A stretch of DNA of 64,000 nt, taken from positions 1,674,001 to 1,738,000 of the forward strand of contig OZ231126.1 in assembly GCA_965153355.1 (NCBI GenBank). The letters are read 5' to 3'. The notes under the pieces are model-generated. The model was not told where the DNA came from, did no database searches, and was given only the letters and a program-made list of their open reading frames with translations. Of this stretch, positions 1-64,000 are shown piece by piece. The position numbers and the translations under genes are program-made. This DNA comes from Flaccisagitta enflata. Lineage: Eukaryota. How positions within the stretch are numbered: position 1 is the first letter of the stretch; the number at the start of each line of letters is the position of its first letter.

Positions 1-2076
1 GGTTATTTTACCAGATGAATTTGGTGGTCAATTTTGACATTTTTTACAATTTTTGATATATCTCCGCTTTGGATAGACAAAGTTAGATGAAATTGGTGAC
101 CAAATTTGAATCTGGTGACCAAATTTGAATCTGGTAAAATTTTTGATCAATATGACCCTCAAAATTTTTGGGAGACTCTAGAAGCAGGTGCTAAAAAGTG
201 AATTTTTTTGCCATGTTGGCTACTTTGGTCAATATATTCAGGCACTTCCGAGATACTATCTAGAACATATGTATATCGACAGGCATTTTAAGCAATAACT
301 CTGTTAAGAATAGAAAATTTATAAAAAAATCAGTGAGATTCTGAAACTATTTCGAATTTCTGACCAAATGCCGCAAACCGCATCCTTTTAGCTCAAGGCG
401 TTTAGAATTGACAGGCAAAACAAGATTGATACCTCAATTAGAAAATGGCCAAAAAAATGCATCTAGTTTCTTTACAAGTTACTAAGTCTCCTTTCAGATA
501 GATTGGAGGCTTTTTCCACCCTATTTTTGGTTCTAATTACAGCGCCCAACACCTTTGTTACATTATCTTGGTTGATTTCAACCTCTCTGAATCATTGGGA
601 TTGCAACTGAAGCAAAAAAGAGAACATGGCATACACTAAGGAATTTTTTTAAATAAAATTTTATGAGCGATAGTTATCATGCATTTATATAAAGCATTTG
701 TGTTAAAGTGCTTAGAAAATCCACAAACAAATATGTGTTGAAACCCAAAGACGTATTATTGGGGTGTTTCATAGAGGGCTCATGGTCGAATTTGGGGCTG
801 GCTGTGAAATCACAGTTGGGGTGTAGTTAGATGAAGTCCCTAAGCTCTTTTGTTGGCTTCCCGGAGGCTCCCACGAGTTACTCGGCCTCTGTACAGGTGG
901 CATAAAAGGCCAAAAATGGCCAAAAATGACAAAAAAGCTTCAAAATTCAAATTTTTTGGGTAATTTGATAAGAAAAACCAAAACTTCTTCCTAGTTTACT
1001 CAGTTATAACCTATGGAATTGGGCTATGCTGAAAAACGACCAGCGAAAGCCATGGGGGGCCTCTAAGGACCCCAAAATGACCAAAAAAAGGGCCAAAACT
1101 GACTCATTTTAGGGAAAATCAAAAAATAATGAAAAATAATGAATTTTTTTTTATCAAATTATCGATTTATGCAAAGATATAGTCTCAGTGAAGTACAGGA
1201 GACTAGAAACAGCAAAAAATTCCGACCCTCATTGTTGTATCAGGCCAAAAACAGGTCAAATATAGCCAAAGTTGGCTTAAAATGACAAAAAAGCTTCAAA
1301 ATTCAAATTTTTGGGTTAATTTGATTAGAAAAACCAAAACTTCTCTCTAGTTCACTCATTTACAACTCAAAGATGTGGCCGATGCTTAATAACGGCCAGT
1401 GGATGCCATAGTGGGGCCTCTAAGGACCCCAAAATGACCAAAAAAGGGCCAAAATGACTCATTTTAGGCCAAGTTAAAATATTAAGAAAAATTATGAAAT
1501 TTTTTATCAAAACATCAATTTATGCAAAGATATAGTCTCAGTGAAGTACTAGAGACTAGAATCAGCATAAAAATTTGACCCTTATAGCCGTATTAGGCCA
1601 AAAACAGGTCAAAAACAGCCGTAATTGGCTCAAAAAGATCAAAATGCAGTTTAAAGAGGATTTTTTCATTAATTTCATCAAATTCATCATACTCATGCTT
1701 CAGTTTTGAATGAGCATAAGTTAAAGTGGGAATTCATGGCCAGATTGGGACACTCCAGGCCATTTTAGGCTCTGAAGGCCCTAAAAAAGGTCATAAACAG
1801 GCCCAAATGGGCTCTTCTGCTTCAAAATTCAAATTTCTGCTTTTGTTTCATCAAAGAGATGAACATTTCTATCAAAATCACTTGGTTTGATATTTAAAAT
1901 GAAAGCTAGGCTCAAATATGAGCAGTGGATACCATCAGGGGCCTCTAAAGACCCCAAAAATGGCCAAGAAAAGCCCTGATATGACTAATTTAAGACTTTA
2001 TGAACAAATAGAACTACCCAGTCTAATTCTATTTCCTATGGTTACAGTGTCAGGCTAAAATCAACCTACCCTTACG

Positions 2077-2590
2077 TTTGGGCAGCGGCCCCGGAGGGGA
2101 CAAAGTCCTGTAGAACACAGGGGATTTTCAGTCGTCATTCCGTCCGTTTGTCCCCCCCAGGCCCTCTCAGGCCTGAAATCTGCCCTCTCAGGCCTGAAAT
2201 TTACCCTCTCAAGCCTTGAATCTGCCCTCTCAGGCCTTGAATCTGCCCTCTCAGGCCTGAAATCTGCCCCCTAAGACTTGAAGTCTGTCCTCTCAGGCCT
2301 GAAATCTTCCCTCACAGATTCAAGGTCTGAAAGGGCAGATTTCAGGCCTGAGAGGGTAAATTTCAGGCCTGAGAGGGCAGATTTTGGGCCAGAGAGGGCT
2401 TAGGGGTAACGGACGGATGAACGGATGGACGGACGGACGGACAGACGGACGGACGAATGAAAGTCCCACTGTTCTACAGGACTTTGTCCCCTTCGGGACC
2501 GCTGCCCTGCTTCCTCTCACTCCATTTCACAGTCACGCAAAGCAGGGCAACGGGTATCGCTGACTACATATTGCCCTTGGGCGACCTGTT
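2077..2590 (+). mobile_element. Helentron-associated (DINE-1/HINE-like) element with internal 21-22-bp tandem repeats
   Basis: Subterminal inverted repeats GGGCAGCGGCCCC...GGACAAAGTCCTGTAGAACA / TGTTCTACAGGACTTTGTCC...CCGCTGCCC, (GGAC)n tract, repeats of ctctcaggcctgaaatctgcc, ending CTGTT. Confidence 0.65.
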
Positions 2591-3257
2591 TGATTATAGT
2601 ATCAAGCAAAGAGATAGAGAGAGATACTTATCCAGCTAGAGAGGCATCATTGTTACTAGAATGACTTACATATTTGTTTTTCCATTTTGACCATGGATAC
2701 AGCCAGTGAAGAAAATGTGACAGATCTTTAAATTTTTTTTCCCAGGACAAAGGTCCCTGCAACGCAGAATATCGCGAGAAGTTTTTTTCAACAATTTTCC
2801 GAGCACAAAAATTGAAATGAAAACATTACTTAAAGATTGACCACTTTATATTGTTTAAGTATTACCTGTTTAATGAATGATATCTAAAGAATTTAGTTTC
2901 CAGTATTTGCAAATAGTGATTAGTGTTTCGTATTGGTATATTTCAATATTGCATTAAGTATTAGCATTTTGGCCAAACTTTGATTTACCATTGTATTGCA
3001 ACAATTTTGAAAATATCTTTTGTTGAAAACTGTTTACCTCCTGAATGAAGAATATCCAGGAAGCGTTTCCATCTACTTATTCATTGCGCCTGAGAACTGA
3101 TAAAGAGACAAATTTGGTTACGTTTTCTTCAAGCCCTCAGTCAGGTTTTGTTATCACAAGGTCTACCCAAGTTGCGTGCATATGAGCACGGACAGTGATA
3201 AAGGCCGACCATGCATTTTGAAAGGAACCGGATTGCAAAAACCGCCAGTTAACTCTG

Positions 3258-3485
3258 AACAAGGCCGGATACACGGCCAAACCAGTCGCGGATGGGTGGG
3301 CAGAGGCGAGAATGCGCTTATTTTTAACTCGCGCGTGACAATTCAAGCATGACAGACCGATGGACTGATGGACCAACAGACCAATGGACCAATAGACCAA
3401 CACACTGATGGACCAATGGACCAATGGGCCGACAGACCGACATGAGGACAAAGCCTCTTATAGAGTCGCTTGTCCGCGACTAAAA
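3258..3485 (-). mobile_element. HINE/DINE-1-like element, main family, nested in the foldback
   Basis: AACAAGGCCGGATACACGGC end, AGTCGCG subTIRs, GACC/GGAC repeats, terminal hairpin AGTCGCTTGTCCGCGACT. Confidence 0.75.
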
Positions 3486-6400
3486 AGTATAAGTGAAATT
3501 CGATGGACTGACAGATCAATAGACCAACAGACCAATGTAGAGTTGCATGCATGCATGCAACTTTGAAAAGAAATGATTTCCTGTTTGTCTAGGGATGGGT
3601 GTGTCAAAGACAGTCATTTTTGGGCCGTTTTGGGCCATTTTTGGGGTCTTTAGAGGCCCCCAATGGCATCCACTGCTCATATTTGAGCCTAGCTTTCATT
3701 TTAAAAATATAAACCGAGTGATTTTGAAAGAAATATTCATCTCTTTGACGAAAAAAAAATCAAAAATTTGAATTTTGAAGCAGAAGAGCCCGTTTGGGCC
3801 TGTTTATGACCTGTTTTTAGGGCCTTCAGAGCCTAAAATGGCCTTGAGTGTCCCAATCTGGCCATGAATTCCCACGTTAACTTACCCTCATTCAAAACTG
3901 AAGCCTGAGTATGATGAATTTGATGAAATTAATGAAAAATTCACTCTGAACTACATTTTGAGCCAATTATGGCTGTTTTTGACCTGTTTTTGGTCTGATA
4001 CGGCAATGAGGGTCAAATTTTTATGCTGATTGTAATCTCTAGTACTTCACTGAGACTATACCTTTGCATAAATTGATGTTTTGATGAAATATTTCATTAT
4101 TTTTCTTAATTTTTTAACTTGGCCTAAAATGAGTCATTTTGGCCCTTTTTTGGTCATTTTGGGGTCCTTAGAGGCCCCACTATGGCATCCACTGGCCGTT
4201 ATCAAGCATCGGTCACATCTTTGAGTTGTAAATGAGTGAACTAGAGAGAAGTTTTGGTTTTTCTAATCAAATTACCCAAAAAATTTGAATTTTGAAGCTT
4301 TTTTGTCATTTTTGGCCATTTTTGGCTATATTTGACCTGTTTTTGGCCTGATACAATTGAGGTCAGAATTTTTGCTGTTTTCTAGTCTTGTACTTCACTG
4401 AGACTATATCTTTGCATAAATCTATAATTTGATAAAAAATTTCATTATTTTTCATTATTTTTTTTATATTCCCTAAATAGATCATTTTGGCCCTTTTACC
4501 CCTGGTCATTTTGGGGTCCTTAAAGCCCCCCTAGGGCTTTCGCTGGTTTTTCTTCAGCATAGCATAATTCCATAAGTTTTTGACTGAGTAAACTACAAAG
4601 ACAATTTGGTTTTACTAATCAAATTACCAAAAAAATTTGAATTTTGTAGCTTTTTTATCATTTTTGGCCATTTTGGCCTTTTGTGCTACCTGTACAGAGG
4701 CCGAGTAACTCATGGGAGCCTCCGGGAAGCCAACGAAAGAGCTCGGGGACTTCATCTAACTATACCCCAACTGTGATTTCACAGCCAGCCCCAAATTCGA
4801 CCATGAGCCCTCTATGAAACACCCCAACGTATTATTAAGTATCTGACATGTTTTGGCGGTTTTTCTATGATTCCTATACTGCTAAATAAACCAATCCCCC
4901 ATACTGTCGATATACTTATGTTCTAGATAGTAGAAAAAGACAAAAAATCCATGAGCAAATTAAACTACAGTGCAAATATAACCAATGATGCAATCACCAT
5001 ATCAATATGTTAAATCATATTGATTTGGCAGAGCTTCAAAGATCAGAAGGTATGACAAATTAACATTTTTTAAGATTTAGGTCATTTTGGGCTCAAAATC
5101 GGGCAACCTGGCTTTAGAAACTTGACCCAAATTCTATAAGATTATGAAACTAGAGCTCATGAGCTAACCAATGGTACAATCCCCATACTGCTATCACTTT
5201 TTGTTAAAAGCATTTCAAAGATGGAAGGGTATGATGGTTTTTGTTAAAAGCATTTCAAAGATGGAAGGGTATAATGGTTTTTTTACCGGATATATTTGGT
5301 AGTCAATTTTGACATTTTTTACAATTTCCGCTTTAGATGGACCAATATGAATAAAATTGGTGACACAATTGAAGATTTTTTAATTATCTTATTGATTCTT
5401 TTTATTAATATGACCCTCAAAATTTTGGAGGGGACTCATAAAGCAGGTGAAAATAAGTCAACTTTGGTAACAAATTTTGGGTATCCAACCCCCATCCACA
5501 CACCTTCCCCCACCTCCACAAAAAATAAAACATCGGAAACGGGTTTTTTGCCACTTTTTTTACTTGTGCTATCAGACTGATGGATGGATCTATAGAGGGA
5601 CCAGTGGTTGGCCCGACGGATGCATGTACAAAGTCCCAGAAATAGTGAAAAATGTCAAAATTGACTACCAAATTTGTCCAGTAAAAAAACCATCATACCC
5701 TTCCATCTTTGAAATGCTTTTAAATTCTAACAAAAAATGATAGCAGCAAGCGGATTGTACCATTGGTTAGCTCTAGAGCTTTAGTCTTATAATCTCATAG
5801 AATTTGGGTCAAGTTCCTAAAGCCAAGTGGCCCGATTTTGAGCCCAAGATGACCAAAATACCAAAAAATGTAAATTAATCATACCTACTGATCTTCATGC
5901 TCTGCCAAATCTATATGCTTTAATATATTGACATACTGATTGCACCATAGGTTAGATCTTGAACTGTAGTTTAATTTGCTCATGGATTTTTTGTCTTTTT
6001 CTATCTTGGAAGTGCCCAAATTTTTTGACCAAAGTAGCCAAAATGGCAAAAAAATTCACTTTTCAGCAACTGCTTCTAGAGTCTCTCAAAAATTTTGAGG
6101 GTTATATCGATCAAAAATTTTACCAGATTCAGTTAGAGCATCAAAAAATCTTCAATTTGGTCACCAATTTCATCTTAATTTGTATATTCAAAGTGGAGAT
6201 ATATCAAAAACTGTAAAAAATGTCAAAATAGGCCACCAAATTCACTGATAAAATAACTCTCACACCCTTCCATCTTTGAAGAGCTCTCAAATCTTAACAA
6301 AAAATGATAGCAATATGCGGATTGCACCACTGGCTAGCTCTTGAGCTCTAGTTTCATAATCTCATGGATTTCAGGTCAAATATCAAAAGCGAAGTGGCCC

Positions 6401-6869
6401 CATTTTGAGCCCAAAGTGACAAAATTTCAAAATTTTCACCACAAAGCACAACCACCTTGGAGATGTGATGAATAAAGGGATTTCGGCGAAGGGTTTTACC
6501 AAGCTAAGATGATGAAATTTGTATTTTAGGCTCAGTACATCATGTATCAAAATAAAAAAGGCTGACGAGTAGTGATATCCAAGAATTACAGTGCTTAAAG
6601 AAACGTAGGGAGTGGTTTTCGGATGTTAAGTTGGCAAGGAATTGGAGAGCTTTTTCAGATGGTTTGGAATGCGATTTTGGTCGAGGGAGAGAAAAAGATA
6701 GAAAGTAGAGAGCGAAAGAAAGGTCAGATTGGATAAAATTGGAATGGTATCATGGAAGGGGATCATGAGAATGAAGTTTATTGTAAAGGGAAAACAAGGG
6801 AGGGGGCATGTACATGGTGTTTCATGCCAAAATAGATATAAGAAAACGATGCCATTCTGCTTCTAAAAA

Positions 6870-6879
6870 NNNNNNNNNN
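6870..6879. other. Assembly gap (10 N)
   Basis: Run of n. Confidence 1.
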
Positions 6880-8369
6880 CAGGTGATGTGGTCGTTCCAT
6901 GATGCTTACTAATTTTTCTTTTATTCAACAGATTCGTTTTTTATTATATAGTTAGTAATTTATTTAATTTTGTCTTTTTTTGTTTGGTTCTTTTTGGAAC
7001 ATGTATATTTTTTGCTTATCTGAGCTTTTGAGATATTATTTTAGTCATTATTACTTTAATACTTTCGTGATGACATGTTTTAGTGAATGATGTCTCACTT
7101 ATCTTTTTTCCACTCTCAAGTCAAATCCCAGGCTTGAGTGCTTTGTAGGTCTGCTCCCTTCTTCTTTCTTAATCTCAGAACGGCGCCCTCAACTCGCTGC
7201 CGCCGCTCGCTCCATCCATGTCATGCCTGATCGTTGCAAAATTTGTTGGTGGTATGATCCTTTTCCGACGGGAATCACTATTCGTGCAGTCATCGATCTG
7301 TTGATAGTTAGGGGTGACAAGAGTATAGTGGACGGGGATGCGGCTGTGTCTATAAAATTTTTTTAAGGAATATGTAGTATCGGTTTTTTTAGTAGGTTTC
7401 CATCAGAAATTAGATCGGATTTTGAAATCTTAGTACCCAAAATGGGGCATAGAATGTTAGAAAATGTATGTCTGTCCGCCTCTTCTTAGTGTGTGTGCCT
7501 TCTGTCTCTTTTGCGTGCTTCATACTATTCAGATGTCTTCATGTTCTTTGTTTCTTTTATTTTGTATTGTTTTAGATAAACTATAAGTGGTTGCTGCTTT
7601 GATTTTGTGCTATTTGTTTCATTTACGAGGCAACTACGTAACTCGTCTTTCGTATCATCCAATTTCTGGATTGATTGATTTTATTTAATTATGGCATCGC
7701 TTCTAAAAGTGATTGATTGATTTTTATGATCGTTTGAATGCGCCCTTGGAATTCACTAATTTCACTAATCTCTCATCTTTTTGTTTCAGAAAAACTAATG
7801 AACGGACAATTAACACTAATTTGACTCCGACAGACTCAGGGTTGAAACCACCCAAAGTGGGCCTAAAAGAAAGTTTTATAGACGTGTTTCTGCTTTTATT
7901 AACGTTGTTTTATCTTGTTTTCCGCGGTCTGTTATTTTTGTCTTTTGCCTTTTTGCATTTTTATCGCCGGATTTTAGTATGGTTTTTATCGCTTGCTCGG
8001 TCAGCTAGCTATAGTGATGATATGGATGAATTTAATGGGATGTAATGTTATAAGGGCAGGTATTATCAGGCGTGATGGGCTCTGAAGAAGATGAACATGT
8101 TGTCATGTGCTGTTTCTGTCCTTTATTGTGTCCTATCTCAATTTCCCATACATCTTATAGCTTGGCTGACTGGCAATTAACGCCTACTTCTTCCTTTCAT
8201 TTTTCCCTCTCTCTTCAGTTGTTGAAATTTTTATGGAATAAACGAGACGATCGCCTTCCTATTTTCCAATCGGCCAACTTTCTTTCACCACAAGTCGTCA
8301 GTCAGATAGACGCTCATAGACAGTGCCAGTTGAAACTCGTGGGCGTAACTTATAACAATCGATGGCACA

Positions 8370-8712
8370 TTAAGTTCATGGATAAGCGCAATTGAAAGCA
8401 CAGAAACTCCAGAGATAAACACAATCTATAGCACATTCTACAGACTACATTCCACAGACGAGCGCAATGGAGAGTACATAAAGTCCAAACATAAGCTCAA
8501 GTGAGACCAGATTAAGTCCACATACAAGCACAATTGAAAGCATATTGAGTCCACAGACTTGCGCAATGGAAAGCTCATTTAAAAGTCCACAGATAAGCGC
8601 AATTGAAAAAACATTATGTCCATAGACAAACGCAATCAAAGTTCACAGACAAGCGCAATTGAAAGCATATAAAGTCCACAGACAAGCACAAATGTCTGCA
8701 CATTAAGTCCAC
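8370..8712. repeat. Degenerate ~33-bp minisatellite
   Basis: Variants of aagtccacagacaagcgcaattgaaagcacatt. Confidence 0.8.
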
Positions 8713-8794
8713 AAATGTTGGACCTCAAGTAGAAAATCAAACGTCAACATCAAAGGGAAAATAAGGTCGGAGTAAAAACGTGAGTTGAGGAAGA

Positions 8795-9055
8795 CGCAAA
8801 CTCGCAAACCGGCGAACTCACACACTCGCTCAATTGCAAACTGGCACACTCGCTCACTCGCAAACTCGTACACTTGCACACTTGCTCACTCACTCACTCA
8901 CAAACTGGCACACTCGCTTACTTGCTTACTTGCTCACTCGCAAACTGGCACTCACTCACTCGCAAACTGGCACACTCACTCACCCGCAAACTTGCACACT
9001 CGCTCACTCGCACACTCACTCGCACGTTCGCTCACTCGCACACTTGCACACTCAT
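8795..9055. repeat. CACT/CGCAAACTGGCACACT minisatellite
   Basis: Repeated ctcgcaaactggcacactcactca variants. Confidence 0.8.
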
Positions 9056-10139
9056 CGTAGCATTTCCTTAGTATTCGTTATTATTCGTTTAATACGCCAA
9101 CAAAGAGCAGAAAATAGGCCAAAAAGGCCAATAAGGCCAAAGTGGAGCATATGAATGTCTCAGTTGATATCCTCAAGTTTGTATTCATTATGAACGCATT
9201 TGATATGACATTTGAAATTCTCCACACGCGCGGCTTCAGAATTCTCTCTCCCCTGTCTTTATGCCTTTCGAATACAACTACTTGCTCTCTCTCTCTGTCT
9301 CTCTCTCTCTGTCTCTCTCTCTGTCTCTCTGTCTCTCTCTGTCTCTCTGTCTCTCTCAGTCCCTCTTCCCTTCATTTTCCCCTTCATCTCCTTTCCATTT
9401 CTATTCGTATTTTATCTCTTCTTTGTGGTCCCCATTTTAGGTGCCTTTCTTTTTTTTTTAAGGTTAAGCACTTTATTTTTGCATTACCTTCCTTCGAATA
9501 TCTTAAAAAGGCTTCCAAATCCGACCTCCGGATTCCGCCATCATACCGTAATGTCTCACGTAGCTCCTTTACAAATTCATGGCACAAGGGCAGGTGCAGG
9601 GGCGAAGACGGCATGCCAAGTGCAATCAAGCCGAGCATGTCATGACGGACCGACAGACCTACAAACTGATGGACAGACTATACAGCAATGGACGCCGGCT
9701 GTTGGGAGTTACACCCATCTTCTTCATTGTTTCCCCTTTCTCAACACCCCTTAGTAACAGAGACCCGCCATCTTCCGCGTTGCTTGGAAATCTTTCTGAC
9801 TCATCCTCAATCTGCTTCACCTTTTCCTCCTTTTCTTCCTCTTCCATTAACTGCTCTTTCTCCTCCTCCTGCTCCTCCTCCTCCTACTTCTCCTACTCCT
9901 CCCTCTTCTTCTCTTTCTGCCTCCGTAGTAACCAAGACGCTTCTTTTTCCCACCCTTCCAGCTTTCCAGTCTATTTTCTCTTCCCTCTGCCATCTTTCCT
10001 TCCCTCTTCTTCCTTGTCTCGTTATTTTCCCCAATTTCCCTTCTTTCTTCGTCCTTAACAACGGATATTCCCACTTGACAACGCCGTAGACGCCATTTTG
10101 CCGGCCGATTTGGTTAACCGACGCCGAAGACAGCGACCG

Positions 10140-10350
10140 GCCGACACCATATTTGGTCATAACAATACCGGCCAAGATGCCGGCCGGTTTCTGGCCGACG
10201 CCGACACCATATTTGGTCATAACAATACCGGCCAAGATGCCGGCCGGTTTCTGGCCGAATTTGACGCCATATTTGGTCATAACAATACCGGCCAAGATGC
10301 CGGCCAGTTTCCGGCCGACGTTGACGCCATATTTGGTCATAACAATGCCG
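10140..10350. repeat. GC-rich 60-bp minisatellite (about 3.5 units)
   Basis: gacaccatatttggtcataacaataccggccaagatgccggcc repeated at an exact 60-bp period. Confidence 0.9.
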
Positions 10351-11216
10351 GCCGGTCACCGCATTTCCTTGCTGACACCGACACCAACACCGACGCCGTA
10401 TCGTAATAAACAGGAATAATCTGGAGATGCGTCACAACTTTCTAAATCTACGCTAAAGCGAGATAAGGGAAAGAGAACAGTCTCAGAGGCGAAAGACGGT
10501 CTGCAATTCCCTCAGCGATTCGGGAAGTGAATTATTCGCGTTGTTTGTGTTTATGAGGTGAACACGTACACATGAATCCCAAAAGGAAGTAGCGTAGTGA
10601 GTGAGCGAGCCTGTGATCGGAGCGGGGGAGGGCAGTCTACCTAGTGAGTGAGCGGTGCAAGCGAACAAATGAGGCGAGCGACCGAGTGACCATTTTAAAT
10701 CGCGATTGTCTGCGTGTAGAATCAGCCCCATAGTGAGTTTTTGTTGAGGTGTGATGATGGTAGAGGCAGTGGCACCAATACAATCACCTACGCACAATTG
10801 CACTTATGGCAAGAAAGAGAAGAAAAAGAACAATTTCCCATACTAGTAGAAAGCCATACTGGAATGTCATCTGCCCTTTCGAGGTCTCTGCCAAGAAATT
10901 GGTAAAGGTCCGTACCTTGATGCTTATGAAATAAAATACGTACTTTGTCATTATGTGTCTTCCATGACAAAGTTCATTTCTAATGTCATTTTGCCACACT
11001 TGCAATGACCTTGCATGAAGATGCTCATGAAGTTTGAGTTAAATGGTAAAGACATCCATGATGTTGCCAAGAAGCGAGCCTCACAGTTGTAAAAACTATT
11101 TTACGATGACTGGTTATCAAATGTTTGTCTTGAATGTTTACCCTTCTGTGAGGGGATAATGCAGACAGACGGCGATTAGCTTCTACGATATGGACCATCT
11201 TTTGCAAATAGTGTGT

Positions 11217-11296
<80 letters not shown>

Positions 11297-11640
11297 GCAG
11301 ACAAAGATGGTTTTCACAATATAGACCACCATCGTCTTACGAGATGTCAATGGAGCAGATCATCTACACAAAAGAGCAGAAAATTTGTTCACACGCCTTG
11401 ATGCCACGTAATCGCTTTTTCCTCGCGCCCCTTCCTCATCTTCCTCCTCTACCTCCTCTTCCTCCTCTTTCCCCCCTCTTCTTCTTCCTCTTCCTCTTCC
11501 TCATCATCTTCTTATTCCTTCTCGTCTTCTCCTTTGACTTTTCTTCCTCAATTTTTCTTCCTTCTTCCTCTTTCAGCCTCTCATCATCACCATGGCTATC
11601 TTCTTTTTCACTCACTCTTTCATCCTCATCATCATCACCA

Positions 11641-11709
<69 letters not shown>

Positions 11710-11953
11710 TCGTCGTCGTCGTCTCCCAAGCACCATAGACTGGCTCCACAGCGTGATGACACCATGAATAGAGTGGAGACATGGAATGATGAGTTTAGGC
11801 GGCGGGTGGCCGCTTTCAGGCCGTACTCAGGCCGCATTCAGGCCGCATCCGCCCTCCCCACAACCACCCCCTTACTCCCCATCGGTTATTGGAGAGGCGA
11901 AAGATGGTTCATTGAAATTGCACACAGCATGAGCGTGTGAGAGAGAGAGAGAG

Positions 11954-12068
<115 letters not shown>

Positions 12069-12311
12069 TGGACAGACAGACAGACAGAGAAACAGATTGA
12101 ATGACCAAGTCAAAGAAAAGAAGGAAAGGGGTCAAACGCAAACTGATGCGACACACAGATAAACGGTGTACTAGCAGATATGTAGCACTGGTAAGTGGGT
12201 GTGGGATGGACAGAGCAGTAATTGAGCTCATCCAATTTAGTCAATAAACCCTAACTCATGACTAATAGCACAATCTGAGGCCATCTAAAGAGGAAACCAT
12301 CAACTAACCGC

Positions 12312-12432
12312 AAAAGTCCTTAGCCAATAGAATAAGCAAAAGTCATTGTCAATATCGTAAGCAAAATTCCTTAGCCAATAGCATAAGCAAAATTCCTTAG
12401 CCAATAGCATAAGCAAAAGTCATAAGCCGTTA
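12312..12432. repeat. 26-bp tandem repeat
   Basis: aaaattccttagccaatagcataagc, about 4-5 copies. Confidence 0.75.
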
Positions 12433-15316
12433 GCAAACAGCGCGTCTGCTGTCAGCGAGCGATTAATGAGAAATTGGATGATGTTGTGGCCATAGACTAG
12501 AATCAATTATAAATGATCATCGACCCATTTCTCATAGACCCGTTATTGCTGGCGACTGAGATTTCTTTTCAAAATAGGCTATTATTTCCAATGTGAGATG
12601 CAGTATAACCTTTAAGATGGAGAATGACTGAATAAGACATAAACCCTGTAGGGCTTGAAGCTCTGCCGGACTTGAAACAGTTTCCCGGATGTCCTTTGAG
12701 AAACCGCGTCATACACTTATGATTACAGCCATCGAAGTCCTGCGTCGGAGAAGGTCATCAGAACACCAGTCCCTGGGATGACGAGCTGATACTGATTCTG
12801 AGGTCTGAAGGTCTGAAGGTCTGAAGTTCCTGTTTTGAAAGCTTTACAACACATTAAAGAATATTGAACAAAATCAAACTTAATGATTGTTCCGTTTATC
12901 GTCTGTTTTTAGTAAAAGCAGTGACTTGATATAGATTTCAGATTTTGATTGATTGTAATTGGCGCACTGCCAATAGCAAACAAAAGGTAATCTAAAAACC
13001 GCAACATGCAAATAAAACTCATGATGCTAACATCACTTCAATCACCAGCCATCTTGCTCGGCTTCTTTCCTTTGTTCGTTTTTTGGGTTTTGAATATTTT
13101 TTGTCATGTTTATTTCTTTTTTTTGGTACAATCACTATAAGTATATATTTGATTTTTTTTCTGAGAGAACTCTTTCACTTCTGAGCAGCGGCTGCGCCAT
13201 GATCAGGGATGTGGAAGCGTTTGACCACTACCGATGTAGTGGGTGGGTAAGCTTCTTGTATTTGAACTGCAAGAAACGAAAGCAGAAGCGGAAGTGGTGG
13301 ATGCGGCGTTTCTACTTCCACATCCATAATCATCACCCGCACTTAAGCATTACTTAAACAGTCGATACTTTTTTAAAAATCCAAATTTCTCGATTAAAGT
13401 TTTAATCTAAAATCAACCCAACAAACTACGCGGGACCAACAAAATCGAATATTTGTTACTGGCGTGTACGTTATGACTAGATGTAATTGAGAACGCGAGA
13501 TGTCCTCCAGTCGGGGGAAGGGGCGATGATTTTGATTAAATCCGCGATGTGGAAAAGTTAATTCTCCGACGATTATTCGTATCTGAAAGTGTGGAGGAGG
13601 AAAAGCAGCCTTTAGAAGGCCTTTAGAAGGCTAATAACCGGAAATGGAAAGGCAATTCTCAGAAATGATAAATCGAGAATTCACGTGGAATCAGATGGGA
13701 AATGGATAAATGCGGGAAACGCGGAGATTCTGTGGGGGGGGGGGAGAGAAAGAGATGATAGAAGACTGATCAGAGAAAGTGGATGCTGCGCAGGAGGAAG
13801 GACTATGGAGAAAAGAGGGAATGCTATGCAGGGGGGAGGGAGGGATAAGAAGTGTGGAATCCACACTGTGGATGTGGGGGATGGGAACCGAACAAACGCG
13901 GAAGAGTGAAGAGGAAAAGTGGGGGGGGGTTAGAGAGACTTTACACCGAATGTTGTGCATGGGGGAAAGAGAATCTGTGGGGGATGGAAAATGGATACAT
14001 AGCAAGAGCGGAGAATGTATGGGGGAGAGAAAAAGATGGCAGAAGAAAGGAGTGGAAGTGGCAGGGAGACTAGACTAGAAGTTATTTAAGGGGGAAGGTC
14101 TGGAGGAGGGGAAATCTGTGGGGAGAGAAAGAAATGACAGAAAAGAGTGAAAGTGGTGGAAAGACTCTGCACTGGGTATAATGCGGGGGTGGGGGGGGAG
14201 AATATTTACACGAGTAGTGACAGAGATTCTACTAAAATCCGCACCAGCGTACCTCTTTGTCCAGTCTTGTTCGTCGATTGGTCGTGCAAACCTTTATCAG
14301 GTAATCTTACTTTGATTTATCGGAGCAAACACGGTTTTCATCTATTATTGATCAGTGATGATAAGTGAAGGGAACATCGATTCATTTCTGTGGAAAATAG
14401 GGCGTGCTTGTCAATGATTTGTTGACAATGATTACATTGCCATTGAATAAACTGACTGATAAATGGTGATGTAAGGTGATAAGGAGAGGGGAAATGACCT
14501 ATTGATAAATGGTGATGTACTATCTAGAACATATATATATCGGCGAGCGTTTTGGGTCATATCTCATCTATAGATAAAAAAATTGTCATGAAAGAATCGG
14601 TCCAACGCCTTAAACTACATCAATTTAGATGAGATGCTAAAGCTACTGTTCTTGTAGCTCGATCTGTTGAGAAAGAAAGGGCAAAACAAGAATGCTACTA
14701 CAAATGAAAATGGCCAAAAAATTATATTTTATTTCTTGTCGCTTTTGGTACTTGGCCAAGTGTTATTTTTTTGTTAGTTTAAGGCTGCTACAGTGATGCC
14801 ATAGGGTTGCCTTGTCATTTCCATGGTCACTCCAAACTTGGTTATAGATCAGATGGTTGGTAAGTAAGCAGCTATGGAGAAGGTATCGCGCATCATTTGA
14901 TATGGATAAAAAAAATTCTGCTCTGAAGTTGTAAGGGAAGACTGCGTCATCCTTTCTCAAAATATCTCTTCAAGAGCATATGAAGATAATTTAGGCCGTT
15001 ATTGTTGTTCACACGATACATACAAAGAGTCTCAATGATCAAATTATGTTTTTTTCTAGTCATTTGATGAATTAACAGCCTGATAATGATCTTGCCGATA
15101 TACTTTTGTTCTAGATAGTAAGGTAATAAGGAAAGGGGAAATGACCGACTGATAAATGGTGATGTAAGGTAATAAGGAAAGGGGAAATGATTTTCACCAA
15201 AAGGTAAGTTATCAAAAGCCTCATCATCTAACAGCCAGAGAGGGAACACTTGTCATGAAGAGAATTTTCCAACGCCTTAAGTAGATCACATTTAGATGGA
15301 GATGCTGAAAGGGACT

Positions 15317-15442
<126 letters not shown>

Positions 15443-16201
15443 AATAAAGAGAAAGTGAGATGGCACAAGCTTATTGCAGAGGTGGTGAGATATGCAGGCG
15501 GCAGCGGCAGTGGCGGCTACCGTGAATTACGGCGGCGTCTCCTTTTTGTACACAAGATTGCGGTAGCGTACAATCTAAGGCGACCGCGCACGCAAGCAAA
15601 CACGCACGCACACAGGAATGCACGCAGGCACGCACGCGCACACGCATGCACGCACATGGGTGGCAGCGTGTTATACAGTGCATAACGCGTTTGGACACAC
15701 AAGCAACCAGCGGTGCATGACAGCGATACGGAACGAGGATGACGACCGCAGTGAATGCATGAATGACACAACAAAAACCAATTGGTGGGATATATCACTG
15801 CCATACTGCACATGACTAGTTGTACGACTGCAGCAGTGCATGCTCTAACGACAAGGGAAAACTTACTACGCACTAGAATATGAAGATAGCGCATTGCATA
15901 ACCAACGTCGCACAAACAACGACAAGGCGGTAGCGTACAAAACACACACAGCAAACATGGCATAATTGGCACATGCACAATGGCGATTTCACACAAATCA
16001 AACAACAAGCATGGTATATGTACGATGGTGATAGCACAAGCAAAAACAATAAACATGGCACATGTATAATGATGATAGCACAAACACAAACAACAAATAT
16101 GGCACATGTATAACGGTGATAGTACACAAGCACAAACATCGCAGCACGGGAGTGGCGGCGGTGGTGGCGGTGGTGACGCTTTGGTGACGGCACCCGCAAT
16201 C

Positions 16202-16378
16202 CAGGTATATCCTTCTTTAAAACAGCCCCGCGATTTGGCCCCATATTTTGGTGCTCTATCTTGGTTAAGAGATCTGGACTATAAAAAGCTAGCCAGATCT
16301 CTTTCTATTTTTTTGCACTCTATCTCTCACAAAGACAACAGTGCTAGATGGAGGACAGAAAATTGCCCCAGATTGCAG

Positions 16379-16425
<47 letters not shown>

Positions 16426-17259
16426 CATTTTGTTTTCAAAAAGAAGAGAAATCAAATGAATTATTCATGTAAAGATTAGCTTCAATAGAGTTTATCTTAC
16501 TTTGGGTCATTTTTATCAGTTTGTTTTTAATCCCTAAAAAACACTAAAAGATCTATAGTGACTTGTGGTCATTTATCTAAGAAAAAATTAGCTCATAGTT
16601 TATTTGTCTAAACTGCTAATATATTCAATCTTGATGCAGTATTATGCTATGGACAATATAACATACTTTTAAGTGTGATTAGAAATTTCGTTTTTTCCCT
16701 TGTTTGGAACAGACAAAACCTAGTTAGGGTAAATGCCACCCTGTCACACATGTGTCACTCTGTTTAATATAATAATGGACAAGGTCAAACACAGTTCAAG
16801 ACTTTGAATAATTTTTTTTCATTTGATCTTAAAGAGTATCAAATCTTAGGCCTTGAGCTAGAATCTCAAGCTAATAAATGCAACCATTATCAAATCATAT
16901 TATTTTTATCATATCAAAAAATTCAGGCACTTGATAACAGCCACTTCAGTTCATAGCAGAAACTGCCTCAATTGTATCAATGTTGTACTATATTGATATA
17001 TTTGAAGTGTGAAACAATCTTCAGGATAGGGTGTGCATAAACTGATATGCCAAATGAAACAATTATAGAACTATAGAAAAGCTTTTTGATAAATCTTCCA
17101 ACTGTAATGTTGCTGGTGACTTTTACTTAATTCCTTCTTAAAGGAAAAAAAATGTCCTCTTACATATGAAAGCATAGCTCATTGGCCCCTTTGGAGCCAC
17201 TACCAAAGAAGAAGAACATGAAAAAAAGAAAAAATTTCGAAGAAGGAGGGAGCGGAGGA

Positions 17260-17335
<76 letters not shown>

Positions 17336-17546
17336 GAAACAGAGACAGAGTCATAGAGTATCAAAACCAGGATCTGGAATTAAAACAACACACGCGATCT
17401 GGATCAGTATTCTCTCCCATATTGGATTGTTGTTTTGTTATCCAGATCTGGCTCAACCCTAAGAAAGGAGAATGGTAATTGGGGCCAGAACTTGCACCAA
17501 AATATGGCCCCAAATCGCGCCATTGTTTTGAGCCATGACATATCTC
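16202..17546. mobile_element. Non-autonomous TIR element, hAT-like (8-bp TSD, 9 bp if the boundary shifts)
   Basis: CCGCAATC at 16194-16201 and 17547-17554; degenerate TIRs sharing GCGATTTGGnnCCATATTTTGGTGC; starts with CAG. Confidence 0.65.
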
Positions 17547-17790
17547 CCGCAATCGCATGAATGCCGACGGTTGCGCAGCAATTGCGGATGTGGCGGCGGC
17601 GGAAACGGCGGCGGTGAAAGCGGCGGCGGCGGCGATGGCGGCGGCGGCGATGGCGGCGGCGGCGATGGCGGCGGCGGCGACGGCGGAGGCATTGGCGTTG
17701 GCGGTGGCGGCGTTGTCTGAATGACGGCGACACGCGTAATATTGGATTTTTGCGCGGAATAATTTGTTTGCCAACGTTTTTCTTACCCTC

Positions 17791-17831
<41 letters not shown>

Positions 17832-18482
17832 TCCTCCTTTTGAAAAGCCTCTTTTCACGAATACGAGAAAAAAAGGCTGACAGAGCGGGCCAAAGTTGTA
17901 CAGGTGCTAAGGCAAAGAGGTGACAGGGTCAGGAGGTGACTGGATCAGGAGGTGACGGGGTGTTGAACAGATGCGGAGGCAGAAAGGTGATGAGGAGGTT
18001 GAGGTGAAGGGTTCACGAGGTGAAAGGGTAGAGTAAGGTTGATGGGGTTAGGAGGTCACAGGGTGGTGAAAAGGAGTGTGCGTCAAAAAATGGAAAAGAG
18101 AGATAAAAAAAAAAAAACCGAACAAACAAACAAACAAACAAACAAAAACAAATAAACAAACAAACAAACAAACAAATCAACAAACAATCAAACAAACAAG
18201 CCTTATTTCAAGAGCAGATGACTAGAGGTACAATTTCAGAGAAAGAGGGGACAATGTCAGAGGAAAAGGGGACTATGTTAGAGGCAGAAGGCCTCATGTC
18301 AAAAGCGAACGACTAGAGGCGCAATGTCCGAGGAAGAGGGGATTATGTCAGAGGCAGAAAGCCAAAAGGTAAAGACTGGAGGCGTTATGTCAGAGGCAAA
18401 CAAATGAACCTTGATCGTGTGTACAAAAGAAAAGTCTCACGATCATTCCAGCAAGGTCAGCTTCTTTTTCACGACACGCCAG

Positions 18483-18544
<62 letters not shown>

Positions 18545-18776
18545 GTCTCTCTTTGGAGATTCCATATGAAAAACAAAGGAATATTTTTTGTATAAAAACT
18601 TAAAAAAAAACTTATAGAGTATAGACACATCTCAAGAGAATGGGCAGAATTCAGCGTAAAGCGACGCTGGATGACCAAAAAGACGAAAATTCTAAGGAAG
18701 TTGATGACATTTACTGCAAACTAAAGATGAGAGAGCCTCAAATGAGAGAGCCTCATGAGTCATGAGTGGAGACGGC

Positions 18777-20004
18777 GGGTGTATCTCCCCACAGCTAAAG
18801 CGCTCAATAGCTAAAATTTTTTCATGACAAATTGGCCCAACAGCTAAAATATTTTTTTAGCTTTGCAGCCAATTTTGAAGCATTTTACTTCTAAAGATTT
18901 TGTCAGAAAAAGTGGTCTGACTTCTAAAATTTCTCTCAGTGATTGGCCTGAGTTCTAAAAAAAGGAGGGAAGAAGAAACCAATAAAAGGGAATCAAAAAA
19001 GTCTGAAGCTCCATTTGAAACAATATTCAAATCAAGTCTTATCCCTTTACACATGTTTTATTGGCTGATATTATTCTTTGAATATACAGTGCGGTAGGGC
19101 TTCACCAGAGCGCATTTCAAAAGACCATGCAAATTGAAGCCTTCTAGTTAAGCTGCTTTTTTTTTCATTTGGAAAAAAAAAATATCTTAAAAGACAGCAA
19201 ATAGAACTACTCGAATAAAAAAAAGATGCACCGATAAAAAGATAATAATTTGAATCATTTTTAATTGAATCATTTTAAAAGATTTTTTAAAAATCTTTCA
19301 TTCTAGATGAACCCCAGGTCTGTATCTCAAACGGTTTGTGAGCTAGAGCTCTGTAAAGAAAAACACTATTTTGCTTAAGTGCACTTTTTACAAAGGGATT
19401 GCAAAACTAAAATAAGCAATATTTTCATTCAAACTAATGCCATTTCTAAACAAAAAGATTGGCGCCAAATGAAAGTTCTTTCAAAGGGCTTCGAAATGGT
19501 CTAAGATTTTAATCAGTTTCTCTAAAATTGTATGGCTAAATGAGAAATTTGAAAATGGCTCTTTTTTTTATTCACGTAGTATACCTTATAGGCGAGCATA
19601 TTTTAATGGCAGGTGCAAATGGACTCAATCTAAATTCAATATTGCTTGTGCATGCTCTACCATCTACTGCCCTTTCTAATTTCTAATGTGTTTTTTTGCG
19701 GACTGGTGACTTTCAGACGCTTTGTCCTCTTATTTGTCTGTTGCACCCTTGGTCCATCCATCTATCTTTGTTTTTCATATCTGTTACTTAAATCTGTTTT
19801 TCATATCTGTTCCTCAATGCCTTCCTCTTTTTTAGACATCAGGTGCTTACTTTTTAGCTGTTAGGCGCATTCAGATTTTCAAACCATGCCTATACTTTTA
19901 GTTTCAAATTGGCCTCATGTCTAAACTTTTTTTTTAGAACTCAGGCCAAAATCATTTTTAGACTTCAGGCCACTGGAATAATTTAGCTTTCAGGCGCTTC
20001 CCCC
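18777..20004. mobile_element. Mutator-like non-autonomous element
   Basis: GGAGACGGC is duplicated at 18768-18776 and 20005-20013; GGG...CCC termini; degenerate AGCTAAA/TCTAAA subterminal repeats in inverted orientation. Confidence 0.7.
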
Positions 20005-21850
20005 GGAGACGGCGAAATGCATATTTGCATGTTCAAACAGAGTCATTTTACCTCTCGCCACAGAGTTTGTTCACATTCATTGATTGTTTTTTCCTTTAGT
20101 AGCGTTGCAAAGCTAAGTGAACACGTTTCTCTGAGTAGGTTTACATTGACACATGGTTACCCATATTTGCAGTATGCAATGTGTATCTTCGCATTCATCG
20201 AACTTGTCCAAAAAAAAAAAAAAAATTACGGTTAGTCTTTTATCAAGACAAGCTGCTTTTGGAGAGGGCCGGTTATTATCTACCAGGGGTCACTTGTTTT
20301 TTATTTTTTCTTGTGCTGACAAATACTGAGCTATTATTCATTTGTTAAATTCATAATAGATAAGTGTTCTTATGGCTTATTGCTTATGGCTTATTGTCTA
20401 ATCACCCTCATGATTTTCGTTTAAAACAAGTAGTATTCTTTAACTGTCAGGGTAATTGAAAGCCCTTATTGCATTTTTGCACCAATTTCCATTATCAAAT
20501 GTATGTTTTATATGGTTCTCAGTGTATTTGTTATTGCATGACTGCTATAAATCTAACACAAAGGGAAGCCCACTGCAATATGAGGAGCACGAACTCATTT
20601 GGATCTTATTTGGCAAACGCTGGCGATTTCATCATACATTTATGTCAAACAAACCTTTCAGATATACCACGCGTATCAAAAGAAAAAAAAAAGACGCACC
20701 TTTCTTTTCATTGACAAAACATATACAAAAAAAAAAAAAAACTTTTTTCAGTAGAGACATTTTCAAAGATTTTCCAAAAATCTTTGAGTATAACCAATCC
20801 CAGGTCTGTATCTTAAACGGTTCAGGAGCTAGAGCCTTCCAAAGAGAAGCTAGATTTTGCTATAAGACACTTTTTACATAGGGATGTGTAAATGAAAATA
20901 CAAACTTTCCATTCAAATCTATGCCATTTCCGAAAAAAAGATAGAAATACCAAATTGAAACCAAATGAAAGTATTATTTAAGGCATTTCCAATAGAATTT
21001 CAAGTTTCAGCTTTTATTGAAATTTGTTATCATAATAACCTATTCAAAAGTGCGGCTTTTTTATTGATACGCGTGGTACCACTCGTTTCTTTTGTCTTTT
21101 TTTTATCCAAAGAGAATGTTGACGTTGATCACTCGCCCAACAATTTTTTGCATCCAATTTTTTTGTAGGTGTGCTTGGTAATTTTTTCGTCCTATAAGCT
21201 AAGTTGTGAAGACTTTACTTCAACAACAATAACAACGACTGAACTTCCTTTCTTTTTCACTCCCTCCGCAACGCTCTACTTTGCGACGCTCGCTTCGTTC
21301 GCTCACTCCATCCACAGGCTCGCTCACTCGCTTCGCTCACTCCCTCATGGGACAGTTGAAATTCTTGGTTATGTGTTCACACTGTAAACGCGTTTCACAG
21401 GAACAAACGCGTTTTTCATCTTCTCAAGAAACATAACTTCAAAACAAAAAGTTGATGAACCTATTTATACTTTTCCCGATCAATCCTTCCGGCTTTAAAG
21501 GTAAGATCAACGGCGACCTGACTTGAAATTGTAACAGGGCCGGCTACTTTTCATGTATGTGATGGGCAATGGGCAGGAGCAGTAGATTTTCAGAACAGAG
21601 GTGCAAGCGACCGAGCTATCTAAAAGTGACTAATAAAAAACAACTCATAAAACTTCCATCATATTTCCGGCCGTCAATCGCCAAACGGTAGCCTTTGCAT
21701 TTCCTCCGGAAGGGCAAAAAAAGAATTTAAGGCAAAAGTTAGAGTTTAAAAAAAAATGAATTATTGAATAAAACAATCCTTTTGGAGAAGACGTTAACAG
21801 CGGAAGAGAGGCTAGAAAAAAGTGAGCTTATGAAGTTGAAGACTTAAGAA

Positions 21851-21966
<116 letters not shown>

Positions 21967-23075
21967 CAAAAACGCGTACAGCGAAAAAGTGTGTGTGAGT
22001 GAGGGAAAGGGGAAATTATGCGCCCCTGCCCATTTGTCTGCAAAGTAAACTTAATCCTCCCCCATTACTCGTTACTTTCAATTTTTTGTTTTGTCTTTGG
22101 AAACATATCAATTTAAAAAAAGTGACGCAGAGTCACAATATTGTTGCGGACGGATGGGCAGGGGCCCATCAACACCCTCCCCCACCTCACACACAGACAG
22201 TACTAGCTCAAACCGCAGTATCTCAAATGCGTGTTTTCACACTGGATCATCATGGAACCACCAACAGACCAACGGACCAACGGAAAAATGGACGGATGGA
22301 CGGACGGACAAAGGCTCTTGTAGGGATGCGTGATCGCAAATGAAAAATACTTTGATTGCACCGTTACCCTGCTAGAACTGCGCCAACGCACCAAGCAGGA
22401 TCAAAAGCGTTGGGAGAAGGGCGAAGACTGAGTTATCAGCACCATTCAGTCTATTTGATAACACATGCCTCCATGGAGCCTCCTTGGACTTCCTTCACTC
22501 GACGCCATCTAAAAACAAATAGCTAAAATTCATCCTGCCTCTATAGCCTCAAGAATTTTTTCTCAATTGTACCGCTTGAGTTCTCCTCAGCACAGATTCT
22601 TTGTCATAGTGCCAAGAGTTCAAGTGATCGTCAAGTCGGTTCTCTACTATCTTGAACAAAAGCATGTTCAGGAAATTCAAATTATTTGATTTTTTTTCCA
22701 AATTTTGAAGAAAAATAATTCTGATTTTTATAGTGACCAAAAAATTATATGCAGCTTATTAAAGATTTTTGGACTTATAGGCAACTATCCTTTATTTACG
22801 GGTGAAATATATATATATATTTTTTTGAAAAACCAAATAGTTTTTATTTTTCTAACATTCTATTGACCTGGATGGTATTTTTATGGACAGACTTTTTGCT
22901 AAGCCTAAATGAGTAAAATCTAGAAAACAATCACGAAATTATTTATCAATAAGCGACATTATTGTCATCAATCAATGAGCGGAAAGTGTTCAATCACATT
23001 TTTGATTATGAAAGGCATGGTATTTGTCAGAATTGATAGGTGTATGCATGCAATCGACTTAATCTAAGGTGTACA

Positions 23076-23249
23076 CAGTTAAATCCCGCTCTAACAGATT
23101 TCAGGGGACCAACAAATTTTATCTGTTAAAGGTGGAATTCTATTTTAGCAATTATAGGAAATAAAAAAACAGGTTGAAGGGACAGAGAATTAATTTTTGT
23201 TATGGACAGAATCCGTTAAAAGCGGGTCCATTGGAGCAGGGTTCAATTG
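23076..23249 (+). mobile_element. pogo/Tigger-type MITE, intact short copy
   Basis: CAGTTAAATCCCGCTCTAA ... TTGGAGCAGGGTTCAATTG imperfect TIRs, with TA at the right flank. Confidence 0.65.
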
Positions 23250-23634
23250 TATTAGCATTTGGATGATGGAGGAAAAAATTGAACGTTTTTACCATCCATT
23301 TCATCTATTTCGATAACATTTATGTTACCATATAGTAAATGATAAAAAATACATTGTACATAGTATATACAACACAAAACAACACCATTTTGCTCTTAAA
23401 CATCGCTGGTTGCCAAAAGATTGAGAAACTTGGAAACATAACAGCAATCTCAGCGGGTCTTTTTTGCATTTATGCCATTTGCGTTATTCATGTTTGATCA
23501 CATCTAGTATCAAAATTTGTGAATATGTTAGTTCTATATTCTTTGCTAAAGAATTCATGATAGAAAAATGCAGCAAACATGGTAACGTGAATAAACATTT
23601 TCTAAACGATGTGCCTTTCAGATGTTTTCAGAGA

Positions 23635-24685
23635 TTGCATCACAGACTCCACCTTCTGCTCCTCATCCCCCAATTCCTGCTCCTGCTCCTCTAAAACACC
23701 TCCCATCTGGCTTCTACCCTCGACCTTTACTACATCGTTGAGCTTCACAAGCTCAACCCTCTGCTCCTCTGCCCTCAAGATCTGCTCCTGCTCCTACTCA
23801 ACTCCTCCCTTCTGGTGTTCTACATCAACGTTCACCACATCATCAAGCATCACAGACTCCAACCTCTGCTCCTCATCCCCCAATTCCTGCTCCTGGCCCT
23901 CCAAAACACCTCCCATCAACCCTCGACCTTCATTACATCATTAAGCTTCAAAAGCTCCACCCTCTGCTCCTCTGCCCCCAACTCCTGCTCCTGCTCCTGC
24001 TCAACTCCTCCCTTCTGGTTTTCTACTTCAACGCGCACTACATCATCAAGCATCAACGACTCCACCCTCTGCTCCTCATCCCCCAATTCCTGCTCCAGCT
24101 CCTCCGCAACTCCTCCCTTCTGGTTTTCTACTTCAACGCTCACTACATCATCGAGCATCAAAGACTCCAACCTCTGCTCCTCTGCCCCTAAATCCTGCTC
24201 CTCCGCCTCCTCAACTCCTCCCACCTGGTTTTCACCCTCGACCTTCACTACATCATTGAGCTTCACAAGCTCCACCCTCTGCTCCTCTGCCCCTAAATCC
24301 TGCTCCTCCGCCTCCTCAACTCCTCCCACCTGGTTTTCACACTCGACTTTCACTACATCATTGAGCTTCACAAGCTTCACCCTCTGCTCCTCTGCCCCTA
24401 AATCCTGCTCCTCCGCCTCCTCAACTCCTCCCACCTGGTTTTCACCCTCGACCTTCACTACATCATTGAGCTTCACAAGCTCCACCCTCTGCTCCTCTGC
24501 CCCTAAATCCTGCTCCTCCGCCTCCTCAACTCCTCCCACCTGGTTTTCACACTCGACTTTCACTACATCATTGAGCTTCACAAGCTTCACCCTCTGCTCC
24601 TCTGCCCCTAAATCCTGCTCCTCCGCCTCCTCAACTCCTCCCACCTGGTTTTCACCCTCGACCTTCACTACATCATCGAGCATCT
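23635..24685 (-). repeat. 105-bp coding minisatellite (35-aa acidic unit), about 10 units with a 210-bp higher-order dimer
   Basis: accttcactacatca recurs at 24241, 24451 and 24661 (210-bp spacing). Units alternate VEG/VEC and VKL/VEL. About 3 degenerate units lie beyond the stop codon. Confidence 0.9.
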
Positions 24686-25476
24686 CATCGATGGCGATTT
24701 GCAACTCAATAGGGCAACAGAGAAAATTGCCGCAACGGCAATTGACTACTTTTCTCACGAGTGAAACAAAAGCAGAAATGATCGGGGAGAACAACTTGGC
24801 GTAGTTGAGGCCAGAGAACACAATGATTCCAAGTAGGAAATGGATAATGAGGCAGATCATAATGAATACAAACAGGTGATTCACGTTGTACCTTTGAATA
24901 CTTTCGACAAGATCTGCATAATCAGCTGCGAGTATGTAAATAATGACTATTGGTAAGATACCACTAAGGCAAAGATGAGCTAAAGTGCGAATGACTTTAC
25001 AACATCGGCCATTACAACATGCGCAATGGCAAGGCATGAGAAGAGCGAAGATGGTAAACAACATTGAAACTGCATTTAGAGAGACAGCGACTACAAGTAA
25101 AAAAACAAAAATTATAAATTCGCGTCCGAGTCCGTACCCGGGTCCTCCCATTAGCACTAGCAATCTAAATGAAATAGTTCCGGAGAGAACGGCAACCAGT
25201 GTCAAGCAGCCCAATGGCAGAAGTGAAGCCGCTTGTGGGTATCCAAGACGAATCCACGGCTTGCGCCGATTTAGACCAATGTAACTCACGATTGAGAGAG
25301 CGATCGTGAGTGTGGACGTGGATATGGACACACATTGGAGAACGCTCATGCTGAATTCACCTGCACGGGGACCATACAACTGCTGGATGTAAACAGCTAC
25401 CCACTGTGTCGCCAGCTGAGGAACCGATTCCAACGCCACCTCACACATTTTCAACAAGGAAATGACCACTTTCAAT
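23916..25476 (-). CDS. XK-related membrane protein, coding exon 2 (TM region plus acidic repeat tail)
   Basis: Strong acceptor T11-CAG| at 25477/25476. The first base completes AGA (Arg) with exon 1, giving DDIAR-LKVVISLLKMCEVALESVPQLATQW; ESxPQ is the XK-family hallmark. Several hydrophobic helices follow, then 35-aa acidic repeats, with TGA at 23916-23918. Confidence 0.85.
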
Positions 25477-25585
25477 CTGAAAAAAAAAAACGAACGAAGA
25501 CTGTTTTATTGGTGACCTGCAACATCACTTCCATCAAAACTAAAACAGATACAGATACTGTTGATGCTTTTACCATGAGTGAAGC

Positions 25586-25998
25586 CAGGGGAGCGATATT
25601 TGGATTATGAACTGATCAAAGGATGCTTAATTCCCCATGATAGCTGGTTGCTATAGAACCACATTTCCATATATTTTTGCTAAAATATTGATATTTTGAG
25701 AGATTTTTTTAGGGAACATTGTTTAAAATCAAATTTTTTACAACTTTCCCACAGTAGGAATGTGGCTCGTTTGGCCGTTGCTAGGGAGTGTATCCATGTG
25801 TGACAACCCTAAACAAGTAACATTCTTACAGAACATACTGTAGGAAAGTAGTAGCAAATTTGAAATGTTCCCTCAAAAAATTTCTTAAAATATTGATATT
25901 TTAGCAAAAATACATAGAAATGCGTTTCCATGGCAACCAGCTGTCACGGGCAATAAAGCATCCCTTCATTAGTCTATTTTCCAAATATCACTCCCCTG
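25586..25998. mobile_element. Inverted-repeat MITE core next to the XKR exon-2 acceptor
   Basis: ~25586-25720 is inverted relative to ~25864-25998; outer boundaries uncertain. Confidence 0.6.
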
Positions 25999-26714
25999 AA
26001 TCCATTTGTTTTTCTACAACGCTTGCCCCCGTTATCTCGAGTCTTGACGAGATCTACTGTATGTTCTTGAAATCATTAAGGATAGTTGTGATGGGTCCGA
26101 ATTAAACACCATTGAGAGCTCAAAAGGCTCTCATCCTTAAGCTAGTTTGGGTTAGAGTAGTTACGTTGTCCAACTTTCATAATGACGAAATTTGAAAATG
26201 ACAATAATGGTGACAACAACAGGAATGACAATGATTTTGATGACAATAACGACAATCGTGACAGCGATGACAGTTCAGTTTACATTTTTTCCAGTTGTTG
26301 ACACAGTCCTTTTAACAGTATCGTCACTAATGATTCGTCAGTAATCCTGAAAGAATCTAGATTCTAGATTCTAGATTCTAGATTCCTTAGATGTCGCAAT
26401 ATCTGTCATTTGAGGTAATCAACTTACATGAAGTGGAGGATCGTGTTTATGTCAGACGTCGTGGTCGCGGTTGATTTCGCACCGCGACCACTCCTTATCC
26501 ACCAACTACAATCACGGTTCCATTCCATTCCGCGTCACGCTATTCCCCTCATTCCCCAGTTCCGGCTCCGCGTCCTACCTAACGTTAAATTTCGCTTCCC
26601 CTTCAGCTCCGCCTCCGCGTTTTTTACCGCGTCCGCATCCTATCTATATTCTTTATTCTAACTAGTTTGCAAATCTGACTTTTTTTTCTTTTTATTTGAT
26701 TTGACAAGAGATGG

Positions 26715-27550
<836 letters not shown>

Positions 27551-27773
27551 TGGATAGGAAAGAACAATGGACGCGAGGATGCGGTTGACAAACACCGCAT
27601 CCGCGTCCGCGTCCTAGTCAGCATCTTTTCAAACAGCTCCGGCTCCGCGGCCCCCTTTCCTGACTTTTTGCGAGCGGCTCCGCGCCCGCGTCTCCCAATA
27701 AATGCCGCATCCACCGCATCCAGCTCCATTCCGGATCCGGCTCCGCTTTCTCTGGTTTATGTTCCACCAAATA

Positions 27774-28861
27774 CACACGGGACCCTAATAAGATCGGAGG
27801 AGGGACCCAAAGTTTTAGCATCACCTCCTACAGCTTAAATGGCTCAAGCATTCTTCTCACTTGCTATGGCGATTTTTGAATTTCCGCCCAAAATCACCCT
27901 CGAGGGCCTCCAAAAATTTTTTCTTCACTTTTGTTAATTTGGGGAATTTCAAAAATTGCCACAGTGGCGCCAATTTTTTTCACCTAAGGTACCCCGTGTT
28001 CAAAAGCAAGTGATACCAGCAAGACCTTTATTGCGCCTGAAGTTTTTATTTTTAGAAATTCAGATTTGTTTCTCCTGAAAGTACATAAGCTACCATTTAT
28101 TCATGCAAAATTTCATGGCACTGGCCTTAACGGTTGAGCTTCGGCATTGATTTGTAATTTTATGAAATTTTAAAAAATTCTGCTAAAAAATTGTCTTCTT
28201 AAGCTGTTTCAAATTAAAAAATCCATGAAATTTTTACATTGATCGAGCAAAAGTGATCAAATTGGTTATCAATAGGAAGTATTTGACCCTTCTTTCTCAT
28301 AAGATTTGATATGTCACCATTTCTAAGAAAATTTAAGGTTTCATAGCTAGCGATGCGATGCAAAACCTATTCAAACTTCAAAAAACCAGATGAAAAATCA
28401 GATTTGCCACATGAATTTCTATAATTTAGAAGTTTCTTTTGTGAAATATGTTAGATTAAACTAATATTTTTCTTTCAAGACCAATCTGACTATTTTTGCA
28501 TGATTTGTTTAAAAATGACATTGATCCAAAGCTACAGAAGTTCATCTATCCATAATCACGGAATCCTCTCATAGAGTTAACCACATTTTTACTCTAAATC
28601 ATGTGGAAAACCAACCACTAGGGCCAGTGCCATGAATTTTTGCATGAATTAATGGTAGCTCATGTGCTTTTAGGCAAAACCAATCTAAATTTCTCAAAAT
28701 GAATACTTTAGGTGCAATAAAGGTTTTGCTGGTATCACTCGCTTTTGAACACAGGGTATATTCCGCTACAGCAAGTGAGAAATTTGCTTGAGCCATATAA
28801 GCTGTAGGGGGTGATCCTAAATCTTTGGGTCCCTCCTCCGCTCTTATTAGGGTACCGTCTG
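27774..28861. mobile_element. Tc1/mariner-type MITE with long TIRs and TA TSD
   Basis: TA-CACACGGGACCCTAATAAG ... CTTATTAGGGTACCGTCTG-TA; inverted similarity extends about 300 bp with indels. Confidence 0.8.
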
Positions 28862-28920
28862 TATAGTTTGAACATTCACTCTCGTTAAAAGAACTTGTAA
28901 AAAAGGTATTGTAGACTTTA

Positions 28921-29272
28921 CAGTTAATCACGGTTTCGAGGGACTAACAGTAACAAGTTCAATCTGCTGTGAGTGGAATTCTGTGACAGTCAATGTACAT
29001 TGTAGGAAAAAACAAGGCTGGATACACGGCAACCCCAGTCGCGTGCGGGTGGGCAGGGGCCATATTTGAGGGCACTAGACCATTTGCGCAGGAGGAGTGA
29101 GGTCAAAGAACAAAAAAACAAACACAAAAAAAAAGTGGAATGTGACCGACCAACAGATTGACAGACGGACGGACAAATGGACAAGGCGGGATGTAGAGTT
29201 TCGTAGCAGAAAAGAAAGAAGTTGAAGCTCTATGGATTTGTTTCCATTTAAGGCGGAATTCTGTTAGTGGCG
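28921..29272 (+). mobile_element. 5' part of a pogo/Tigger-type MITE, interrupted by a HINE (about 29010-29210) and by the giant element
   Basis: TA-CAGTTAA start; similar to the intact copy at 23076-23249. Confidence 0.65.
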
Positions 29273-29581
29273 CACGACGTAGTCTGAGGTTTATTAAGTA
29301 TCGGAGAATTTGCGATACTGTATCAAAAAATTTTTGATACTGTATCAAAAAATTTTCGATACTGTATCAAAAATGTACCTTTTCTGTATCTGCGAAAACT
29401 GTTCCCTTTTTGATACTTTTTGATATTCAAAACTTACGCGCACCAATTGAGAACATCTGAGGCTTTCTATGTTATTTCTTATTGCAATCTTCTTTTTCCC
29501 TCTGCAAAGAAAGTCAAGAGGGACAAAAAATTAGTCAATCGGTGAGAGACTATAGACTGATGACATACAAAACAAGGAAAC

Positions 29582-29643
<62 letters not shown>

Positions 29644-29730
29644 AGAGAAAGAGAAAGAGAAAGAGAAAGAGTGAATCTTGACGAAATAAAAAAACTTCTG
29701 TTCATATGCGGTACATGTGTTGGAGGTAAC

Positions 29731-29816
<86 letters not shown>

Positions 29817-30322
29817 TGAAAAAATAAAAAAGATCCTGTTCATAACTTCATATGCGGCCATGCGGCACATGTATCGAAGGTAACAATTCGCCCGGCGCGA
29901 TTGATATCTTTCTAGCTAATGATTGAAGAGATTCCTAAGGCTTAAGCAACAACAACAATGTAAGAAATGAAGGACATGATAAATATGTGATGGTCAGAAG
30001 AAAGTCTATGAGAGGTTTTATCCAACTGTCCATCCATCTATTTATAAATCAGTCCGTCCGTCCGTGGTGATAAAGCTGTAAAGTGGAACTCAAAATCATC
30101 TTATTCGTTGTTCTACATTAATTTTCACGGGCAAAAAAAAACATAATACTGGTCATCCCGATCAAAGAACTAGTAAATGCTCTCTGGCGCTACCTTTCCT
30201 ACTAGCAATTAAATTTGATAAGGCGTCATTTTCTTATATCTTTATTTCATTCGAGATCGTGACGTCATTGCGGCATTGAGACAGCCTTTGCGAGAGAGGG
30301 AGGGAGAGAGAGAGAGAGAGAG

Positions 30323-30392
<70 letters not shown>

Positions 30393-30909
30393 TGAGTGTG
30401 ATTGTGTGTTTGTGTGTGTGTGTGTGTGAGAGAGAGAGCTCACTTCAATTCTTAGTCACTTGCGAGGTATGCGTTTGGATTTTTTTCAAAAAGTGGCAAG
30501 AAAATGATTTATTTTAAGCTGGAAGCTTGCATTCTAGTTAGAGAAATCTATCCAAAACAAGTGACGCGGGGCCAATATTGTTGCGGACGGGTGGGCAGGG
30601 GCATCCAACCCCCATCCACACCCCAACCCACCCCCAACACTCAAACATACACAAAAAGTATCGAAAACGCTCGTTTTCCCATTTTTCAGCTCAATCACCA
30701 TAACGGATTAACGGATGGATAGACGGACGGACGGACAAAGCCTCTTATGGAGTTGCGTGTCCGCAACTGAAAAGCGCACTACAGCCACAGCCAATTTGCA
30801 CTACAGCCCCCGCCCACCCTAAAGCGACTACTTTTTGACTATTATTCTTCTTTTCCCTACGTTGGCGGAAGATGCGTAATCTGGATGCAACAGGAATGTG
30901 TGTGTGTGT

Positions 30910-30981
<72 letters not shown>

Positions 30982-31038
30982 CAGCGCCGGAATCGAAGCG
31001 ATTGAAACAATGCGGTCAAGTTATTCATTACGCGTAAT

Positions 31039-32794
31039 GGTCAGAATCCCCTGTTGGAAATTTCTTAAAAAAAAAAAAAAATAAATAAATAAATAAATAA
31101 AGGAATAAAAGAAATAAACTCATTTTTGATTTTTATTCACCTACAATTGATGTAAAATCAGAATATGATATTTGTTTTGGTCAGGCTCAAGCCGAAAAAA
31201 GTTAGAACACATTGTTAGTGTTAAACATAATTTTTTTTCCATAAAAACAATACTTAATTAAATATACCCATTTATTTTTTACAGAAATAAAAAAGTGATT
31301 TAGTTTTTAATAATTGCAAAAAAAAAAAACCAATATTTTTTTATTACCAAAGGAGGCTTGAAAATTGCTTTGAAAATCTAAAAACTGCAGAAACTTGTCA
31401 AATTTATACAAATTTTTAAAATCAAGCACTTGAATTAGTATCAAATAATGAAATTAATATCACATTTCAGTTTTGTAAGTCTACTTTGAGAAAAACTAGA
31501 ATTATAAGTAAAAAATGCATAATTGCAATACACAAATAAGCTTATAATGCAAATTTCTTGAAAATTAGCGTAAAGAAAGTAGGAATTCCTCATTTTTTGC
31601 AGCTACTCAAAATAGATAGTAATCTATCAATATTTCGAAAGAAATAACAAAATTTTTTTAAATTATACTTTTTTTACGTAAAAAGTAATTATTAAGTTAT
31701 TAAATTAGATTCTGATTTTTTTGGCTTAAGTTTTATGAAAATGAATATCATATTCTTATTCTACATTTTTTTTAGGATTTTCATTTTCAGGCCAATTTTC
31801 AAAAAAATTTTTAGCTCATTTGCATATTGCAATTTGCATTTTTTGTTTTTAGTTTAATTTTTCTTGAAGTAGATTTATAAAACTGAAATATGCATCTCGG
31901 TTAATCATTACCGGTTTTTTTCTGGCAGCATTTCTGCACTGTTTTTGGCCTAGGGAAGAGGCAATGGGCTAGAAAAAATGAATAAAAATACATTTTGTTC
32001 GGCAAGGTTGAATGCCGTGAAAATCATTTATTTGAGGACAACGAATGACTTATGGTCTTGGATATTAGGCCCAATAGATAGGTTCGATCTGTCTGCAGAT
32101 AATTATGCCTTGATACAGTGTCTATTGTTACATGACGCTTGCTGACAACCCAATGACAGTCTTACGTGTGGCAAATTAGTTAACAATCTTTTTCCAGTTG
32201 TTGCTTCTCCGAAAAAATGCGTGACGAATTAATTTGAATGCGTCGAAAACTTGGTCATAGTTCCTGATCATAATCGTTCCTTTTCTTTTTAACCTTATTT
32301 CTTTTTTCATTTAAATCCGATCTTGCGTCTTTTTCCAGCTGACTTGCTATAACGCGCTAAACACTTTATGGCCCAGATTTACTCAGTTGTTTTTAAGTCT
32401 TATGGATACTAATTTTATAATTTCGCACTGACTTAAATTTTTAATTTTGAAAAAATATACAAATTTAGCAAATTTCTTCATGGCTTTTCAAATCAATTTT
32501 CAAGCGTTTGTAGCTTATCAGAAAATGTTCTTTCTTTTGGCAATTATCATTTACTTCATAACCTTTTTATTTCTTTAAAAAAAGATAAAGGAAATATTTA
32601 AATTGGCAATGTTTTTATAGCAAAAATAACTATTTTTAGTATTAAAAATGGGTTCTCATTATTTGGCCCAAGTTAGACTGAAACAAACATATTCTAATTC
32701 TACATCTTTTTTAAAACTCTTGTGTAAAAAAATTATGATAAGATTATTTTTTATCTATTTTTTATTAACTTTTTTTCAATAGGGGATTCTGACC
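31039..32794. mobile_element. AT-rich TIR element with long degenerate arms
   Basis: GGTCAGAATCCCCTGTTG / CAATAGGGGATTCTGACC termini and degenerate inverted similarity over several hundred bp; no TSD recognised. Confidence 0.65.
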
Positions 32795-32852
32795 GTCTTC
32801 GTTTGTTTGCCTGTTCCTTTCTTTCTTTCTTTCACTGTCCATCCATCTGTGG

Positions 32853-32934
<82 letters not shown>

Positions 32935-33978
32935 ACAAGCGCAAGAAGCGATCGAAATGATCCGCGTTCGGTCGAGTTATTACGAAAACGTAAAATGTTT
33001 GAAAATCGTGTTCCGACTCCAAGAGACGAGATTAACGAAAGCGAAGAAGGAAGAGAGTGAGAACATTAAGCTCAACCGGGCAACAATGCGCCCTGACTGT
33101 GTCAATGCTTGGAGTGAATCTCACGGTGATTACATAAACAGACAAACTGCTTTAATCTTTTTTAACAGTCAAATGAGACACTGTAGACACGTGTATTTGA
33201 TCGTTCTATTCATCGCAAGAGCTTATCGTGGCCAAAAACAACCAAGAAATGCGATTTTTCAGGCAAAATGGATCGACGGACATATGGACTGACAGACAGA
33301 TGGACCAACGGACGGACTGATTGACTGACAGGCAGACCCTCTAATAGGGATTTGTGGACGGATGGGCAGGAGCATCTATACCCCAGCCTCACCTCAACCC
33401 CACCCCCAACCCCCCTCCAACACATTCAAACACACACAATACCAACTGCAGCATCTTAAAATGCGCGGTTTTCACATTTTCAACTCGAACATGGTGGACG
33501 GACGGACCGACGGACGGTCCAAAGGACGGAAGGACTGACACACCAACAAACTGACGGGCGGACCGACTGACAAAGCGTGTTCGCAACTAAAAAGAGTAAG
33601 AGGGATAAGAGAAAAAAAAACAGTATTTACGAGATGGAAACCCAGGTTTATTGAAGGAGAGGGGTATTTAGGGAAAATGAGAGGTATTTATGAGTTGAAT
33701 CCCCATCTACAATGTAGGGTATTTGTAGGTTGGAAAAGTATTTGAGCAAACGATTCCCAAGACATTGAAATGGGGTACTTAGGGGGAATTTATACAGAAA
33801 TCCCGGCCTCTTGGCCCATTTTCTCATTACAGGGTATTTATGACCTTGGGTATTTACAGTTCCCCTTACCCATTTTCAGATCAGGATTTGGCCTTGAGTG
33901 CCCTCCTCGTTTGAACGGATAATGTGACGCAAATCTTGGATGACACTTAATCGATTGAAATCGTGGTTTGGTGCATTA

Positions 33979-40733
<6,755 letters not shown>

Positions 40734-40932
40734 TACTGCCCAAACCCGTTCACAATACTGCCCCAGCCCACCCTCAAGCGACTACTTTTGGGCTGAGAGT
40801 CCAGCCTTCATATTTTCATTGTAAAGACATTAGCGGTGATGCGCAAACCGGAGGCAACCGAAATTCTCAAGGAGGAAATCTCCATCAGACTAACGTTTGT
40901 GTGCATGTCTGTCTGTCAGTGTGTGTGTGTGT

Positions 40933-41006
<74 letters not shown>

Positions 41007-41610
41007 CTCATGGGCTTCGTAGGCGCAGGAATCGATCGCGCGATTTGCGTTCGGTCGTATTACGAAAACGTCCGAAAATCATGTTCCGAATCCAAGAGAG
41101 GAAGAAAACGGAATCGAAGGAAGAGAAGGAGCCAAGAAGGGGCAGAAAAAGAAGTTGAAGATAAAAACAATGCTGGATACAAGGCTACCCTAGTTGTATG
41201 CGGGTGGGCAGGGGCAGTGATAGAGAAGGTCACTGGAGCATTTGGTCAGGAGCTGGGCCGAGCATGACACTGCGGTAAACCTCTATCCCGTGGACGTCGC
41301 AACAACGCCATTTTCCGCAACGTGGCGTAGCGATGCAATTCATTGCAATATCGTGTCGGGGACAGTACGATATGGGACGGGTCTTCCATTATCATAAGTA
41401 TCTGTATTTACTCATCTGTGATTACAACTACAAAAATACGCTAGACAACCTCACATTTTTAAGGAGGACGTATCACTTGCCAGATTGATGGAGAGACAGA
41501 CAGACAAGGAGATATAAGCAGGGGCAGAGAGAGAGAGAGCGAGAGCGAGAACGAGAGCGAGAGAGAGCATTCTCCTTCTTTTCCCTCTTTTATTTCTTTT
41601 AATTCTTCTT

Positions 41611-41797
41611 TTTAGTCGCGTGCTGCGCGACTCTACACCCCGCTTTGTTGGTCCGTCCGTCGGTCCGTTGGTCACACTTGACTTTTTTTGTTTTGTTTTT
41701 TTTGGCCTTTCCGCTCCTACCCAAATGATCTGGTGACCTCAACTACGGCCCCTGCCCACCCGCACGCGACTGGGGTAGCCATGTATCCAGCCTTGTT
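41611..41797 (+). mobile_element. HINE/DINE-1-like element, representative copy. Related copies at about 22120-22345, 29010-29210, 30556-30772, 33350-33592, 35519-35722, 35944-36160, 37035-37240, 44016-44210, 51248-51394, 52867-53026, 55958-56130, 56518-56705, 62827-62975
   Basis: TTTTAGTCGCGTGCTGCGCGACT 5' subTIR plus inverted repeat, (GTCC)n, 3' subTIR ACGCGACT, short hairpin and CTTGTT end in a T-rich site; this is the DINE-1/Helentron architecture. Confidence 0.75.
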
Positions 41798-43070
41798 TTC
41801 TTTTTTTCTGCAATTTTTTTCTTCTTTTTTTCTGTTCATCGTTTTTTTTTCTTTTCTTCGTTTTTTTTTCTTCTTTTTTTAGGTGCGACAAAGCGCCTCT
41901 ATAACTGGCTGTGTCCATTGGTCGGTCGGTCAGTCGGTCGGTCGGTTGGTTAACGCATTCGTTCGACGATCCACACGTCGTATCTTATTGGCCTACTTGG
42001 CCTTGTTTCTTTTCTTTTTTTTTCTTTTCTTCTTTTTTTGCATTTCTTCTTTTTTTCTTTTCTTCTTTTCTACTTTTTCTTTTTCACCTTCTTCTTCCTC
42101 TTCTTCTTCTTCATAATACCGTTACCGTCACAGCCGAGCAGCCCATTATCGTCTCAGGGCGACCCTGCCCTTTTTCCGCAACCGGAACGAACTTCCGGTT
42201 TCACGCTCGGGCCAGGTCAGGAGCTCTGAGCTCAAAACGCTCAAAAACGCTAAAAAAGTAGAAAGCACACGACCAACCCCGACTGGGCAATGATGCGTCC
42301 TGTGTCCTTGCGTGTATTGTCTTTGGCGATAGACATATCAGATATATGAAAGGACAGATAGAAGGACGGACAGACAGATAAAACAAACCCAAAGCCTACT
42401 AAAGAGTGTTTGATGCTGTGTTTAACATGGCCGCAGCTGAAAAGTGCCAAAAACTTTGATTTTTAGTCGCATGCACGCTACTATGACCCGCTAGGGTGTG
42501 TCAAAAAATAAAAAGTATCCTTGCTCAGATCTTCAACATCAGGGAGCGCAAAACAAAATAATTTTAAGATTTTTAGCGTTTTTATTTTTCAAATTTTAGT
42601 CGTCTTTCGTTTTTGTAGCGCAGGTAAAGATTGTCAAAAATATATATACTTTCAGAGTCTCCATCTGGTTTTGTTGAAAATAAGACCCAAAACCTCAATA
42701 AAGAATATAAAGTTCTACTTCTTTTTATGATTTCTGTGATAAAAAAAAAAACACTTTTACCTAACCCCACTTAGGAATCAAACTAAAATATTTAAATAGC
42801 TACTTTAATATATTTATGAACGATAATTCTGATATGAAATCAATGATACAGCAATACACAAATTAACAGCTAAAAAAGGGTTTTGGAAAAAACGTAAAAT
42901 AAATAAAACACCATTGTCAGCCATGCTTTGCTCAAGTATTTTCGTAAAGAGTCAACCATGCATCACAGGCACTGGGAAACTCATTTCATCTTCAAAAATA
43001 GTAGTAATTGTAATGCTACAAAAAAAAAGTTAAAAAACGTTTTTTAGGCTAAAACTCCACAAATAACCCT

Positions 43071-43752
43071 CTGAGGAATGGTTTTTCTCTGTTTTCCGAC
43101 TTGAGTGGTTTTCAGGCACCTCATGGCAGTGTTATTCCCCCCCATTTGATTGTCACACCCCTGCGCCCTGATGTATTTGTGGTAAATGAAGATACGCGTG
43201 TTATTGTCATTCTCGAATTGACTTGCCCATGGGAAAGGAACATAGATCGTGATCATGTCTACAAAGAGGAAAAGTATGCCCCGCTTGTGGCAGATTTGTC
43301 CTGTGAATTTGCTGTTTCTCAATTCTCTATTGAAATCTCTGCTAGGGGGATGATTACAAAAGAAAATAAAGCGCATTTGAAAAGCTTTGGCCTTAGATGT
43401 TGTGAGGCACAAAATACTGATTTAAAGGGTTTGATTTCAGCCTGCTCAAAAGCATCTCTACTGGCCTCCTTTAGCATTTTTTCCGCTCACAACGAGCCAT
43501 CGTGGTCATCTCCAACGCCGCTCTTAGTCCGGACCTAATTTTAACCTATGTGGTTTTACTTTGCTGTTTTTTTTCTTTTTAATTCAATTTATACGTACAT
43601 CCGGTTCAATGACATGTACTAGACCAACAGCGTTAATATTTATTATGTGCCATGGAATCTAGTAACCTTCGAGCACCGGTTGTATTGTTGCATTGCATTG
43701 TTTTAATGCATGTTCCTTGTGTTTTCTTGTGAAAATTACAACTCATCATCAT
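43071..43752 (+). mobile_element. 5'-truncated non-LTR retrotransposon: C-terminal restriction-like endonuclease domain plus 3' UTR (R2-group, e.g. Hero/NeSL/CRE-like)
   Basis: ORF to 43538 reads LRPDVFVV...ILELTCPWE...KEEKYAPL...IEISARG, the PD-(D/E)xK RLE signature. No RT domain. Ends near a short (TCA)n tract. Confidence 0.8.
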
Positions 43753-43924
43753 TATACGCAACCTACTATGCATATAATCTCAGTTATACTTCCGTTATAT
43801 GCCACTAGATGATTTTGTTTGAAACTCCAAACTCTAGTAGTGACCTTCTCCAACACTGCTCCTACCCACCCACACGCGACTAGGGTAGCCGTGTATCCGG
43901 CCTTGTTCTCACACAGTGTAAAGC

Positions 43925-43967
<43 letters not shown>

Positions 43968-45705
43968 CAAACAAACAGACAAACAGACAAACAGAAGAAC
44001 AGACGGAGAGATGATAACAAGGCCGGACTCACGGCTACCTCAGTCGCGTGTGAGTGGGCAGGAGCAATACTAGAAAAGATCAATGGGGCAGGAGCAGTGA
44101 GCTCAAAAAGCTAAAAAACGCCAAGAAAGTAATATGGGACCAACCGACCAACCAACAGACTAACCGACCTGATATAGCCGTGTGTAGAGTTGTGTAGCAC
44201 GCAACTGAAAATTAGAACAAGGTCAACAAATTGCAAACCTTTGTCTTGCTCTGATTATGGTAACATTTTTTTTGAATTTACTGCCTCCTTGTCTCCCTCT
44301 CCCCTCTCTTCCGCTTCATCCACTTTCAACTTACCTCAATGGTTGGATGCCCCAAATAACAAAATTTTAGAATATCTTGTCATCCTTGTTACCTAATACT
44401 AAGTGGTACATTTTAAAATTTTTATTGTTTTTCTTTCAGAAAAATTGTTCATGTTTTGTTTCTTTAGGAAATTTTTTTTTACAGGACCTAATACACAAAC
44501 TATAATATGTGGAACAATATCCCTCACTATACCGAATTTGATATAAATAGAGGAGGGCCTTGTAAACCTTAACTAGTTTCTACGCGAATCACTCCTAGTT
44601 TTCTAAAAACAAAATCTGAATTTGATGATTTTTTATTTCAGTAAAAATATTCAAACCAAAACAAAAAAGAAAAACTTAAAATTAAAAAAAAAATATTTAT
44701 TTTTGCTCTTCAAAATTATATAAATACGTTGAAGGGATACTTTCTAATTTTGCTATGTGAAGCACCCAACCTAAACAGCTTATTGTGAAAGTGAGCTTTT
44801 TTGGAAGCGATGGGTACTGCTGACCATCTGATTCCTTTGCGTCTATTTAGAATGGTTATATTGATTGGAGGCCATAATTCATTGTTGGCATAAGAATCAA
44901 ACATTAAAATACAATGAAATAGGAACTTTTTTTTAAAAACAATCCAATCTCTTGGTGCAAAAATATAAAAAGTGCATAAAAAGTGCATACAAAGAACGGA
45001 AAGTTGAAGTACATATAAAGAGCGGAAAGTTTAAGTATGAAGATTTTTTTCAAACTTCTGTTATCTTCTTAGAAATGGATTTGACATTTGATAATGTTTC
45101 ATTAGCATTTGTTTTCTCAGCCATAGAATATTCATTTATCTAGACCCATCAAGACCATTGTGATAAGGTCCTGCTAAACTTAGGTCTGTCATCGCTTTTA
45201 TAATTAAAAAAAAAATAAAATTACTTTTTCCATTGTTAATCAAAAATAAAATTGAAGGAAACTTAACCTCAAATTTTCCTTTGTATGCACCCCGATAAAC
45301 CGCGATAATACAATATCTATAGGCGGGGATAGCAGGGGCAAAGTGCCCTTCTTCATAGTTAGACTGACAGATTGACAATCAGGCAATGCCTCTCATAGTG
45401 TCGCGAGTATCTTACTTCAAACAAATCGAAAAGGAAATTGTAATAACAGCAATGGAAAAAAAAATTCTTATGTCCTGTTGAGCTTTTGTAGCTGGAAATC
45501 CACGCAATTTGCTCCTCTTCAGGTTTGCTCATGAAATGATGAGGTGGGGATGATGCAAAAAACGTCGCTGAAATCGTGGGTATGCCTGTACATCGCGGTG
45601 AATATTTGAGATATAAAATCAGCTGACATCAGAAAACTATGACTTTTAAATTGTAACATACACCAATTACACCATAGCGACCAATGTGCCCAACGACGCC
45701 ATGTT

Positions 45706-45792
<87 letters not shown>

Positions 45793-45969
45793 CCTCGCTG
45801 CACATTTTCTATTCTATCGATTAACTGGTAGGACCAGTATAACTTGGATACTCACCTTGACGCATTTTGCCCACTCACTCCTCGGCATCTCCAGCTTCCC
45901 ATATTGAACGTTTCGATGTCAAACGAAACCATCGAACAAAGCCGCAAGTCTGTCAGAGAAGGGGAGAAG

Positions 45970-46151
<182 letters not shown>

Positions 46152-46385
46152 ATGGAAGGGCATGGTAAAGAAACGATTTGAATAATCATTAAAGACAATC
46201 GTGAAAATCAATATTCTGGAAAGAATTTAAGTGTTCACTGGTAGATTTACAGCCAACTCTTTTTTAGATGTGTCCGTCAGGAACCCATATCTATGAGAGG
46301 GTCTGTCTTTTGGTCCAACGGTCGGTCCATCCATCCGTCGGTCCCTGGTATATCGATTATTAAGGTAGGGGCACAGATGGATGTA

Positions 46386-46569
46386 CTCATTTTGGTGCGG
46401 GATCTTGATAGAGTGGTCCCGCCTATTGCGGTGGATCAAGATCTTGATGTAACATATGATGGGCTATATTGTGGGAATACAACACTACAGGATAGTGATC
46501 TCAATATCAACCAATATCCTGTGACCTTTTGAAACCATGATCTCGTTCCTATGTCCAGAGCTGAGTCAG

Positions 46570-46641
<72 letters not shown>

Positions 46642-47462
46642 AACTTTTTGCAAAATCATTGAAAGGTGTAGGGTAATACCCCTTTTTAGACTCTCCCAGC
46701 GGCTCGCTTCTTTACACATGTACCGCGCATGTGTGTGTATGTACCCTTACTTGCCCATTTGCAAAAATATTGCAACCCCGCGTTTCTTGCATGGTTGAAG
46801 ACTGTTGTCTCATTTCTAAGGCAAAGTATTTTGATTTTTAGTCGCGGACACGCGACTCTAGCACTTGCCGTGTCCATCCGTTGGTCTGTCTGTGCTTTTG
46901 TAACCAAATCATAATCTGAGCGTTTTTTAATTGCAGACAGGCAACTCTATAAGAGGCTTTGTCCATCTGTCCGTGGATCCGTTGGTTCATTGGTTCGTTG
47001 GTCTGTCAGTAATGATCAAGTTGAAATTCGGAAAAACAAGCGTTTTGAATGATATTTGTGTGTGTTGGATGGGATTTGTGTGTGTTGGATGGGATTTGTG
47101 TGTGTTGGATGGGGGATGGACGCCCCTGCCCACCCATCCGCAACGATATTGTGACCCAGCCTCACTTGTTTTTTTGCTATTCCGCAAATTATCATCATCA
47201 TCATCATTGTTATTATCATTATTATCATAGTGATTATCATTATCATCTTCATAATCATTATCATCCTCATCATCGTCATTGTCATCATCGTAGTTATCGT
47301 CACCAATACATTCAACAGCCTCATCATCATTGTCATCATTAGCCTCATCATCATCATAGTTATCGTTGTCGTTGCTGATATCATCAACTTTGTCATTGTC
47401 GTTGTCATCATTGTCATTTTCATCACCTTCCTCATCACCGTAATCATCCATACATCGGGCAG

Positions 47463-47546
<84 letters not shown>

Positions 47547-47684
47547 AAGATCCCGTCTTTAGTCAACGAAAGAGATGGTGCAGCTTATAGGCTAGAGGAT
47601 CGCGCTGTTGTTTAGTGAACAAGATACTGTGTATCTAGCTTACCATTCATGGTGAAAAGGACCAAGATCCCGCACCAAAATCAG
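46386..47684. mobile_element. TA-flanked MITE with nested HINE fragments and microsatellites
   Basis: TA-CTCATTTTGGTGCGGGATCTTG ... CAAGATCCCGCACCAAAATCAG-TA. Confidence 0.7.
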
Positions 47685-48689
47685 TAGAGTTATACGCCTA
47701 GGAGTTTAAACGACGACATATCTCGTCGGTCCGTCCATCCGTCTGATACGCTTGTGCAAAAACCACGATTCTTGACTGTTTTTGGCCACGATGAGATGAA
47801 ACAAAGTATAAAACAACATATTTTGAGAACCTCCTTCATTACTTCGTCGTTGTATCCATCCGTTTGTCCATGTCTCTCCATATATGTAACATGATCAATA
47901 CACGCATAGGCACAGTCCAGACAGCGTTGCTTGGTCGGGCTTGTTTATGTGCGTCCTCTCACATCTTTAGGAAAACACGACTGTCAGTTGGTTGGTCTGA
48001 CTGTCACGCAAACCTTCAAATTACGTTTAAGGGCCGATTCCAACGTCTTTCCTCGTTCCTATTACCTCTCCCACATCCATTCATTAATTCATTCATTTAG
48101 TTATAAATTAATTTGTTTGTTCATTCGTAAAAACGTTCAATCACATATTCTTAATCAGCAAGGCGCACATATTAGCCATAACTTAGCTTTGTTACAATAT
48201 GGAATAGTTCTATTGGGGGCCTCAATATGGAGCAAAGAAGCTCTGTTTCATACACATCACATGGTACTTCCAACCATTGTCAGTGGGTTCAAGCCCGGCC
48301 AATTGCAGAGCAGATCTCAGGATTTCTGGGCACCCCCCCCCCTCCCCACAAACCCTGGCAAAAGTCAGCTGTAAAGTGATGCGTAGGTGATATATAGGCA
48401 GCCTTTTGAAGACAGACAGAACTATTGATCAAACATTTTTGGACAAGCGTGAAGGAGTTGCAATGAAACGTATTTCACACTAGGATAAAGTACCAGTAAT
48501 GGCGGCTGTCGACATGAGATAAAAAGTTGTAAGCGTCGTTCACTTTTCACCAAGCTTTTTTCAGTCTTTGCAATTCTTATTATTTGTTAGATCAAATTAT
48601 GAGCAGTTGTATGTTTTGGTTGCACTGAAAATCAGAGAAAAATAGGACTGAGCCATATGAGCTATAAGAGCTAAAATAGTCAAAATCAC

Positions 48690-50000
48690 TCAACCAGACA
48701 ACCAGCTATGCTTGCTGAAATACTTTCTTGTATTTGCATGCTTAAATCAAAACATTTATTTATTCATCTGTTTTGAAATCAGAAAAAAAGAGCAAGCTTA
48801 ATGAGCTTAATGAGCTTAATGAGCCAGAATACTTAAAAACACCATGACAGATGAGCAGCTCTGCTCACTGACATACTCTCTTACATTTGCTTGCTTAAAT
48901 ATCTATCAATATATTTGCTCATTCTATTTGAAATCAGAAAAAAAAGATTGAGCTAAGTGAGCTAAATTAGCTAAAATGCTCAAAATCACCCTCACAGATG
49001 AACTGCTATGCTCATAAACGTGTTTTCTTGTATTTGCAAGTTCAAACAAATATAGATAAACTTTTTTATTGATCCTACAAAAAATCATAACAAATTGAAA
49101 AAAAATCAATATGAATTATCTGTAAATAAATCTTTAGAAAATCATAGCGCAAAGAATATTTGTTGTAGAGAATTCTGCTTGGTGCCAAATGAAAGAGAAT
49201 TATCAAATTTACTTACACCATAAATTTCATCCGAGGCCCCAATCAGCCCTATGAGATGCTCAACTTTCTCATAAGAAAATGAAAACCCTGTTTCTCTCGA
49301 ACATGTCAAAAAGTCAAAGACTCACTTCAACCTTTTTCCCGATGATTGAACCAGACAACCAGCTTTGCTCACTGACATGCTTTCTTGTATTTGTATGCCT
49401 AAATCAAAACATCAATTTATTCATCCTATTCAAAATCAGAGAAAAAGCAAAAGCTAAATTTGCTAAATAAGCTAGAATATTTGAAAAAGCCCTTATAGAG
49501 GAGCCGCTCTGCTCACTGACATGTTTTTTTTTAATTTTCTTGCTTAAACAAGTTTGAAAATATTTATTCATTTATCATATTTGAAATCAGAAAGAATAGA
49601 CTGAGCTAAGTGAGCTAAATGAGCTAAAATGCTCAAAAACACCCTTACAGATGAGCAGCTGTGCTCATAAACATGTTTTCTTGTATTAGCATGCTCCAAC
49701 AAACATAAATACACTCTTTTATTGATCCTACACAAAACTGTAAAAAATCAAAAAAATTTCATTCAAATTTTTCATAAATAAATCTTTAAATAATCATAGC
49801 GCGAAAAATATTTGTCGTGGAGCATTCTGCTTGGCGCCAAATGAAAGAGAATTATCAAATTTACTTACCCTATCAATTTCATTGGAGGGCCCATTCGCTC
49901 GGTGGAGATGCCCAACTTTCTCATAAGAAAATGAAAACCCTGTTTCTCTCGAATATGTCAAAAAGTTGAAGACTGACTTCAACTTTTTTCCCGATAAATT
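48690..50000. repeat. About 660-bp direct tandem duplication inside an unclassified element
   Basis: ~48690-49345 matches ~49348-50000 (for example aactttctcataagaaaatgaaaaccctgtttctctcgaa at ~49262 and ~49914). Confidence 0.8.
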
Positions 50001-51126
50001 TCTTGTGAGACATTATATGATAGAGATTCACGGACACCTACACCACGGCGCAAAAAAACAGGAAGAATATTTCCTAACCAATTATATTACTTTACTTTAT
50101 TCAAGAATAACAATTTACCTAATCATTTTAAACAATGAATAATTGTATTGTCTGAAAAAAAATCATAGAAATTGCAAAAATATATCTCTTACGTAACTAA
50201 TGTAGGAGTAGGTTTGAGATTGAAAGAATGCAAAACCTGAGAATGAAAGAATGCAAAACCTTTTGAAATGTATGAATTTTTGTAAAATTTTGTTATAAAA
50301 GCTTGTTTACTCAATTTTTAGTCGTGTGCTACGCAACTCTATAAGTCACTTTTCAGTTTGTTGGTCCGTTGGTTGGTCGGTCGGTCACAAAACTGTTTTA
50401 ATGGCTTTTTAAAGCGTATTTTATGTCTAAACGGTAGGAAAGAAACTTTGTTGAGTGAACAGCTATTTCAAATGTCTTTTTTAAAAAAAAAAAATTTGTC
50501 TGTCTATCTGTCTGTTTGCCTGCTTTTTTTTTGAAAGTGCCGACGCACGCAACTTAGGTTTGCCCAAAAAGTGATGTTCTTATAAAAAAAGTGTTGTCTG
50601 CTTTCAGGCTTGTAATCTGCCCTTTAGACTTCAAATCCACCTTCAATAACCTCATTTAGTCTTTTTTGGCCTGGTGCAAACATTTTTTCTTATAAGAACT
50701 TAGTTTATACAAACATCAAGGCTACATTGCTACAAAATAAGAACATTGTAATTATTTTATTAGTTACTTTCTATCTCTTTTAAAGGCTTTGGCCAAAAAA
50801 TGACGTTCTTATAAAAAAAAAATGTGTATTCCCTCACGGGACGTCTGGAAATTCACCCCTGTGTCCCACAGGACATTGGCCCTGTATCCCTGTATCTGTT
50901 GGCAGCTCTAGCTCTAACCTGTCATAAGCAAGGCCTTGTCTCTTGAGTCTTGACTTGGACGTCGGTGGTTGGGGCTCCATCAATTTTAGACTTCCGTGGT
51001 CCATATCCAAGGAGGGGCAAGAAGTATCCTTCGTGATGCCACGCCAGGGCAATGTTTATCGACATGTAGTACCAAACCGTATTTCTGATGTTGGAGAAAG
51101 TTAAGCGTTGATTCGTTTTAGAGAAG

Positions 51127-51196
<70 letters not shown>

Positions 51197-51444
51197 CTAG
51201 AGACTGCTGAAGACATAAGGGGAAGGAAAGAGAGAAACAACACTTTTTTAGTCGCGTGGCCTGGACGCGACCCTTCACCTTGCTTTGTACGTCCGTCCGT
51301 CGATTGGTCGGTCACACTTTACTTTTTGTAAAGACCTCAATATAGCCCCTGCCCACCCGCACGCGACTTCGTCAGCCGTGTATCCGGCCTTGTTAGTTGC
51401 TTGCTGAGGTACTCTAAAAGAGGGTATGTCCGTTGGTCCAAAAT

Positions 51445-51485
<41 letters not shown>

Positions 51486-51865
51486 TTGCTTTTAAGCATG
51501 ACACGGAAACGATGCACTCCAGGACCGTGTGTTCGTGGTCACAAAAAATAATCATAGAAAAAAAATAAAAGAATAAGAAAAAAAAACGCGACATGGGAAA
51601 AGAACTTCGTAGATGCAGTTTCTTCTGGAGTAATCTAGGGCCATGTTTCGAAAGATCTCTGGTAAAGACAGCCTGTCATGAACTATCGTGTTGGCCTTTT
51701 GTTCTTCCTGTACAATAAGTGATTTGATCCGCATGAGGTCAAGGTGCAATTAGAATTCGGAATCACAATGCAAACAAAAGATTAAAAAAGATAATAAACG
51801 CGCTAGTTACGTAACTTTATATAGGCAGCGCTGTTTATTAACAGCAGCGTTGCGGTGCCATTTAA

Positions 51866-52383
51866 AACAAGGTCAACAAACCTTAGTCGCGTGGTAATAA
51901 GGGTAATAAAGGTAATTGAGGTAATTAAGGTAATTAAGGTAATTAAGGTAATTAAGGTAATAAAGATAATGAAGATAACTTAGTACTTATATCTTCCTAT
52001 AATTACCCACATTTACCTACAACTACCTGTAAATACCTATAATTACCTACAATTACATCAAATTACCATAAATTATCTATAATCACCTATACTCACCCAT
52101 TATTTCCTATATTTCCTACAATTACCTCAATTTATAGTCTGAGACAACTTTTCTGGCTTATATGATACAGATTACTAAAATACCTATATTTACCTATAAT
52201 TACCTAAAATTACCTATAATTACCAAAAATTACCTACAATTACCAAAAATAACCTATAATTACCTTTAATAACCTTTAAAATGACTATAAAGCCTATATT
52301 TCAAAAAAGTTACGGACCGACCGACAGACCGACCGACAGACCGACCGACATAGCGGCTTCTAGAGTCGCGTTCACGCGACTAA
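51866..52383 (-). mobile_element. HINE-like element with internal TAATTACC-type repeats
   Basis: Same AACAAGG/AGTCGCGT and AGTCGCGTTCACGCGACT ends; internal GGTAATTAA and AATTACCTA repeats in opposite orientations. Confidence 0.75.
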
Positions 52384-53637
52384 CAACGCCGCGCATTTCA
52401 TTCTAAGCAAAATTTCCTAAAATATCATTCGCTTCGTTCGTTGTTATGCCGCCTCACTGTCATTTATTCATTCTCTTATTTCCTTTTTCTATTTTCTTCG
52501 TGCAACATCTAAGTTATTTTAATATTGATTTATTTGTTGTTTTCCTCCCTATCTCTTACAGAAAACATTTCACTTGCGCCATATTGGAGACGCAAAACAT
52601 GATTTTCCAACTACTTCATGGTCAGCGGTACCCTTGTTTTCATGTTTCTCTGTTAGAAATTGAAATGACTACTGACGATATTGATTATTGATGCAGCTTC
52701 GAACTCGCTCGTAGTAAATTTTAGTATTTAAGATGAATTTCAAGCAACAACTAAGCTGTTTATCGTGGTTCGCAAATTCTGACACTTTTTTTTGCACCTA
52801 AATCTTCTTGATTTTCCGCTCGCTTCTTGCCTACATTAAGATAAACTACAAAGCAAAACAAATATTAACAAGGCCGGATACACGGCAATCCAGTCCTGGA
52901 CAGTTGGGCAGGAGCAGTAATGCGAAAACCGCTCGGAATTAAAAAATGTGACGGACGGACGGACGGACCGACGGACCGACCGACCAACCGACACGGCAAG
53001 GTGTAGAGTCGCCTGTCCGCGACTAAAAAGATTTCAATATGGTGATAGATATGGCTGTAAGACGCAGTGTACGGAAAGAAGCAATTTCATGGGTCATTAT
53101 AATTTGTTAGATATTTTTTATATTAATTTTCTGTATATTTTTTTCAAAAAATATATTTTTTAAGTGTTGAACTATAAATTATTGCAAAGATAATCGCTAA
53201 AATACAGATTTGATGTACATAATGTATTGAAAAAAGGTAGAAAAAATCAGATTTTTTAAAAAAAATTATACTTACTCATCTCACTTTTGTTAGGTGTTTG
53301 CATTTCGAAAAACATGGCCTATTAGCTCTTTTCGAAAACATTTAAGAAAAGAGCCATGTTCTTAGAAATGCAAAATTTTCTTTACTGAGGCCACGATATA
53401 ATTTCACCCAACAAAGTTTTTAAATTTTGTTCATCATTTTTCTAAGGAATTCAAACATTAGATTTTAATTTCTGATTGTTCTACTGTGTCTGAAATTTGC
53501 ATATTTGCTAAGTAGGTAGTTTTTCGTTGGCATATCAGGGGTTAATGTTTAAAAATGATCATATGACTCCAAAAACACCCTTTTCCCCAGTTTTTTTCCT
53601 ATCAGGCTGTCAAAAAAGATTTTTTTTACAGGCTATT

Positions 53638-54171
53638 CAGTCAGCGGACAAAACACAATAGGTATATATATCACTCCGTTGGTTTTGATCCAACCCACTG
53701 ATATTGAACAGAATGCTGTAAACAACAACTGGTTGTTGAAATTACAGCCGGCTGTTACATTACAAAGTTGGTAAAAATCCAACTTTCATCAAATAGAATA
53801 AAACCTGCAGATTCATAATCCTGATGAAATTTTGAGAAGTTTGATATGTCACAACATATACTTTTATATGAAAATAAAAATGTTAAGTATTAATGTTTAA
53901 TGTTTAATTCAATTATAACGTGATGTTAGAAAAAATATTTCTTACTAAAAATGTTAAGTGTGACGTATCAAACTTCTCAGAATTTCATCAGGATTATGAA
54001 TCTGCAGGTCTCATTCTATTTGATGAAAGTTGGATTTTTGCCGACTTTGTAACTTAACAGCCGGCTGTAATTTTAACAACCAGATGTTTACAGTATTCTG
54101 TTCAACATCAGTGGGTTGGATCAAAACCAGCGGAGTGATATATATACCTATTGTGTTTTGTCCGCTGACTG
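53638..54171. mobile_element. Near-palindromic MITE, copy 2 (spacer in opposite orientation)
   Basis: Highly similar to 34331-34857; TA on the right flank. Confidence 0.88.
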
Positions 54172-55104
54172 TATTAGGGAGGAATTCTTTTGATTTTGCA
54201 AAAATTTGATTATTAGGACCCGTTAAGTTAGTCCCCTTAAGCGCAGGAGTGGTAATGACCGTCGCCAAATCTACCATTCAACTCCTACACCCTAGCCACA
54301 CGTAATCAGAGACTAAAAGGTCAGTTAAAAAATTTTTTTCATTTAAGCTGTTGCAGTCCTCAAGAAGTTCATTTTTTATTTTTTGAGTTAGTCACTGAAT
54401 CGCAAATTCTGATCTGGAAATGAGGCCAGTCAGGGCCTATTTCACTAAAGCACAACTGCGTGCTTCAGTGGAATTGGAATTCGTGCCTCAGTGGATTGAC
54501 TCTAGACCTGTTTTAAAATGGCAATGAATAAGAAGTCAATCCATATTTTTTTTATTGGTTGCTAAAATTCATTTCAGTGGATTAAAAAACTTTTTTGATT
54601 TCTTTTAATCTTCTATTTCTTTTGTTTCTTTTATTCTTTTATTCTATTTTCATAAATTGTCATCTTTAAAAATATATCTTGATATCTCATACTAAAATTC
54701 TTATTATCACATGAATTTATGTCCTTATAAAGAAAAATGAGTTTTTACACATTCATTTTTTTCATGTGATAAAAACTTTATAGATGTGAGAAAATGTTTT
54801 ATTTTGGAAATCAATATTTTCTCTATCTAGTAAGTCTGCTTAGGTCCCAGTGCACGCAAGTAACAAATTTGGGAAGTCATTTTGCGTATATTCTTAATCT
54901 GTCTCTGAATGCTTAATTTTGCATTTCCAAGAACATTGCCTCTTTCTTATATGTGTTTAGAACAAGGCCATGTTTTTAGAAATGTAAATTTTTGCACTAA
55001 AAGACAGATTAATAGTTTCACCTGAGATAGATTTAGAATCAATTCATGCTGGTTTTGTACAAATAAATGATTTTCAATGCAAATACAATAATAATACATA
55101 CTGA

Positions 55105-55915
55105 AAAAAGCTTTAAAATTACAGTCCCCGACGGAGGACTGTAATTTTTGAAGCTTTCTCGTTGCGTAAACGCAACTCGAGAAGATAGACGATAAAACTA
55201 CAATTTCTAATAAAAAAAAAAAAAATTCAATATTGTTATAGCGGAAGTCCATGATAGCATACCTTATGATCCATGATGGCAAACCTAAAGAAAAACAGAA
55301 TGTAATGAATGAACAAGTAAAAATTTTCATCAACTCAAATCCATTTCATAAAAATTACTACATTAATAAGCTAATATCTGATAAACCATACTTCAGATTT
55401 TATTCGAATTTTGCAGGGGCTGTTCAATTAAAATCCTTTACTTGAATACTGAATAAAAAAAAATTCACTTAACTTTACTACCCTTTGCCTATGTAAATTG
55501 CCTAAGTCCCAGTAACATATTACTACATAAATTAGCTAATAACTCATGAACCAGACTTCCGATTTAATTTGAATTTTGCAGGGGCTGATTAGTTAGTGAC
55601 CCTTACTTGTAAACCAAATTTAAAAAAAAACTCACATAAGTTTACTACCCTCTACTTATGTAAATCGCCTAAGTCCAGTAAAATATTACCATAAAAATAA
55701 TAGGCAAAGGGTAGTAAAAGTTAGTGAATTTTTCTGAAAATTGGTACACAAGCTCCTATTGACCTATAAACAACACCAGCAAAGTTTCATAAAATTTTAA
55801 AGTCTGGTTCCAAAAATATGAGAGGGTTTTAAACAGACAAACAGACAAACAGACGACAGACTATACATCACTGCTACCTCATAGTCACCGACAAAAACTG
55901 TTCGTCGGGGACAAA
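55105..55915 (-). mobile_element. Second HINE-like family with internal ~170-bp repeats
   Basis: GTCCCCGAC subTIR within a hairpin at ~55115-55150, (ACAG) tract and GTCACCGAC...GTCGGGGAC hairpin at ~55883-55911. Confidence 0.5.
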
Positions 55916-56882
55916 AATAATTTTCAATAAAAGTATTATAACTTCACAATTTTACTTTTTAGTCACAGGCTACGCGACTCTACACCCTGCTTTGTTGGTC
56001 TGTCACACTTTACTTTTTTGGGTTTTTGCGGTCTTTGGCCTCCCTGCTCCTGTCCTTATCATCAATTGATCTCAAATACAACCTCTGCCCACCCGCATGC
56101 GATTGGGGTAGTTTTGTATCCGGCCTTGTTTTCTAGAATACAACTTGACCATGGAAACTGCCCCTTCGTGTGCATCATGACATAGAAGAAGAGACATAAT
56201 AGGAGGATTTCTTTAGATAAAAGTAAACAAAGATCACTCAGACTATCTTTGCTACTGTGAGAGATTTCCAATTCCACTAAAACTCGAATCGCTAAAAGCA
56301 TTAGTTATTCATCATTCCACTCAAGCACAACGTCGTGCTTGAGTGGAAATGATTTTAACTTATGCACAATTTTCGTGATTGAATGGATGCCTGATTTTTT
56401 CACCCAATCTGAGGCTTATGTTATTATAAACAGTGTTCTCAGACAAAATACGTCGTGCACTTCTGAGTAAGTTAAGGTAGACAGATGCGGAATGCCTGCA
56501 AATTCAAAGGGCTTATTTTTAATCGCGTGCTACGCGACTCTTCACCCCGCTTTGTCCGTTGGTCGGTTGATTCGTTGGTTACACTTTACTTTTTTTATGT
56601 TTTTTATTCTTTCACCATACTGCTCCTGCCTAAATGCTCTGGTGACCTCAAATATGACCCCTGCCCACCCGCACGGGACTCGGGTAACCGTGTATCCGGC
56701 CTTTTTTTTATGATTCGTTGAGTCTCTTTACAGTGGTAAGTGTAAAGGTAGAGAAAGAGAGAATTAAGAAAATGGCTCTTATGGTTTGGAATGCCCTCAC
56801 TTAAAAGAGTACCTCAAGAAGCTCTAGAAATCGCTGTCTTGACAAATGGCGGCCGTGTTTCAGCCAGGGAATGTTCACACTT

Positions 56883-57127
56883 TGAAGCGAATGAGACATC
56901 ATATGTATGGTGACTATAACTTGATGGAAGAAGAACATCACATATGAAGATACACATACATTTATTGGAAGAAGAGCCAAAATTTTCGATTTGTTAAGCC
57001 AAATCTTTGTTCTCTCACTCTGCTCATTTGTCATTGAACAAAGATTTGGCTGAACAAATCGAAAATTTTGGCTCTTCTTCCACGAAATGTATGTGTATCT
57101 TCATATGTGATGTTCTTCTTCCATCAA
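56883..57127. mobile_element. Short inverted-repeat insertion with 12-bp TSD, Penelope-like retroelement remnant
   Basis: ATGTTCACACTT at 56871-56882 and 57128-57139; 92-bp arms 56921-57012 / 57036-57127; unpaired 38-bp tail. Confidence 0.55.
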
Positions 57128-57146
57128 ATGTTCACACTTAATATTA

Positions 57147-57736
57147 CTATCTTCGAAATAAAAATGTTGCAACCTCAGATTTTATGTTTTTGATTGATTA
57201 AACAACATAAACCAGACAACTGCAAATCAATCAACTATTGATTTGAGGTCCCCCTAGCCCAATTATAGCCGCCATTTGCCAGGGAAGTAATTTACAGAGC
57301 CTCAGGAAGCTTTGAGGAGTGAGAGCATTAAAAACTTTTTGCGCAATAAGCAATATTTACTTTTCCTATCCTTGAGTGACCATAACTTTTTATTGGCTGC
57401 ACCAAATTTGTTTGTCAAGAAGAGAGAAGATGCCCCTTTAAAAACTCTGCATTTTGGCCACCAATTTTTCCTAGATTCATAAAAAAACAAATGAGTTATG
57501 ATTTTTTAAATGGAAAAGATTACAAGAAATGGAGTCAAGTAAAGAATCCTTCAAAAGCAAGCCTTTTGTTTAAAGTTAAATAGCTTCTTAACCAATCAAG
57601 ATAGGGAAACGCGGATTGCACAGCTGGCTTGGAAATTTGAAGAGCTTTAATTTGGTCACCGATTTTTTGTAGTTAAGTTAAATCGTTTATGACTAATTGA
57701 TCAAAATGTGCTGCAACATTTTTATTTCGAAGATAG
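57147..57736. mobile_element. TA-flanked MITE with perfect ~25-bp TIRs
   Basis: TA-CTATCTTCGAAATAAAAATGTTGCA ... TGCAACATTTTTATTTCGAAGATAG-TA. Confidence 0.8.
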
Positions 57737-57947
57737 TAAATGATCTACGATCAACTTGTATTACTTGCCTAGTCCAAAAACAAACTTATTTCCGAAGTGG
57801 AAAGATTTTTTTGTAAACAAAGTATTTTGTCATTTTATTGTCTCATGTTATATAAACAAACAAAATTCTGAAAAAAACAAAAAGAAAAAAATCTTATTCG
57901 ATTTTTTAATTGAGCACATTTTTATTGTTAAGAGTATGTTCTATAGT

Positions 57948-60558
57948 AACAAGGCCAACACCTATAAGTCGCGTGCAGGACTAAAATAACTGAACTGACT
58001 TGACTCCTTATTGTATCTTTTTATCGAAAATCAGACTTAAACACAACCCAAAAAGACCCAAACCAGACTCAAACCAGACTCAAACCAGACTCAAACCAGA
58101 CTCAAACCAGAATTAAACCAGACCAAAACCAGACCTAGATCAGACACAAACCAGACATAAACCAGATTTAAGCCAGACTCAAACCAGACTCAAACCAGAT
58201 GCAAACCAGACTCAAACCAGACTCAAACCAGACTCTAACCAGACTCAAACCAGACTCAAACCAGACTCAAACCAGACTCAAACCAGACTCAAACCAGACT
58301 CAAACCAGACTCAAACCAGACTTAAACCAGACCGAAACCAGGCTCAAACCAGGCTCAAACCAGGCTCAAACCAGGCTCAAACCAGACTCAAACCAGACTC
58401 AAACCAGACTCAAACCAGACTCAAACCAGAATTAAACCAGACTGAAACCAGACCTAAATCAGACATAAACCAGACATAAACCAGACATAAACCAGATTTA
58501 AGCCAGACTCAAACCAGACTCAAACCAGACTCAAACCAGACTCAAACCAGACTCAAACCAGACTCAAACCAGACTTAAACCAGACCGACACCAGGCTCAA
58601 ACCTGGCTCAAACCAGAATCAAACCAGACTCAAACCAGACACAAACCAGACTCAAACCAGACTCAAACCAGAATCAAACCAGACCAGAACCAGACCAAAA
58701 CCAGACCTAAATCAGACCTAAATCAAACATAAACCAGACAAAAACCAAACATAGACCAGACCTAAACCAGACCTAACCCAGACCTAAACCAGACATAAAT
58801 CAGACATGAATCAGTATTAAACCAGACTTAAACCAGACTTAAACCAGACGTAAACCAGACTTAAACCAGACTTAAACCAGACTTAAACCAGACTTGAACC
58901 AGACTTAAACCAGACTTTAACCAGACTTAAACCAGGCTTAAACCATACTTATCTTTAATATCATTTTAACCAGCAGACTTAAACCAGCAGACTAAAACCA
59001 TTAGACCAGCAGACTTAAACCATTAGATTTAAACCAGCAGACTTAAACCAGCAGACATAAACCAGCAGATTCAAACCAGCAGACTTTAACCAGCAAACTT
59101 AACCCATTAGATTTAAACCAGCAGACTTAAACCAGCAGATTTAAACCAGCAGATTTAAACCATGAGACTTTAACCATCAGACTTTACCCAGCAGACTAAC
59201 CAGCAGACTTTAACCAGCAGACTTTAACCAGCAGACTTCAACCGGCAGACTTCAACCAGCAAACTTCAACCAAAAATGACCAAAAATGACCAAAATGACC
59301 AAAATGACCAAAAATGACCAAAAATGACCAAAAATGACCAAAATGACCAAAAGTGACCAAAAATGACCAAAAATGACCAAAATGACCAAAAATGACCAAA
59401 AATGATCAAAATTCATCAAAAATGACCATTAATGACCAACAAGGTCATTAGACCTGAGTCGCGTGCGTCGGCACTTTAAAAAAAGTCAGGCAGACAGACA
59501 GACAAACAATTCTTTTTTCAAAAAGACATTTTAAACAGCTTTTTACCACTCCAAACTTCTTCTCCTCATCCTAAAGACGTTTAAAATGCGATAAAAAACC
59601 TTTAAAACGACTTTGTGACGGACCGACCGACGGACGGACGGACGGACGGACGGACCGACGGACGGACCGAAAAGTGACTTATAGAGTCGCGTAGCACGCG
59701 ACTAAAAATGACCAAAATGACCAAAAGTGACCAAAAATGACCAAAAATGACCAAAAATGACCAAAAATGACCAAAATGACCAAAAATGACCAAAAATGAC
59801 CAAAAATGACCAAAATGACCAAAAATGATCAAAATTCATCAAAAATGACCATTAATGACAAAAAAATGATCAAAATTCATCAAAAATGACCATTAATGAC
59901 AAAAAATGACCAAAAATGACTAAAAATGACCAAAAGTGATCAAAAATGACAAAAAATGACCAAAATGACCAAAAATGACTAAAAATGACCAAAAATGACC
60001 AAAAATGATTAAAATGTCTAAAAATGACCAAAATGACCAAAATCACCAAAATGACCAAAAATGATCGAAATGACCAAAAATGACCAAAAATGATCAATAT
60101 GACCAAAAGTGACAGAAAATGATCAAAAATGATCAAAAATGATCAAAAATGATCAAAAATGATCAAAAATGACCAAAAATGACCAAAATTACCCAAAATT
60201 ACCTAAAATTACCCAAAATTACCAAAATGACCAAAAATAACCAAAAATGACCAAAAATGACCAAAAAGGATCAAAAAGGACCAAAAATGACCAAAAATGA
60301 TCAAAAATGATCAAGAATGACCAAATTTGACCAAAATGACCAAAATGACCAAAATGACCAAAATGACCAAAAATGACCAAAAATGACCAAAAATGACTAA
60401 AAGCAACCAATTATTCCCAAAAACAACAAAAAAATGACTCAAAATAACTCCAGACGACCCAAAAAGACTCAAAAAAGCAAAGTGTTACCGACGGACCGAC
60501 GGACCGACCGACCGACCGACCGACGGAGCGGGTTGTAGAGTCGCGTGCACGCGACTAA
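57948..60558 (-). mobile_element. HINE-like element expanded by three satellite arrays, with a nested HINE at 59438-59705
   Basis: AACAAGG...AGTCGCGTG at 57948 and AGTCGCGTGCACGCGACT at ~60540 bracket arrays of (AAACCAGACTC)n, (AAACCAGCAGACTT)n and (AAAAATGACC)n. Confidence 0.8.
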
Positions 60559-60717
60559 AAAATGTTTTACTTAATATAAAGCTACCCGTCAGTTCTCTTG
60601 ATTCCTTTGTTGTCTCTCTTTCGTTTCTCTTACTTGTTAATCCTCTTTCTCTCTCTTTTTCCTTTTCTCTCTTTCTCTTTCTCTCTTTCTCTCTTTCTCT
60701 CTTTCTCTCTTTCTCTC

Positions 60718-60782
<65 letters not shown>

Positions 60783-61183
60783 AACGCTCCCGCTTACCAC
60801 TGGCAAAGAAAAATTCATCTACCGAGTATAACGAAGTACCCACTCATCAAATAGAGCCAAGCTAAATCTCCGGGAGTTGCAGAGGATGTAAGGGACATCC
60901 CCAATTACTTTATATAACTTTATAAAGCGGCGTCCCCTGAAACGCGAGGAGAGGCGTAGAGAACACCCAAAAGCGGTGTGTTGCGCGGAAATGACAAGTA
61001 TCGTTTTCATGTATCGGATTCAAATCGCGCGAATTCTAAGTATCGATTTATGTATCAAATAAAAAAAAGTCTTCTGCTCCACTTTTGATACATTTTTGAT
61101 ACTTGGAATACGCGCAGGTACAAAAAAGGTACAAACTCTCCGATACTTAGGTAATATATTTTCTTAAAGGAGACTAGGTCGTG

Positions 61184-61212
61184 TGGCGGTTCTGTTAGAC
61201 TGGGGTTGTACT
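61184..61212 (+). mobile_element. 3' end of the same split pogo/Tigger-type MITE
   Basis: tggcggttctgttagactggggttgtactg-TA matches the 3' end of the copy at 23076-23249 (agcgggtccattggagcagggttcaattg-TA). Confidence 0.65.
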
Positions 61213-61557
61213 GTAGTTTCTTCAGAAAATTATGATTAGCCTAAAGCAAAAAGCTGTCCATAACCAAATGATTCGTCGGCTCTTCAATCAGTTAAGATAT
61301 TTTCTGTAAGATCTTCATAGATTACCATTATCATATTTTGAATCAAAAGTGATTATTTAAGTTTTAGTGCCTTGCTATGTGGATATTATCAATCACTAGA
61401 CACGTTAAAAATAACTTTCAACAACGAGAATTATCTTTGCCTTAGAATATACTGCGAGAGTGTCACTCCTCACTGTTGCGAGGCAGCATCACCATTCACC
61501 AGCCTATCACAAAAAGGCTAACTAGTCTGCGAAAAAAAGAAAATATTGTATAAAAAC

Positions 61558-61970
61558 CTAGCAATGTCGTCCTGTGTTCTAATGTTGTTGTCGTTGTCGT
61601 TGCGAATGACAAAAATGGCGCCGTATATATTGACAATGACAGGTCCAAGCAAAATTAGCGAGCAGATAAGAAGAAGAACTCGAATGGACTTTGGTAGCCA
61701 AGTCAGACGAGCGTCGCCGCGACGAAGGAAATACGCGACCAGGAGGAATTGGGTCAAACCGCCGAGTAAGATCCAAACCGTTGTTACAATGGCAAAGCCA
61801 GAGTTCTCGTCAGAACTGAGGCCGTTTGATGTTTCATACGGCCAGCCCCGGACAATTCTGCTGCTATTCCAGTACTCATGAGCAAGTGAGATGTCGGTGC
61901 CGATGTCGACCAACGTGAAAGCGGCACCGGCACCGAATGTCAAAATGGCCATCAACGTTCCAAACGCCAT
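61558..61970 (-). CDS. XK-related (XKR family) membrane protein, coding exon 1
   Basis: True ATG at 61968-61970 (context CCCACGATGG) with an in-frame stop upstream. Translation has an XK-family-like N-terminal motif (VDIGTDISLAHEY) and about 3 hydrophobic segments. Phase-2 donor AG|GT at 61558/61557; the donor (GTTTTT) is weak. Confidence 0.8.
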
Positions 61971-61995
61971 CGTGGGAAGCGATTTGATAGGTTAT

Positions 61996-62180
61996 TTTGT
62001 TTGTTTTTGTTTTTGTTTTTGTTTTTGTTTTTGTGTTTGTTTTTGTGTTTTTGTTTTTGTTTTTGTTTTTGTTTTTGTTTTTGTTTTTGTTTTTGTTTTT
62101 GTTTTTGTTTTTGTTTTTCTTTTTGTTTTTGTTTTTGTTTGTGTTTGTGTTTTTGCTTTTGTTTTTGTTTTTTTTGTTTC
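61996..62180. repeat. (TTTTTG)n microsatellite immediately upstream of the XKR start codon
   Basis: Hexamer array ending 25 bp from the ATG. Confidence 0.9.
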
Positions 62181-62539
62181 TTTTTTATTTGTCCCTTCCT
62201 GTATCTTTTCTTTTACTGTTCTTCGTCGTAACCTCACCCGATTTGTAGAGATATGTTTCAAGGCGTGACTTATGTCCGGCAATGTGTAGTTCTACGAGGC
62301 TCAATATATTTACCGAATTGAAGGCCTCGTGATTGCGTCTGGCTTGTAAGGATGTGTTCCCACTAATGAAAATAATCGTAAAAGCATTTTCCACTGATGA
62401 AAACAATCTTAAAGGCGTGTTTCCACTGATGAAGGCCTCGTGATTGCGTCTGGCTTGAAAGGGCAAGTTCCCACTGATGACAGTCATAACGCCATAAGGG
62501 CATGTTCCCACTGATGACAGCAATCACGATCATTCCCAT

Positions 62540-62765
62540 TAATCGTGTTACAGCATTTACACAAGTGCATATGAAATCAACCAACCCCAAGTAAGAATAA
62601 GTAGAGTGAGTGAGCCCATCAATGGAGTGAGTAAGCGAAGCCGTGTGGAGTGAAAGAACAGAACGAGTAAGCCCATTAACAGAATGAGCAAGCAAAGCGG
62701 TGCGGAGTGAGAGAACATGGTGAGCAATGCCAGCGAAACAAACTTAGCGAGCGACCGAGCAAGCC
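62540..62765 (-). repeat. Interspersed repeat with GAGTGAGCGAGC motifs (related copies at about 10500-10735 and 21255-21435)
   Basis: Shared gtgagtgagcgagcc / gctcgctcactcgcttcgctcac core in three places; class unknown. Confidence 0.55.
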
Positions 62766-63350
62766 TATATATAAACTTTAGAAAACAGGCCCTAATTGGT
62801 TCTGCAGTGCGACTAAAGAAAAAATAAACAAGGCCGGATACACGGCCATCAGTTGCGGACGGGTGGGTGGGCAGGGGCGGAAATGCGCATTTTTCCACTT
62901 TTCAACTCGTTGACACCGACGGACCGACGGACGGACGGACAAAGGCTCTTATAGAGTTGCGTGTCCGCAACTTAAAACAATTTTCATTCTGATTTTACAT
63001 GGTTTAAATTCAACAAATCAAATTGTTATTTAAAAGCATATTAAAGAGCTTCAAAAAATGAATGACTTGCCACCAGTCCCATTAAATTTGATCAATTCGT
63101 TTGGATTTTATGTTAAAATGAAGACAAATGTATCAAAGCATAAGTGGGAAAACAATAGGTTCTCTTTCATGGTTTTTTTTAGGACAAAATTTGCAAAAGA
63201 TGTTGTAATTTCTAAACGATTTGAGCTAGTAACTCCAGAAACAGCTCAAATGACAGATTTCTTGAAGGGCTTTCTGAATGTCATGGATTTTGATAGGTTT
63301 TTTCTTGATTTAAACCTTTTACAAATGACAAAACAAAGAGCTTTTATAAC

Positions 63351-64000
63351 AAAAATAACTGAACTGACCTGACTCCTTATTGTATCTTTTTATCGAAAAT
63401 CAGACTTAAACACAACCCAAAACAGACCCAAACCAGACTCAAACCAGACTCGAACCAGACTCAAACGAGACTCAAACCAGAATTAAACCAGACCGAAATC
63501 AGACCGAAATCAGACATAAACCAGACATAAACCAGACATAAACCAGACATAAACCAGATGTAAGCCAGACTCAAACCAGACTCAAACCAGACTCAAACAA
63601 GACTCAAACCAGACTCAAACCAGACTCAAACCAGACTCAAACCAGACTTAAACCAGACCGAAACCAGGCTCAAGCCAGGCTCAAACCAGGCTTAAACCCT
63701 AATCAAACCAGACTCAAACCAGACTCAAACCAGACTCAAACCAGAATTAAACCAGACCAAAACCAGACCAAAACCAGACCTAAATCAAATATAAACCAGA
63801 CAAAAACCAGACATAGACTAGACCGAAACCAGACCTAACCCAGCCCTAAACCAGACATAAATCAGACATGAACCAGTCTTGAACCAGACTTAAACCAGAC
63901 TTAAACCAGACGTAAACCAGACTTAAACCAGACTTAAACCAGACTTTAACCAGACTTAAACCATACTTAAACCAGACTTAAACCAGACTTAAACCAGACT
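63351..64000 (-). repeat. Second copy of the AAACCAGACTC-satellite element (runs off window)
   Basis: The unique leader aaaataactgaactgac..tgactccttattgtatcttttt is near-identical to ~57982-58050 and is followed by the same 11-bp array. Confidence 0.85.

Follow-up and report, generated by a model that had tools for sequence, protein, structure and literature searches.

In the 64-kb window (the whole stretch of DNA that we analysed), we read positions 29273–61183, with moderate confidence, as a single insertion of a non-autonomous cut-and-paste DNA transposon, most likely of the Transib/RAG-like type and mobilised in trans. The two ends of this putative element are multipartite, and several of their spacings are unequal, not one alone. 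Three blocks are shared between the ends in inverted orientation, an exact 5-bp direct repeat flanks them, and the left boundary recurs at another insertion site in a contig from a marine metagenome. The superfamily is suggested by the termini and the duplication, and the function of the unequal spacing is weighed below against several rival readings.

Architecture of the two ends

By direct reading of the sequence, each end carries one copy of a terminal 13-bp block (CACGACSTAGTCT) and one copy of a second, 18-bp block (TAAGTATCGGAGARTTTG), inverted with respect to the other end (Table 1). The sequence-only reading had described these two blocks, had placed the start of the second one at position 23 from the left terminus and at position 35 from the right terminus, and had reported unrelated spacers of 9 bp (left) and 21 bp (right); all of its coordinates agree with ours, and we likewise found no convincing alignment between the two spacers. 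Between the ends, 12 of 13 positions are identical in the terminal block and 17 of 18 in the second block. When up to three mismatches were allowed, the 18-mer occurred at exactly two places in the 64-kb window, with no third copy beyond the two ends, and two or more places were reached in none of 100 shuffles. The 13-mer had two exact matches in the window and one more, with two mismatches, at 56445; three matches were reached by 4 of 100 shuffles, so that the 13-mer taken alone is weaker than the 18-mer.

A third block, TGTACCTTTTYTGTAYCTGCG, is also common to both ends and was found at two places in the window, while at least two were reached in 0 of 100 shuffles. It sits 51 positions deeper in the left end than in the right end, where it adjoins the second block with an overlap of 2 bases. 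In the left end, and only there, three tandem 22-bp units separate the second block from the third. Within these units, GTATC falls at positions 48, 70, and 92 and GATAC at 42, 64, and 86, and the forward GTAYC copies of the left end (26, 48, 70, 92, and 114) follow an exact 22-nt period. The GTAYC sites of the right end have a layout unlike that of the left end. Overall, GTAYC/GRTAC sites number 10 in the terminal 140 nt on the left and 9 in the terminal 182 nt on the right, compared to a background of 0.58 per 260 nt across the window. The GTATCAAAA repeats previously noticed inside both ends are real, as the two ends hold 7 of the 11 exact matches found across the window, and 11 matches were reached in 0 of 100 shuffles (shuffle mean 1.09). 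Given that many GTAYC sites are present in differing layouts, the asymmetry of the ends is broader than one spacer.

Table 1. Features of the putative element and its flanks, in window coordinates; positions within an end are counted from its terminus.
Feature	Coordinates	Strand	Source
Left TGGCG copy, 5-bp target-site duplication	29268–29272	.	direct reading
Left terminal block CACGACGTAGTCT, CAC terminus	29273–29285	+	direct reading, motif scan
Left spacer GAGGTTTAT, 9 bp	29286–29294	+	direct reading
Left second block TAAGTATCGGAGAATTTG, carrying the first GTATC site at position 26	29295–29312	+	motif scan
Left-only tandem stretch of 22-bp units CGATACTGTATCAAAAAATTTT	29313–29373	+	repeat family D2, spacing 22, 22
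Left third block TGTACCTTTTCTGTATCTGCG, start position 102	29374–29394	+	motif scan
Two more TTTTTGATAY repeats, left end	29407–29427	+	repeat family D3
Interior, about 31.6 kb, rich in repeats and microsatellites, without recognisable transposase gene	29428–61001	.	frame scan
Right subterminal GTATC/GATAC repeats, positions 82–182 from the right terminus	61002–61102	-	direct reading
Right third block TGTACCTTTTTTGTACCTGCG, start position 51	61113–61133	-	motif scan
Right second block TAAGTATCGGAGAGTTTG	61149–61132	-	motif scan
Right spacer CCTTTAAGAAAATATATTACC (- strand), 21 bp, 76% A+T	61170–61150	-	direct reading
Right terminal block CACGACCTAGTCT	61183–61171	-	direct reading, motif scan
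Right TGGCG copy, 5-bp target-site duplication	61184–61188	.	direct reading

The 5-bp target-site duplication, known from one copy of the element, is an exact direct repeat in which 4 of 5 bases are G or C. Flanks taken at other lengths are all unequal: 2 bp (CG and TG), 3 bp (GCG and TGG), 4 bp (GGCG and TGGC), and 8 bp (TAGTGGCG and TGGCGGTT). Besides the duplication, the flanks share a motif of 14–16 nt, GGCGG(AA)TTCTGTTAG, at 29252–29267 and 61185–61198. This motif may be a local tandem motif of the target, which suggests and would fit flanks that were formerly contiguous. A long duplication of 14–16 bp, with ends beginning at TGGCG, was rejected because such ends would not be inverted relative to each other and because a foreign contig begins at 29273.

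Copies of the left end and the meaning of the unequal spacing

A search of sequencing runs covered 12 runs and found part of 28900–29520 in 8 of them, with a top word share of 0.20, most of which was due to an abundant short repeat at 29008–29120 and not to the element. Contigs of four runs, X1 and X5 (both "organism A") and X2 and X3 (both marine metagenomes), were aligned to 28900–29560 at 80% likeness. The alignment of a 420-letter contig from X2 began at exactly 29273 and ran to 29560, and another 30 letters did not match the flank present here, as the contig stems from another insertion site. Given that it aligned inward from 29273, this position is a true family boundary. Summed depth over the element end was roughly 150–600 in X1 and 460–1,800 in X5, compared to about 70–90 and about 75–240, respectively, over the neighbouring single-copy flank, and this several-fold excess in both runs points to a low-copy family.

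Among the matches listed from the contigs of these four runs, there were no base differences in 29158–29352, and the left 9-bp spacer was unchanged in both length and bases. Among the matches listed, 29273–29491 showed a single length change, in which one X2 contig lacked a 22-bp unit at 29314. The variable number of units speaks for tolerance in at least the inner spacing and against a strictly fixed one. The sequence-only reading had proposed to look for spacers that keep their length across copies while varying in sequence. For the left ends, to which this comparison applies, the first part stood, with 9 bp kept, but the spacer sequence was identical too, so that the kept length cannot separate constraint from recent descent.

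Searches in wider collections returned no further ends. The 18-mer had 43 loci in metagenome contigs, which we regard as chance matches because all lay in unrelated, mostly bacterial-looking contexts and had no terminal block upstream. The 18-mer pattern had 0 matches in viral contigs, and a gapped pattern (terminal block, 5–30 N, start of the second block) had no match in genome contigs or viral contigs. A literal sequence search of the literature found no paper containing the start of the 18-mer or one of the two 13-mers.

It is possible, if somewhat unlikely, that the element is real while the difference between 9 and 21 bp has no function, the offset being a founder indel in an unconstrained region that the transposase tolerated and that is now carried by a recently spread small family. 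The unrelated spacer sequences would fit this explanation, as would the other spacings that differ too, namely the third block lying 51 positions deeper on the left and the varying number of 22-bp units. The near-identical copies, without differences in 29158–29352 among the matches listed, indicate a recent founder, and RAG-like B enzymes have been proposed to be fairly insensitive to end asymmetry and to rely mainly on the terminal 15–17 bp (PMC7204232). However, conservation between the ends is strong in the blocks on both sides of the spacer (12/13 and 17/18) and lacking in the spacer itself, which is the pattern of two separate binding sites. In addition, offsets close to one helical turn are also seen in ProtoRAG, RAGL-A, Transib families, recombination signals, and the P element.

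Superfamily assignment and comparison with known systems

The CAC termini and the GC-rich 5-bp duplication of the putative transposon point to the Transib/RAG-like clan, a membership that we infer, given that the defining RAG1-like transposase was not found in the interior. CAC termini, 5-bp duplications, and GC-rich targets are described as hallmarks of Transib, and among eukaryotic DNA transposons Transib is stated to be the sole superfamily that makes 5-bp duplications (Kapitonov and Jurka, 2005; PMC1131882); the same three features are also described in RAG-like transposons (PMC7204232). According to the caution given in a recent preprint (10.64898/2026.08.26.747230), both the length of the duplication and the sequence of the ends are variable within Transib, and homology of the transposase should take precedence over them. 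Here, both ends begin with CACGAC, one copy shows the 5-bp duplication, and the bipartite elements (13 bp and 18 bp) are separated by unequal spacers of 9 and 21 bp. Several features count against this assignment. A gene-less element of 32 kb is far above the 3–4 kb reported for autonomous Transibs (PMC1131882), and the interior encodes no recognisable transposase. The heptamer match is limited, as CACGACG shares with CACAGTG the initial CAC and the last G (4 of 7 positions), and the A-rich nonamer of the published consensus (PMC1131882) is absent: positions 31–39 of the left end read GGAGAATTT, and the right end has no AAAAAAATC-like run there.

Unequal bipartite ends have precedents in this clan. 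In several Transib families the 5' and 3' ends are reported to resemble RSS12 and RSS23 (PMC1131882), and asymmetric ends are reported for all Subgroup I Transibs (PMC9435367). Like Transib, including the non-autonomous TransibN families, whose ends are 12/23-like, the element studied here has a CAC terminus, a 5-bp duplication, a GC-rich target, and a second block behind a variable spacer, and, like some Transib families, it has spacers that differ in length between the ends. In contrast to Transib, its terminus reads CACGACG instead of a CACAATG-like sequence, the second block is not an A-rich nonamer, no RAG1-like transposase was found, many extra subterminal GTAYC sites are present, and its length is 32 kb compared to 3–4 kb for autonomous Transibs. 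Among RAG-like transposons, the algal AanRAGL is described with elements of 13 and 10 bp and spacers of 4 and 13 bp (PMC9435367), the hemichordate RAGL-A element (PflRAGL-A) has a 10-bp asymmetry (PMC10462144), and ProtoRAG is reported to need asymmetric 27/31 ends for efficient activity, a length requirement that was functionally tested (PMC8289069). The ends described here share with these three a CAC-starting 13-bp terminal element, a second element, unequal spacers, and 5-bp duplications. They differ in that RAG1L and RAG2L genes are absent between the ends, the A-rich stretch at positions 8–10 is absent, and the length difference is 12 bp instead of 4, 9, or 10.

The sequence-only reading had likened the asymmetric ends to the 12/23 signals of V(D)J recombination. 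Part of this likeness holds, namely CAC at the cleavage end and a bipartite and unequal organisation with a 12-bp difference of about one helical turn. The closer match to V(D)J signals does not hold: the heptamer agrees at four of seven positions, no ACAAAAACC-like nonamer is present, the spacers are 9 and 21 bp, or 15 and 27 bp when measured from a 7-bp heptamer, compared to 12 and 23 in V(D)J signals, and these are transposon ends that do not lie beside gene segments. The same reading had expected a bearing on how the 12/23 rule arose, which is not new, since unequal bipartite ends have already been published for Transib, RAG-like elements, and ProtoRAG. As such asymmetry is catalogued in Transib and RAG-like elements and functionally tested in ProtoRAG, it opens no new question here. 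If the family is of Transib type, it would add a further natural example of transposon ends that are bipartite and unequal, and would lend support to the view, already in the literature, that asymmetric signals are older than V(D)J recombination. What is unusual is the size of the element and its dense GTAYC arrays, and the latter would offer a clean substrate for studying how the number and the phasing of sites set a left end apart from a right end.

Assignment to another superfamily with subterminal repeats (P-like, CACTA/Mirage/Chapaev-like, or undescribed), in which the spacing would work as in the P element, through a site-specific domain, such as the THAP domain of P transposases, on internal sites, seems unlikely to us. 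The dense subterminal repeats here occur in both orientations, a trait that typifies CACTA and P elements and not Transibs, whose ends are short. In the Drosophila P element, distances of 9 and 21 bp are described from the terminal repeat to the transposase site, which the authors liken to 12/23 signals (PMC7776569); both numbers are identical to the spacer lengths here, and extra subterminal inverted repeats are a further likeness. A zebrafish P-like element is described with 13-bp terminal repeats (PMC10983969), matching the length of the terminal block. On the other hand, the P element has 31-bp terminal repeats that start with CAT and makes 8-bp duplications, while here a 13-bp block starts with CAC, the 8-bp flanks (TAGTGGCG and TGGCGGTT) differ, and the 5-bp repeat is exact. 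The CACTA group makes duplications of 2–4 bp according to the above preprint (10.64898/2026.08.26.747230), while the 3-bp flanks GCG and TGG differ. Judged by duplication length, membership in the P superfamily fails, given the unequal 8-bp flanks, and membership in the CACTA/Mirage/Chapaev group fails likewise, given the unequal 2-, 3-, and 4-bp flanks.

For a Transib/RAG-like element, we propose a mechanism whose superfamily, binding roles, and any pairing rule we infer. The element would be moved in trans by a DDE transposase of RAG1-like type whose gene lies elsewhere in the genome. Each end consists of a 13-bp cleavage-proximal block starting with CAC, an unconserved spacer, and an array of GTAYC-core sites, the first of which lies within the 18-bp block conserved between the ends. 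On the right end this first site is shifted inward by 12 bp, or about one helical turn, and the left end carries the extra 22-bp units. The catalytic core of the transposase could engage the terminal block and cut at the CAC ends, and a separate, flexibly tethered DNA-binding domain could read the GTAYC sites. Owing to the one-turn offset and the differing site arrays, the left and the right end may then not be interchangeable within the paired complex. Such non-equivalence is established for the ends of ProtoRAG and for recombination signal sequences, and it has been proposed for the P element. A bolder version, which we consider quite unlikely, is a new cut-and-paste lineage of a marine animal in which the transposase enforces left/right pairing by means of the one-turn offset of the first subterminal site, with the 9/21 numbers of the P element alongside CAC ends of RAG/Transib type and 5-bp duplications, and in which about 32 kb of non-coding cargo can be moved. 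If true, it would represent an independent natural 12/23-like rule outside the characterised RAG-like systems.

Interior, host gene, and neighbouring repeats

In the frame scan of the interior, which covered 131 frames of at least 50 aa after pre-filtering for complexity, no frame matched a transposase family in Pfam at E values up to 0.01. The Pfam matches of these frames were to low-complexity families alone (DUF3915, Atrophin-1, and PBP1_TM). The longest complex frame, of 161 aa at 43053–43535 (+), had no Pfam match and weak retroelement-like leads; the Atlas clusters closest to it were unnamed eukaryotic proteins, often from arthropods (score 0.90), and a zf-RVT lead was weak (0.78). This frame is probably a retroelement fragment. 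Across the 64-kb window, long open frames are absent and microsatellites are many, which marks the DNA as eukaryotic.

The element occupies an intron of roughly 36 kb in a putative XK-related membrane protein gene on the minus strand, of which two exon-like frames are predicted. The frame at 23919–25505 (-), of 529 aa, had five relatives in the protein search (best E value of 1.5e-116), two of which carried PF09815, and its profile alignment ran from position 122 onward. The upstream frame at 61521–61991 (-), 338 bp from the element, matched the start of the XK-related profile (positions 3–31) weakly, with an E value of 0.0037, under the curated cut-off. In the tail of the 529-aa frame, residues 267–321 of one relative (P0001) match several consecutive places, spaced about 105 nt apart.

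It is very unlikely that the two ends stem from separate events, as solo ends, or from chance, with the intervening 32 kb being ordinary intron DNA: while the region is very large and its interior is without a transposon gene and resembles the surrounding repeat-rich intron, three blocks are shared in outward-facing inverted orientation, the second and third far beyond chance by shuffles, the 5-bp repeat is identical on both flanks, the shared flank motif suggests that the flanks were formerly contiguous, and the window holds no other end copy.

Several other repeats lie in and around the putative transposon. The short interspersed repeat at about 29008–29120, about 150 bp upstream of the left end, is very abundant; more than 30,000 contig pieces per "organism A" run aligned to a 661-base stretch, as did several thousand from either marine metagenome run, and most of these pieces were this repeat. 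A tRNA-derived origin of the repeat was rejected, with 0 genes found by ARAGORN. Near the right end and within the element, a long tandem array at about 57917–59500 has an 11-nt period and about 118 register shifts. A palindromic repeat of roughly 240 nt at 34330–34858 (93% complementary, arms 51 nt apart) has a related copy 19 kb away at 53638–54088, and the two look like a MITE-like element nested in the interior. An assembly gap is marked by a run of 10 N at 6870–6879. Further upstream, 1235–1635 and 3956–4356 form a 401-nt inverted repeat that is 95% complementary, with arms 2.3 kb apart, and more inverted arms lie at 759–981 and 4605–4827; together, these inverted repeats are possibly a foldback or long-TIR element.
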